Of a stretch of DNA of 64,000 nt, positions 1 to 64,000 are shown piece after piece. The notes beneath the pieces were generated by a model. That model searched no databases, was not told the origin of the DNA, and saw only the letters and a list, made by a program, of their open reading frames with translations. How positions within the stretch are numbered: the stretch's first letter is position 1; each line of letters starts with the position of its first letter. The translations under genes were made by a program, and so were the position numbers. The DNA comes from Magallana gigas (Eukaryota): NCBI RefSeq assembly GCF_963853765.1, contig NC_088855.1, forward strand, positions 35,712,001-35,776,000, read 5' to 3'.

Positions 1-41
1 ACCGAAGCTAATCCATTGCAGTTTTTACTCCTTTTTCAGCG

Positions 42-3000
42 ATGGAGAGAGATATATTTGCGTCTCCAATTGAACCTCTTTTTAATCATGAATTTGCAAT
101 GGAAACGGAAATTTTACAAGATTGGCTGATAAATTTGGCGAAGAAAAATACTTTGTTTATCAACCAAGCACATTCAAAACAGGTATGTTGATTTAAAAAA
201 TACACAGCTGACAGCTTTTCATTAGGCCTAGTGGGGAGCTGTCGAATGGATCCTAAAGAGCTGTGGACTGTTAGACCAGTTCAATTCTGGCGTCAGATGT
301 AGCTCAGTTGATAGAGCATCAGCTGACAGTGACTTACCAAATACAGCAAAACACAAGGTTGAATGTTTCAGAGTATCAAAAATCTTAGCTGTGTAATTTG
401 AATTGGTCTTGATACGTACTCTACTATAAACTGAAGTCCAGCACAAGGATCAGAACACAAAATTTGGCCATTTTCATATTGTTTTTTACATTCAGAGTTC
501 TACTGTATTTGTTACATGTACATGTACATGTAGACCTGGTATTTAGATGATACTTAAGATCAATCGAGTTCTGATTTTATTGCTGTACAAGAGATTTATG
601 CTTATTAAGTTAATATTAACACTGAATGTCCAAATTATGCTACTTTGAATTTTTTAAGGGATTGTTTAAGCAACTAAATGCTGTGGAAACCATTATGTAT
701 GCAGCTGAAAAGCTGAAGATAGCCCTGGAGGCAAAATATCTGGCCATTGAGCTTTTTGACAGGTAAGCAAGAATAGTAATAACTTTGTATAAATTATACA
801 GAAATATAATTATGGAAAATCCTTGTCTGTAGTATATCTTCTCACCCAATATTTTGGGTGAAAATATTAAAATTAAATATGCTGTGGGTGAGTCCAATCT
901 GGCTCACCCACAGAGTGCCATTGGTCAAAGGGTGGTCAAAGGGTGGTCAAAGGGTGTGCAGTGACATTGAATGAAGTTTGAAGGTTAAGGGTCAAGGTCA
1001 TATTGGATCGTGCAAAAATTCTTTTTTTCAGAGCATATATACTTTCCACTTGGCCCTATTTGGTTCATACTTTACATAAACAGAGCTTTTGAGTAAAGGG
1101 TGTGCAGTGATCTTGAACCAAGTTTCAAGGTCAAATGTGAAGGTCAGAGCAGAACTATAAGAAAAATCCTTGTCTGGAGCATATCTTTTCTCCTTTTCAG
1201 GGGCTTTGGTATAATCTAGTCCATACTTCAGTCACAGAGTACACATGATCAAAGGTTGTGCAGTGACCTTGAATGTTGTTGTAGGTCAAGTGTCAAGGTC
1301 ATATTGGATCACGCTACATTCTTTTTTTAGAGCATATATATTGCTCTTCACTTGGCCCTATTTGGCTCCTTCTAACATTAACAGAGTTTGGGGGTTAAGG
1401 GTGTGCAGTGACTTTATGAAGGTCATAGCAAATCTTTTTAAAATCAGTTTTAGACCTTAGATTTTTTCCCATTTGCTTAATCTTAATTCCTCAGGTTGAA
1501 CAAAAATATACCTGTATGTAAGGGGTAATGAGACTGGATTAAAAGTTTTATGCCAGCTGGAAAATTTATAAGTTATAGTTTAAGGTCAAAGCAAAATTCT
1601 CTGAAATGCTTTTCATTCTAATGTCCATTATTGGGGTATTAAAGTGGGGCCCTTTGAGATGGTCACCATTTCCGTGTTGTCTAATTACGGGATCCTTACA
1701 TTTTAAAATTATGTATTGATTATTTTAAAAGTTTTCGGGGTTTATGAAAAAATGATCAATCATAATTTTCATTGATAAATACCCTTAGTAATAGAATAGC
1801 ATTATAAGTTAAAACTAATGATGGTTTATGGAGTTTTCTTTTTTTTACATCAAATATACCGGAACATGTTACTGGTAAATATCAGGGTTTTTTCAGGTTT
1901 TTGTACAATCACATTCGGGATTTGCGGGATCATGTCTTAAAATTACCAAAGAAAAAGCAAATGAAAGAATGGCAAAAGATCCAGGAAGGGGTGTCAAACC
2001 AAGTTCTGCTTCGTATTGTGTCCTGCTGCCAGATAGCCAGTAAATTAACATCACACTATAAGGTACGATTTCTGACAGAGATATACCAGGTGTATGAGAT
2101 GAAGTATGTGTGGTAGTATATAAAACTCATTTTTGACTTATAAAATTTTAATTTTTATTGCTGAAGTATTATATGTGTAAGCCTATTGAAAGAGCATGTA
2201 CTTTGAAGTTTGAACGTAATAATGTATGATATGACAATATAAATACAAGGAGATTCATGGTAAAAGAGGAAGCTTAAGCATTTGATATTTCAATGCATTG
2301 CAATCTGTACATTGCATTTGTACATTGTGTACAATATTTTTTCATTGCGGTCATTGCCTATCAGGCGTTTTTGTTTCAGGTAGTCTCCATCAACAGAGCC
2401 AAACGATTTCTCAGAGACTGTGGTTACCGTTATGCATCAGAAAGTCTTCTTCAATCAGAGCTAAGAGTGCTGAAGACTCTGAAATTTCAAGTAACAGAAC
2501 CAACACCTATTGTTTATATAGAAACTATGCTCGAAATATTAGGTAATCTAACTGTATTATTCATTCAGATTGGTTTTGATCTATACATTGAAATAGAATG
2601 GATTTCAAAATTATGATGAAATGAGTTTATACAAATTGGCATTTCAGTGGTCAAATGATCAAATTATTTATTTAATTAAAAGATATACTTTGCTAAATCG
2701 ACAATAAATATATACTGTCTTTTATTTAAAAAAAAAACTTAACATAAACTTAATTGAGCTGTCACAATTGAGCAGACTCTAGAGGTCATTCAGTTATCCT
2801 GCTTATCTATAAGGAATAAATCACATGAAACTATTGGTAAATATTTCCATTGTATGAAAAATCCTTGTCCAGGCCATGTATTCTCTTCCCTTGTCCAAAT
2901 CTTGCTCGATCATACACCCACAGAGCACTTTTGGTACAAGAATGTACAGTGACCTTGAATGGAGTTTCTAGGTAAAATCTGATCTAAAAAAAACCCTTAA

Positions 3001-4136
3001 TATTGTATTCTCTTTCCTTTGCCCTACCTGGTTTACATTAATAGCTAGTGGTTGTGTGAAAAGGGTATGCATTACCTTAAACCATGTTTCTATGTCAGAT
3101 GTGAAGGTTGTAGCTAATCTGTTTTAAATCAGTTTTTTAAAATTATTAGGGTCCCACTCTGCAAGTGCCCTATAGTGATCAGTCTGTCCATCTGTTTGTC
3201 CATCTTTCCATCAATCTGTCCATCCAAGATTGCTTGTCCAGAGCATATCTTCTCTCCCCTTGGCCCAGTCTGGCTCATATGTCACCCACAGAGTGCCTTT
3301 GGGTAAAGGGTGTGCAGTGACCTTGAACTATGTTTCTAGGTCTAAGGTTAAATTCATAGCAGAATTATAAATAAAATCCATGTCTGGAGCATATCTTTTC
3401 TCCCTTTGCTCAAATCTGGCTCATACTTCACCATATGGTGCCTTTGATCAAAGAGTATGCAGTGACTTTGAATGATGTTTGTAGATCATATCAGATCAAA
3501 TAATAAACCTTTTTTAAGAGCATATATATACTCTCCACTTAGTCCTTTTTAGCTAATTCTTTACTTAAACAGAGCTCTTTGGTTAATGTGAATCAAGTCA
3601 ATGTAAAGGTCATATCAGATCTCTCTATAATCAGTTTTAGACCATAGATTATTTCCCATTTGGTTAATCTGTTCAGATTGAACAAAAATGCCTGTATGTA
3701 AGGGGTAATGAGATTGTATTAGAAATTCTATGCCAGCTGGAATATTTCAAAGTTATAGGTCAAGGTGAAAGCAAAATTCTCTGAAATTATTTTCATCCTA
3801 TTGTCCACTATGTAAGCGGGGACCTTTGAGATGGTCACCATCTCAATGTAGTCTAGTTTCTTATACCGGTACATTGGTCCAGCCTTAATCAGACCTTACC
3901 ACATAACTGCCTGTATGTAATGGTGTGCAGTGACCTTGAATGTATTGATTCTATATTTTAGGTTGCAATAACACGGAAGCAGAAGTGAAAACCTATTACT
4001 ATGTTGCAACCAAGCTATTAGACTTGCTGTACTTGAAGTACCATGCTTTTTACAAGATTTTGTCTGAAGTTACTTGTTCATCAAGTATACAATCAACAGA
4101 GCACAAGTAATAACTAAATATGGGCCCTTGACCCTT

Positions 4137-4180
<44 letters not shown>

Positions 4181-5916
4181 AAAAAAATTATTGATATCAG
4201 AGGGACAGGAGGTGGGGTTTTTTTTACTGGAACAAGGTGGGTTTTTTTTAATGGAACTTCTTGATTTGTAGAAAGAAAATATGATTTATTTTTACCAGCA
4301 ACATTAGTTTTAAGCCATTTACTTTATGTGAATCAGTACATTATTATTCTTCTAGAAAAAAGTTTCAAAAAGTGAAAGCAGACCAACTTTTGCTCGGAGC
4401 ATCTATAATAGGTGGTGCAGTTTTCATGGTACAACATGACAAAGCTGATGAGGTATTATTTGTTTACATTTACATGTATGTACAAGATAGTCAGTGTAGC
4501 TTAATTTTGATACTAACTCATTCTGTTTAATACTGTAATATAAAATAAAACAGACACAAGATATATCATTTTCATTGAATACTTATATTGTGCCATCTTC
4601 GCTAGCCAATGGTTTCTGATCCCCAACGCTCCTCACAATCTTGTTCTTGAGGAGCAGTGCGGATCAGAAACCCTTGGCTAGCAAAAATGGTGTTGGTGCA
4701 AGTTGTGGCATTTATTTTTCACAATTGCATTTTCTATGTTCATGTATATTACATGTAAGCATATGCAAGGAATATCCATAAAAGCTGAGCCAACATAATA
4801 CAGTTGAACTTTGATATCTTGATATTTAGAATTTACCATTGATATGTCTAAGTGAGTAAAATTTGAAGTCCCAATGACTTTTTTTTATGTATTTAATTTA
4901 AACTCATTATTTTGGATCTTAAAAAGTAGTCATCATTTATTAATACAATTAAGAAGTAGTCTGACAGTTACAGTCTGGTATATCAATCAGAGTCTGGACT
5001 GGCAAGATTTAGAGATAAAACTAGATCGTTCTCCTTGCGAGCAACGAGTGGGTCTTCCGTCCGATTTTTGAATAAATGAGATAAAATCCTTCACTTTTAA
5101 GACTAAATTATTAATCAACGCAAAAAAATAAGGAAAAAACATTTCGGCACCCGAAGCTTGAACCTAGGTCGCCTGGGCACATGTCCACGACTCTAACGAC
5201 CGAGCTACTCAGACTCTCGCTTCAGGACTTTGATGCTTAATATCTCGGGAACACATCAATCGATATCAAAACAAATTACATATTCTGAATCAGTAAAAGA
5301 GTCTCTATCAACCCATTAGAAAAATATATTAAAAGCAAAAAGTTGAAAAAATCGATTTTTTATCTTTCCTTCCGGTGACGACCGGAAGTGACGACAGACG
5401 TTTTTATGACCATGTTGCAACAGGTAAAATTGATGTCTATCTTCACTGAAAATTTCAGCCCTATATCTTTATTCGTTTTTTGGATCTCTAGCCGACAAAA
5501 TTGACTTTTAAAAATCGTAAACGGACGATAACTTCCGACCGGAAGTGATTATCAAAAAATTGAAACGGTGGTACAAACTTCAGATGCCAACACATTAACC
5601 CTTAAAATTTGAAGAAAATCGAATGAGCCCTCTTCGAGAAATCGCCTGCACAGAATTTGTAAGACAAAAAAAGAATAAAAATACCCGGTAATAATAAGAA
5701 AAGTGAAAAAGAAACAATAGAATAATAGTAGGGTCTTCCGCTGAAGACGGAAGACCCTAAATATGTTTACAAATTCCAACAAAGATGCATGAAATAATAG
5801 TTTTCAATGTTGCAATTTTGTAGATGATTGAAGAGCTGAGCAGGATCACAAGAATTTCTCAGAATGACATCATAGACTTCACCTCTGTTTTAATTCAATT
5901 GGTAGAAGAGGAGTAA
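42..5916 (+). CDS. CNTD1: Cyclin N-terminal domain-containing protein 1 (meiotic crossover maturation factor, COSA-1/CNTD1 family), 7 coding exons
   Basis: Exons joined by hand at GT-AG sites, all in frame: 42-182, 659-762, 1897-2062, 2380-2542, 3962-4106, 4356-4452, 5824-5916 (TAA). Peptides LLRIVSCCQIASKLTSHYK, SESLLQSELRVLKTLKFQVTEPTPIVYIETMLEILG and KFQKVKADQLLLGASII match vertebrate CNTD1 as recalled (LRLVSCVQLASKL, ELLESELDVLKSLNF..PTPLAYVETLLEVLG, KFTSVKEDFMLLAVGII). Confidence 0.93.
813..1700 (+). mobile_element. Non-autonomous Helentron/HINE-like element with ~145-160 bp satellite-like central repeats (CNTD1 intron 2)
   Basis: GTGTGCAGTGAC(C)TTGAA-like motif recurs at about 955, 1101, 1258 and 1401. 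The ~250-bp tail (1440-1685) recurs at 3628-3857. Boundaries are approximate. Confidence 0.7.
2855..3857 (+). mobile_element. Second copy or copies of the same satellite-carrying HINE-like family (CNTD1 intron 4)
   Basis: Left-end-like sequence TTATTAGGGTCCCAC at ~3143 is followed by a (GTCCAT/CTGT)-type microsatellite and the same repeat units (3311, 3455). The element ends ...GATGGTCACCATCTCAATGTAGTCTAGTT. A partial unit block lies at 2855-3130. Confidence 0.7.
4139..4177. repeat. (CT)n microsatellite
   Basis: Direct reading. Confidence 0.95.
4593..4690. repeat. ~100-bp imperfect hairpin (palindromic mini-element)
   Basis: GCTAGCCAATGGTTTCTGATCC..GCTCCTCA pairs with TGAGGAGC..GGATCAGAAACCCTTGGCTAGC. 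Confidence 0.75.
5020..5760 (-). mobile_element. Non-autonomous Helentron (HINE) in CNTD1 intron 6
   Basis: Read on the minus strand: 5' palindrome TAGGGTCTTCCGTCTTCAGCGGAAGACCCTA (5730-5760), 3' sub-terminal IR GACGGAAGACCC (5050-5061), a short stem-loop (5026-5045) and terminal CTAG (5021-5024), in T-rich flanks. This is the canonical HINE layout. Confidence 0.8.
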
Positions 5917-6275
5917 ATGCTGTGGTACTTGCATATATAAGGCCATAAAAAAACTCAAGCATAGTGCTTTTCTTGGGTCCCTAATGAGCACTTGTTAAAG
6001 CTTTGTTACTTTGCATTGGGTATGTATGCCATAACACCATTCCACTTTTTTTATACTGGAAAATTATCATACTACAAGTATACACTCTGTATGTGATAAA
6101 TAATATCGTGTACATTCTACTCATATATATTTTGTGGAAAGTATCATATTTATTTTGTTTAAGCATGCAAGACATGCCATATCTCTGTCTGTGATATTTT
6201 TGAGATAAATGTGATAGTTTACATGTATACCTGTATTTTATAGTTTCTGTAATTGCTAAAAGTTCATTGTACATT

Positions 6276-6800
6276 TTAGCTCAACTGAGCTGAAAGCTCA
6301 TCTAAGCTTTTCTGATCAATTTTGTCAAGTGACTATCTGAAAACGTTAAATTTTCAATAATGTGTTAAAAAAAGATTCAATAATGTGTTGAAAAAAAAGG
6401 ACCAGTCCTCTTTCAAAGGGAAGATATAATCATTTTTATAAAAATTAAATCAACTATATATGGTACTTATAGGGTGTAGTGTATTTTAGAAATCATTCGT
6501 AATATCAAAATTTTTACATGACTTTCCTGATAGATTTAATTCTGTTCAAATCCTACCAAATGGGTCTGACATTAAAGTGGTTGAAAATTTATCACAGAAA
6601 TAAATATAACTTTTTAATTCTTCTAAAGAATAAGGGCTGAATTTTTTTTAATTATTTAGAAGCAAGCTATTGTACAGTATTTTAAACAGACAGCAAAAGG
6701 AATCTTTTAAATCATTTTAAAAAGAATCTAGTACATGTATGAGGATGTTTCACATACCGGTATGTATATTAGAATTAACACTTAGTGTCAAAGTTAGAGC
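6276..6800 (+). mobile_element. Degenerate HINE-like element
   Basis: Left end TTTTAGCTCAACTGAGCTGAAAGCTCA...AGCTTTTCTGATCA, the same motif as at 31452. The right boundary is uncertain. Confidence 0.6.
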
Positions 6801-9114
6801 TATAATTATAATTTTAGAGGGTGGGATCAACTTTACATAAAAATTACACATATAGGAGAAAATTATCTGGGTGAAAATAGTATTGTAAAATCAAGCTGTT
6901 CTTTTTAATATTTAAACTTTACCTGCCTCCTTCACTATTTCCAATTTCCATATAGTCCCCTGTACAATGCGTCGATATAAACTCTATATCTCAATGTATA
7001 GGGTATCTATAGGGGGATCAGAATTCCTTGACAATGAAGTGTCTCTGATGCCCTTGTATTTATGAGTGGTTTTGAACTACCAAAATGGTTAAATATTAAA
7101 ATGAGAATTTCTTCAATAGTCTCTCTCTCTGTTAGACCAATGTTTTTTCTTGCCAAATCAATTGGAAGAAGTGCGCTGGGGTCATTCTCACCCTCTTTGT
7201 TACATCCTGTATATGATCAATTAATTTATCTAAAATTAGGCCTTCAAATATATATATTTTAAAAATAAATTTGAAGAAGTTGCTTTTTTAGTGTTTTTCT
7301 GCAAAGTTATATTTAATGTGTACAGTGTTGCTCAATACTCAACCGATCATTTAAGCCATGTGCACGGTTATAACATTTGAAGTACTGATATTAATTAATA
7401 GGCTTCTCTAGTAGAAAAATACAATTTTGAAAATCTTTAAATATTGTTATATCTGTTGAGTCAATAACATATTTCATAGCTACGAAAAAATGAACAAAAT
7501 AACAAAATTCTGTGTAACAGAGTTGTGTCCCTTTATTAAGACCAGTCTTTAAAATTCTATATCATTAGATGTATGTTTGATAACATGAATCCTTTGCTGC
7601 ACATAAAAGCACTTCCAGTATATAATTTATATCTCTTTGATATTCACTAAATAAATACCCTGGGACCAATCCTGTTAAGGCTGTTTTGCCATTACCACAA
7701 ATTTCATCTTTATTTATGGTTACATTGAAATTAATGTCAAAATGGGCTTGGTCCCTGTGAATACTACCTGTGATTGTATTAAAGAAAAACAAAATTAAAA
7801 TTCAAGATGTTTATTTTTATATGCATATGGCAAATGTACATGTATCAATAAGGTAATTCTTATAATAAATCATTTTAAATATCCATATGATACATTAAAA
7901 AAAAAAACAATTGTATAACACAGTATCAAATACATTTGTACAAACAAGTAGTTTTTATAGTAATATTTATTGGGCATTGCAAAATATTTCTGTGGTTATT
8001 AAATTAAACCCCATAGACCTTTTATTTTTAGCCGTGTATCGATACCCGACAAGCTAGAGGGGGCTTTCAAAGGGGAAATCTTGAGATTTTTTCATACTAT
8101 TGAATGAACATCATCTGAACCAAGAGGTATTTATAAATATCGAATAATTCCAGGAAATATGCGGCAAAAATATCTTGGGACAGACTATAGTGGGCATATA
8201 ATTGATACAAATGCAGCAAATAATACATAGTTTGTCTGGGACTCGTTCATGTTGCTACTGTAAATTGTAATATTAATGAATACATAATGATATGTAACAA
8301 GTAAACCAAAAACACATCAGTACAAGTACAATTTACTTGCAAATCACACACAATGAATCTTGAATTCAAATCAAGTTAGAAGATAAAAATTCATACTCAA
8401 ACTGAATCGTAGTCAACATTATATTATATCAAGTATTATGACCACATTTAAATCTTGCACAACGATATTTACAAATTTAACAGAATAAAATATTACACAC
8501 ATAGTCATGTAATTTAATAAAGATAAAATAAATAGATGAATTTTTATAAATATATTTCATTATGTGAATGGAAATGCCATTTTCTCTTTATCACATGTAC
8601 AGGCTGTGTGTACTAGCAAGGAACGTTAACTTCACATTTAATAAGCACTTATTTACCAGGTGCAGGCCTATCTGGGATTACTCCCCTGACAAAGATTTGC
8701 AAAACATTAATAAAGCTTAGATTTGACTAGCCCATAAATAAATCATGAAAAAAAAATTCTGATGAAAAAGCTTTTGAAGATTAATACTAGAAAGGCCATA
8801 AAAATATGCAAAAGGAAACGAGGAATAATAAACTACAAGGACAATAGACTCTTAAAATTCAAGTTTTAAAAGTCACAAAATACTGAATAAACACAATCTT
8901 TTGATTCACACAGAATTATATAACTCCAGGATGTTTTCACTCTGAAAAATGATTAATACAAATTAATTAGAAAACACTTGCTGACCAAAACCAAAAAGTT
9001 AAAGAATAGGACATAAAATGTTCTTCACTTCTTTAGTACATGTATATTGATATTAATGACTGCATATAAGAGATCATCTTAATTCCAGTTGATTGATTAA
9101 AATATTGTTTTTCC

Positions 9115-12100
9115 TTACCACTGTCCATTAACATCCATCTCTTCCACTGATGATGTCTGTCTTCCAGCCTCCAACATCTGTTCTACGATTCTCCATAGAC
9201 AAGAGTCCTTAGGAAAGTCATTGTCTACTAGATTCACCAAGTAATAACTGTCAAAAATGTGGTCAATTATCTTCCTGGACTGGGATCCCTCAGGGTAGAG
9301 ATTACCCCAGGGATGTTTCCACAGCTCAAAGGCTTCATCCTATAGATTAAAATTACAGATCTAGAAATTTGTAAACATTTCATATATAACTGAAATCATA
9401 TGCACAGTCATTATGAGTCTATACTCATCTGTTTAGCTAATCTTAAAAAGAAGCAGCTAACATGCTTCAATATTACTGATTATTTACCTTCCAGGTCTTG
9501 AAAGCTATTGGATCTACAACTGTGGGTTGTATGATTTCCTTCCCCGGGAAAACTCCCCATGTGACTGCAATTGGAGTAGTGAGATCACAGTTTGTATCTT
9601 CTTCACCCTACAAATGAGAAAAAAAAATTATGACCTCTCTCTTTTTAAAAGAAAGATTCCCTTTTAACACAATAAATACATGTACTACAATAGGAGATAA
9701 TTCCATTTATTCACTTACATTTTTATTCACAATGTGGTAGTTCACTTGAGGATAATTCTTTAGAATTTTTTTCAAGGCAATGCCATTTTCCTTTGTGGTG
9801 AAGAATTCCAGATAAGCCTGCCATAAAAAAAGGAAATTCACATGCATTTCAAAAATTGACAATTTGAACAATTGAATGTATAAAATAAAATATATAAGTA
9901 GTCTAGAAACAAATTCTTACCTTCTGGTAGATATAGCCATTGGGTGACCCCCATCCCACCTTGCTGTCAGAAGATGGAGCCCCATTGACGTTTGGCTGCG
10001 AGTTGATTGTTAGCACTCCTCGTTTGTTGATGGCTTCTAATTGCTCCTTAATCAAATTAGTTTCTGGAGACAACTCTTCGTCATTCCAAGGCATAGAGCA
10101 AACCTTAAACAACATAAAATCAGATGAACAAAAAAATAGTGAAATCTCTGAAAAGAAATTGCCGATAAACATATCCAAGAGGAATATGACAAGTTTAAGA
10201 AAATCATTATATGACTTAAAATGTAAACAATTTCTTCTAATCTTGTGTGATTTTGACTTGGTTCCACAAATGCACTTAAACAAGTCTTCAATTGTCAGAA
10301 GACTTTCATTTGTAATACCTTGACTTCCTTTGTGTTAGGACAACCAGATATGTAGCAGTGAAACACATCCCACACATCTTGTTCCGAGTTCAGTTCCTCT
10401 CCCCACATCTTGAGGAGGTCCTCTTTTGGAGTCTTGTGTTTCAAGTAAAATAAGTAGTAGTCTGTGAGATCACCAAACGAAGCTGCTGAGGAATTACCCC
10501 ATCGGCCATTTGGAAATTCGTCCCAGTTTGATGTTCTGTGAATGTAACTCTTTGGTCGGGATCTCCAAAAGATTGGTCTCACATCCTCTTTACACCGCAC
10601 ATAATTTGCTGTCTGTTTCCATGGCAAAGGTTTGCAGGGTTCTTCAACCCACATACCAAGTCTTCTGAGAATTTCAATGGTGGCCACTTCCCTGTTCAGT
10701 GTGTAAAAGTGAACACCATGTACATCTTCATGTTTCAGGAGTTCTCGACACATTTGGAAACATTGTTCCACACCAAAGTTTCTGATTGCTTCATCATTGT
10801 CTTTAATGGGTTCGATGGTATCTAGAATCTCCTTTGGAACTTCTAACCGGGACAACTTTACTATGTGTCTGAGTGACTGGTAAGCCTAATAACACATCAA
10901 CAATATGATAAATAAAAAGATTCCGAAACAATTTCTTTTTCAGACTTGACCTACATGTACTGATATCTTATGTAGATAATGTATACATGGTATTTTCAGC
11001 CCTTGTGCAATTAACACTTAAATAAGATTTGGCCCAATATTGAATTACGTGTTACATTTTTATATTAAAAGGGCCTTTGCCATTATAAATGTTTCTCACT
11101 TGTAGTAATGGAAAACAGATAAGAAATAATGAAATGAGGGTAAAATTTTTCTATGTACTGGACCAAAATGAAAAATTCCTTGAAAAATTGAGTGGTAAAA
11201 ATCTAAGAAAAAAATCCAATTTGGTTTATTACCTGAATGGGCAGAACACCAGGTATAATTGGACATGTGATTCCTATTTCTCTGCAATCACGCAAGAATT
11301 GGAAAAAAGTCTCAGGTTTGAAAAATAACTGTGTAATTATAAAATCGGCACCAGCATCCACTTTCTCCTTCAGATGTCGTAAATCATCTCCATATGATGT
11401 ACTCTCTGGATGACCGGTAGGATATCCTGGATAAAAATGTTAGCATGAAAGAAAACATTGCTTTACAAGTTGTATCAGTAATACTCATTATTAGTAATAT
11501 ACTAGTATAGTAATGAGTATATTATCTGATAATCCCTCGATAATTGATCTTTATCTGCATGTGAATCCAACTTAAGCCATAAAAAATTTAAGAATTTCTT
11601 GAATAGCTTAAACAATCTAACCTTGTCTGTCACATTTAATTACCTACCTTGCATTTACTTTTGAAAAAAAAAAAATAGAGAGAAAGAAATTATTTTGTCA
11701 AAGGCAAACGAACTTGCTTACCAGCTACACAGATGGTGAAATGGTCTCCATGCTCTCTTCTGATCACTTTGACCAGGTCTGTGGCATAATTTAGACCTTC
11801 CTCCTGCTTTTTCCAAGTGTCTCCACCATCTGGAGGGTCTACAAATTTCATTTTTTATACCAATCATGCATGAGCAAAATTAAGTGTTATTAAAATAATA
11901 CTCCTTTCATCAAATTCCATGCTACTCATACAGCCTCCATTAATGATCTTTTAATATTTGTCATCTTGCTCTGACTTATATTCACCTCCTCTCAGGGCCA
12001 ACAGGTTCTTGAGGCCAATGTCCTTTGCCTTTTGAAGGTTCCTTTTTAACCCATCCTCGTCCTGATTGCTACAAGTGATGTGAAGCATGGTCTCCACCCC

Positions 12101-14492
12101 GCAGTAGTTCAGCATTGTGGCTGCCATGCAAGTGGAGCTTGTGGGCTTCTCCGTGTTTCCGGGGTCACCAGCAGGGTGCCATGTGATGTCACAAAACATT
12201 GGGCCACCCTCACTCATTCTCTCTATCCTAAATAATCACAAAAATAGGTTAACAACTGATACTTGAATTCTCTTGATGATATATTGCACATTTATAAATG
12301 CTTGAATTCAGGGTATTTCAATTTAAGTTATGTAACCAACCATATTTGTGATATAAATATGCACTTTGTGCTTAAATTGATAATTGGTAACTTTCACCAG
12401 ATTTACTCTATAGGCTTTTGGGGGGGGGGGGGGGGGGGGCTTGATAAAAACTATATGAATTTAGTGTTTTGTTACACATGCATTGAAAGTCACCCTTAAT
12501 TCATACATTTGGACACTAAATAAGAACTAAATGTCATATCCTGTCCTGTATACATGTAGTGATTTTGCAACTCAGATCTGTTCATAAGTACAGGTACAAT
12601 AAGGAAATGACCCAAATATTTTGTTGGCCTCGCTGATAACACAGTGGATTTTCCCTACACTCTAAGCTATTTTTATCACACATAAAATACCAAATGTAAC
12701 GCTAGGCTGAATACCGTACTAAGGGGATTTGCAAACAAATACTTTTAATTTACACAGTCATTCAGAAAACCCTTTTAATGTACAACAAACATGTTACCAG
12801 GATAAGAATTAATGCATTAATTGTGTTTTCAATTAAATCTATATTTCTTATACCAATTGACTGCATACAATATAATCCAGCATCGCTACAAATGTTTTGT
12901 TAATTTTTCTTTCATCTGTATACACAAATGAATATTTAAATAAAGTTCAGGTACAGAAATTATATTCTACAGTAAAATCAAACACAGAACAGTATTTTTT
13001 CTTTTTAATTCCACTGACATTTAATTTGATTCTTTAAATCCTTAGTACAGATGGCAGGATTAAATGACTACTGAATTGCATGCTTCATGGACTTCATTTA
13101 TAAACAAGGTGAAGGTCGTAGTAGTATCACGATTAACCAGCATGGAACCAATATTGATACTTTCAAAAATGCTATATAAACTGCACTTAGAATGGAAAGC
13201 AATAAAATTTGTGCACAGATGACATTTATGAGCATAATGTACACACTTGCAACAGTTCATATAGATTTGTTCATAAAAAGTCACCAAAAATAGGTTACTG
13301 CACTCTTATAGCAAGAAATCTATTTAAAAACTAAAAAAGGGAAGTACGTGTTTTTCATGCTCTAGCTGCATGATAGCTTAATGTAGTGACTATTGCGATG
13401 CATGTCAAGTTGAAGGATAAATAACAAATCTAATAGGTAAACAAAGAATAATCAAAACAAATCATTTGAATGATGTACATGTATTATAATACAGTTACTT
13501 TAGATAATTGAATTAATCAAGGAATAATCAAGGAATCGTTTTTTATGCATTATGATTGAGGTTATCACATACGTTCAGGTGTAATCAATTCCAATAAAGC
13601 TCAAAGGGATTCATGATAGATTTGATCACGCCCAACTGTATTTGATCACCTCATAATATTCAAACTTAAGAACGATTCCTCATTACTTATATTTATGTAC
13701 CGGTAATCTTCAGCAATGGTATGATTAAATATCAAATAGTCATTGATGAAAAGTAATGGACTATAACAATACCTTACAAAATTGATTCATAGTTTTATCA
13801 CAGACAAATACACGGGAAAATGTAAATAAAGTAAATTGCCTTTAATGTTTTTATTCTTATTTAAAAATGAAATACGAATCTTTAAAATTTATCATGCAAT
13901 TATAAATATTAATTTTTGTTTCCAATAAATGAAAAAGTTTTTAGAGACGGCTCTGACAAACACTGAACATATAGACACCACTTCGGATAGCTCAACATTT
14001 ATTCACTTTTTAAATATCCTTTCACCTTATTTCATCTAGGAAATTTGAGGATATTTTCTTTTCAAATTGATTTTAAATTATTAATTGCAAATTGAGGGAC
14101 AGTACTTTAATTGAATGTAATGATATCTGCTTTTGATAAATATTATAACATGTTTAAAATGAAAATTTTGCTTATGAAATAAATTAATCAGAATGTTTAG
14201 AATTACCTCATCAAATAAAAAACAATTTGTTTATTGACAAGTTTTCCAATCTTTATCTTAAAAAATCCTGATTTTCCGCCACTGACCTGCTGACTAGATT
14301 GACTGCTCCATTAGCCGTCCGGGGAGGAAAGAACTCGAGGGAGTACCAGGGATCCCCTGACTGTATCCTACGATTCATGCGCTCTGTAAGGCTTCGGTAT
14401 TCCCCATACTCTGACTCATGCACAGGAGAGTATGGGGTTTCTTTGTAGTTAGAGTTCCCATTGGTGGCTCTCCCATTCAACAACTCTGGCAT
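9115..14492 (-). CDS. MTHFR: Methylenetetrahydrofolate reductase, 9 coding exons
   Basis: Minus-strand exons 14492-14287, 12227-11986, 11838-11722, 11426-11233, 10885-10319, 10103-9921, 9817-9719, 9607-9488, 9339-9115 (TAA), all GT-AG and phase-compatible. Motifs: [81 protein letters not shown]. Both the catalytic TIM barrel and the SAM-binding regulatory domain are present. Confidence 0.97.
13525..13700. mobile_element. Dispersed repeat fragment shared, in opposite orientation, with 31790-32175
   Basis: ATGATAGATTTGATCACGCCC (~13612) is the reverse complement of GGGCGTGATCAAATCTATCAT (~31808). Both regions contain ATCACCTCATAATATTCAAA. Confidence 0.6.
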
Positions 14493-15233
14493 TTTGGTTG
14501 TTTACTGCAAATTAATGACAAAAATGGATATTTTTTATATTTGTAAAAGTACCATGAAAATATATTTTCTTGTAATATGATGCCATATTTCTTTTTGGTT
14601 ACCATAATCAATTTCTAAACATGATTTTAATTTCCATATCATTATTGCAAAGCAATAACTTAACATAAAACTTGCAGAAAATTACAAAATTTTCCTCTGC
14701 TGTCTAATATGATTGATTTGATATTTAATTGTTTTCTCTAAAATTAATAGCGGCATTTTTAACTCCAATTAAAATGATTTTTTTTTTTTGAAATCTTAAG
14801 AACTAATATTCTGTCAATTTATGTAAAAAGTTCTACACAAAATAAAAAGATTAGAAACTGACTCAAATTCACATCGTCATATGTTTGGCAAGCATTAAAC
14901 ATGAACCTTTTGCAAACCAAATTAAAAAATGAGCAAGGTCTTAATCATTGTGTCTAAACCAGTAAAATAAGTATACAGTAATTTTAAGCCAAGCACTAAT
15001 TTTCTTCATAGATATAACAAAAAAAATTACGTAAGTATAAAATTCAAGTTTATATGGAAAAAAAAACCTGCAAATTTTTTTTGGCAATAACGGTTTAACT
15101 GCAAGCATCATTTTCTAATGTTGCAAAGTGTTTAGAGAATTAAAAGATGATCGCATATAAATGAACAAAACTAAAATATTGCATTGTTTACAGTTTCCGC
15201 ATCACCGGCGCTGACCACTCGCCACTCGCTTAC

Positions 15234-15370
15234 CGTTAATCATCGTTAGAACGGATGCATTAATTATCCTAATGTTAATATAACCTCCTCTGCATATATT
15301 GAAACACTTCCCATTCATAAGTTTAAAAAATTTGCAATGCAATACCTTAAACTTAATCAGCTGATTGGGT
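15234..15370 (-). promoter_or_regulatory. Probable MTHFR non-coding first exon and proximal promoter
   Basis: On the minus strand: donor ACG|GTAAGC at 15233/15234, matching acceptor TTTGCAG at 14505-14506 (12 nt before the ATG), and CCAATCAG at ~15361-15368. The transcription start is not determinable. Confidence 0.5.
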
Positions 15371-16161
15371 TTGTTGTATTTGTATACAAATATTCTACGG
15401 GTTCCTCTCTGGTTGCGTTAAAATCTGAAGAGACCTGACATAGAGTCAAGCTGGGTTTATATACTACTCGGCCAACCAATGAAAATCGAGTTCTGGTTCT
15501 ATATATAGATTCTCATCGGAAAACCTCGGTTTGCTTTAATAAATAGATTTCGTTTTACATTGATCAGTGGCGGATCTTCTATTTTATGGAGAAATATTTC
15601 TACTCCCGCTTTTCTACTCCCGCTTGAAGTTATATTTTTCTACCACTTGTTTCTGCAATAACGTCATAATTAAATAAAAAATACCTCTTTAGCATGATAT
15701 TATTTTTATATAATGGAGTAAACTTTTTTTTAACAAAAAAACGTGAAAAATCAAAATATTCTTTTCCATACCATGGAAAAAAGAAAAGAATTAGGCCTTT
15801 ATTGTACACAATGTAACATTTAACTCATAATGCGCCTTCAATCGTGGAATATATTTAAAATCGAACCAACTTAAATGGGTATGAAACCTATAAAAGTGAG
15901 ATCGACCATTGAAGTTTTATTCACATCGAGGTCACAATGACTATATTCCATCATGTACTTATGCAGCAGTATATGTCCATGATTCTGTAGATTACACTTA
16001 TGGTGGCAGATTCCACCCTCTGCACATGCGTGTAATTAAGGACGTTAAGTCCTAAATAAGTTGAATTTCAAAAGAATTGTTGGAGCTATTTTTTTTTAAT
16101 ATCGCCGTATTCTTTTTTTAGGAAAATCATCTCAAATCGGTTGATGAACATATACCAATTT

Positions 16162-16306
16162 NNNNNNNNNNNNNNNNNNNNNNNNNNNNNNNNNNNNNNN
16201 NNNNNNNNNNNNNNNNNNNNNNNNNNNNNNNNNNNNNNNNNNNNNNNNNNNNNNNNNNNNNNNNNNNNNNNNNNNNNNNNNNNNNNNNNNNNNNNNNNNN
16301 NNNNNN
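16162..16306. other. Assembly gap (N run)
   Basis: Direct reading. Confidence 1.
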
Positions 16307-17539
16307 AATGATTAAAACTACGATAATCATAAATGACCAAGCCAACAGTAACACATGCACATAAAAAATATTTTATGTACAATCATATAATGGAATTAAT
16401 CAAATTTAAAATTATTTCTTGAGTACAAGAATATTCAGTCTGAGCCTGGGCTTAAAACTCATGCCCTCCGGACGCTTAACACTATCAGTCATATTATCCC
16501 GTAATTTTTAAACACGACACCCCTTAACTTTTCGAGAAAAAATGTAATCTTTCTTCGCTGTACAACTTATCTTTAGCAAGTTCAAACCAATGAATTGATT
16601 ACCGATCCGTGATAGGGTGGCAACTGCTGCAAATAGTAGTCCATACACAACAGGTAAGAAACCATTTTACCTCTAATAATTTATGCGCGTAATCTATATA
16701 CATATAAACATTGTTTGCATGTAGTATGATGTATATGGACGTGTATGTGTATACCCAGTGTGTCTGTCAGTGTGTCCCCCTCAAATCTCGGTCAGGAGAC
16801 ACGAATAACGCGGCCACATACAGGTGAAATAATACCGAGTTTTGCCGCTCTGCGTACTGAGCTTTGTGATTATGAATTATCAGAGATACTTTAAATGTAT
16901 TATTTCAAAAACAAATTTAGTTTTTGATATAAGACAGATTCAAAGAAATATTCAGGTGTCTAATTTCAATTTACTCGTACTATTAATAGCTAAATACTTA
17001 TCATTCCGAATGCACCAAGGAAATAACATATCAAGATACGGGTAGATATACAAGGCCGGTCCACGCTCTAACTGTATAAATAATTTTCTCCTTAGCTTAT
17101 AATCTTGAACTCTTTTATTATATATCAAACAGGATTTTTGCGTTTTGAACATTTAATGGGGCACATTTTTTTATATAAATAAATAACATAAAGTCCAGAG
17201 GCACATCGATGATGAGCACCGGCTAAAGGTGCACCGAAGTTTTTACACATATTATAGAGTCTTAATAAGCACGGCTCACTTAGAAACACAAAGCTTAAAA
17301 CACACTTTAAAACTATTCGTACAAATTGGCCATTAATTTGGGATAAAATTGAAGAAGGTTTTAAAATATTTTGGGTAAAATATAAATTTTACAAAGATCC
17401 TATCAATATTTCATTGATTGCATTCGTAAACAAATTAATACTTGCTATATCTGCTAATTTTTCACATTAATCTAAAAGAAAGAATAGTTCTTATTTTGCA
17501 TAATTTTATATTTTGAATCCAATATGCTGTTTGCTCAAC

Positions 17540-18115
17540 TGGTTAATTATCAATCATTATCAAGGAAACATCTTTGTCAATTTTTAAGTTGGGTTAATTT
17601 TACAATAATAGTAAAATTGTACATTTATTGCATGATTGTGAGGGAAATATGAAGATATATTCTGCCATAGAAATTCATATTTCCCGAGGGAAATATGATT
17701 TTTCTGAGGGAATAAATCTTCATATTTCCCGAACGTTCATGGAATAAATTGTTTATTATACCGATCGACAGGTGCATGATACATGTAATCTTGAACACAC
17801 CGGTTTCTAATCGTTTTTCAATTTTAGTAAAGCAATAACGTAGTTAAAGTTTACCGGTTTCTTTCTATAACAGTTTTCTGATATCAAAAAGGATTTAAAA
17901 CGATTTTTAATAGAATTTATCATTTAATTACATCGTATGCTCGTCCTCGGGATTTTTCATAAACATAAAATGAAAGTTAGAAGGGATGTGATATGATGAA
18001 AAATATGACGATTACAGGGAAATATGAAGTTTTATTGCCCTGGCAAGTGATTGTCTAGAACCAATCAAATGTCGCGTTATAAAGAATGATGATATTGAGG
18101 TATAATATTAAAAAG
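17540..18115. mobile_element. Hairpin-bearing non-autonomous element
   Basis: Imperfect palindrome at 17623-17749 centred on CATATTTCCCGAGGGAAATATG. GGGAAATATGAAG repeats at ~18017, and a terminal AACCAATCAAATGTCGCG motif lies at ~18059. Confidence 0.55.
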
Positions 18116-18952
18116 ATATTTCCATTTCGTTTTGCTTTCTTCCTTTTTATCTGTATTTCACGGACACCAAATCATCTGTATCCGTAAAGAAATATGTATA
18201 CATGCAACTGCAAAAAATCATGATCACAGTTTGCCATTGTGTGCAAGGACGATACGTCAAATTATTCATCACTGCAATCCAATGCACATCTAAACCACGT
18301 GTTTTGTATTAATGTTATACTCTAAAATGACCATATATACTTAGGAACAAAATTTATAATATGACCTATTCTGATTAGCGAGTTACACAACAATCTACCC
18401 ACCCAATAATGAATTCAAACCAAATCGTTAATTTAAAAAAAAATTAGGCTCCTTATTTAATTCAAACAACATTACATTAAGAAAATCATAAAAGGATTCA
18501 TTGGACAGCAGACACTTCCTATATAAGACCTCTCAATAAAAAAGGTTTCACAATGGATTCCAATTCATTTGGGATGTATGTACCACATTTTTTTTGGTTA
18601 TAAAGTTGAATGTAAAGAAGGACAGAACTTCAAAGGCTTCAAAGACACGCGTCGAGTTAGATGGATTTATATCATCATACAACGTGGGTTAACGTGCCTG
18701 TGTGTGGATAACCGTCTCATCTTTTACTTAGGAATAGCTTATTGATTTACAATTTGTCAAATGGAGCTAAACAACCACTTCTAAACTCAAACGTTTAAAC
18801 AGTTTCTGCATTTTATTTCAAATTCATGTTTATTCAAGGTATACTTACAAAGGTATTTCGTTTACGGCGTTCGAACCCGGCCTATCACATTAAATATAGA
18901 TCTATGTCTTTTCCTATATTGTAGGTGGAGAATAATAATTACTAGGTGGAGT

Positions 18953-20977
18953 ATGGGGAGAACAGGAGGACGTGTGAAGATTGTGGCACTTGTTTTGGTT
19001 TTTCTGGTTGTCTGCACAGTTGTTGGAGTTGTGACATGGCATTTAACCAAGCATTCTTACCAAAAGGACGATGGAGCTAACTCAAAGAAAGCTTCGTCTG
19101 GATTACAGCTAGGAGACACTACTGTCGATGAAAAGCTAGGTGTTAACATTAAACGAAGGACAGAGAATTTTAACGTTTTGACAGGTCAACTTTGGAGCGA
19201 CCCGACACGTGAAAATGTAAAGCAATGGACAAAATCGAGCGACAATAAAGGAATCGCGGAATGGTCACGTGACCGGAAGTTAGAGGTAACCTTCAAGGAG
19301 GAGGGTGGTGTCCCTTGCTATCGGATTGACTGGCAGGTGACGGTTGGTATGGAGACTGTACTGACGGACTGCTGGAATATCGGCGAGGCTCACTGGTACG
19401 GGGGATTTGAGGATTACTATCAGCCGTGGCCTCTAGAGAAAAGGTCCAAAAACTTGACGGCTTATGTTCCTCACGATTCGTACCAAAAACTACTTGGTGG
19501 AGTGCAAGAAAGGTTTTTCATTTCTTCCAAAGGCGTGGGTGTATACATTGAAGACGATGTGCCACTTTTCATAAGTATCAACGCTTTCAACGACAAACAA
19601 ATGTGTTTACAAGCTAAATACGTGAGGCACCCTTACCAAAATTTCAGAAGACGTCTTCCTTCACTCAGCTACCATATATGCGTTTCTGAAAACGTGAGAT
19701 TAATCCACGACTATATGATGAGAACTTTTATAAAACTCAGACCGACGGACATCCCTGATAAGACAATGTTTCGGAAACCGATATGGTCGACATGGGCACA
19801 GTATCACAAGGACATTAATGAGTCGCTCGTCTTGGACTTTGCAGATAACATCATCAAGAACAATTTTACCCATTCTCAGTTAGAGATTGACGATGACTGG
19901 ACTCCAAAGTATGGGGACATGGATTTTAATAATGTAAAGTTTCCTGACCCAAAATCTATGGTGAAGAAGCTGAACGATAAGGGGTTCCGAGTGACTGTTT
20001 GGCTGCACCCATTCTTCAACATTGATTCAAACGCTTTTATAGAAGCAGCCTCGAAGTTCTATTTGATCAAGGAATTCGATTCTCTACGACCTGGTTTGAC
20101 ATCGTGGTGGGATGGTAAGCTAGCAGGGATACTTGATGCAACAAATCCTGAAGCAGTGGAATGGTACTTAAACAAAACAAAGTTTCTTCAAGATACATAT
20201 AACATAAGCTCTTTCAAGTTCGACGCCGGCGAGGTGAACTGGCTTCCTTTTGTGTATTCTGCAAGTTTTGATATTCCAAGCGAATATACCAAACATTGGG
20301 CAAGTCTTGCTTACAAATCGGACACCTCAATTCGTCACCAAGAAGCTCGAGTCGGCTCCAGGAGTCAGGATCTACCCATTTTCATCAGAATGTTGGACAA
20401 AGACAGCAATTGGGATTACAAAAATGGTTTAAAAACCTTAATTCCCACGGCTTTGACTTTTGGAATTCTGGGATATCCCTTTATACTTCCGGATATGATT
20501 GGTGGAAACGCATACAACAGGCAGCCGGAGAAAGAACTTTATATCCGATGGATGCAAGCTAACGCCTTTTTGCCATCGCTGCAGTTTTCAATAGTTCCTT
20601 GGCAGTATGATGACGAGGTGATCAACTTGACCCGTCGATACATTCAGCTTCATGGCGACTTCACAGACACCATCATAAGACTCGCCAGAGAGGCAGTGGA
20701 CACTGCAGCCCCCATCATCAGACCACTGTGGTGGGTGGCGCCGACTGATGAGGCGGCGCTCACAATAGACTCGGAATTTCTCCTCGGAAACGATATTCTT
20801 GTAGCACCAGTTTTGGAAAGTGGTGCTCGGTCACGTGATGTGTACTTGCCGCCGGGACAGTGGACTGATGAACTAAGAGGGGGCATAAAACAAGGAGGCT
20901 GGCATAGAAACTACAGGGTTGAACTCCATGAACTCCCGTATTTTAAAAGGAAATCTGAAATATTGGTATATGTGTAA
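18953..20977 (+). CDS. MYORG: Myogenesis-regulating glycosidase-like protein (GH31 family, type II membrane glycosidase), 674 aa, single coding exon
   Basis: N-terminal transmembrane helix (IVALVLVFLVVCTVVGVVTW). GH31 motifs PIWSTWAQY, LEIDDDW, FKFDAGE (nucleophile Asp), RMLDKDSNW (acid/base Asp), ILPDMIGGN, PIIRPLWW and YLPPGQW. A splice acceptor at 18923-18924 implies an upstream exon; a candidate donor is ACAG|GTAAGA near 16652. Confidence 0.9.
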   Translation: MGRTGGRVKIVALVLVFLVVCTVVGVVTWHLTKHSYQKDDGANSKKASSGLQLGDTTVDEKLGVNIKRRTENFNVLTGQLWSDPTRENVKQWTKSSDNKGIAEWSRDRKLEVTFKEEGGVPCYRIDWQVTVGMETVLTDCWNIGEAHWYGGFEDYYQPWPLEKRSKNLTAYVPHDSYQKLLGGVQERFFISSKGVGVYIEDDVPLFISINAFNDKQMCLQAKYVRHPYQNFRRRLPSLSYHICVSENVRLIHDYMMRTFIKLRPTDIPDKTMFRKPIWSTWAQYHKDINESLVLDFADNIIKNNFTHSQLEIDDDWTPKYGDMDFNNVKFPDPKSMVKKLNDKGFRVTVWLHPFFNIDSNAFIEAASKFYLIKEFDSLRPGLTSWWDGKLAGILDATNPEAVEWYLNKTKFLQDTYNISSFKFDAGEVNWLPFVYSASFDIPSEYTKHWASLAYKSDTSIRHQEARVGSRSQDLPIFIRMLDKDSNWDYKNGLKTLIPTALTFGILGYPFILPDMIGGNAYNRQPEKELYIRWMQANAFLPSLQFSIVPWQYDDEVINLTRRYIQLHGDFTDTIIRLAREAVDTAAPIIRPLWWVAPTDEAALTIDSEFLLGNDILVAPVLESGARSRDVYLPPGQWTDELRGGIKQGGWHRNYRVELHELPYFKRKSEILVYV

Positions 20978-21132
20978 AAGTAGACTTCTGACTATATATT
21001 ATGTGCATTTTCTCATGCACGTGATAGCGCTTTTAAAACATTTTTTTTGCTCAACTTTTTTGTTGTTTAGCTGTTTTATGTAAATTCCTTTGTATTAACG
21101 TGATAATAAGCAGAAAAGGGATAGTTTAGCTG

Positions 21133-21135
<3 letters not shown>

Positions 21136-21164
<29 letters not shown>
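21136..21164. repeat. (GA)n microsatellite
   Basis: Direct reading. Confidence 0.9.
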
Positions 21165-21167
<3 letters not shown>

Positions 21168-21497
21168 TAAAACATTGGGTATGAAAATATCGTTTTTCTT
21201 CAAAGATTGCCACGTAACGGTATACATGTACCTTCATGGCCCTAGCCTGTTAACCAATAAAGAACGTACGTTCATTTCATTGTTTACACATCCCTCGTCT
21301 ATGCTTCAATTAAATTAAGTATAAGTATGTAAATTAATTTAGTCGTTATTGTCGATCAGAACATTTCACAGATTAAACAGCCAGTTCTTCCATATATATT
21401 TACATTTGCAAATATGTTTCCTTTTATGTACGTCATCAATTGTACTGAGAAGCCATTTGGGATTCACGGGATTTCATAACTTGACAAACCAAGTTCA

Positions 21498-22062
21498 TTT
21501 AAACAATAAAATGCTCTCATTGGTGATTCATTCGGCATATGAAGGTAGCGACATTGCAGAAAAAATACATAACCCGCGTTAGCGGGTTATGTAATTTTTT
21601 CTGCAATGATCGCTACCTTCATAACCCGCATGAATCATCAAAGAAAGCGTTTTATTGTTTATATTAATATCTTTCTTTTAGTTAATTAATAAAAATTGAT
21701 TATGAAAAGTAAGTAAAATTCTCAAAGTTACTGTTAATGTACTAGTATATACGTACTAGTATATAAGTACGGTAGCTGAAAGAAACAGCCAAATCGTCTT
21801 CTGTGGGACTTTAACTCTGACATCATCATGAATATTTCGTACAGTCCGTGATTTTTCCTAGGTCGCTGTAGGTTTCAGCCAATTGATAGAGAGGACATGT
21901 CAATTTTTAGTCCTGTCAGTTTTAGCCGCTGTAGATTTTGATTTTGACCAATCAAAAAAAAAGGGGGCGTGTATTTTTCAGTCTGCTTGTTTCTATAGAG
22001 CTATGAATTAACTGTAAGTTTCCGTAAGAAATAAAGGGAATGATACTTGGTAGATGTAAATA
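21498..22062 (+). mobile_element. Hairpin-bearing dispersed repeat, copy 1 (direct repeat of 24643-25182)
   Basis: About 560 bp collinear with 24643-25182. It begins with a ~160-bp hairpin centred on ATAACCCGCGTTAGCGGGTTAT. Confidence 0.8.
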
Positions 22063-22576
22063 CATCTCGGTGAAGTTTCAACTGCGGTTTACTTCTTTAA
22101 CACTGCATACATCGGCCAATTCATACCTCATATAATGATGCAGGCGGCGAAATCAGCTGATGATTGCCGAAAGATAGAAAACTGCTTCCAGAAAGTTACA
22201 TGTATGGTCATATTTGCCTCACCCATGGGTTTGAATTTCACAATTGAAGAAGAGGGTATCTACCCAAGTCAATGGCTTCTGATTCGCTCTGCTACTCACG
22301 AAGATTGTTCAAAGGCTCTAACTAAAGAAAATATCTGTAGAGTATGAGATACGGTAATTGCCAGGATTCTGTAAACAACAATTGGATTGCAATAAATACA
22401 TTTAGCTTTTATTTATGCATTGAAGAATCGGAATAAACATAATACACAAAGCACATTGTAATATGAGATAAATTAACTTTACAATTTAAATTGCGGAACG
22501 AAGTGTTTTATTAATATGATGATATACTATATAACATAACTCTATCTAAATTTATTACACAGATACATGTATCAAA

Positions 22577-23954
22577 TCAATTCAGAACTGCAAGAATATT
22601 TTTAGCCGTGTTCACACTCATGGCTACCCTGGTTTCGGCAGTGTTTGTTCCCATGTGTGGCAGAATCACACATTTGGGCTGTGTCAGAAGAGGATGGCCC
22701 ACCGGAAGTGGTTCCGGGTCAGTGACGTCCAATCCAGCAGCAGCGATTGTCCCATCACTTAATGCTTCAGCCAAATCGTCATGGTTCACTACGACTCCTC
22801 TTGATGTATTGATCAGAATAGACGTTCTCTTCATTCTTTGTAACAGTTTACTGTTCACCATTCCTTTGGTCAGTGAGTTGACTCCACAACAGATGCACAG
22901 GATATCGGAGGAGCTGAAGAGAGTGTCCAATGAGACGTACTGGGCACAGTTCTCGGCATATTCTATTTCCTCCAAGTCGTTATACAGAATGCGTTCCACT
23001 CCAAAAGGTTTTATCCTGCGAGCTATTCCGAATCCGACTCGACCGAATCCCAGAATCCCGATGGTTTTGTTGATCAGGCCAGAGCCACACAGCCAAAATG
23101 GTTTCCAACAATGAAACAAATTCTGGCGAATGGCATCAATTCCTGTAGATAAATAATAATGAAATGTTCTGTAATTAAAAACAATTACTTATATTGGCAT
23201 TATTTTGCTCGTTTCTTTGTTTCAAAAGGCACACCGGGAGTTTTTTAATTGCTAACATTCTAATGACCTAACTCGCTTTGAACATGACTGATTTAAACTT
23301 CTTTACCAATCAAATGGTTTGTCTTGTTTCTTGACGCTTTCTATTAAAACTTGATGTCACGGTAAACAGGCTCTTTACGAAAGGAGCTTCACTTGATTTA
23401 ATACTTAAAGACTGTTGGTTGGGTGAAAAAGAGAGGTTTGTCCTAAATATTTACTTTTGTTCATTAGAAAAGCGCATTCGAAATCAATTCTTGCATACCT
23501 TGGACAATATTTCTTGACGTCATCAGTATCAATGCCACAGCGATGTCTGCAGCTGCGTCGGCTGCGATATCCGGTGTCTTGCAAACCTCGATCCCACGTC
23601 GGCGGCATTCGGCGACGTCAACGTTGTCCCAACCGGCAGACATGGTCGCCACTACTTTCAGCTGTGGTCCTGAAAAGCAATTCAAACATGTGTAACATAT
23701 CAAGTGAGATAACTCTGTCTATCTTCATTGCAAAAATCAATTCCGTATTAAATACCAGCAGCTTCGAGAATCCCGGCATCGATGATATCAGACACCGTAC
23801 AAAACAGGGCAGAAATGCCCCCCACAGCTGTCAAAAGAGTTTCCTTCGGAATAGGTTCCTCGCTGTCCCATATTTCCACTTTATATTTCTGTTTAAGGAG
23901 AGCTATCGCTTCGTTCCCGACTTGTCGTGTTATGTAGACTCTGTTTTCCGGCAT
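22577..23954 (-). CDS. GRHPR: Glyoxylate/hydroxypyruvate reductase-like D-2-hydroxyacid dehydrogenase, copy A (catalytic residues intact)
   Basis: Exons 23954-23756, 23669-23499, 23142-22577, with phase-1 GT-AG introns. Motifs: VYITR, TMSAGWD, WKPFWLCG, Rossmann GFGRVG, INTSRG (Arg), LDVTDPEP (Glu), ILPHMG (His). Confidence 0.9.
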
Positions 23955-24344
23955 CGTAACTATTTCTACCACTCTGTAGGAACCCAAGGACAAAACTCTG
24001 TGAAAGAAAAATCAATGTTTTACTTGATGGCATTCACCTTTGCACGTAGTAGCAACTTAATGCAATATGCGTCAGTTCACCAAGAAAATATATGTATATA
24101 AAACAATTATTAAATTAAAACGTACATGTCTACATTGTTTTATTTTTAAAATTTGTGAATAAATATAAAAAAGTTGGTCATTTGTTTTTACAATTTACAT
24201 ATTTAATTTCATGCTGAAACTATAAGGTAATCAAATGGGAGAAAAATAGAAGACAGGGAATGGGTCAACGCATGAATACATATGCATGTTTTTTCATATA
24301 AATCGTGAAACAGAATAATGAAAGAACTATATAAGTTTGTTTAT

Positions 24345-25270
24345 TATACTTTCATGTTAAATACTGAAATCTGATTGGTTTAGACGCAGTTGATAATCCG
24401 TTCTATTACCCTCAGCTTTAGCAACACACTTAGCAACGGGTAACATTATATAAATGGTGCATGTTTGGGAGGATAACACTTGAAATTGACACCCCGAGGA
24501 AACCATTGTCAACCTACGCGAAGCGGAGGTTGACAATGGTTTTCGAGGGGTTTCAATTTCAACTGTTATCCTCCCAAACACAGGCACTATTTATTTTATT
24601 ATATTGAATGTCTTAATTTTAGAGACTTTTTTACTGCTTTTATTTAAACAATAAAATGCTTTCTGTGGTGATTCATTTAGGATATGAAGGTAGCGACATT
24701 GCAAGAAAAATACATAACTGTGTTAGCGGTAAAATATTGCAAATTTTTCCTGCAATGATCGCTACCTTCATAACCCGCATGAATCATTAAAGAAAGCATT
24801 TTATTGTTTATATTAACATCTTTCTTTAACTAATTAATAAACTGATTATGAAAAGTTAGTAAAATTCACTAAATTACTGTTAATGTACAAAAGTACGTTA
24901 GCTAAAAGAAACAGCCAAATCGTCTCCTGTGATACTTAGAGTCTGGCATCGTCATGATTATTTCGTGCAGTCCGGGATTTTACTAAGGTCGCTGTAGGTT
25001 CAGACCAATCGATAAACAGCCTGGGCGTGTCAATTTCAGTCCTGTCACTTTCAGCCGCTGTAGATTTCGACCAATCGATAAATAGGGCGTGTAGATTTCA
25101 GTCTGGCTGTTTCTATAGAGCTATGAATTAACTATAAGTTTCCGTAAGAAATAGAGGAAATTATGCTTGGTAGATGTAAATATATAGAAATGGCGTCAAT
25201 TCCACGGCGAACCGTACGCGCATGATTTACGTGCATGTAACAATTCGTTATGTTACATACACATAAGTTA
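24345..25270 (+). mobile_element. Composite hairpin-bearing element; includes copy 2 of the 21498 repeat (24643-25182)
   Basis: Left end TATTATACTTTCATG...CTGATTGGTT, a ~120-bp hairpin at 24462-24580 (loop TACGCGAAGCGGA), then a second hairpin and body matching 21498-22062. Confidence 0.75.
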
Positions 25271-25545
25271 AAGTTTCTTAGCAATCAGGTCTCTTCACTG
25301 TAACAATATCGGATTTAAAATCATATTTTATGGAAATTATAAAAAAATTATTAAAGAGAAATATTAAAAGTAAATTTATAAGTAATAATTAATTCCCTCC
25401 CTGCCCTCATAGACAGTTCGTGTCTATAGTAATACACATACTCAATAAAGAAACTAACACGTCCAAACTTTTCAATCGAACGAATAACTGAAAATATAGG
25501 ATTTTGAGCTTTGTTACGTTGATTTTTAGGAGTTAGTTTTTAGGT

Positions 25546-26030
25546 TAACTGAGTTATTCAGGTGACCTATTGCAATTGATCTTTGTCCATCGTCGTGCGT
25601 TGTGCGGTAACAATTTTACATTTTTAACTTCTTCTTGAAAAATTACAAGGCCAATTGTTACCATTGTTGTTATGAAGCAGTTCTATGGTAAGAGGCATCT
25701 AAATTGTGAAATTCATAGCGCTGTCACCCCGGGGCCTTATAAGCGGGGTCAAATATGCTAAACAAAAAAAATTATTCTCTGCTCCCATACACGGGGGAAA
25801 TACTAAATGCTAAATACTTTTCTACATCAAAATATTTTTAAGAAAAACTAAATACATGGTTATCATGTCCACGTAGCCCCCCCCCCCCCCCCATTTGCAA
25901 CTTGTGATTTAATTTATTACCCCTGGGTCAGGGGTTCATACCATATAAGGTATGGCCAATGTGGCCATAAAGGAAAAAATGTATCAACTGTATCTTAAAA
26001 ATCTTTTTCTTTACTCCCATATAAAACTTT
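25546..26030 (+). mobile_element. Degenerate HINE-like element
   Basis: Left-end-like GGTTAACTGAGTTATTCAGGTGACCTATTG followed by GTCCATCGTCGTGCGT. Boundaries are approximate. Confidence 0.5.
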
Positions 26031-26762
26031 GTAAGCTTGGAGCCAAGGTATACATGTAGGTAATTTTAGATTCCCCCAACTATTGAACCCCCTAACTATA
26101 TTTTCATGAATAATTGTTTTTCAGAGATCGAAAAACAAAAGCGAGGAAACAGTCAGTGGAGTCTCAGATTTGTTTGGGTTTAAGCTTAGAAATGAAGTTT
26201 TCATTGTACAATGACATATCAAGCTAAGGACAGTGGTTGGTACATGTACGTAGCATGTAATAAATGGAGCTGGAAATATATACAGGTATAGATATACATT
26301 TATTACCTCGGATTAGGATTTTCATGATTTTGAGAATTACTTTTTTTTGCTTGTCAAGATCTTTTGGATGAGCCCCCCCCCCCCCCCCCCCCTCCAATTT
26401 AAAAAAACGATGTTTCTAGTCTGAATGGTATACTCAGGTGTCCGTCAAGGTTTGTTTGTTTTGTTTATTTGCTTGGATTTTTTTTTTAGATTGTCTGTCA
26501 ATATTTTTGGGGGTACGTGAAATAACTTTGGGAATTCGGTGATTGTGTTCTTGGCATATCCCCACCTCCCTCCTTTTTATAACAATACTGCGTGTCTGAA
26601 TAGAGAATTATGCAAAGGAAAACTCGTATCATTATGGAAAATGCTTAAATTGAATATTTGCCAAAAGAGAATGATTAAGAAACAAAAAAGGAAGTAAAAA
26701 TAGGGAAGGATCAGATCGGGAAGACCCACTGAGTATATCCAACAATAAATATTGATCCGTTA

Positions 26763-26763
<1 letters not shown>

Positions 26764-26830
<67 letters not shown>
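26764..26830. repeat. (GA)n microsatellite
   Basis: Direct reading. Confidence 0.95.
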
Positions 26831-26834
<4 letters not shown>

Positions 26835-27978
26835 GTGATTTTTATACTCCTTAAAAATTCTTTATAAATCAGGAAGATACGAGTAAATGGAACGAGTTTT
26901 CTATATACTTACTAGTACTTACTTGTGCACATGATATGCAAGCGTGATCAAGCCAGATCAAGCGTTGCAACCCTTTACCAGATGAACATTGTAGAACCTT
27001 GTACTTATATAGCATCAGCTCTCACCCCCTTTTTTCCAAACACATTATTTTTTTCGTAAATTTACATTTAGAAAAATGATATTTGGACCTTATTTAATTA
27101 TGAACACTTTGTACTCTAGATGCCCGAGAACATCCGAGTAATATAATTACAATTGTGAAGACATTTACTACGACGGCTCATTCAGTAAATCACGGACATG
27201 TACTCGGACTCTCTATCTGTTTAGTTCAATGCATGATGAGTCCATTCCATCATGCATGCGCTAAAGCTTATAGTGTGACCACCGTGTGGGCGATATCTAT
27301 ATTTAGCTGCACATGTATGCACTGAAAGTTCACATACCCCCCCCCCCCCCCCCCAAACTACGACATGGTGCAACTATGTAAAGGTTGTAACGTGCTTCAA
27401 GCGGTCAAACTCCTATGAAACAATTTTCTTCAGATGCGAATCAACGAAATAATGCCCCAGTAAAAAACTGCCCCTTCCCCAATACAACAGACGTCTAGAT
27501 GATCAGTCGAAGGACAAATCGATAAGAGAAGTTCGCTAAGGTGAGCCAACCTGCCCCAGTAAACCACGTCGACCCCTATGGTGTGACGCTATTACGTATA
27601 CTGCAAAAGTGTGCAACGGACATGACATGCACACCGATGCTGATCGCCAATGTGAATCAAGAGAAACTACACAGTCGGGCACCTTTTCATTTATATATTC
27701 ACAGGACACACTCAAACGACTTTTAACAAATTGTAATGCCAAAAATTGCTTATTTCTATGAAAAGGGTAACCCCAAAACACTAAAACTGATTAAATAGAG
27801 TAAAAAAAACATTAATACACTAATTTATTTTTAAAAAATTAAAACTATATACAAAAGAATTACAGCAATGTGCTGTATATTTTTTATTCACTGGGAAGGA
27901 AAAACATTTTTAAAAAAAAACAACGATCATAACGTCTGTACATGATGATGACGGGAGGAAAACCCTACACAGTTTCTA

Positions 27979-30890
27979 TCACCTCTCTTCCTGCTCTGAA
28001 TTCCTGCCAAGCCGCAACGCAGAAACTACAGCTCGTGCAACTGATTCTGATGCAGCACTGCGCATGTCCCAAGTGTGATTGCACTCTTTGAACGGGAAAT
28101 AGTAACAATTGTTGAGTGCAGACAAATTTGTCTTAAACGGATGGGTTCGATTCACGTCCCTCACATCAAGTCCTGCTGCACAAATTCGTTTTTCCCTCAA
28201 AGCATTGTAGAGATCGGAATAGTTAATTGCATGTCCATTTGAGTAGCTGTCAAGCAATATGGCGTCTTTCTTCATTTTCTTAAAAGCGTCTTTTTGAAAG
28301 AGATGTGATTTTTGCGTCAGTGCTTTACAACAAATGCAAATGATGTCCGATTCTGAAACAAGTCGTTCAAAGTTCGTGAATTCGGCACGTGACTGTGGGT
28401 TCTTTACGACACAGAGGTCATTGTATAGCAAGTCCTTGACCCCAAGGTCCAGGAAGCGCTGGGCCACTGCCTGACCAACATAGCCGTAACCGATGATCCC
28501 CACCGTCTTCTCACAGAGCAGAGGGTCGCTCTTTAAAGTGTTCGAGTTCAAGTCAAAGATATCAAACTTCTGTTGTTCTTGGTCTGTTTAAATAAAATTG
28601 TAAAGGCAATCAAACAAACATGTAGACGATGATTATCTTTAAAAATCAATGCCACTGTGGAAAATCCAGATACTTGCATACACTACAAATTATTTGATAA
28701 TTTACATATATATTGGAGTTTTTATTATTATTTTTTTTTTGTCTTTTTTTCGAGAGGATTTATAAGGCACTTTACATAATTATAATCATACTGCAAAGAA
28801 ACCCAATTCCATCTTTAGGAAACCAATTGAGTATGAACACATGCATACATAAAATATAAATCTAAATGTACATTGACTCGCGAGATAATGCGTGTTCACT
28901 TAGTTATCGCATGCAAAACAATATCTTATCCGGAATTCAGTTTGCTATCACTATAATGTGCCAAACTATGTCAGACGTGCAAACATTTACCTTCGAGAGT
29001 CTGACGAAGAATACCCATGGTTAAGTTAGCGACAGTGTCCTTAGACATTTTGGGTAAGGTCACCAGTTCGATCCCCCGTCTCTGACATTCTTCAACGTCA
29101 ATGTGATGTGTGTCTTCGCTAAGTGTGGCAACAACGCACAATCCTGACCCTGAAAGTAAAAAAAAAAAACAAGATACCAAATTAATTAAAAAATTTCATT
29201 CCGTGTACAGGTACATTATCTCATGTTGCAAAAGGAGAGAGTTGTTTTCCCCCGATCATGACGTATATGGACTTTGACCCCGAGTCTGGCCCTCTATCAA
29301 CAAACGTCAGACGAGACAATGTCCTTTTAACTTCTTTTAGGGTCAGGCTGCTCCAAGATCTGGGCGCCTGAGTTAGGTTAGTGACCGGGAAGGCATCGAC
29401 TCTTGCTTTATTATTGATCTTATTGCACAACAAAACCATATACCGTATTGAGTTCATTTAATGAGTGTAATTAAATCAAGAGCGAATCCATTAGTGAGTT
29501 AAAAAGGTTACGATGGTTGNNNNNNNNNNNNNNNNNNNNNNNNNNNNNNNNNNNNNNNNNNNNNNNNNNNNNNNNNNNNNNNNNNNNNNNNNNNNNNNNN
29601 NNNNNNNNNNNNNNNNNNNNNNNNNNNNNNNNNNNNNNNNNNNNNNNNNNNNNNNNNNNNNNGTGAAAGTATGTCAAGTTTAAGATATCAAAGTGCATCC
29701 AACGTTTACATTTTTTATATTCAATATGTAATAATTGGTCATAAAATGTGTCTTTTTTTAAATTCTTTTTTTTTATGGTTACAATTGCAAACTTGCGGTC
29801 ATTAGCTTTAACGCATAATTAACCAACAGTGCTACGATGGCGAAAAAATGTAGGAGAATAAATAGAAGATAAAAAGAATAGCAAAGTTAAAATTGTTTAT
29901 TCATAAAAAAGTATATCATAAACTCGGTCTGTTCCATCGCTACTTAACTATATAATCAATATTCGGATATTGAGACGGAGTAATTCGGTCATTCAAAATA
30001 ACCTAAATTGTATTAGCGATAAGCTTTATGAATATAAATAAAAACAAAGCGAGTGAATAGCAAGTCAATATAAATTATATGATTGGGATATCGTGACGTA
30101 GGTTTTATTGATAAGAATTAAGTCCAGAGTCCAACAACTAGTTGTTTACTGTCTGGGTCTTTATATGTGCATTAAAAAAGGTGTCAAGGCTATATTGCAA
30201 ATGCGCCTTGCATATGAATCAACACCTGGTTCAGGATGGGTTTTTTTTCACATAACAGAAATTTTTTTCTCATCAGCCAAGTAAGATCTAAAAAACAGTA
30301 TGTGTTAATTTCTTGGCATGAACTTTATTTGATTTTAATGCACTATATGTAAAATTTAAAGTATTCAGTGAACTGGTAAAAGAAAACACACACCACATGG
30401 ACTACATGACAGCTGAAACACGTACACAAAACGTCCGCACGTGGTACGTGGGTTGTAAAATTTAACTAATTTAACTATACAAAACTAACGCAACAACCCT
30501 ACAAAAACAATATTATACAGTACCCGATTACCATCACAACAAACTTGAAAATGTTTATTTAAAAATAAAATTTGGGAACTTACCAGCGGAGTTGATCACA
30601 TCCTTGTCGACGTGATCAGAACTTGTGCATAACAGCGCATTCACGCCTCTGACTCCAATCAACAGCTCTCCCCTGGGAACAGGGTCCGGACTTTCCCACA
30701 TCGAGATGTCTGCCACCTTCAGCAGAACATCTAAGCAGGATTGTGGGACATTGGACGTCAGGTAAACTCTACACCGTGCCTTCATGGTGCTCTGCTCGTC
30801 TCGATCTGCCAGGGCTCCGTCTGTTGTTGTTTGGGTTAGCTTCCGTGTGACGTCACATAAATAATAAGTCTGATTGGGCAGTTCTGACAT
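27979..30890 (-). CDS. Divergent GRHPR-like paralog, copy B: intact ORF, catalytic residues substituted (candidate pseudoenzyme)
   Basis: Exons 30890-30584, 29149-28991, 28583-27979. The GT-AG phase-1 introns sit at the same positions as in copies A and C, and there are no internal stops. It retains VYLTS, WESPDPVPRGELL, ALLCTSSDHVDKDVINSAG, GIIGYGYVG, SDIICICC, KMKKDAIL and AAGLDV. An alternative start ATG is at 30785. Confidence 0.82.
29520..29662. other. Assembly gap (N run) in intron 1 of copy B
   Basis: Direct reading. Confidence 1.
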
Positions 30891-31451
30891 AGCGTGTTAT
30901 TAATACAATTACTACCGTCTCGCGGAAGGATTAAAAGTTTATAAGCTTTGAGAACAGTTGACGCAATATCACGAAGTTCTCTCGGGCCGAATGATGCAAT
31001 CAATACCTATTCTTTGGGGGCGGATCAATTTTCTCAGTCAAAAATCATTATCTTTTCCTTGAATCTTTCAAAGTTATATTTTTTTTTCAATCTGAAAAAA
31101 AATGTTTCCCAAAGGTCGATAATTCATAAAAAAGATTTTATTTCTGCAAATTAGCATGGATCGATACATTTAACTTCAGGGATGATCCCATATATGATTT
31201 TGGGATAATCCAGACCTGTTGTGACGACCCGGCATTTTTCCCCTCCCCCTTTCTACCACCATTTAAATTTTTATTAGCAACGTGCACTTACTTTCTCTTA
31301 ATCATATTTAATTGATAATTTGAAAACTAACTGCACTATGATTTAAACAGTTAAAATATCATGAAAGGTGATGTAATATTTTATGATAGGGCATAAATTT
31401 ACAAGATGCTACCCCGCCCGCCCCCCCCCCCCCCATCCCTCTTTTTTTTTT

Positions 31452-31790
31452 TTTAGCTCATCTGAGCTGAAAGCTCGTTAGCTTATCTGATCACTTTTTG
31501 TCCGATGAATGGCTGTCTGTTTTTAAAATTTTTATATCTGTAACTTCTCCAGAGCCATTGGACTAATTTCAACTAATTTTGGCCCAAAGCGTCCCTAGTC
31601 AGAAGGTGAAGGGGATTCAAGTTTATTAAAACGAAGGGCCAAGTTTGTTCAAATCATAATCCCCGGGGTAGGGTCAGATGAGGATTGGACTTTTACATAG
31701 GAATAGATATTTCTAAAAAATCAATAAATCTTCTTCCCAGTAATCATTGGTCAGAAAAGCTGTAGTTTAGATTCAAGTTTTCTTTTAATC
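31452..31790 (+). mobile_element. Degenerate HINE-like element
   Basis: Left end TTTTAGCTCATCTGAGCTGAAAGCTCG...CTGATCA, the same motif as at 6276. Confidence 0.6.
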
Positions 31791-32175
31791 AAATAATAAT
31801 TTCGGTCGGGGCGTGATCAAATCTATCATATAGTCCTTCGGAATTTATTGGATTTGATAACGCAAATTATTTATGAAATAATCACCTCATAGTATTCAAA
31901 GAATGATTCCTTTTTCCTTAGGTATTCACATTTTCAGTATCTTTATAATAACACTGAGAAGTAATCCAATAAATTCAAATGAGGTGTCGTTGAGGGGCAA
32001 GCGGGGTTTGCATAATTAAAAGAAATGGATTTCACATATGTCAATATTCTGATGTTTATAATCGTACAATTGCTTAAAATTATATAAATATAAGTATAAT
32101 AAGGAATATATATTATAAAGAATTATCACCTCATAATATTCAAAGAATGATTCCTTATTCCTTAGATACTTCATA
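31790..32175. mobile_element. Dispersed repeat (family shared with 13525-13700) with an internal direct repeat
   Basis: ATCACCTCATA(G/A)TATTCAAAGAATGATTCC occurs at ~31881 and ~32125. Confidence 0.55.
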
Positions 32176-33391
32176 TGTAATATTCTTGAAAAACGTTATC
32201 CTGCTGTACACTGTAACTTTATCAAACATATCCTAAACCTGTTGCTCAGATGCAGCATCATCGTCCATTTTTATCACATAATGCAACATACATTCAAGTG
32301 AATATTGGACCAGTGATAACTTCAATCGCAACTTCTCGGGCCTTTCCGGCAGGCTCGGAAAACATACTTCAAAGTTTTAGCTAATAGTATTGGCAGACTA
32401 AAGGATAAAAAGGACAAACGCCGAATTTTTGGAGCAAAAACTTTGCGGAGAAGGTAAAGCATCGCCGAGTTCACAACACATTCAAATATTTCCTGTCGCA
32501 AGGGGCTGATCCGCTTGGCGAAATTCGTGTTGTCATGACAACGCGTACTCGTATAAGATTTTGGTTTTTCGGTGTTTTCTTCGAGTTAAAACCACTACTT
32601 GCTACAAAAGTAATTTGCAAACAATTTATTACGAGTATAGTATTTACATGCATTCTTCATGGAAGTATGAGTGTGGTAGATAATCTACGAAAGCATATCA
32701 CTCGTAATTATGTTTTCGGTTTCCCCGTGTTTTCTTCGGTTTATTTCAATGCTTGCTACTTTGGAAAGGCGTTATAACGCGAAAAGGGCATTATAACGTC
32801 TTTCTTTAAGGCGTAATAACGCCTTTCTAAAAGGCGTCTAAACAAAGAAAAAATAGGTATTATATGAGCGTGCACTTGTTGTGATTCAACTTATCAAAGC
32901 GGGTATGAGTCAATGTTAGTCTCCTGGCTAGAACTAGATTTAGAGTAAGATGGCGTACCATTAGAATACCAACGCCCGCTATGTTAATTCGACAACGATA
33001 TTTTCGATATATACAAAACATGAAACATATTCATGCCAATATAACTATTATGTGCACAATTCCATGTCAGAATTTATTTCTACATTGATAAATGCAATAC
33101 AGTATGAATAAAAATACATTCTGATTTATATATTGGTAAGACGATAAAAAGAATATCTTTTCATTTTCAGTTACATAAATGATACTAATAGGCTTCCATA
33201 AAATTCATGCATATAATTTTTTATTGATGTATTAATATCATATTTTGAAATCATTTATTATTCATATATTTTTAAAAACAAGCAAAACAAGATACACGCA
33301 GTTATAATAAGTTAACATTAGAGATTGTAAAAAAAATAATGAAAAAAGAGTATATTGCAATAGATTATTATTAAAAAAAACCCGTCAAAAA

Positions 33392-36264
33392 CTATGCTTC
33401 AATCCGTCGTAGCACCTCCCCTTTCGGACGACCCTTGTTCAGTACACTTATGATATTTTCAGCCGCAATTTCTGCCATGCGGTTTCTTGACTCCCATGTA
33501 TTGCTCCCCATGTGTGGAAGTATGACGCAATTATTCAAGGTGAGTAATGGGTGGTTCATAGGAAGTGGTTCTGGTTCTGTGACGTCAAGCCCGGCAGCAG
33601 CAATTTGATCGGATGTCAAGGCTTCGTAGAGATCATCATGGTTGATGATTCCCCCTCTTCCGGTATTTATAATAATGGCAGTTGTTTTCATCTTCTGAAA
33701 CGTTTTCTTGTTAAACAAATGCCTCGTTTGGGGGTTCATATTGCAACATATACACAGGATGTCCGACTCTTTGACAAGATCCTCAAATTCAACATACTCG
33801 CCTCCAAAGTCCGAAGCAAAGCTTAGTTTCTGAACATCGTGATAAATGATCCTTTCGACTCCAAACGGTTTAATTCTTTTCGCTACTCCATAACCAATAC
33901 GACCGAGACCCATTATTCCGAATGTTCGTTTCTTCATCTCAACTCCACAGAGCCACATAGGTTTCCATTTCCCCCATTCGCCATTTTTCACCGCATATGC
34001 ACCTAGAAATGCAATTAATAATAAACCATTTATTATACTTGATACCTCTAAATACATTTTCTCACAATAAACTATAAATAATTTTACATTTTCAAACTTT
34101 TTAATGAACTCAGACGACAGGAAATCATGCAAAGATTTAAACATAGTCGTAGCCTTTAATTTAAACTGTCTTGATAAGTTCGAATGCAAAGTTATCAAAA
34201 CGACTATGAATAATATGACATTCTAAAAGTTTTATTTAATTCACATTCTTTTTATTATTCGTATCTAACTTTCTTACCAATGATGGGTTGCAATTTGAAA
34301 TATTTGTTTATAGCTTAACGATACCCAATACTAGTATGTCCTAACACTTAGTCAAGGAGGCTGGGTGAACAACAAGTAACCCATAAGGCCTGCCATATAC
34401 TTTTTAATATGATATTTTGTTTTACTATAAAGTATAATTCAGTAAAGAATATTTTAGTTTTAATCTGACCATTTTCCTATATCTCAATGCAGAGTCAATG
34501 CAGAGTTCTTAATTAAACCAGGGTAAATATAGCATAAATCCTCTTAGAGCACACCTTCCAGGAGCCTGCGGGCGGTGAGCAGGACCAGTGACACTGTCAG
34601 CTCCGCCACGCTGTCCGTCGATACGTTGGGTGTGTTTGTGACCGACACACCCCTCTCCTGACAGGCCTGGAGGTCGATATGCTCGTAACCTACCGACATC
34701 GTCGACACCACCTGGAGCTGGGGCCCTTCATAAACAAGAAAGCATATGACTAAAAGAATCAATTCCTATATTAGTATTCTATTAACATAAATACATGTAT
34801 TCGCGTTAGTTGAGAACAAAATATGGGTCTGAACAATTTGAAACATTATTGTCGATGTAAATACCATGTTGCAAAAATAATACTTCGATATTATACAGTT
34901 AATGGTTAGTTTGAGGATATCAAATCATTTGTTGGACTTGAGGACACAAATGTTGCCCAGATCCGAAGGCCGACGACAAAGTTCTTGTCTGAACTGGTTG
35001 AATTAATATAATTGAATTTCGTTCCAACTTTGGTTTGGTTTTCTTTCGGTAAGAACTGCATACAGGAAGAATATTTATAAGGGTATAATAATACTGTATG
35101 CTTCGCGTCTCACCTACATGTACAATATTTTACAACGCTTTGAAATGATGGCTATTCTGACTAATGACTATCCTTCAAAACAACAGTTGTGTTCTTTATG
35201 TTCTGAGAAACGCATATGATCTTTGAGTTATAAAGAACATTGAATTATTGTTTTAAATTCCAAACATCTTTAAACTGTATTATACCTGCATGGAATGCTT
35301 GGAGTGAACAGAATGTTATGAAAGTTAAATTCTTCATTTTGGGCACGTACGTATAAAAATTATGAAACAATATATAACAAAAGTTTGTTGGATCCAGGCG
35401 AGCTAAAAGCTGAGGTACGTATAGAGATCGCTAAGAAAACAGCTATTTTCATTTGATTCTTTATTATAAATAAGATGCTCATACACATTTGATATGACAA
35501 AACCCATCAGCATTAGGTTATAAAACATGCACCGATGCCGATACTAAAAGTCATGCAATTCTTCTCAATCGGTAATGTTGACTGAGAAATCGATATCTTA
35601 TATTGCATAGTTTATCCTTGCAACCGACCTCTACGTACACATATCAAGGTCGTTGGCTGGCTTTTTTACACGATCGTACGTTTGCCATTCTGGAAAATGT
35701 TGTAATTATAGGAAAAACAACGCGGGGGGGGGGGGGGGGGGGGGTGAGGCATCGCACAAGTTATTCAATTATTGAATTACTGTCCGATCTATATACATGT
35801 ATATGTATACCAATTATATGTAAATCTTAAAGCATACATGTACAATGTTTGCATTGTGACTATGGATTCCGAATTCTTTTTTTAATTTAAATTAACATGT
35901 TTTCGATATTTATTTGGAAGAGGAAAATTAATCGATAAATTAAAACCATTTGACGCCATTGATTGAGTATTTGTAAACGATAAATTACATGTAATAGTAC
36001 ATCACAGAGAATTTAAAATATTTTGGTAACTGAACATAATAATTAGTTGAATTAAACTTTACCTGCTCGTTCCAACACTTCTCTGTCAATTTTGTCGGTC
36101 AGCATGCACAAAATAGCATCCACACCCTTCACATTTTTCAAGAGGTCTTCTCTTGGTATGGCGTCATCACTCTCCCAAAAAGTTACGTCGCAGCTCGGCG
36201 TCAAAATTTGCGTCCCGGGGTCGGGGATTCTTCGCGTCACAAACACTTTAAACAGTTGGTTCAT
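33392..36264 (-). CDS. GRHPR: Glyoxylate/hydroxypyruvate reductase, copy C (most canonical)
   Basis: Exons 36264-36063, 34725-34555, 34002-33392. Motifs: KVFVTRRIP, STMSVGYEH, TPNVSTDSVAEL, WKPMWLCG, GLGRIG, INTGRG, LDVTEPEP, ILPHMGS. Confidence 0.93.
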
Positions 36265-36844
36265 GGCCTAGTTCTATAACCTCGAAAGTTGAAAGGGATC
36301 AGAACCTAGCACACTACTCTAAGCTTGAAATGCGTCTCACAGAGAGAATCTCTTCGTAGCTTCATTGATTCACTATCACGTTGTAAATGCGTGAATATTA
36401 TCACAGAATTGTTTTACATTCCATTAAATAATTATGTTTAGTTATTTGGTAAACGAGTATTTATTCGGATATCATTTAAAATGTACACCTTTTTGGTGGT
36501 TTTAAAACATTACGCATACACGTGTACAATACTTAAATTATATATTATGCATTTACCAAACCATTCAGAATAGCTGAATACATAAATCCCTCTCTTTAAT
36601 TAATTATTTCAATGTTGATTCAACATAATTTGGTTAACCAAAATCTAAAAGACATTATACCATCAATCGTCTTGAACTTACCAGAATAAACTTCTTTAGT
36701 TTTCTTCTTATTCCCGAACGTCGTAATTTTCATGAATACTAAAGGTATGCTTATGCTTATGGAGGGTAATCGTGTTCAAAAATCCAGACATGTAAACTTG
36801 TAAATCCGAAATGCGATCGTGTTGGTGTGTGAGCCTAATTATGA

Positions 36845-38017
36845 ATATGTATGGTGTTCCGATGGGGCCACTTCGATCTTCGCACTTTCGCATTTAGGTC
36901 GAGGTGCGAGAGTGCGAAATTGCGAAGGCGAAAGTGCGAAAGTGCGAAGGTGCGACGGCGAAGGAGCGAAAGTGCGAAGATAAGACGGCGAAGCGCGAAG
37001 ATGCGAAGGCGAAAGTGAGAAGTTGCGAAGGCGAAGAAACGTTACTACTATCGCTCCTTCGCCATCGCAACTTCGCACTCTCGCCTTCGCATCCTCGCGC
37101 TTTCGCCTTCGCCTTTTTATTATTGTGGAGCTCTCTGTAGTTTACAGACAATTTTAGCTGTATTAAAGGACATATAAGGAAGACGATGAACTTTTTAGAA
37201 TTTATTTTCAACAGCCTGCGCAGATCCATAACTTTTTTCGGGGGGGGGGGGGTCGATGGATAATTATATTTGTCCGGGGGGGGGGGGGGTCCGAGACATA
37301 TTTTGGAGATATTATTAAATATAATTAATAAAAATAAATTTTCCGGGGGGGGGGTGGGATCCGGACCCTCTCTCCTCTTTACTGCATGTGTGAAGTTATT
37401 GATATTGAATTTTCCGGGGGGGGGGGGAGGCGGACCCCCTCTCCCCCTCTTAATCCATACATGAGCAAGGAGTGTCGCATAATGATATAAGAATGCATAT
37501 TACTGTGTTTGATCCACGGTTAACAGACAGCTGGTAAGTGACAGGAGTCTGAAAGTGCATATGTATACATTATGGCGGACATTACATTTTATGTGCATGG
37601 AGTATATAATGATTAGGCATAGCCAGCACTGGTTAACATATATGTCACATATATACACATAAAAATATTTATAAACATTCATAGTAAGCACAATGGCCTA
37701 GCGCATGCGTACCAATAATATGGATTAATCGGAAAACCTTGGCGAGTACGGTGCCTGCATCAAATTCTATGTAATCGACCGAGACTTTCTGAATGCTATC
37801 AAAAAAGGCGAAGGCGAAAGTGCGAAGTTGCGAAGGCGAAGGAGCGATAGTAGTATCGCTCCATCGCCTTCGCACTTTCGCCATCGCATCTTCGCACTTT
37901 CGCTCCTTCGCCGTCGCACTCTCGCACTTTCGCCTTCGCAACTTCGCACTCTCGCATCTTCGACCTAAAGGCAAAAGTGCGAAAGTCGAAGTGGCCCCAT
38001 CGGAACACCATAAATAT
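36845..38017. mobile_element. Fold-back/MITE with ~220-280 bp TIRs built from degenerate GCGAA short repeats
   Basis: Left ATATGTATGGTGTTCCGATGGGGCCACTTCG and right CGAAGTGGCCCCATCGGAACACCATAAATAT are inverted. Arms span about 36845-37120 and 37800-38017; the interior has G-runs. Confidence 0.8.
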
Positions 38018-39281
38018 GTGAAATTCTGATCGTGTAGCCTATAAAACTCGGTCATAAACACATGTAAGATTTGACTCATTTCCTTATTTTGCAGCTTTAT
38101 TGTTTTCATTAGTTGATTAAACCTTCAACTTTGCACACTTTCAATCCGTAGTTTCTGCATTCGTATCTTCAGGCTAGGCAATAGCACATCTGACATGATA
38201 TAAATTGACAAGTCTTCAAGTTTGTCGAATTTGAAATTTAAAAAAAAAGCCAATTTTCGCCTGCATGATAGGCTTTTTTCCTATATTGCCGACAATGCAA
38301 CATGAAACATTTTTAAAAATAATTTATACACATTTTAATTTTCCGACAGTTAATCTTATCTTTTGAATTTTTATTTATTTATTTTAAAGGGGGTGTCGCT
38401 TCTTGTGTCTCATATTAATCAAAATCTCAAAACCAATGTCTTTAAATAGTTTGTTTTTCTTATCGATAACTTTGCAACTCTGCTATTAAATTGACCAGCT
38501 GGCCGACCCCGTGTAATTTTTCGCAGGGGTGGGTTGGTGGGTTCTTGTCCTATCTTTGTGGTAGCGATAAGATTTTCTTAATTCAGCCGAGCTTTGTTCT
38601 TTAAAAATTTGTTGTATGTACTCTGATAAAATGTGTGTATATCTATATACATGTATATTCAAACAAAGTCATTATACATGTATGTCATGTTTTTTTTTCC
38701 AGTTCTAAGAAGATACGGTATCTGAAGCCTATCAAATTCTTCACTCGCATGTTTTATTCCATCTCTTGATAAAATGTACACCAATCTCATAATCTATTTT
38801 TTCGAAAAATAGTACTCCCTAAGAAATGTTGTTATCCAGAGATCGTATGAATATAGGCCTACCTAATTTTTTTTTTATTTATTCCGTCCCTATTCCGGCG
38901 ATTACTGCATGCCTTTACCTGCAGCGAGCCTTTTTCTAACGGTGACGTCACTGTTTCCATAAATGGTCATGTCAAAATTATACTTGTAGACTTTACATTT
39001 GTAACATGTCAGCCGTGATATTTCAGAAAACGGAAATACCAATGCAGAGACTACGGATAGAAAGTGTGTATTATAGTGGCAGGTTACATGTAAATAACAA
39101 ACATCATTTTACAGCTGCAATTAAGCATCTGTAGGAAAAATTAGATTGAGGGACTGCGAGGTCAACTCTAAAGTGTTTATCACTGAGTTTTATCGATGAA
39201 AATTACACTCACACATACTCAGGCTCACACGCCAAGACGATCGCATATTCGGATTGTCTGGATTTTTGAACACGATTACCC

Positions 39282-40641
39282 CACAGGTGCTTGTGGACTG
39301 GACCGTGCACTACCCCCCCCCCCCTTTTTCTATATTTTTTTTTTCATTTTTTTTTTTATTTCTTTTATTAATTATCATTAACAACCCCTTATATATGTCT
39401 CCAGCCGAAAAATAAAAGAAATATCACGACTTGGTAGCATTTTATAATCAAACTCGTTTCCCCTATATATATAAAGAGAGAAGGTAAGCAACTCCCGTTT
39501 GTTTACATTGAGGTACCACCTGGGAAATTCAAACGATTACTATATCAAAAATCGCTATACCTTTGGTGTCATCTATTTTTCTCACTTCCACACATATCCT
39601 TCTATCTGAAAACTTATATAAATTAGCACGCTGAACCGTAATCTATCCAATTAATAAACATTTGTCACTCGCGACCACGATATTTTGAAACGCTACGGAA
39701 ATTAGCTGCACAGCGACATCTATGCTAAGAACGATAACTCTTCCCGTGTTCCGAATGTCATTGACTTAACGGTAACGCACGAGAGGCCCGAAAAAAAGTT
39801 CGGGAAAAGTTTTAGCGCAATATTTAAGAAAATGGATGTAGATCAATTGTTTACCTTTCAAGCAGTAATTAATGGCCATAACTTGGTCATCACTGGCCAA
39901 GCTGGGACAGGCAAAACATACATAACAAAAAAATTGCAAAACACATTAGGTATACTAAAAAAAAAAGAAGTATCAATAGTTTGCTCTACAGGCATTGCAG
40001 CAACACATTACCAGGATTTGAAAGCCCAGACACTTCATAGGTTGGCTGGCATAGAAGACGGCAGATATTCAAATGCTGAAATTTTGCATTTAATCTAAAA
40101 CTTTTCCCGAACTTTTTTTCGGGCCTCTCGTGCGTTACCGTTAAGTCAATGACATTCGGAACACGGGAAGAGTTATCGTTCTTAGCATAGATGTCGCTGT
40201 GCAGCTAACTTCCGTAGCTTCTACTTGGAACGTTTCAAAATATCGTGGTCGCGAGTGACAAATGTTTATTAATTGGATAGATTACGGTTCAGCGTGCTAA
40301 TTTATATAAGTTTTCAGATAGAAGGATATGTGTGGAAGTGAGAAAAATAGATGACACCAAAGGTATAGCGATTTTTGATATAGTAATCGTTTGAATTTCC
40401 CAGGTGGTACCTCAATGTAAACAAACGGGAGTTGCTTACCTTCTCTCTTTATATATATAGGGGAAACGAGTGTGATTATAAAATGCTACCAAGTCGTGAT
40501 ATTTCTTTTATTTTTCGGCTGGAGACATATATAAGGGGTTGTTAATGATAATTAATAAAAGAAATAAAAAAAAAATTTTGAAAAAAAAAATATAGAAAAG
40601 GGGGGGGGGGTAGTGCACGGTCCAGTCCACAAGCACCTGTG
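39282..40641. mobile_element. Fold-back DNA transposon: 534/547-bp TIRs starting CACAGGTGC, 8-bp TSD GATTACCC
   Basis: Left arm 39282-39815 is the reverse complement of right arm 40095-40641, apart from one 13-bp indel and a few substitutions. GATTACCC lies at both 39274-39281 and 40642-40649. Confidence 0.92.
39832..40098 (+). pseudogene. 5' fragment (88 aa) of a PIF1-family SF1B DNA helicase inside the fold-back element
   Basis: VITGQAGTGKT (Walker A), VCSTGIAA (motif Ia) and TLHRLAG (motif Ib) are in PIF1 order and spacing. The ORF is cut at the right TIR, which supplies the TAA. Confidence 0.8.
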
Positions 40642-41674
40642 GATTACCCTCCATATATGCTTGCGATTTAAGGTCGACAACTCGATCAGTAAATATTGAA
40701 TAACGTACTATATTCCTATTGTCAAACCATAGACAGAAATTTTTTTCTTTAAAAAAATTGCTTATTAAAAACTGATATATGAAAAGTTACAGGAAGAGAT
40801 AATTATCTTATTACAGCCTCTAATCATGCTATATGGATAAATATTTCAACCATGACATTTTCAAAAAATTTAAGGACTTTGTGTCCTGCGATCTAAAGTC
40901 TTAAAAATTTTTTCTAAAGTATTTTTTAAAAATCTACACAAATAGCTTTACCAAAATTCAAAACAAAATTCTGGGGTCTATACTGTCATTTGGCGCTACA
41001 GTGTGTTTAATATGACCTTTCTGCACTGAAAGTGCAGATTGCACATAAATCGCTTTGACCTCTATGATTTATTATCGGAATGAACCATGGCATTAAATAA
41101 AAATTAATACTATCTAAAAGTAATAAAATTAAAATTATCATAAAGAAAAATGTTACAATTCCTTCACCTTTTTGATATTTTGACCTTTTTGCACTGATAA
41201 AACGCTATTTTTATGCATTACCAATTCAGCATGTAATGAAATTATCTAAAAGTCTCAAAACTTGTCAGAAAAATCTTAAAATTTCAGAAAATAAAACAAA
41301 AAGTATGGGTCTATGATATAAAATTTGAGATATGACATGAAATACGCTAATTTTAGGCAAAAATTGTGATTCATTTTTCCTTGACTTTTATATATGCAGT
41401 ATAAGTTAAATTTGCCAATATGTGTCGATAGATCAATATTGAAAAATTGTAAAATTATGTTTTGTGTAACAAAATGAAGATATCCTAATGCACAAACTAT
41501 CTGGAAATTTTGTTTGCACGTAAAGTAAGGAAGCTAAAGTGACGGTACTCAAAAACAACTGAGTTATAAAAAATGTTCATTTAATTTCTTCTTAAAAACC
41601 ATCCGCCACAAAATATAGTCCCATACTAAACTCTGTAAATATGTCATTTTTCCTTTACTATTTTATTTAAGATT

Positions 41675-42840
41675 TAAGAAATGAAGATAATAATTTTTCT
41701 ATTGATCGACGTATCAAAGAAAAAATTGACCGGAAAACTTCATCAATGCGCGTAGCGCATTGATGAAAAAGTTTTCCGGTCAATTTTTTCTTTGATACGT
41801 CGATCAATAGAAAAATTATTATCTTCATTTCTTATCATTTAATAAAACATTTTCAAATAAAAAAATGTGAAGTGTCATTGATCAAAAATGTAAATAATGT
41901 AAATGAAGCGGCGCGTATGAATACAAAACAACATCAGCAACAATATTCAAAATGGATGCGCCTTCAGCTGATGCAGAGCTATTGAGATGAATTTGATGGA
42001 TTAAATACAAATAGTGAGTTAAAATCTGAACCGGCTGAATTGAAAACGAAAGGAAAATACATACGATAGCTTGTGATATTATTCACTGTGCAGAAAAACT
42101 CGTAATAAAACTAGTTTTCATGCGAGATCGCTGGAATATGCAACTGGACATAACCATCCAAGGAAAGGCGATCGTGGACGAAAATAGCTGATATGTCGAC
42201 AAAGAATAGTATGTATAAGCGACTTTTGTAAACGTTGTGGTAACTAGATAGCCAGTGATGTACTTAAATGGTATATCTGCCGCTTGGAATGCGCCGAAGG
42301 AGTTGATGCATTACTCATTGCTTTTCTTTACGACGCTTATTCTGATGACCGATCATGTACGTGTGTAAATTTAAAAATTATCGTTACCAAATTTGAACAG
42401 CAGTGTTATCGGGAAAGTTTAGAAGGCCTATATGTTCGTTATAATATTCCTGGAAAAGGAACAGCCAGCCTCGCTGTAAATGTTGATCGATCTCAAGCAG
42501 ACGAAATCGTGAGAAGACGCTTAATTTTCCATTTCGTGAATCAAATAATGTGTTTTGTTTATTTTTGATGTTTAAACTGTCAAAGTTTTATATTCACAAG
42601 GTTGCATTTTGTTTGCTGACAATAAAACAGAAACAACTTTACATTTTGTTGACAGTGACTGTGTTTATCTGGGAAATTCCCGTTCTATAAATAGTGTTAG
42701 ATCAGAACAGTTGAGAAAAGTAGATCCGGCGAAAATTTTATTGATGCAGGTATCAAAGAAATTTTTCGACCAATCAGAAGCGCCGATATCTCATCAAACG
42801 AATAAATATTAAATGATAGTTTAATTGGCATTATAAAATT
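41675..42840 (+). mobile_element. Hairpin-bearing element with decayed coding remnants (tentatively Crypton-like)
   Basis: Near-perfect 160-bp palindrome at 41675-41834 (loop GTA). Broken ORFs at ~41955, 42284-42568 and 42609-42812. Terminal GACCAATCAGAAGCG at ~42769. The superfamily call is weak. Confidence 0.5.
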
Positions 42841-43610
42841 TGAATTCATTAGTAGAATCAATACATGTATATGATGCATAATTTCTAGAATAGAGGTGAT
42901 CCAAAATGGCTTAAGCTTAGAATAAAATTTTATAATGTTATGAAGGGTACAAGATGGCATTACGTCTTACACATGCTTACACCCCCTTGAAAAATTTACT
43001 CTATGGATTTGGTGGATGTGGGGGGGGGGGGGTAGTTGTCCGGAATTAGCATGAAGTCTTCATCGTATACACCGTTCCTAACTTCCGGTGTTACGCAACA
43101 TAAATGTCCTGTCTGACAGTCGAATCCCCTGGCTATCCTGACGTGTCATTTGCCACCCATACGTACATGTAAGTAAACGAAGATTTTATCGTATTTGTGC
43201 TTGTAAATTTAATTTCAAAAATGAAATATATTGAACTTTTAAACATTTTAAAGACTCGGGGAGAGACCTTTATTTTGCAACTATCGGTTTTATTAACGTG
43301 TTCTATATCCAGCTGTTGAAGGTTGTGTCATCATGGTAAATTAGATGTATGTACACAGAATTCGAAGGCTATGCTTGTCCACTGCTTTTTAAAATAAAAA
43401 CCATTTAGAAATATCCGTAAAATTAAGAAGGGGAAAGGGCTAGAATTTGGACCTATATTGGCTGAAGAAAAGTTACTGGTATGCGTACATGTGCATCTGT
43501 TTCAGTGCATTATAAAACATGGATGTATGCCATCAAATTGTGTATGTGAACTCCCATTGTGAGATAACATGTATTTTATTTTTTTCCAGTAAAGAGCCAG
43601 CACTTTGGAA

Positions 43611-44414
43611 ATGGAAAAGCAAAATGAAAACATGCATGAAACTCAGGATGAAATATCCTCTGAAAATCCTTCCACTTCTAAACTGTTTTGTTGTGATGTT
43701 TGTGGGAAAGACTTTATTCTCAAGTCTTACTTGCAGGTTCACATGAAAATGCACAAAGAGGAACGACCATATAAGTGTGAGGTATGCCACAAAGCCTTCA
43801 AACAAATGGCTGCTCTTGCACGACACAACCGTATTCATACCGGTGAAATGTTGTATAAATGTGACTACTGCCAAAAGGAGTTTAATGATCAATCAAGTAT
43901 TCAAAGACACATCAGAACACATACAGGGGAAAGACCATTTGTTTGTGAGATATGTGGGAAAGCATTTGTGGAAAATCAGCATCTACGTCGACATGTGCTG
44001 CGAATGCACACAGAAGAGCGTCCATATGTCTGTGAGACTTGTGGGTCTCGGTTTGCAGAGAAGGGGACTCTGAAATGTCATTTGTTAGTACATACTAATG
44101 AAAAACCTCATGCCTGCGATGAATGTGATAAAGCTTTTAGGTCCTCTAGTCATTTAAAAAGACACAAGATGTGGGCTCATAAGGGAGTGAAGAGAATTCG
44201 TAATCGTTTCAACTTAACCTACACTTGTGATGTGTGCTCAAAAGACTTTCATGACAAAAATGATTTTACAAGGCACAAAAGAACACACACTAAAGAGAAG
44301 CCTTATCAATGTCCTGTTTGTCAAAAGTGGTTTAGTGTTCAGTCTAATAGAAACAAGCATGTGCGTCAGGTGCATGCAGAGAGTTCCACAACATCTACAG
44401 ATGATCAGTCCTAA
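43611..44414 (+). CDS. C2H2 zinc-finger protein with 8 fingers
   Basis: Eight CxxC..HxxxH/HxxxxH fingers with Kruppel-type linkers (TGERPF, TEERPY, TNEKPH, TKEKPY). The first ATG after the acceptor at 43588-43589 is 43611. A probable upstream exon ends at 43168 (GTAAGT). Confidence 0.9.
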   Translation: MEKQNENMHETQDEISSENPSTSKLFCCDVCGKDFILKSYLQVHMKMHKEERPYKCEVCHKAFKQMAALARHNRIHTGEMLYKCDYCQKEFNDQSSIQRHIRTHTGERPFVCEICGKAFVENQHLRRHVLRMHTEERPYVCETCGSRFAEKGTLKCHLLVHTNEKPHACDECDKAFRSSSHLKRHKMWAHKGVKRIRNRFNLTYTCDVCSKDFHDKNDFTRHKRTHTKEKPYQCPVCQKWFSVQSNRNKHVRQVHAESSTTSTDDQS

Positions 44415-45455
44415 CTAGTTACTATTTTTGGGGGGCCTTTTACCATGTTCACATGCAAAATTGATATTTTTGGTAGAATGTCAGAATAAAGCTCCGTTAC
44501 TCTTTGAGAATTAGATGCACGTAAATTTTTGTGTGAAAGATATTTATGAAATCTGAATGAAATTAGGCTCCATAGCTTCTAATGATTCCACACTTAAAGT
44601 ATTTGTCCAAAGTCTTGCCCAATTTTTTCATTGTTAAAACTTTTCTGAAGAAGCTGCTGTGTAATTACAATTAATAGTGGCATGTATGATATTAAACATT
44701 TGGATTGACATTGTTGACCTTACAGAGAAAAAAATTAATGGATTAACTGAATCAACAGGGATATCTCAACTGAGTGTGTTTACACATTACTGATATAGTA
44801 TGTTTGTACGTGTATTTATGCATTGATAATCTTTGTGCGTGTATTTATGCATTGATAATCTTTGTGCACTTATGTGGATGCAGCAATCAAATAAACTGTT
44901 CTATGATGATATATTTTGCTCAGATTCAAAATCTACTTTGTTATTTATCTGTATTACTTATATGTATTTACATTGTATAACAATATTTTACACTTTTCCA
45001 ATGATTTACTGTAGTATTAGTTCTGTTAAATAAAGAGAAATATTATATACAGTTATATTTTGTTACATGTACTTTTTCAATGTAAATGACCTGATAGCAT
45101 TATCATGCTTAACTTTTGACTATTGCATGCATAAATGCACGAAACAGTTGAGTGTCAGGTATATCTGAAAACTATAGCTAATTTTTTATTGCATCCCTTA
45201 CATACTGTAAACAGCTGTAATTGAAAGTGCCCAAATTTCACAATTTGCTGTGTTGCATGATACTATAAAATATTCTTGATTTTAACAAATACATTTATTT
45301 TTATTTTTACTAAAGTAGTAAAAGCAAAATTATTTTTGCAGAGGAATCAGGGAGCAGACAGAAATTCACTCAGACCTATGGATTTATAAGATACAGACGG
45401 TAATTCATGCAGACATTTAAAAAGAACAATCAACAAATGATCAAACTAAGGGTTT

Positions 45456-45532
45456 GACCACCAGCTAGGGCAGTGGGTAGAGCTGACTAGAGATTCAGAT
45501 GAAAGATTGGGTTCGAATCCAAGTGTGGTCCA
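45456..45532 (+). mobile_element. tRNA-derived SINE head (degenerate)
   Basis: A-box-like TAGGGCAGTGG, B-box GGTTCGAATCC and a GACCAC/GTGGTC acceptor-like stem. The T-stem and anticodon stem are broken. Confidence 0.55.
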
Positions 45533-45673
45533 ACATTATTTCTCCTATTATGTTTCAAGCTAGGAATAGATTATGAAGAACCAAACAAAAATGATGTTTC
45601 AGTTTCTAGGATACAAGTATATAATCAAAGTACTGAAGTACTGTCGGGAGTTGATTTTATGAATTGAAGACGT

Positions 45674-48146
45674 GTAGGCCCCAACATGTTTAGGCCCCAA
45701 GACGGTTAGGCCCCAGGTAAGATGTTTAGGCCCCAAGATGTTTAGGCACCGGTTGTTTATAATAATAACTGATAGTTGAAAGAACATGGCTTTTAAGCAC
45801 TTTGGAGCCAATAAATGCAATTTACTTTAATTTGTAGTAAACTAACAATCGTTACGCAAACATGGCGTTGTTTACTTTATATACAAGTTCTTGAAAAACT
45901 TTAATCATGAAAAACATTATGCTATAAACTTGCATGCACATGCTATCAATGATAGTATCATCCAGCATGGTAATGTGTCCGTGCTTTAATTCAGTTAATA
46001 CCGTGATCAAATCATACTATCATCACAAAGAAACGAACAAATGTTATATAAGGGGAAGTATTTCATTATTGATATTTCAAGAAAAGAAAACAAATTATTG
46101 TATTTTTTTCGATTATTGGAATTATACAACACTTGAATGTTATAAAATTGTTCAGTAAGCTTATTTATGGCAACTGATTTATACATAATATTTTTAATAA
46201 CCCTTATATATCCCAAAAGAATTCACCTACTTATTACCCAAATACAAGTTCAATTCAATTCTTTATTCGCTCAAGACCAGTTCACTGGTATTTGAGGTTC
46301 AAAAATGTACACGAACACAGTCAAGGATCACATGTACAGTAGGAGTAATAATGACAAAAAAGGGTTAAAATCACAATACAATAGGTTGTTAAAGTTGGTT
46401 TCTGGAAGAACAGACTTCGAAAATTTTCTTAATAAATACTGACAAGTTTTTCTACATGTACATTAAAAGTATTCATAAGTGAAATATTATTTCTGTGATC
46501 ATATTTGTACAATTAAAGGATATCTCCCCAAATTATGTAATTTTTCTGCCAATGAAGCTTAACTTGTATTTGGCCTGTCTTCTTTTGGAGACCCGTCTCC
46601 TCATGGTTTACTTCCAAAGTGAGGTGTGAAACCCTCATTGTATTACTAGAGGATCTCTTCATTATATTCTCCTAATTAGCACCTATCTAGAGAGGGAGCA
46701 GGATACGGTGGGGGTGTTGTTTTAACAATTTCATTCATGTCATACACAAAGTATTCATTCTTTATTTTCTTTAAGCTTTGCAGCTCATCAGATTTTACAA
46801 ATTTAACATATTAAAGTACAGAAGTGGGTATTTTACAGGAGACCCTATTACACTGTACATACATAAATATGAAAAATTGACATAAGTAAAGACGAAAAGA
46901 ATAAAAAAGAACAACATCTAACCTTAATTACAGATATCGTTTCTTAATTTCAAACTATAATAAATGTATTTGCCGAGGTTACACATATTTTAAAATTTTC
47001 GTTATTAAACAATTGCAACAGCTTGAACATTGATGGTTTCTAATAAAAATACTTTTTAATGTATTTTTGACGGTATTCAATATATACTGGACACACTAAA
47101 ATAAAACGGAATTCATCTTCAACATAATTTTTACATGAAAAGCAGTAAATGAAAGTATTTACCGTTTCTTTGATTTCTAATTAGAAAATTAATTATAGAA
47201 AATAATATGATGTGACAAAATAATATGATATTTAAAAAATAATAAATGATGCATAAGATGCAGATTATACTTCTGTATAATTTTTAAAGTAAATGAAGTT
47301 TTAAATGATAAAATGTAAATTATAATTAACTTATACAAATGTATGCTGGTGCCTAAACCATTATTCATTTAAAAAATAAAATGAAAATTATAATCAACTT
47401 AGGTGGCAGGGGATAGTTTCGAAGGAAAGACCCGTCAAAATTTTGAAATAAAGGGAGAACCTGGGGTTTGGCTGGTTATTTGAGGGGTATAAATTGCTAG
47501 AATATTTATTGCATTCATTTTGTGGATAGAGGAGCTCATGTCAATTTCATTGATATATGACACTTTAATACTGGTAGCACTTTTCATCAGATATGGAATA
47601 AAAATGCGAAACTGAGGCCAAAATTTTCACTTTCGGTTTTGTGCTTGAAAAGTAGGGTGGGTTCAGAACACGAAATGTCACTCGAAAAGAAGGTGATTGA
47701 CCCCCCATCAATTGGTGATTATTTGCATGGGTATACATTAAGCTACAAATCCTATGATAGTTTATGGCAGTTGCTCGGGACTGGAGCGTGGTTCTGGACC
47801 CGTGAAAATGTGAATAAAGGGCAATTTTTCAGAAAATTTTGAGACCATCCCTGGCTGTTCTTTATAGTGCTATATGTAAGTTGTACTTGTTTTATTCTGA
47901 AATGTTTAAAAATTCTCAAGAGTCGGGACCATGTGTCCCCTGTATGCAAACCAATTTTAGCAAATTTAAAAATCCACTGAAAAATTAAATCATATATGAG
48001 CACTATCTGCCTCACATTTCCTTGACCAAAAAAACTATCCCCTGCCACCTTAGAAAAATGTAGGCTGGTGCCTAAACATCTTGGGTCCTAAACATGTTGG
48101 GGCCTAAGCGTCTTATCAATGAAGGGCCTAAACATCTTGGGGCTAC
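45674..48146. mobile_element. Non-autonomous TIR-like element with tandem ATGTTTAGGCCCCAA subterminal repeats
   Basis: Repeat cluster 45674-45750 is inverted relative to cluster 48068-48146. No TSD established. Confidence 0.6.
47402..48049. mobile_element. MITE with 18-bp TIRs and TTA TSD (PIF/Harbinger-Tourist type), nested in the previous element
   Basis: TTA|GGTGGCAGGGGATAGTTT ... AAACTATCCCCTGCCACC|TTA. Confidence 0.75.
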
Positions 48147-48398
48147 CGATTTTATCAATTATCATTTATTTTAAAATCAACTTATCTTGCATGGCAATTA
48201 GTTTCTATAGTCTGTATTTGAATTACGCACTTTTTTTAAATATGAATTTTTAGACTTTTCCGACAGGAATTTCGAGAAGTCCCCATATGAATCATGTTGT
48301 GTAATATTTAAAGATAGATTTCAAACTATGTATTAATATAAGTAATCGAAACAATTCTAAAAATTATATGGATCCAAGCACTATTGATATCGAAATCG

Positions 48399-48473
48399 AG
48401 TCTCGATCAACCAGACGCTCGGCTGTCTCCCACAGATTTACGGAGATAGCCGAGCGTTTGGTTGAACGAGACT
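48399..48473. repeat. 75-bp hairpin mini-element
   Basis: AGTCTCGATCAACCAGACGCTCGGCTGTCTCC pairs with GGAGATAGCCGAGCGTTTGGTTGAACGAGACT. Confidence 0.8.
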
Positions 48474-49292
48474 ATATTAAACTCTGGCGTAGGAATTAAC
48501 ACACGAGACTACAAAAATGTCTAAATTGTTCGTATTATATAAAATCTGGCTATTTTCAAAGTGTTTATAGATAAGTTTCCTTGAAAAACAATGCTTCAGC
48601 ATAGATTACATCGAATTTTTCTATTATTTTCAAGAACTAAGTATTGTCAGCGGTGATGATTTGTGCTTAGGTCGAAACACTGTTTCACTTTCGGTTTGCC
48701 AGAGTAACTGCATAGGAGAGTTGATTAAAATCAACTCCCAAAAACCATATATATCTATAGAATGCATGTGCAGATCTACAGGAGGGGGGGGGGGGGGTCC
48801 ATGCTATCCCCTCTCAAAAATTCAATTATATTCACACAGCAAAATAGTACTTGTGACTCCCCCTTTCCCCTCCCGATCAAATATATATTTTTTATTCAGA
48901 TGTAACAAAATTTTAGTTACATTTAAGCTTTATGCAATTAATTGCTGTTTCCTACTTTTTTCGAAAAGCTGAAACGCCTAGATAAGAATATGTTGAAGTA
49001 CGACTTAGTTTACTTTCATAAAACATTCTGATGACAACGATTTATTTGTTTACTGCATGCCAAGGGAGAAAAAATTGATCATTTCTAATTAACTTATTTC
49101 GAAGTGTATCGGCAATTATATGCAGACTAAGGCGACTTCTTTTGGATATATTTATGATTTTAAAGGGTATTTACTAAACTGATTCTCGGAATGTAATGCT
49201 AACATGATGGTTTGACATATTTTGCTTTAACTTGAATTGTCTCTATGGTCAGTGTTACATGCTTTTATTTTCAGAAAACTAATCTAAGTAAG

Positions 49293-50423
49293 ATGTCAGG
49301 TTCCCTGTCTGTTGTATCATTTGAAGGAGAATTAAATGCCATCGTCCAAGAGGTAATAATTACTCAGTAAATTAATTGATCAATTGTTGAAAGATAACGT
49401 CTAAATAAGCAAATGAGAATGTACATGTACCTTGAATAAATGTAAAATGATATTTGTATCCCTTGTGATATTAATGTCACATCGAATTTCATTTATAGGG
49501 TATCATATTTTATCAATTACTGTATGTGTATGACGTATATGTTTCGAATTTTTAACAAATCCAGTTTAATTTACATAATTAATTAATAAATGAATAAAAC
49601 AAGTACCATGTCACTGCTTTAAGGGACATATACTATAAAGAATAATATTAATTTATATGATTCTGATGGTTTAAAGGATATTGTTAACTGATTTCTATAT
49701 TTATTTTCTTTATTATTTTCTTTCTTTTTGCAGTACCTGGAATTCAATGGCTTTGATAAATGTTGCTCAGTTTTCTTGAAAGAATGCGACCAAAAGAGCA
49801 AGCCTGTAGCCACTCACAGTATCAAATCTAAATCTAATCAAAAACTGGTGGCCATACAGGTAATGTGCTTTTCTTAAAATTCTGAAGAATAATATGTTTT
49901 ACGGTGCTACCGTTCTGGCGAGCGCAGCAAGAATTACACATACCTTGCATCATTGTCAACTTAATGTTTTATTTAGGTATCAACGAACGTCAAAGAATTT
50001 TTGAAAGAGTATTGCTCTACAATAAGTATGCCAAAGGTACTAATTTCATAGGCGTCGGAACCGGGGCGGGGGGGGGCCTAGGGGGGCTTAGCCCCCCCCC
50101 CCCCCCCACTTTTTTTGCCAAATTAGACCTAACCATTAGGCACATAGCATCATAGGGGGTTGCGCCCCCCCCCCCCCCTTCCACTTTTTCTCGCAGGAAA
50201 TATAATTATTCCTAAAAAGGTTGAAATATGGAGAAGTTGGAGTCATAGGCATACTAGCCCCCCCGGATTAGGATTTTCATGATTTTTGGAATTAGGTTTT
50301 TTTTCAATATTTCTGAGGATTAGTCAGCCCCCCCCCCCCCCCCCCCCCCCCACCACTTTCAATTTGCTTCCGACGCCAGTGAATTATAATGGTTATGATA
50401 CATATACAGCGCAACCCCCTACC

Positions 50424-50478
<55 letters not shown>

Positions 50479-53400
50479 GTACCTGTTTGTAGGTGTGTAG
50501 TTTCCCACTTTTAACTTTAATGGTCTGACTATATGCAATATCTACATAATTTTTTTTTATACCTGTTTATTTTTTTCATTTTATTCCTTTTTATTTAGTT
50601 CAAAATGTCCTGTTGTTTATTTCCTCCCTACTCATATACTTACCTGCCTACTGTACATGCATGCACAATTAGCTTAAAAATGGATCGATATGACAGTAAA
50701 GTATGGCTCTTGCTAGTATGTATATATATAAAATCTCTATATTAAAAAAAGATTAAAAACAAATCATAATTAATGTCAATGAGGCAGGTATCGCAGTCTA
50801 TACTGAAATAGCCAGTACACTCATTACAGATGTTTGATCCATCTCTAAATTTATCGCGGGAAATATAGCCAGGTGCACTGTGACGTCATCCATGACTTTG
50901 TTCATCTTTGTTTACGTTTCTCGACTCAATACGAAGGTATGGAAGCATGTAACAAATCTTTTGAGTCTCGCCAAAGCATATGCGGTACTCAAAACGTGTC
51001 TTCAAACTTTAAGTCACCGTAAATTACGAGTTAAAAGTCGGCCATTTTTGGCATAGCACCACGGGTGAAAACATTAGAGAGCATTATGGGACGTAGACAA
51101 AAAATTTTGTTTGATGAACTGTAGGTTTAGCTCGTTCTTTTTCCCGCGCACACTGGTTCTTAGAGCTCGCTTCGCTCGCTATAAATGCAAAATATGAATA
51201 CTTTTACCCATAGAAATAAAAATTGATACTGAACTGTTTCAGCAATATCATTGAGAAATTTTCTGTATATGAATGCTTGGGTTTGAGGAAGGTTTTTCTT
51301 CAAATAAATGACCATCATACATTTAATTTTCTTATTACAGAATGAATTAATGCAACACTTTCATAAAGGAAGAAGAGATCGGTTTTTCAAGGAATGGAAT
51401 GACAGCCTCCATCCTTCTGTTCGGGATGGAGATGCAGTTGCAAAGAAACTAGAATTCTACTTGAACATATACTTTGCAATTTTCCCAATAAAATTTGCTA
51501 GAGGACAGGTAATACATTTGAAAAAAAAGTACATGCAATATATTATTATTAAGAATACAGTGTAACAATTGTGTTTCGTAAGATTTTATATATCCATGAT
51601 AACAGATATTTGAATAGTTATTTTCATTCACAATGCTTAATGGTAATTATGGGAAACATTTAAAAATGAGAATGACCAGATACTGTTTATTCTTGATCAT
51701 AAAGTTTTACCTGTATATTGACTACGGTAATTAAGATGTTTGTAGATTTATATTTAACTGCCAATGAATAAAGTTTCTGTGTATAAAAGGTAATATACGG
51801 TATCCCGGAATATAAATTATTTGTAATAGAATTAACTGTTCTTTTTTTTAATTCATGAAAATATGATTAATATAAAGACAATGTAAACTAATTTTATAGA
51901 GAGAAGCAGATCGAGCCATGGGAGACTTCAAGAAATACCTGGAGACCAGGGGTGCCTCTTTAAGCCAGACTACAGAGTTTCTGCCTTATTACGCCTTACC
52001 TTTTGTCCCAAATGCCAAAAGTCATCCGTCCTACAAAGAACTTTTCTCTGTAAGCTTTATGATTATGATGTATTTGAATGCTATAATAAATGTTATAATT
52101 TAATGATTGAAAGGTCATGATATATGCTTTTGATACGGCTACAGATTATTACTTTTAAGTGAAAGAGTTTTTTTTTTTTTCCTACAGGATTCTTGGGTGA
52201 AGGACCTGGAGGTGCGAGTGGAAAAGTTTTTAACCTTGACATTAAAATCTAGACCACAACCCAAACTGTTTGAACTTTATGTATCCTTTTCAAAATTGCT
52301 CTCGAACAAAATAACCTGACATGTTTACAATTACATCAATATCTATACTTACCTGCATCAACTTTTTGCATTTTCCCCGAGCTGCCTACGATCATGCCTG
52401 AACTTTTGAGACCACCCCTGTGGTATCATCTAGTGTTTACCCATAATGCACAAGCATACTTCGGTTTCAGTTTTGTTCGGGCATTCGAGAAGAAAAGCCG
52501 CATGCTTTTCTTCGATTAAAAATTTTTAAGCCTGCGGTCTTAACATGTCTGATTCACCTGACATATCCATGTACATGTACCGGTAGTTTGAAAAAATCCA
52601 GTTACATAATAAAAGTTTTATAAACTTAAAGCATATTATTTTTTATCTAATAATTATTATTAAATTATTAAAAATTTAATAATTAATTAACAACACCTTT
52701 AAACCTATTGTTTTCCTTAACCCATTTTCAACAGAGGGGTAACAAGGATGGAGATGAATCAGGTATAGTTAATGCTTCATTTAACCACAGGTACAGGTGA
52801 TATGATGATGATCATAAATTAATTTAAACATGCAGAATCGGATACGGTATACACTTTACCATAGGTATATATATTCATTGCAAGAGCATTCGCAATTTTA
52901 AAGAAAATATTACTTTAGGTTGTACTATGTTAATTAATATATATCTTTGAAGTATAACTTAACTTGCACCTTTTTCTTATTTGACCACATAAAAAACCCT
53001 TAAAGTAATCTCTTGAATAAATGACAGTTGTTGCTATTGCATCTTTATATAATGATACAAAGAAACATGTATGATCATGCATGTTAATTGCTGATATTTT
53101 AGTAATGTACTTGTACCTAAATGAATGGTTGCACTTATTTTGCCAATACAAATTTCTACAGACCAGTTTCAGCAAATTTCTCGCTTGCAACAACAGCTGG
53201 TGGATTCGGAGCGTAAAACAATGTCTTACATAAAACGACACAATCGTGTTCAGGTAATGGTTCGACACTGACTGTCAGTCACATAACACTGCATGGGGCA
53301 CAGTAGATGTACTTTTACATAAGCTAGTGGCAGACAAGAATTTCTCTTGATCATAGAATAAGCTGGTCATGGACTCATCCTTCAAGATGAAGTTTGCACT

Positions 53401-56400
53401 GCAGAATTGCATTTGGCTCATGTGGTCTGAGAAATGATACTGGAGATAGAGGTCATTAGATTTCTCTGATAATGATCTTTATATCCAGATATTTCAGATT
53501 AGGAACCACTGTTCATCAGCCACTGGTCACACAAGCTTACTAACATTGTCCCAGCTAGGATCTTTAACAAGTACATGTACTCTTTCTATGTGTACTAATA
53601 AGCATGAGTTTTATCTCTTCTACCTTTCTACTAACACACATTGCTTCTTTTTTCGTTTATAATAAAACAGAGAGCTTTGGGGTAAGTTTTCACACCACAG
53701 ACAAAATACTTGAGAGTAGAGTAATCTAAAACAAGATGATCATAAACAAAACTCGCAAAAATTTGTTTTTTCCAAAGATTAATGTGCTATAAATTCCAAA
53801 TTTATAATCTGATAAATTTCAGATTTTTATTTTGTCTATGGTGTCATTGATTTAATATTTACATGATTTAAATCATAACAGCACTTTGATAGACGGTACA
53901 TTTGGTATTTTGCTGTTGTTTGAAACTTTCCTTTGACCCATAGATGTTCCACAACTTGCACTTTAATTGTTGAGAATAGATTTGACAAGACTATAATGTA
54001 CTTCTCAATTGAGCTCTTTGTTTTCATATACATGTACACTGTACCATAGATTTCATTGCTTATTTCACATTTACATTCTCTTAGTCTTCACTCTGGTTAA
54101 AGTGTACTTGTGTAGTAACTCTGGCCTTCAATGTATCTATCACTATTCAAAACAAAAATTGATGAAAATTAAGTAATTCTTTTGTAGAATACTTTTATGT
54201 CCGTTACCCTGTAGAAATTTTTGAACTAGTGTTTTTTGTAATAAATTAGGAGACTAAAATGCATTTTTATTTGAAATATGTCAAAAAGATAAAGAAAAAC
54301 TGGAAATACACATACAGTATGATTGTGAAATAGTAAGAACTATTGATTCAGATATTAAAGCAAATACCAATGACTGCAATAAGCATATGGATTTATATCA
54401 TGTTTGCTACTTTCCTTGTAGGCTGATTACCACAACTTAATTGGAATCACAGCTGATCTAGTTGATGCTTTGGAATCCACTGTTCAAGGAAAACCTGTAA
54501 GTGGTTTTCTTCATCATTATTATAGTATTACATTATTATACATGTATTATAATTGAATATTGTTTGCTTTTGTGAACAATGGGAAATTTGTTTAAGTCAG
54601 TTATTCATTTTATTTAACTAATATCATGATGTTTACTGCACATCTCAATATTCAAATTACATTCAGTTGAGTTACTGTATGATCGACATGCATAGTCATG
54701 GACATTTTTAAATCAGTTTGAGATCATGGTATAATTAACAAAGAAGGCATATTCATGAGTATTTACATTTACAATTCAAGCTCATTCAAGCTGTCTGAGT
54801 ATTAACTAATAAGACTTAGATTTGGGTAAACTTTTATTTTACATTTTCTATGTTCATGCACATATATAGTTTATAGTGTCATTTGTGATTGATTTGTTTA
54901 ATTCTAGATAACGCCAGAATATCTGCAAGAAATATGTTCTCGTCTATTCAGTCACCATGTCGCTGGATCTGTCGATTTCACCAGGCCCGGAACAGCTAGT
55001 CAATTTCTCAGACAGTCCATTGCTCCTCAGATGTAAGAGCTCTCCTTATGTGTAACTTTTAATATTTTGTGCTTTATTACTTGTTAAAAGAAGAATGAAG
55101 AAATTCTTTGTTGAATTATTATTTGAAGGTCAAAGATGGCACTGGCATCTTCATATGTATATATTTGGCTTTGACAATGATTAATCACAGTATTAAGTAA
55201 TACAAGTACACATGTTACAGGCAGCCTATGCAGGAGCCAGATGCCTACCCACCACTTGACTTCCCCAAGGTCAAAGAAGACTTGGCTGGTGGACCAAACA
55301 AAAAGAAAGCACTTCTACTACAGGCTATAAGATGGGTGAGAGAAAATTTGCAGGCTTATCATTTGTAACAGTGCAATGAAGAATTGCTCAGTGTTGTCAG
55401 CAGCTTATAAAAGGAAACATTTTCCCATCATTTTCATCAACATGATGTACACTGCATATTTCAAATACCATATTCATTTTTCTAACCAACTGAATGTACC
55501 GGTATATTGTACCTTCAATTAGAGGTTGACTCAGTCCAATCCACAGCAAAGGGACACAACTATGACTGCATACAGAGACAACGACTTGCTAGGGTGTGCT
55601 AAAGCAGGGGCTCACAGGGTAAGGCAGACAACTCTTGATAAACCACAATTCTAAATATACAATTGTGTTTCTATGCTGAGAGTTACAAGTTACCCGTAAT
55701 GCGGGTTGTCCATTACAGACGGCTGTGTTGGGTCTTCTGACTTCACCTGATGACACAGTGAAACAGACAGCAGCCAGGCTCTTCAATGCTTTTGCTTCCC
55801 TGTGTGCAGGTCGGTTTACATTAAAGTTTGTGGGAGCAATTTTTTGAGATTAAAAGTACTATTTAAAGGTTCATAAGAGCCTACTTTATTCAATGATTTA
55901 TTAATTGATACCATACGTTCAGTAATTTGAGTATCTGAATTAATTGGGGATGGGACCCCAAAAATTTAGTAAAAATTGAGCCACCACAAATTTAAATGTT
56001 CCACACTAAATAACAATGCTACAAAACACATTGTGATACTTATGTATGCAGAAATCAGTTTCAAATTTTTGTTGACAAGTTGAAATCTCTTTCCTGTTAG
56101 AGTGTTTTGTATTGTAATATTAAGTCAAAAGAACGGAAGAATCATACAGTATGTATATGTGTTTAAGGTCGCACCTACTTAGCACAGAACCAGGAATTGT
56201 TTAAAGCTCTTCTGGACAATCTACACAGTGAGGAGAAAGAGTCCATCACCAGAGAAATGGTTCTAGGGGCCCTGCAGAAACTGAGTCTCAGGTGTGTGTA
56301 TAAACTATGCCAATTTTATGAAATTCAGTGTGAAATACAATGCTATTTTATCCACATATACATTTACATATCATCATACCATATCAAGGATACTTATTTG

Positions 56401-59400
56401 AAGGTCAAATACAGGTAAGCTTTAATAGAGAGGATTTTAAAAAAAATTCATTTACATACAATGTACATTGTTGTAGGCGTAACCTGCAGTCCTCAATGAT
56501 TGATGCTGGGTTGATTGAGTGGCTGGTTAAAGTTCTGGAAGATAACGACAATTTGTCTGATTATACTCTGGAGTACTCTGTCGCACTTCTTATGAACCTC
56601 TGTCTTAGAACATCAGGTTTGTTAAAACTTTCTTATGAATAAAAAAGAATGATTCTTGATAATAACAGGAATTTTGACTTTTAACCAAATATGTATATTC
56701 AAAACTTTTGTTAGGGTTAGCAGGAATAGAAAATTGACTGAATAATAAATAGTTGTTCACCAAATAATAATGTGTGGATGCTTTCAATGGTTGTAGGTAA
56801 AAAGCGTTGTGTAGGAAATGCCCACCAAACCCTTAAAGTCCTCAGTGATCTTTTGGGTCATGAAAATCAAGAAGTAAGGAACAGTTGTAAAAAGAAATGA
56901 TATTTAATATGATTTATTTTTATAGTATAATAGTATAATGAATACTTATTTTGAATACTTCAATTTATAGATCCGTCCATATGTAAATGGTGCCCTGTAT
57001 AGCATTCTAGCTATTCCATCCATCAGGGAAGAAGCTAAAGCCATGGTATGATTTTTCTCTAATGAAAATTTTTTTTAACTATTGTTTTTATACCATGTCC
57101 ACATGGTTCCAAATATTGCACCCAAACCCACAAGTTCATGCGAGCGGTGCGGATCTTTTGTTAATTGTTGGTGTTAGCAGGCATACTCTCTCTAAACGAT
57201 CCTTGAGTGTGCTCACACCCCCAAATAAGGACGGTTAAATCTCGTGCTACATTGAAATCTTCATATAACTTTCTGATTGTAAAAAAATATAGGTGTTTAA
57301 GAATCACACGTGCAAAATGTATCTATAAAATAGCTTGATATAATTGTTTAGAATTAACAAGAAGTTGAATTGAAAGTGTGTTAGTTATAATAAGTCTTCA
57401 GATTTTAATACTTCTCCAAGATAAAACAAAAAAAATCACATCAGATTTTGAAAGAAAACATAGGAAAAATTAGCGTTTATTTCAAGGGAGGTAACTGCAA
57501 AAACTTAAATATTAAGATATAAGTTATCTTTCTTGGTAACTTTTGCTATAGGGTATGGAGGAAATCCTGCGATGTTTTATCAAAGATGACCAGCCAGATA
57601 TGAACCGACAAATTGAATTTATCATAAAACAGTTGAATTCAGGTACAGTATCCCCTATTTTTCCATAAAATAGAGTAAAACGGATGTTTTAACAAAAATG
57701 CGTAATATATTTACTCCATGTATTGAATTTTCCATTCATTAAGCTTTATAACTATGTTAATTTTGGTAAAAAATTTAGGAGTTTTAACAATATTGTTAAC
57801 TTAAAAGTATGTAGAAACTAGGAAACAGGGTGTTAATATCTGGAAAAGAAATTACAATTTAAGTAATAATATCATGATTGTTTGTGACATTGCATTATGC
57901 ATATAAACTCCATGAACGTGTAATGGAACTGATTTATGAATATCAAATGTAATAGCTGTTAACGATTATCTCTTTTTACTTCTCAGTTCAAAGATTAAAA
58001 AACAAAATGTAATTAACAAAATGTATAAATGCTGGTTTATTTGGGCAGTGGAGGCAGTAGATGATAATGAATCGGATGATGAAGAAGATGACGAGGAAGA
58101 GGTTAGTGGCTTCATCCTTCAAATAATAACAGAATAAAAACAGAAAAAAACAGACATCATATATCCTGTAGTTCTTATGCAGAGTGTTGATATTATCATG
58201 AACGTACATATACATGAACTTACATGTTCATTACATGATTTTAGATATATGTTGTGACCCAAATTTTCAAGTTCCTGACTTCTTGTATACACTCAATGAG
58301 ACCAGTACTGAGTAGTAGACTGCTGCAATGGATTCTCCAAAATATTTGAGAGCATTTAGTTTGTTAACTTGTCATACTATGTCTTTTAAATAAGCTTTTG
58401 AATGTCAATGGTTTTGGTTCCCATTGAGTAATTCTCAAAGAGAATGATTAATTTTTAGAAGAAAAATAAAAATGCTTGGCTGGTGATGACCAGATTTTTT
58501 ACACTAACATTGTTTTGTAGGAAGACCAAGATGCCATGGAGTTGGATTTAGACAAGGATGAAGAAATTCAGCTTGATAACAGTGATTCTACTGGAGAAAA
58601 ACTTCTGACAGAGGAGTATCAGGCAGTAGCCGGCTCAGCCAAGTCCAAGAAAAGGGTCAGTATTTAAATCAACCTTCGAAAAGGTAAACGACTGTTGCTC
58701 CAAATGATGAATTTCCATTATTTACTACTAATTCTGATTGTATGTCATGGCTTGAGTTGAGATTGTTGTTAAAAATGAAAAGTTATTGATTTGCACAGTC
58801 AAAATATTTTCTTGACACTGACTTGAGCTATGTATTCTTGTAGCACATAGACTCTGTTCTGAATGAGCCTCTCCAGAGACCCATCACGCCTAGTCAACGT
58901 CGAGCCTCCGAGCATTCCTCAATCATCCAGTAAGTACATGTCATTATTCATAATTAGGACCAGATTCTGTAACTCCGATGTTCCTGGCTTTTGGAAGAGT
59001 AGTAATGTGAAAGAAAATTCTGTAAAAAAAAAATTTGTACAATTATTATTTTGATATGCCATCAGGAGTCGTCCCCCTTCCCAGCTGTCACAGATTCCTG
59101 AGGGTAGAACAGACATGTCCCGTCCCCCGACCAGGAGTGGAAGTCGCCCAAACACACAGGACGGACTCAGATCTGGTCAGTCAATTCCTTACATGTACAA
59201 TATTCTTGTGCAAAGATAATGGCAAATGGTTTTTCAAAAAAAAGATTAAAATGAAAATTATAATATTCAATTATAATTATTGATTAGTTAAGTATTATTA
59301 ATTATAATTTATTTATAATTTCATTTTACAAATTATATAGAATATAACGAATTTATTATGCACGTATTTTTTTTAAAAACATTGCCTTCATGCATGTTCT

Positions 59401-61169
59401 TACAGCGTCAAGAGCTAGTCAGTTGAGCCAAGGCAGTGCTCGGGCCAGTAAGGACGTTCCCGAGTAAGTGAGGATATTCTGTATGATTATGTCATATGGA
59501 GATCTATCTCTGTTGTAGACTTCAGCTTGTGAGATTTACTAACTTTTTCCAAGATTGTTACACATTTTTGTTTTCATTTGAAAAAGTTTTACTTTGATAT
59601 TTTAGAGTGAAGGAGTACAACCAGGCTTTCGGTTCTCGTCCCAAGATTCCACGCACACCTGACGTATCTAGTCTAGGGAAGCCTTCTGACTCCGCCAGCC
59701 AGGGGCGAAACTCTCAGCAGAGTCTGGGCAAACTCTCACAGCACAGTCAAGGGCGAAGTTCCCTGCAGAGTCAGGGCAAAACCTCTCAGTCAAAAGTTCC
59801 CCGTACCCCAGACTCGGGTAAACGCCCTACCAGCCGGGGGTCCATCAGTGGCATGCCTCCCCCTCAACCTCAGTACTCAGAATCAGGACCCCGCCCGAGT
59901 TCAGCAGGAAAATCAGGTAAAAACGGGCAAGTTTATGTCGACATAAAAAATTTGAAAGCTTTTTATTTTTTAAAGATTTTGGTAAATCAGTATTTTAGAA
60001 AAAATAAAATTATAATGTGTGTTAAAATGTTTCAGCAAATGGATCTGAAAGTGGCACTGGTAATTCTAATGCTTTAATTAGTAGACTGAAACCTGATTTA
60101 TTGTTGTAATAAAGCGTACTGTAGTATGGAGAAGGGAATATCTCTCTCTTGTCTCATAATTGTACCCTCCTCTCCTAACTTATTTATCGATCAATTTGAA
60201 ATTAAACTTTACACTGTACATGTAGATAACAGGGTGAAAAGTTTACTTTATAAATGTAATCATAAGTATTTTTTGTTTGATTGACAGCATCTTAGACTGT
60301 AGTGTATAGTGGAATAGACTGGGTAAAATATGCACGTTTGTTTCTGAACACCATTTATTTACTATACCCAATCTCCTCACTGGGAGCTGTCGTCTACAGT
60401 TTGAAATTGTGCAATGTACATTTGGGTGATTTGTTGAAATGCACCTAACACATATAAGTTGCAACACTGGGGTAAAGACATAACTTTCCAAGTTAAAAAA
60501 AAGTTTACAAACAAACACTGCAGGCACCAGTCCTTTGTTTGTGGAGCGTAGTTTGAGTGACAGCAGGGATTACCGATGCATGTACACAGGCCTAACAGTA
60601 TTTGGTATCAATGTTCAGTCAGTTTAATGTTTACACACTTTATAGGTTTTGTTTCCAGTTTCTGTTAAGGAATGTTTGAATATTTGACTTGATCAAAGCA
60701 GGATTAATACCATGCAGTACATAAAATTGATCCCTGCACTGACTGAAATGTGGAGTTGGTTTCTGTAACTTGTTGTATTTTTTGTTGAGTATTCTCCTCT
60801 TGAGTTTCTATTGTTGGTGAACCACTTTAAGTTTCAATTACATTTACATACAATAAATTACAGTTTATGGTATAGCTTTTATATTAAATATCAATTGAAT
60901 TATTGCTAACCCCAGATGTTTTTTACTTTAATTTATACAGAATGATAGAAATTCTGGATAGAATAATATGAAAATGTTTTTATAAAAGAAAAGTTAACTG
61001 TGATCTTGATACTTTAGACAAATAAGTAGTTTTGCATTATCTGTTTTTTTCTTCATTTTAGCACTTTAACAATTTTGCATTATTGTTTTTTTTTTTCATT
61101 TTAGCACCTCCATCAAGGAAAGGATCTGTTGCTAGTCAAAGAGAAGTGCCTAAAACACCTGAGACATAG
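49293..61169 (+). CDS. ARMC9: LisH domain-containing protein ARMC9 (ciliary), 25 coding exons
   Basis: Exons 49293-49352, 49734-49859, 51341-51508, 51900-52049, 52188-52280, 52735-52762, 53162-53253, 54422-54496, 54908-55032, 55221-55335, 55523-55618, 55719-55809, 56168-56291, 56477-56616, 56797-56873, 56971-57045, 57552-57642, 58049-58101, 58521-58655, 58844-58929, 59066-59175, 59406-59463, 59606-59916, 60036-60059, 61105-61169 (TAG), all GT-AG and phase-compatible. Peptides [77 protein letters not shown] and EPLQRP match vertebrate ARMC9 as recalled. The low-complexity 3' exons are less certain. Confidence 0.94.
50047..50381. mobile_element. MITE with GGCGTCGGAA TIRs and C/G runs (ARMC9 intron 2)
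   Basis: CATAGGCGTCGGAA ... TTCCGACGCCAGTG. The internal CGGATTAGGATTTTCATGATTTT is shared with a fragment at ~26309. Confidence 0.7.
50427..50476. repeat. (GA)n microsatellite
   Basis: Direct reading. Confidence 0.95.
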
Positions 61170-64000
61170 TCATATACATAGCCACTGTCCCTGTCTAATA
61201 ATTCATATCATTCCAGTGTTGTCTAATAACTGGATCTTCTTTTTTATATTGTATTAGTTGTCCAGGAATTTACTTTATTTTTAATAAAATTAATATAGAT
61301 TTATTTATAAAAGATGTAAACTATTTAGAACTAGAAACTAAATGGACATTTATTTATTCAATAGATATATACATGTATATACATCTGTTAGGAACACAAA
61401 CTGATATTGTTTCGTTATGATTACTTCATTTCCATACATTGTTTAGAGTTTGACGTAACCTTCCGGTATTTCTTTAATGATATTTTCTAATATAGTGCTC
61501 ATAAGACTGTAAATTGTGCTAAATTATTCTTCATTTCCCAATAATACCGGTACTTGTTATAAGAGAGAACTTTTTGATATTTACAAGTAAATACATAATG
61601 TAGTACATGTATGGTTTTTCTTCTAATGTTAAATGCATGTAGGTTTTAGATGAATGTTTTTTCTGCAAGAAAGAATCTCGTAAATTTTTGACAGATAAAT
61701 CCTTTTTAAAACAGTCCAGTAATTATACAACTTATTGATATTTGTAGTTTTTGCATTGTCTGTGATATTTTTAACTGGTTGTATTTAAATCCTCAAATTT
61801 TATTTCTCATTTTATCTGATGTACTGGTTGTAATCTAATTTTCATATTTTTTGTATTCATAATCTGATGTTGATATAACTGCAATAATGTGACCCTCTAT
61901 AGCTTCAAGTCTTTTAATTAATTTTTGTTGGGGGTGTTAAAAAATCAAGAGATTCAGAGAGGGCTACATACATTATAGTATGTATAGGTACCAATAAATT
62001 TGATACTCAGCTTCCTGAAGTATTTTACAATTAATTCTAAATACATGTATTAACAACATTCTGTACAAAGGTTTGTGCTAATGTTTTTTGTTGTTGAAAT
62101 TTTAAATATCTTAATTGATGGTCAAATTTAAAACTATGGAAACTGAAAATGTTATTTACATGTAGACATACTTTTACAATGTACGTGTGTATTATTTTAG
62201 AACTATAGAATCACTTTTGGCTTTAAGTTTAAATGTGCAAAAACCAGTTTACAGTATAAGGTGAAAACGACAAATTTAAGTCTTGTATATGTATTGTGCA
62301 TTGTATTCAGCAAAAACATAGTGCTTGGTATGCTTGTATTGATTCTATAGAATGTGAGTGATCAGTGGAGTTCTCACTGCCTGCTGTTCATTTGTACTGT
62401 ACATTGTGGTCCACTTTTTCTTTCAATGTATGGTATAATTTGTTTACATTAAATTTTCTTAATGTTACTAATTTGTCAATAGCAACATCTCAGTCAATTA
62501 AACTTTTAAAAATGAATTTTGTGGTATTTTTTATGACTCGGGAATAGTTTATCACATATTTTGATCATAATGGAGTAGAATTACTTAACATGTACCAGTA
62601 TAATACCAATACATATTTTAAGCCAGTATATTATTACCAGTAGTAACATGTACCATTACATACAGTAGTTAACTCACATGTGTTTCACATCCATCTGTAA
62701 GAGTCATCCTTCATATTAAAGAATGAGTCAAAGGTTTCTGAATTGGACCAATGGGCTTTTTTTTTTTAAATATGGAGATTTGGTATGCTGGTTTGTTTGA
62801 TTACCTTGAGGGCCAGTCATCTTAATTCATGTACTACCCAATAACCAAAATATTGTAAATGAAAGAATGAACTCAAAATTGGTCCAAAACATGTATTTAA
62901 AATGAGTAAAATCTAAACCAAGCAAATGGAAGGTGGTGGGCTCTCTTGTTTTGATCAAAGAAAAAGTCACAACCTTATCAACTGGGGGAGGACTTTCTAC
63001 ATATAATATTGACACTTTAAGTCTTGTTATGGGGGAAGTTTCAACCTTGTTCATGTAACACCCAACCCGACATCTTCAATAACAATAACAAGTGATATCT
63101 ATCAAGTTTAATGACTGTCATTTTTTCCTTCCATATCTATCTGATATAGCATACAGTACATTCTTTTATAAAGGGCAACATAGCAGAATACACATCAGGA
63201 CTACTACATAGTAGCATACACTATATCAGCTGAACATCTGGCACTAGAAAAAAAACTAGATTCTCACAACCATTGCTCTGTTAGTACAGAAAATTTGAAA
63301 TACAGAATGATATTTATCAAAAGTATGGAAGAAGCTGGGAGAACTGTACAGTGATCTGTATAAAAAAAAATTAACAGCAAAAACTGCAGTACGTGAACTG
63401 AACAAGTTGAATGAATCGGTTCACACAAGATAATCTGGTAAAAAAAGTACCCTACATAAGCCCATTAATGAATGAAAAGCCCATAAACCTCGTCACTTTA
63501 ACCAAATCACACAGGATCCAAAAACCAAAATCATAGAAATGTTAATTAACGATTATTTAGGAAATGTCCTGAGATTCTGATTTTTCTTCACACCTTTGTT
63601 TGATTGGCACAATACTCTCAGCATACTCTGTGAGAAGAGATTTCTGGAACATATCAGCTCTAGTACATTGTCTATGAGTAAATTATACATATACTGTTAT
63701 AAACATATATGTAGCTATTCTACATATTGCATCCCGTTTTCTGAGATAACTTCTGTTTTTTTAATACTCTAAGAAGATCCAGTGATTGTATTTTTCTTCT
63801 GTAAAATATATAGTCTGGTATATAATATCACAGCGATGCAAAAATCAGCGAATGTTAGTAAAATCCAGGAGTTTTAATATTTATCGTGGAGTTTTCTTTC
63901 CTTTCGGTGCGGCTTTTTTCCCTACAAATAAAGAAATTTTTAAAATTGATGAATAAATTTAACATAACATCAATAGAAAGATTTCATTCTCTGTATCAAT

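Follow-up and report, generated by a model that had tools for sequence, protein, structure and literature searches.

We consider it likely, at a probability of roughly 70%, that the middle one of three neighbouring GRHPR-like genes (copies A, B and C) of Magallana gigas is the oyster member of a bivalve clade derived from GRHPR, and that it encodes a maintained, non-catalytic paralog predicted from its residues to bind NAD(H). The three genes lie in a window of 64,000 nucleotides (contig NC_088855.1, positions 35,712,001 to 35,776,000), which is the whole stretch of DNA that was analysed. Copy B is intact, transcribed and under purifying selection, and its clade is old and bivalve-wide, not a local oyster oddity. 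Judged by the residues of its cleft, copy B is almost certainly not a third glyoxylate/hydroxypyruvate reductase. Under the public names ‘GRHPR’ and ‘GRHPR-like’, oyster and clam metabolic reconstructions and expression studies would count it as one.

Gene model and transcripts of copy B

All three genes are encoded on the minus strand, with copy B between its two siblings:

36264 to 33392 (33392..36264), minus strand: copy C, exons 36264-36063, 34725-34555 and 34002-33392
30584..30890, minus strand: copy B exon 1, beginning with the RefSeq start, the first ATG (30890), and ending at 30584 before the GT donor
30786..30890, minus strand: copy B N-terminal extension of 35 codons, lineage-specific and included in the RefSeq model
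29150..30583, minus strand: copy B intron 1, GT..AG, phase 1, holding an assembly N gap at 29520-29662
28991..29149, minus strand: copy B exon 2, with the substrate loop, S-V-G remodelled to S-E-D
28584..28990, minus strand: copy B intron 2, GT..AG, phase 1, absent from the M. gigas transcript contig L001
27979..28583, minus strand: copy B exon 3, with the NAD-binding domain and C-terminal helix
27981-27979, minus strand: copy B stop codon TGA
27884..27978, minus strand: copy B 3'UTR, with AATAAA at 27888-27883; contig L001 ends at 27884
22577..23954, minus strand: copy A, exons 23954-23756, 23669-23499 and 23142-22577

A preliminary description of this DNA had given copy B three exons with canonical splice sites at the paralogous positions and no stops. 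This model holds. The frame is open over 356 codons from the ATG at 30890 and over 321 from the conserved ATG at 30785, and copies A, B and C agree in the positions of their introns and in their phase, which is 1. The three-exon join is identical to the M. gigas RefSeq protein XP_011446925.3 (P0265), which is annotated as an ordinary GRHPR. Copy A (311 aa) and copy C (327 aa) are canonical, with Arg, Glu and His intact; copy A falls into an A-type clade with Haliotis cracherodii, and copy C is a canonical molluscan GRHPR.

Since the assembly gap lies within intron 1, no coding frame is touched. The identity with P0265 rules out a hidden exon in the gap, as does the sister-species mRNA L012, which splices 30584 straight to 29149. 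Likewise, in S. echinata the ortholog is split into three matching exons, its intron 1 measuring ~1.3 kb, and C. virginica, Saccostrea and other orthologs align gapless across the junction of exons 1 and 2.

Expression and splicing were assessed with assembled public contigs (L001, L007, L008 and L012). The M. gigas contig L001 covers 29424-28991 and resumes at 28585-27884, with intron 2 spliced out. This contig, the only same-species transcript contig read, keeps the 3' end of intron 1. In L012 (31029-30583 for exon 1), the splice junctions between the three exons fall where the model places them, and full-length copy B mRNAs were found in other species (L007, L008). The spliced transcript for which the preliminary description had proposed to look is thus on record.

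A possible N-terminal extension of 35 residues had been suggested as well, and this suggestion stands in part. The extension belongs to the RefSeq model, and the ATG at 30890 is the first AUG of the sister-species mRNA, with no earlier ATG in a leader of 136 nt. It is absent in C. virginica (P0292), Saccostrea and every more distant ortholog; these start at the equivalent of the ATG at 30785 (MKARCRVYL...), where orthologs read MK[PAST]R. Nor is there a sign of constraint: 7 of the 8 nucleotide differences to the sister species within the extension change an amino acid (dS 0). Residues 1-36 are predicted to be disordered (pLDDT <50). The extension probably forms a disordered tail free of constraint; if transcription began further downstream, it would be 5'UTR.

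Replacement of substrate and catalytic residues

By descent, copy B belongs to the 2HADH fold and to the GRHPR lineage, as both its two-domain architecture and its phylogenetic placement indicate. Searches run exon by exon detected PF00389 in exon 1 (weakly, 0.0073) and exon 2 (6e-06) and 2-Hacid_dh_C (PF02826) in exon 3, the latter with 2.5e-26 and hence weaker than in copies A (8e-47) and C (2e-53). Protein identity amounts to 33% between A and B, 37% between B and C and 48% between A and C. Animal GRHPRs (GHRB subfamily; human 2gcg/2h1s) provided the best sequence match (1.3e-21, exon 3). They also provided the best structural match: predicted models of copy B (pLDDT 87 and 78) resemble human GRHPR 2h1s/2gcg most closely (TM 0.72-0.74). 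Copy B shares both Pfam domains with these proteins and differs from them in Val83, Gly84, Arg245, Thr271, Glu274, His293, Gly295 and the Trp141 loop, all of which are replaced. The positions concerned are as follows (residues of copy B and its orthologs are given in human GRHPR numbering throughout):

29117-29115, minus strand, exon 2: substrate-loop Glu
29114-29112, minus strand, exon 2: substrate-loop Asp
28491-28474, minus strand: GYGYVG
28239-28237, minus strand: Asn in place of Arg245
28167-28165, minus strand: Asp269
28161-28159, minus strand: Arg in place of Thr271
28152-28150, minus strand: Asn in place of Glu274
28092-28090, minus strand: Phe in place of His293
28086-28084, minus strand: Glu in place of Gly295

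The substrate-core binders Gly, Arg, Glu and His are conserved in >90% of 2HADHs (PMC6303947, on which we rely for the roles of these and of the cofactor residues). All four of these near-universal substrate and catalytic residues are altered in copy B (Gly84 to Asp, Arg245 to Asn, Glu274 to Asn and His293 to Phe). In the substrate loop, TMSVG of copy C became TLSED, so that Val83-Gly84 is now Glu-Asp. INTGRGG became LDSYSNGH, and the Arg245 site is occupied by Asn in HMMER and MAFFT alignments alike. Where LDVTEPEPLP became LDVRDVNRTHP, the Glu274 site reads Asn with MAFFT or His with HMMER (with a 3-residue insert), neither of which is acidic. ILPHMGS was changed to YFPFKEC, which places Phe at position 293. 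With Asn, Asn and Phe for the catalytic triad Arg245-Glu274-His293, copy B lacks what defines a competent 2HADH. In addition, the WKPxWLCG loop, the carrier of Trp141, is exchanged for a segment of variable length; the remodelled loops, including this replacement, are modelled with low AlphaFold confidence (pLDDT below 50-60).

Determinants of cofactor binding are retained in copy B, namely GYGYVG (GxGxxG), YND (beta-B Asp) and GLDV, whose Asp269-Val270 pair is the binder of the pyridine ring in the family. The HMMER and MAFFT alignments thus reproduce the replacements listed in the preliminary description, which had GYGYVG and YND kept and the catalytic Arg, Glu and His lost, and the exchange of the WKPxWLCG segment that it reported was seen in the alignment too.

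An old bivalve-wide clade under purifying selection

Orthologs of copy B from Saccostrea, C. virginica, Mercenaria, Mactra and Solemya form one clade with it (100/100 support). This clade nests inside a molluscan GRHPR clade (100/100) alongside A-type and C-type GRHPRs; the tree does not order the three groups. Copy B itself has the three-exon structure of its canonical neighbours A and C. Intact B orthologs comprise at least 13 full-length sequences across Protobranchia, Heterodonta and Pteriomorphia. The restriction of the clade to bivalves rests on word-index searches, which retrieved canonical gastropod GRHPRs (37-38% identity) and no B-like gastropod protein.

Conservation of the substitutions in relatives was a check proposed in the preliminary description, and they recur in orthologs across Bivalvia. 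In all 13 full-length members of the clade, and in the partial ones, His293 is Phe or Tyr (Tyr in about half). Three novel residues are invariant clade-wide: Glu83 (formerly Val), Arg271 (formerly Thr) and Glu295 (formerly Gly). In all members, Glu83 stands where the backbone amide of the original residue holds the substrate carboxylate. Position 242 is mostly Asp, position 84 is Asp, Asn, Leu or Gln, and position 245 is Lys (in most orthologs), Arg or Asn; at position 274, Asp or Glu persists in heterodonts and Solemya. Within the clade, the former pocket positions show a pairwise identity of 0.60 versus 0.46 for the rest of the protein, a level that was matched by 28 of 1000 random column sets.

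Full-length oyster sequences keep GxGxxG, the beta-B Asp and Asp269-Val270, and two partial oyster sequences have Asn269. A glycine of GxGxxG is lost in two heterodont members (Gly162 to Glu in Mactra; Gly162 to Asp together with Asp184 to Gly in one Logan sequence), so the predicted NAD binding does not extend to the whole B clade.

Two candidate mechanisms were considered for these positions. Lys245 and Tyr293 could in principle make a Tyr/Lys-type catalytic pair, which, like the Asp or Glu kept at 274 in some members, would speak against a dead enzyme. As a conserved mechanism this pair was rejected, because Phe/Tyr and Lys/Arg/Asn interchange between close relatives; the residue at 293 differs even between two Saccostrea species. 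A shifted catalytic His (in NHTW or THP) was rejected as well, both His being oyster-specific and not kept across the clade.

As dS against Saccostrea is saturated, a closer sister species was used for the dN/dS analysis. For the core of copy B we obtained a dN of 0.043 and a dS of 0.200, corresponding to an omega of 0.22 (bootstrap 0.13-0.35; 0 of 500 replicates reached 1). Against a species with 75% protein identity, probably C. virginica, omega was 0.08-0.15. Against S. echinata it was ~0.11 for copy B and 0.03-0.04 for A and C, with dS saturated (>1.5) in this comparison. Overall, omega of copy B ranged from 0.08 to 0.25 across all comparisons, and its protein evolves ~1.7-1.9x faster than those of A and C. 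All M. gigas copy B alleles read are intact. Neutral evolution and disrupted alleles had been named beforehand as the signs of a decaying copy; omega is far under 1, and no disrupted allele occurred among the M. gigas sequences read.

Copy B thus has the hallmarks of a pseudoenzyme: key catalytic residues are gone from a gene that is intact, expressed and under purifying selection. The preliminary description had proposed a maintained, probably dead NAD(H)-binding paralog, not a decaying copy. Splicing, omega, the intact alleles and the recurrent substitutions support this proposal, within which loss of catalysis and cofactor binding are predictions from sequence. Over some half a billion years, clams, oysters and Solemya have all retained this His-less protein, which must therefore have a job different from the family chemistry.

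Possible roles and related members of the fold

We propose that copy B would be unable to perform canonical NAD(P)H-dependent 2-oxoacid reduction and would still bind NAD(H). The remodelled, more acidic cleft, which among clade members is still conserved better than any other part of the protein, may serve as a binding rather than a catalytic site. By analogy with other dead members of the fold, the function of copy B may then be to bind a nucleotide or ligand without catalysing a reaction.

The invariant novel Glu and Arg, which count against this proposal, could equally signal a new catalytic centre. Copy B would then be an active oxidoreductase with new chemistry, whose acidic pocket (Glu83, Asp84, Asp242 and Glu295 with Arg271, Lys/Arg245 and Arg302) takes a different substrate, e.g. 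a cationic or neutral one, in a His-free hydride transfer from NAD(P)H. This we think unlikely. It would fit the cofactor motifs kept in oysters and the conservation of the pocket, and activity without His has precedents in SERA type IIIK, which uses Lys, and in formate dehydrogenase, which operates without an acid/base step (PMC6303947). However, neither position 293 (Phe/Tyr) nor position 245 (Lys/Arg/Asn) offers a conserved candidate proton donor, the oyster-specific His near the site is not conserved in the clade, and GxGxxG is broken in some members.

As a special case of the non-catalytic reading, copy B might pair with A and/or C in heterodimers and regulate their activity, a role that the preliminary description had suggested along with that of a redox sensor. 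The heterodimer reading appears improbable. The gene order C-B-A is common to M. gigas, S. echinata and the heterodont clam Mactra, and B-A occurs in Mercenaria, which is compatible with co-regulation. But tandem duplicates commonly remain linked without functional coupling, and no 2HADH gene was found within 10 kb of B in Solemya. 2HADHs are normally dimers in which Trp141 of one subunit lines the active site of the other (PMC6303947). A partner without Trp141 would alter specificity; at the same time, the dimerisation loop with Trp141 is gone, swapped for a variable stretch that is modelled with low confidence, and this is mild evidence against a heterodimer of the canonical kind.

In a wider and tentative picture, to which we attach only limited confidence, the B clade could be a bivalve innovation: either an NAD(H)-sensing subunit that has tuned glyoxylate/hydroxypyruvate metabolism via hetero-oligomers for ~500 million years beside the GRHPRs A and C, or a His-independent oxidoreductase with a Glu83/Arg271/Glu295 pocket and a non-carboxylate substrate.

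Going by the RefSeq name and by the best sequence and fold matches, those to human GRHPR, copy B would be an ordinary glyoxylate/hydroxypyruvate reductase, but this is very improbable given that all four of the residues conserved in >90% of 2HADHs are replaced. Least credible of all is the idea that copy B is a recently formed unprocessed pseudogene in which no stop or frameshift has arisen so far: deep divergence from A and C (33-37% identity), the part of intron 1 kept in one same-species contig and an old GenBank cDNA-derived C. ariakensis protein (P0278), whose frame is shifted against all other sequences over parts of exons 1-2, could be read in this way, but the idea is contradicted by the open frame, GT..AG introns and intact M. 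gigas alleles, by fully spliced mRNAs in several species, by the low omega in every comparison and by the full-length intact orthologs throughout the bivalve-wide clade.

Searches of the accessible literature yielded no paper specific to copy B. Among known members of the fold, the CtBP1/2 corepressors employ it as a regulatory module that depends on NAD(H), and in function they are the analogue for reading copy B as a ‘redox sensor’. Unlike copy B, which has lost the triad, CtBPs keep Arg-Glu-His and weak dehydrogenase activity (PMC6303947). Membership in the CtBP family was rejected: CtBP chains match copy B with ~1e-9 versus 1e-21 for GRHPR, and the triad is absent.

ANGUSTIFOLIA, a plant CtBP-like protein, likewise has the 2HADH fold without catalytic residues and is kept for a non-enzymatic role (PMC6303947). 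It is sister to CtBP and not to GRHPR and carries a long C-terminal region without counterpart in copy B; no sequence-level relationship to copy B beyond the common fold was seen. In some members of the 2HADH subfamily X4 (e.g. PDB 1qp8), a Trp, an aromatic residue that cannot shuttle a proton, stands in for His, and Glu is lost too (PMC6303947). X4 is a separate subfamily of prokaryotic or plant lineages, and about half of its members stay canonical (PMC6303947), whereas all members of the B clade are without His.

To the few non-catalytic members of the 2HADH fold (ANGUSTIFOLIA and part of X4), copy B would be a well-defined addition. It is old and invariant at the remodelled sites, and its array siblings A and C, predicted to be active, are natural controls, which makes the reuse of a dead dehydrogenase cleft a directly testable question.

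Gene structure and N-terminus of copy B

Copy B is an intact gene of an old clade; it is spliced, transcribed and under selective constraint. It lies between two other GRHPR-like genes:

23954-23756, 23669-23499, 23142-22577, minus strand: copy A, GRHPR-like, three exons, 311 aa
30890 or 30785-30584, 29149-28991, 28583-27979, minus strand: copy B, GRHPR-like, three exons
36264-36063, 34725-34555, 34002-33392, minus strand: copy C, GRHPR-like, three exons, 327 aa

All six introns of the three genes are bounded by GT..AG and lie at two common positions in phase 1. Copy B was searched exon by exon. Joined from its first ATG it spans 356 codons uninterrupted by a stop, and this product is identical to RefSeq XP_011446925.3 of Magallana (Crassostrea) gigas (P0265), which represented it in later work. 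The gene is therefore already annotated, but under the ordinary-enzyme name 'glyoxylate reductase/hydroxypyruvate reductase'; a literature search found no published description of the protein.

A run of N (29520-29662) lies inside intron 1 of copy B (30583-29150) and is therefore crossed by no reading frame. Four results establish that it hides no coding sequence. First, joining the three exons yields exactly the RefSeq protein. Second, an mRNA contig from a sister species (L012, 1,512 nt, ~91% nucleotide identity) matches the window at 31029-30583, 29150-28991 and 28585-27918, with exon 1 joined straight to exon 2 and then to exon 3 at the predicted junctions. Third, the Saccostrea echinata ortholog has an identical three-exon layout with an intron 1 of similar size, and fourth, no aligned orthologous protein shows a gap at the exon 1-exon 2 junction. 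The window contains a second assembly gap at 16162-16306 (145 N), away from copy B.

The preliminary description raised a possible N-terminal extension of 35 aa. Two points favour translation from the ATG at 30890: the RefSeq model begins there, and it is the first AUG of the sister-species mRNA, whose 136-nt leader lacks an ATG, as does the equivalent stretch of the window upstream of 30890. A conserved role of the extension is disfavoured, since it is missing in C. virginica, Saccostrea and every other ortholog. Compared with the sister species, its 8 nucleotide differences cause 7 amino-acid changes and none is synonymous, and it is predicted to be disordered in the M. gigas model. P0287, translated from a Logan transcript of a sister Magallana-like sample, is 360 aa long, differs markedly in its 40 N-terminal residues and lacks a Met where the conserved protein starts, which suggests that the tail is highly variable between close relatives. 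The extension is most plausibly a lineage-specific tail free of constraint, with the conserved protein starting at 30785.

Transcription and selective constraint

Spliced transcripts were found among assembled contigs. L001, the one same-species (M. gigas) transcript contig analysed (98% identical), matches the window at 29424-28991 and continues at 28585-27884, so intron 2 is removed exactly. Upstream of exon 2 it keeps the last ~275 nt of intron 1 (L001 1-284 = window 29424-29150), which could reflect pre-mRNA, intron retention or an internal start. Full-length spliced mRNAs are represented by L012, by L007 from a Saccostrea (308 aa) and by L008 from a more distant bivalve (321 aa).

Substitution rates (omega, dN/dS) of the three copies:
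Copy B, window vs L012, 321-codon core: dN 0.043, dS 0.200, omega 0.22
Copy B, exons 2 and 3 of the window vs a species with 75% protein identity: omega 0.08-0.15
Copy B, window vs S. echinata: dN 0.19, dS saturated, omega 0.11
Copy A, window vs S. echinata: dN 0.11, dS saturated, omega 0.03
Copy C, window vs S. echinata: dN 0.10, dS saturated, omega 0.04

For copy B, omega is well below 1 throughout; against L012 the bootstrap range was 0.13-0.35, and none of 500 replicates reached 1. By these dN and omega values copy B evolves about twice as fast as its siblings, yet is clearly constrained. Among 12 M. gigas cluster members (ten exon 3 alleles and two exon 1 reads running into intron 1), all ten exon 3 alleles are intact to the normal C-terminus and none is disrupted. 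Transcripts, omega and alleles together bear out the earlier proposal that copy B is maintained and not decaying.

Some M. gigas alleles (P0267 and P0277) carry a stop polymorphism at 27979-27981: the position of the first stop, TGA, is read as Trp and termination follows at the adjacent TAG, one residue later, so that the proteins end in ...EERW. An old cDNA-derived GenBank protein of C. ariakensis (P0278, AEF33404.1) departs locally from the reading frame of exons 1-2. Every other ortholog keeps that frame, among them intact full-length mRNAs of closely related samples. The departure is likely a sequencing error, though a defective allele is possible.

The bivalve B clade and its gene order

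Homology searches retrieved copy B orthologs from the oysters C. angulata, C. virginica, S. echinata and another Saccostrea, from Solemya velum (Protobranchia) and from Mercenaria and Mactra (Heterodonta), besides three related Logan transcripts and several other transcripts. These searches, made by word index, retrieved canonical gastropod GRHPRs at 37-38% identity but no B-like protein from gastropods or other non-bivalves. In a maximum-likelihood tree, 13 full-length B sequences formed one clade (100/100 support) on a long stem (0.66), nested in a 100/100 molluscan group together with A-type sequences, including Haliotis cracherodii, and C-type sequences, including Haliotis rufescens and Patella; the tree gives no resolved branching order for the three clades. 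This placement makes the copy B protein a GRHPR by descent and its lineage at least as old as the bivalve ancestor.

In S. echinata, C (327 aa), B (310 aa) and A (313 aa) share order and common strand with the window, and in both a GH31 gene comes next, on the other strand. Mactra antiquata carries a C-like gene, B and an A-like gene in that order on a single strand, and in Mercenaria an A-like gene follows B; in Solemya, B has no 2HADH neighbour within 10 kb. The C-B-A order in oysters and Mactra dates the triplet before the split of oysters and heterodont clams.

Two features flank the array:

18953-20977, plus strand: ORF of 674 aa without interruption; hydrophobic segment in its N-terminal part
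36902-37112 and 37856-37956: pair of tandem-repeat arrays (units of 8, 22 and 30 nt), ~750 nt apart, just upstream of copy C

The ORF is a conserved neighbour of the array; its S. echinata counterpart (genomic sequence L002, 17785-19791, 668 aa) lies opposite in strand to the GRHPR triplet and has Pfam GH31 domains. The repeat units of the two arrays are mutual reverse complements (GTGCGAAA and TTCGCACT) and give long spurious ORFs on both strands; they may together make up a fold-back element, one array per arm.

The remodelled cleft

By Pfam, exons 1-2 of copy B encode the catalytic domain and exon 3 the NAD-binding domain, which scores more weakly (2.5e-26) than its counterparts in copies A (8e-47) and C (2e-53). 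Among solved structures, human GRHPR (2gcg/2h1s) matches best (1.3e-21), and the alignment to it sets the residue numbering. AlphaFold2 models were built with family alignments. That of the S. echinata ortholog is a confident two-domain structure (mean pLDDT 87, pTM 0.79) with human GRHPR 2h1s/2gcg as top Foldseek matches (TM 0.72-0.74). The M. gigas model, likewise confidently two-domain (mean pLDDT 78), falls below 50 for residues 1-36 and the C-terminal tail, and its confidence is low precisely at the replaced Trp141 loop, the Glu274 loop and the segment replacing His293.

A 2HADH knowledgebase study (PMC6303947) states that >90% of the family share Gly, Arg, Glu and His, which hold the substrate core, with His as the acid/base residue, and that the cofactor is bound by a glycine motif, the beta-B Asp and an Asp-Val pair. 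In the human GRHPR alignment, Arg245 and His293 stand opposite Asn and Phe, and the Glu274 loop has an insertion, the residue in place of Glu not being acidic. A 35-sequence alignment gave S-V-G (82-84) to S-E-D, Asn242 to Asp, Arg245 to Asn, Thr271 to Arg, Glu274 to Asn, His293 to Phe, Gly295 to Glu and Ser296 to Cys; the WKPxWLCG loop has been replaced as well, and Trp141 with it. GYGYVG (Gly160/162/165), the beta-B Asp (YND), Asp269-Val270 and Arg302 are retained. The exon structure, retained motifs and residue losses first described for copy B thus agree in all parts with these alignments, and the loss of His293 extends to every member of the clade across Bivalvia.

Residue states of the B clade (human GRHPR numbering):
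His293: Phe or Tyr throughout; even two Saccostrea species differ in which one they have
Val83, Thr271 and Gly295: invariably Glu, Arg and Glu, respectively
Asn242: Asp, except in Solemya
Arg245: mostly Lys; Arg in one subgroup; Asn in the Magallana lineage only
Glu274: oysters have Asn, a single subgroup Gly, heterodonts and Solemya Asp/Glu

Since Phe donates no proton and Phe and Tyr vary freely, position 293 holds no conserved acid/base residue. Although of GRHPR (GHRB) descent, the protein would not, from its residues, pass as a competent enzyme, and we put the probability that it does no canonical 2-oxoacid reduction at roughly 0.85. The 22 former pocket positions of the B clade have a pairwise identity of 0.60 versus 0.46 elsewhere in the protein, a level attained by just 28 of 1000 sets of randomly drawn columns; the same comparison in canonical C-type proteins gave 0.98 versus 0.69. 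Judged by these sequences, the cleft was not given up but remodelled and afterwards conserved.

The most likely present use of the cleft is binding instead of catalysis. The carboxylate site of backbone amides and Arg has given way to one lined by Glu83, Asp84, Asp242 and Glu295, with Arg271 and Lys/Arg245, which could either form an internal salt-bridge network fixing the cleft or accommodate a partner or a non-anionic ligand. That the protein has a novel chemistry independent of His seems unlikely to us. The suggested role as heterodimer partner of the active neighbours A and C is very improbable, gaining slightly from the conserved gene order and losing slightly from the replaced loop, which bears Trp141 in canonical enzymes.

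In oysters, the putatively non-catalytic protein probably still binds NAD(H): the cofactor motifs are intact in every full-length oyster B sequence. They are degenerate in two heterodont sequences, with Gly162 to Glu in Mactra and Gly162 to Asp plus Asp184 to Gly in a transcript. In its working the protein would most resemble dead members of the 2HADH fold, namely ANGUSTIFOLIA and the X4 members with Trp replacing His. CtBP retains the triad that copy B lacks and is therefore only a functional analogy.

Follow-up and report, generated by a model that had tools for sequence, protein, structure and literature searches.

A fold-back element in the oyster genome is very probably an internally deleted P-superfamily transposon whose long relatives encode a PIF1-PHD helicase

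The fold-back element at 39282-40641 (1,360 bp) of the window, the 64,000-nucleotide stretch of Magallana gigas DNA analyzed here, is very probably a non-autonomous copy, shortened by an internal deletion, of a cut-and-paste transposon of the P superfamily. All parts of the structure described in the original prediction, namely two inverted arms with a single 13-bp indel, a 279-bp spacer with an ORF, and an exact 8-bp TSD, were found again. The left copy of the TSD (GATTACCC, 39274-39281) recurs as the right copy at 40642-40649. The left TIR (39282-39815, plus strand, 534 bp) opens with the 23-nt terminus CACAGGTGCTTGTGGACTGGACC, and the right TIR (40095-40641, minus strand) is 547 bp long. 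The arms are 98-99% complementary (412 nt at 98% and 124 nt at 99%, with the indel between them), and a 534-bp inverted repeat of this quality cannot have arisen by chance. The indel, which had been noted simply as a difference between the arms, is a deletion private to the left arm of this copy near 39693, since the 13 bp are present in 23 other arms. The spacer (39816-40094, plus strand) is the sole unique parental sequence kept; it comprises a 16-nt leader and the first ~88 codons of a PIF1 gene, and its right edge is the deletion junction common to all short copies. The 88-aa ORF (39832-40098, plus strand) starts with an ATG, contains the PIF1 Walker A and Ia motifs, and ends at a stop codon supplied by the right arm.

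The TIR has 45 matches in the oyster genome, and at least 14 short copies with an identical internal junction are found genome-wide, on 8 chromosomes and with differing flanks; the junction was identical in all 10 short copies that were aligned. Together with two long copies, these loci join the same termini to PIF1 sequence, as had been anticipated, and perfect 8-bp TSDs, also expected in other copies, were found in 13 of the 15 family copies examined, each of a different sequence. Long near-perfect palindromes are a known failure mode of assemblers, and the palindrome might accordingly be an assembly artefact or a local inversion-duplication. However, 14 loci on different chromosomes have the same junction with their own flanks and TSDs, and the junction is also present in contigs from independent public runs. 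An artefact of assembly is excluded because 14 loci on 8 chromosomes share the structure with different flanks, and the probability left to this explanation as a whole is negligible. The pairwise identity of the short copies is 96.4-99.1%. They are MITE-like in having the termini of a coding element, lacking the transposase, and occurring in several copies each with its own TSD; the short element is a non-coding, recently amplified transposon leftover. Its 88-aa ORF is a relic: it is frameshifted in an A-run in 4 of the 10 short copies aligned and is therefore outside selection. At the right flank of the copy in the window, the match of a contig from a DNA run (X11) ended exactly at 40642 with 11 unmatched letters, which is compatible with an empty allele and too short to call.

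The original prediction had inferred a parent with a stand-alone PIF1 gene and a DDE transposase, and both genes were indeed found in two 6.9-kb copies (L031 and L032), which end in the same TIRs of ~560 bp, are each flanked by an 8-bp TSD of their own (GTGTATAG and TACCAAAG), and are 97.8% identical to each other. This agrees with the view of the short element as a young internal-deletion derivative of a TIR family. The full element is ~6.95 kb long, with TIRs of ~560 bp that open with CACAGG, and contains two convergent genes, one for a PIF1-family helicase with a helical tail and a PHD finger and the other for a P-element-type transposase. Both genes begin 17-60 bp inside the TIRs. Pfam matches in the long copies were PIF1, Pif1_2B, and PHD on one strand and TNP-like_RNaseH_N on the other. 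The PIF1 gene has frameshifts and a stop in each of the two copies, and the transposase gene is disrupted by frameshifting in L031 and heavily damaged in L032. These broken genes were searched as separate natural ORFs, with frames unrepaired, exons unjoined, and no consensus built. An intact autonomous source of the family in the window was not visible in this assembly.

Relative to the long form, a single deletion event took out the stretch that runs from PIF1 codon ~88 up to 8 bp inside the right TIR, and the deleted product was then mobilized in trans to at least 14 sites. The transposase probably binds the conserved termini, excises the element, and inserts it by way of a staggered cut of 8 bp. 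Aborted repair of an excision gap, giving a simple deletion, or a strand switch may have produced the short form. For the latter, which we consider a tenable though not the expected origin of the fold-back, the left end, with its TIR and 279 bp, would have been copied back onto itself through a strand switch during repair or replication, and the short right arm would therefore be a copy of the parental left arm. In both long copies, one clean site, GTTTT[A/G]G at the inner end, distinguishes the two TIRs, and the left-type A is present in both arms of every short copy; odd derivatives with one full arm and 59-263 bp of inverted arm, which also occur, point in the same direction. However, this evidence comes from a single diagnostic site, and a derived G may be shared by L031 and L032, which are closely related sister copies. 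The position of the junction, 8 bp into the region of extended TIR similarity and with microhomology of 1 bp, also suits a plain deletion.

The 8-bp TSD had left hAT, P, MULE, and Zisupton as candidate superfamilies, and the transposase settles on P. PF21787, the P-type RNase H-like core, was matched in a long copy with 52.8 bits (gathering cut-off, 24.6) and was also above the cut-off in 6 related transposases. A profile made from 6 transposase sequences matched, among solved structures, only the Drosophila P transposase (PDB 6P5A/6PE2, E=7.6e-9), while a search of solved structures with a single transposase sequence gave no match. In the profile alignment, Drosophila D303 (the second D) and E531 pair with a conserved D and E; the catalytic first D was assigned solely via the invariant DEMSI motif, and the catalytic E in L031 sits in a separate ORF after a frameshift. 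Thus, the family combines a P-type RNase H-like core, the D/D/E residues, and an 8-bp TSD. The GTP-binding insert PF21788 reached at best 22.0 bits (cut-off, 24.8), in one related oyster transposase only, and precomputed domain annotations include it for several relatives. A THAP zinc finger at the N-terminus is typical of the family but does not define the superfamily; Pfam matched none at E<=0.01 in the transposases searched. Four invariant cysteines in the N-terminal third of the transposase suggest a different or diverged zinc finger.

The identity of the helicase is evident already from the relic in the window, which matches Pfam PIF1 (PF05970) with 36.8 bits (gathering cut-off, 25.9) and in which a pattern search located Walker A (GQAGTGKT) and motif Ia (TGIAA). 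The long-copy ORF is also above the PF05970 cut-off and matches PF21530 (2B domain), and Walker A, Ia, Walker B, and FGG-Q...GD-QL-P, the form of the Pif1-family signature, were located by pattern. Judged from intact relatives, the helicase is ~1,000-1,100 aa long; it has a conserved, entirely helical tail together with a basic linker, and it ends in a PHD finger. An Atlas look-up with the tail was empty, and Foldseek with the helical tail matched nothing except the PHD finger. True oyster Helentrons encode Helitron_like_N, PIF1, and an endonuclease. Pfam did not detect Helitron_like_N on the oyster element, where the helicase domain begins at residue 1-2, which confirms the earlier statement that the helicase is not fused to Rep. 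The expected placement outside Helitron RepHel proteins was also recovered in a tree in which the transposon PIF1 helicases form one clade (100/94), separate from the clade of oyster Helentron RepHel proteins (100/100), whose identity was confirmed by Pfam, and from cellular PIF1 (100/100). Judging by these sequences, the helicase is not Helitron-derived. Many proteins named "PIF1" or "RRM3-like" in the gene sets of bivalves are members of the transposon clade and are neither cellular PIF1 nor Helitrons.

The pairing of this transposase with a PIF1-PHD helicase is widespread. Ten further oyster loci have both, and by protein identity and gene layout they represent several diverged families; in one related 8.8-kb oyster element, for instance, the TIRs are 298 bp long, the termini read CACAGG, and the TSD is 8 bp. 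A Mytilus edulis element has 610-bp TIRs and both genes, and its terminus matches 20 of the 23 nt of the oyster terminus. The pair is also present in the hemichordate Ptychodera flava, and two further contigs carry it with long open frames. Protein identity across oysters, mussels, and the acorn worm is 25-60%. The strict terminal motif CACAGGNNCTTG was absent at the ten other loci searched, and the termini are therefore conserved among closer families only. These data bear on whether the PIF1 piece could be a fragment of a host or Helitron gene that an unrelated TIR element happened to capture once, similar to Pack-MULE transduplication, and that would be uninformative on the biology of the family. 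Such a capture might be suspected from the window, which holds just 88 codons, and from the abundance of Helentron helicases in oyster genomes, but it is very improbable given that full-length copies have the whole PIF1 gene, that its association with a P transposase is found again in diverged oyster families, the mussel, the hemichordate, and the two further contigs, and that the transposon helicases form a clade of their own. A P-type lineage has retained a PIF1-family helicase of its own, equipped with a chromatin-reading finger, over deep divergence, and the presence of this lineage in molluscs and a hemichordate means that it is possibly bilaterian-wide. No report of a P transposon with PIF1 was found in those parts of the literature that the search covered, with Repbase lying outside it.

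Transcription of the short element was proposed to run inward from the TIRs through a leader exon and an intron and to give a long hairpin RNA. The sequence does contain the letters AAG|GTAAGC (39481-39489) and TTTTAG (39810-39815). No read or contig in three RNA runs carried the 39483 to 39816 splice, and poly(A) reads cross 39816 unbroken, so that the leader intron is rejected on the present data. Inward transcription as such fits the start of both genes just inside the TIRs, where their putative promoters may lie. The shape of read coverage cannot place the starts or ends of transcripts, because the arms are redundant and the private 13-bp deletion keeps reads of other copies away. Some reads pass from the TIR tip into flanking DNA, a read-through from outside. 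The hairpin part of the proposal, which had included the unseen leader intron, gained indirect support: poly(A) reads bear short-copy variants, with 18 T>C changes clustered in the inner arms. At seven of the eight left-arm sites no C occurs in any of 60 genomic arm alignments, and at the eighth a C occurs in one. With the strandedness of the library assumed and the DNA compared not from the same animal, the clusters are compatible with A-to-I editing of a hairpin RNA. Transcripts of the short copies would fold into a hairpin of ~535 bp, with a predicted energy of -1009 kcal/mol, and would be edited by ADAR.

Transcription in poly(A) RNA, the very stable hairpin, and T>C clusters suggestive of double-stranded RNA could also indicate that the short element has been retained for a function, either as a hairpin RNA that feeds small-RNA silencing directed at the family or as an 88-aa P-loop peptide repressor (cf. 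P-element repressors of the KP type). We consider this improbable, as 4 of the 10 copies have a frameshifted ORF, the copies diverge by 1-3.6% with no apparent constraint, and mobilization in trans accounts for the copy number without any function.

With the short element viewed as an internally deleted P-superfamily copy, a role for the helicase can be suggested. The usual description of cut-and-paste transposons is of elements with one gene, dependent on host repair for a gain in copies. In Drosophila, long synthesis during the repair of P-element gaps is promoted by PIF1 when POL32 is absent (bioRxiv 10.1101/554550). As a hypothesis, the transposon helicase may drive long-tract repair synthesis, by which the donor site would be recopied fully from the sister chromatid. 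More speculatively, and with rather little confidence, this could be an old P lineage in which the PIF1-PHD protein works as the partner of the transposase in post-excision repair; it would drive long-tract, D-loop-migrating synthesis and so allow complete recopying of the 7-9-kb element, and the short fold-back copies would be failed products of that repair and, in the form of hairpin RNAs, a brake on the family. If this were true, full recopying by means of the helicase would turn cut-and-paste into net gain. Since the fly PIF1 aids long repair synthesis after P excision, the question of how elements secure their own recopying becomes testable.

Several known systems share features with the oyster element. 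Maize Mutator (MuDR) and RAG-like (ProtoRAG) elements are two-gene TIR transposons. In MuDR, long TIRs drive the two convergent genes. A PHD finger is present in RAG2. RAG-like transposons have convergent RAG1L and RAG2L genes (PMC7204232). The transposase superfamilies of MuDR and RAG-like elements are unrelated to that of the oyster element and their accessory proteins are not helicases, so that the analogy is one of layout only. Helitron and Helentron RepHel proteins likewise place a Pif1-family helicase on a mobile element; however, the RepHel helicase is fused behind Rep/HUH on elements with neither TIRs nor TSDs, whereas the oyster helicase stands alone on an element with both. Other similarities are found within the P superfamily. 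The TSD of Galileo is 7 bp. Long TIRs and MITE-like partners are features of the P-superfamily elements Galileo, 1360, and BuT5 (PMC3573991, PMC3698922). These three resemble the oyster element in combining a P-type transposase, very long TIRs, and fold-back-like short derivatives, but no helicase gene is reported for them and their terminal sequences are unrelated to its own. In vertebrates, the P superfamily is represented by THAP9. The Drosophila P element itself has the same P-type RNase H-like core (PF21787), with 6P5A as the sole solved-structure match of the oyster transposase, as well as 8-bp TSDs and internal-deletion copies mobilized in trans. The two transposases are only remotely similar in sequence (profile E=7.6e-9), and the oyster element differs from the Drosophila P element in its TIRs of ~560 bp rather than 31 bp, in having no THAP domain detected by Pfam, and in its second conserved gene, which encodes the PIF1-PHD protein.

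The element in the window consists of a left inverted arm (39282-39815), a 279-bp spacer (39816-40094) and a right inverted arm (40095-40641), and the 8-bp target-site duplication (TSD) GATTACCC immediately flanks both termini (39274-39281 and 40642-40649). Pairing between the arms comprises a 412-nt block at 98% and a 124-nt block at 99%, offset by a single 13-bp indel, which is a deletion in the left arm of the window copy only, the 13 bp being retained in 23 other arms of the family. The spacer contains an ATG-initiated ORF of 88 aa (39832-40098) with the Walker A motif GQAGTGKT and motif Ia TGIAA, which matched Pfam PIF1 at 36.8 bits (cut-off 25.9). When the sequence was re-checked, the inverted arms, the spacer, the flanking duplication and the PIF1-motif ORF were all as described in the original prediction. 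Just upstream of the insertion, positions 39000-39127 are a high-copy repeat, for which the contig depths of a DNA run add up to thousands compared with ~19 for the right flank, and the element therefore adjoins or lies within another repeat.

With one arm as the query, 45 matches were found in the same oyster genome, and perfect 8-bp TSDs, each different in sequence, were present in 13 of the 15 bounded copies; the arm search that had been proposed as a check thus returned a family and not a one-off. Ten aligned short copies (1,349-1,391 bp), that is, family-mates of the element in the window, were 96.4-99.1% identical with exactly the same internal junction, and a query spanning this junction detected 14 copies sharing it genome-wide. 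Because the junction is identical and the copies have their own TSDs, the short form had one origin, after which it was mobilised to other sites. The multi-copy family with a common junction rules out both a local inversion and an artefact of assembly. Four of the 10 short copies have a frameshift within an A-run of the 88-aa ORF, which is therefore a relic rather than a gene. Derivatives that are shorter still exist, such as a 605-bp one (L014 1501-2105; G000:C5:28181877-28182481) that has one full arm, only ~60 bp of the inverted second terminus and the perfect 8-bp TSD GCATGTAC, and the outermost ~60 bp at its shortened end may be sufficient in cis. Another locus (L010 1501-3325; G000:C8:40672985-40674809) has a 1,825-bp short-form copy with an extra partial arm and a perfect TSD, which is a rearranged or nested derivative.

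Two long, parent-type copies on another chromosome (L031 and L032; 6,949 and 6,917 bp, 97.8% identical) have 557-bp terminal inverted repeats (TIRs) and are each flanked by a TSD of their own (GTGTATAG and TACCAAAG), and their left end is collinear with the left arm and spacer in the window. Between the TIRs are two convergent genes. The gene from the left TIR encodes a PIF1-family helicase (Pfam PIF1 and Pif1_2B), followed by a tail of ~500 aa and a C-terminal PHD finger, and the product of the gene from the right TIR has the N-terminal TNP-like RNase H domain found in P-element transposases (52.8 bits, cut-off 24.6). The start codons of both genes are 17-60 bp interior to the inner ends of the TIRs, which would accordingly provide the 5' leaders and probably also the promoters. 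Long copies with both PIF1 and a transposase, for which a search had been suggested, were thus found, though both are damaged: the PIF1 gene is frameshifted in the same A-run and has a stop or more frameshifts in addition, and the transposase is interrupted by a single frameshift in L031, with the continuous Mytilus ORF as reference, and has stops throughout in L032. The broken genes were searched as natural ORF pieces, with neither frame repair nor a consensus.

At the junction, PIF1 codon ~88 abuts a position 8 bp within the extended TIR similarity, and the joined ends share 1 bp of microhomology. Such a junction fits excision followed by aborted gap repair, the classic origin of internally deleted P elements. 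Alternatively, the short form might be a fold-back copy of the left end, as suggested by a diagnostic site at which the right arms of the short copies have the left-type base; however, there is just one such site, and the junction fits aborted gap repair as well.

When a profile of six related transposases was compared with all solved structures, it matched only the Drosophila P-element transposase (6P5A/6PE2; E=7.6e-9). The match is made up of three collinear segments, and conserved residues align with two catalytic residues of the Drosophila protein, the second D (D303) and the E (E531). Since the 8-bp TSD also fits, the element was assigned by sequence comparison to the P superfamily, which leaves P among the candidates originally named and removes hAT, MULE and Zisupton. 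A THAP finger was not detected in the transposase with Pfam, and a GTP-binding insert was just below the cut-off in one relative.

The pairing of a transposase with a helicase is found elsewhere. At many other loci in this oyster genome, a transposase-like match adjoins a helicase-like one, with 25-45% identity to this family, and 10 of these loci were fetched and mapped; judged by identity and layout, they represent several diverged families. Some are convergent, as in the family in the window, and in others (L041 2364-9256; L046 3039-8831) the P-type transposase gene, on the strand opposite the helicase, occupies a helicase intron that separates the first PIF1 exon(s) from the remainder of the PIF1 gene. 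One element at these other loci is 8.8 kb long, with 298-bp TIRs, termini beginning CACAGGCACTTG and the TSD TGATATAG. Full-length helicase relatives with the tail were found in Mytilus, Tegillarca, Saccostrea, Pinctada, Pecten, Ruditapes and the hemichordate Ptychodera flava, and further transposase relatives include Littorina and Dreissena. In Mytilus edulis, the unit that contains the helicase gene is 8.1 kb long; its ~610-bp TIRs agree at 99%, its termini have 20 of 23 nt in common with the oyster terminus, and the strand opposite the helicase has a continuous transposase ORF of 726 aa. This unit adjoins a second, partial copy of the family (L033 15494-19255) and its flanks form no TSD, an arrangement that suggests nesting or recombination between copies. 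In Ptychodera, a convergent TNP-like gene is located 100 bp after the helicase, and the same gene pair is present in two further contigs, one of 7,066 bp with open frames of 1,056 and 798 aa. Taken together, these comparisons indicate that the helicase is a regular component of this transposon lineage. Two P-type transposases of this clade (P0280 and P0283) are filed as 'MAG: Sedimenticola sp.', and their contigs are probably from the bivalve host, mis-binned into the symbiont genome.

In a maximum-likelihood tree of 49 helicase domains (441 columns; five fragmentary gene models omitted), the 23 proteins retrieved as full-length relatives, for 5 of which linkage to a P transposase was verified, formed one clade (ultrafast bootstrap 100, SH-aLRT 94). 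Five oyster Helentron RepHel helicases (Helitron_like_N, PIF1 and endonuclease in Pfam) formed a separate long-branched clade (100/100), and 11 cellular metazoan PIF1 proteins, including mussel, Saccostrea oyster and Ptychodera orthologues, a third (100/100); the tree gives no resolved branching order among the three. A Helitron helicase or a cellular PIF1 as the identity of the transposon helicases was rejected, as the tree that had been proposed nests them in neither group, and the view that the helicase is not fused behind a Rep domain agrees with a helicase domain that begins at residue 1-2. Giant open frames of 2,183-2,892 aa at many loci genome-wide (L048-L052; e.g. L050 303-8063) are Helentron-type RepHel proteins with an OTU protease, Helitron_like_N, PIF1 and an AP-type endonuclease. 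Conservation of the ~500-aa tail extends from oyster to Ptychodera; the tail is predicted, with moderate confidence (pLDDT 68.8), to be all-helical, and the predicted structure had no match among solved folds. The PHD finger resembles the histone-H3K4me-reading fingers of Pygo, TAF3 and AL1 and also matches PHD6 of MLL3, whose structure was solved bound to histone H4 (target TM-scores about 0.54-0.79).

Public runs from 12 studies contain the stretch, and two sets of contigs from RNA libraries, together with the raw reads of one poly(A) run (X21), were mapped to 39000-40900. The leader intron originally proposed was not borne out: no 39483->39816 joint was found in these three data sets, and 13 read pairs span 39816 unbroken. 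The reads bear variants of one short-copy subgroup, and some extend across the TIR tip into foreign flanking sequence, so that at least some of the signal comes from outside as read-through. A contig from an RNA library connects the inner TIR with the PIF1 start and continues beyond the deletion point, with two synonymous differences from the long copy by eye in the comparable part. A transcript through the element is predicted to fold into a ~535-bp stem (-1009 kcal/mol). The X21 reads contain 18 T>C changes and at most 4 of any other kind, clustered at 39741/39747-39773 and 40113-40136, within the mutually pairing inner arms. At seven of the eight left-arm sites, C was present in 0 of 60 genomic arm alignments, and in 1 at the eighth (39766); the partner positions of the four right-arm sites had the unchanged base in all 60. 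Read on the minus strand, T>C is A>G, the signature that ADAR leaves when it edits double-stranded RNA. The clusters look like candidate A-to-I hyper-editing of a minus-strand hairpin RNA, judged against the genomic copies of the assembly and with library strandedness assumed. ADAR-type editing in oysters, and its targeting of repeats across animals, are described in PMC6651903 and PMC9989829.

The gap left by P-element excision is refilled from the sister chromatid, and early stopping of synthesis often results in internal deletions. Fly PIF1 promotes long-tract synthesis in a P{w^a} gap-repair assay without POL32 (bioRxiv 10.1101/554550). A PIF1 of its own could increase the fraction of complete recopying for an element of 7-9 kb, and the PHD finger could tether the helicase to chromatin; alternatively, the helicase might unwind long-TIR hairpins or remove proteins from the ends. 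In the literature searched, which did not cover Repbase, no P-superfamily element carrying a PIF1 gene was found described, and a survey of Pif1 helicases takes Helitrons as the transposon carriers (PMC8788227). What the window adds is a non-autonomous derivative with a single origin, CACAGG termini that are conserved between oyster and mussel, the cross-phylum synteny, the three-clade tree and the RNA observations. The long TIRs of this element recall those of Galileo, which is also within the P superfamily.
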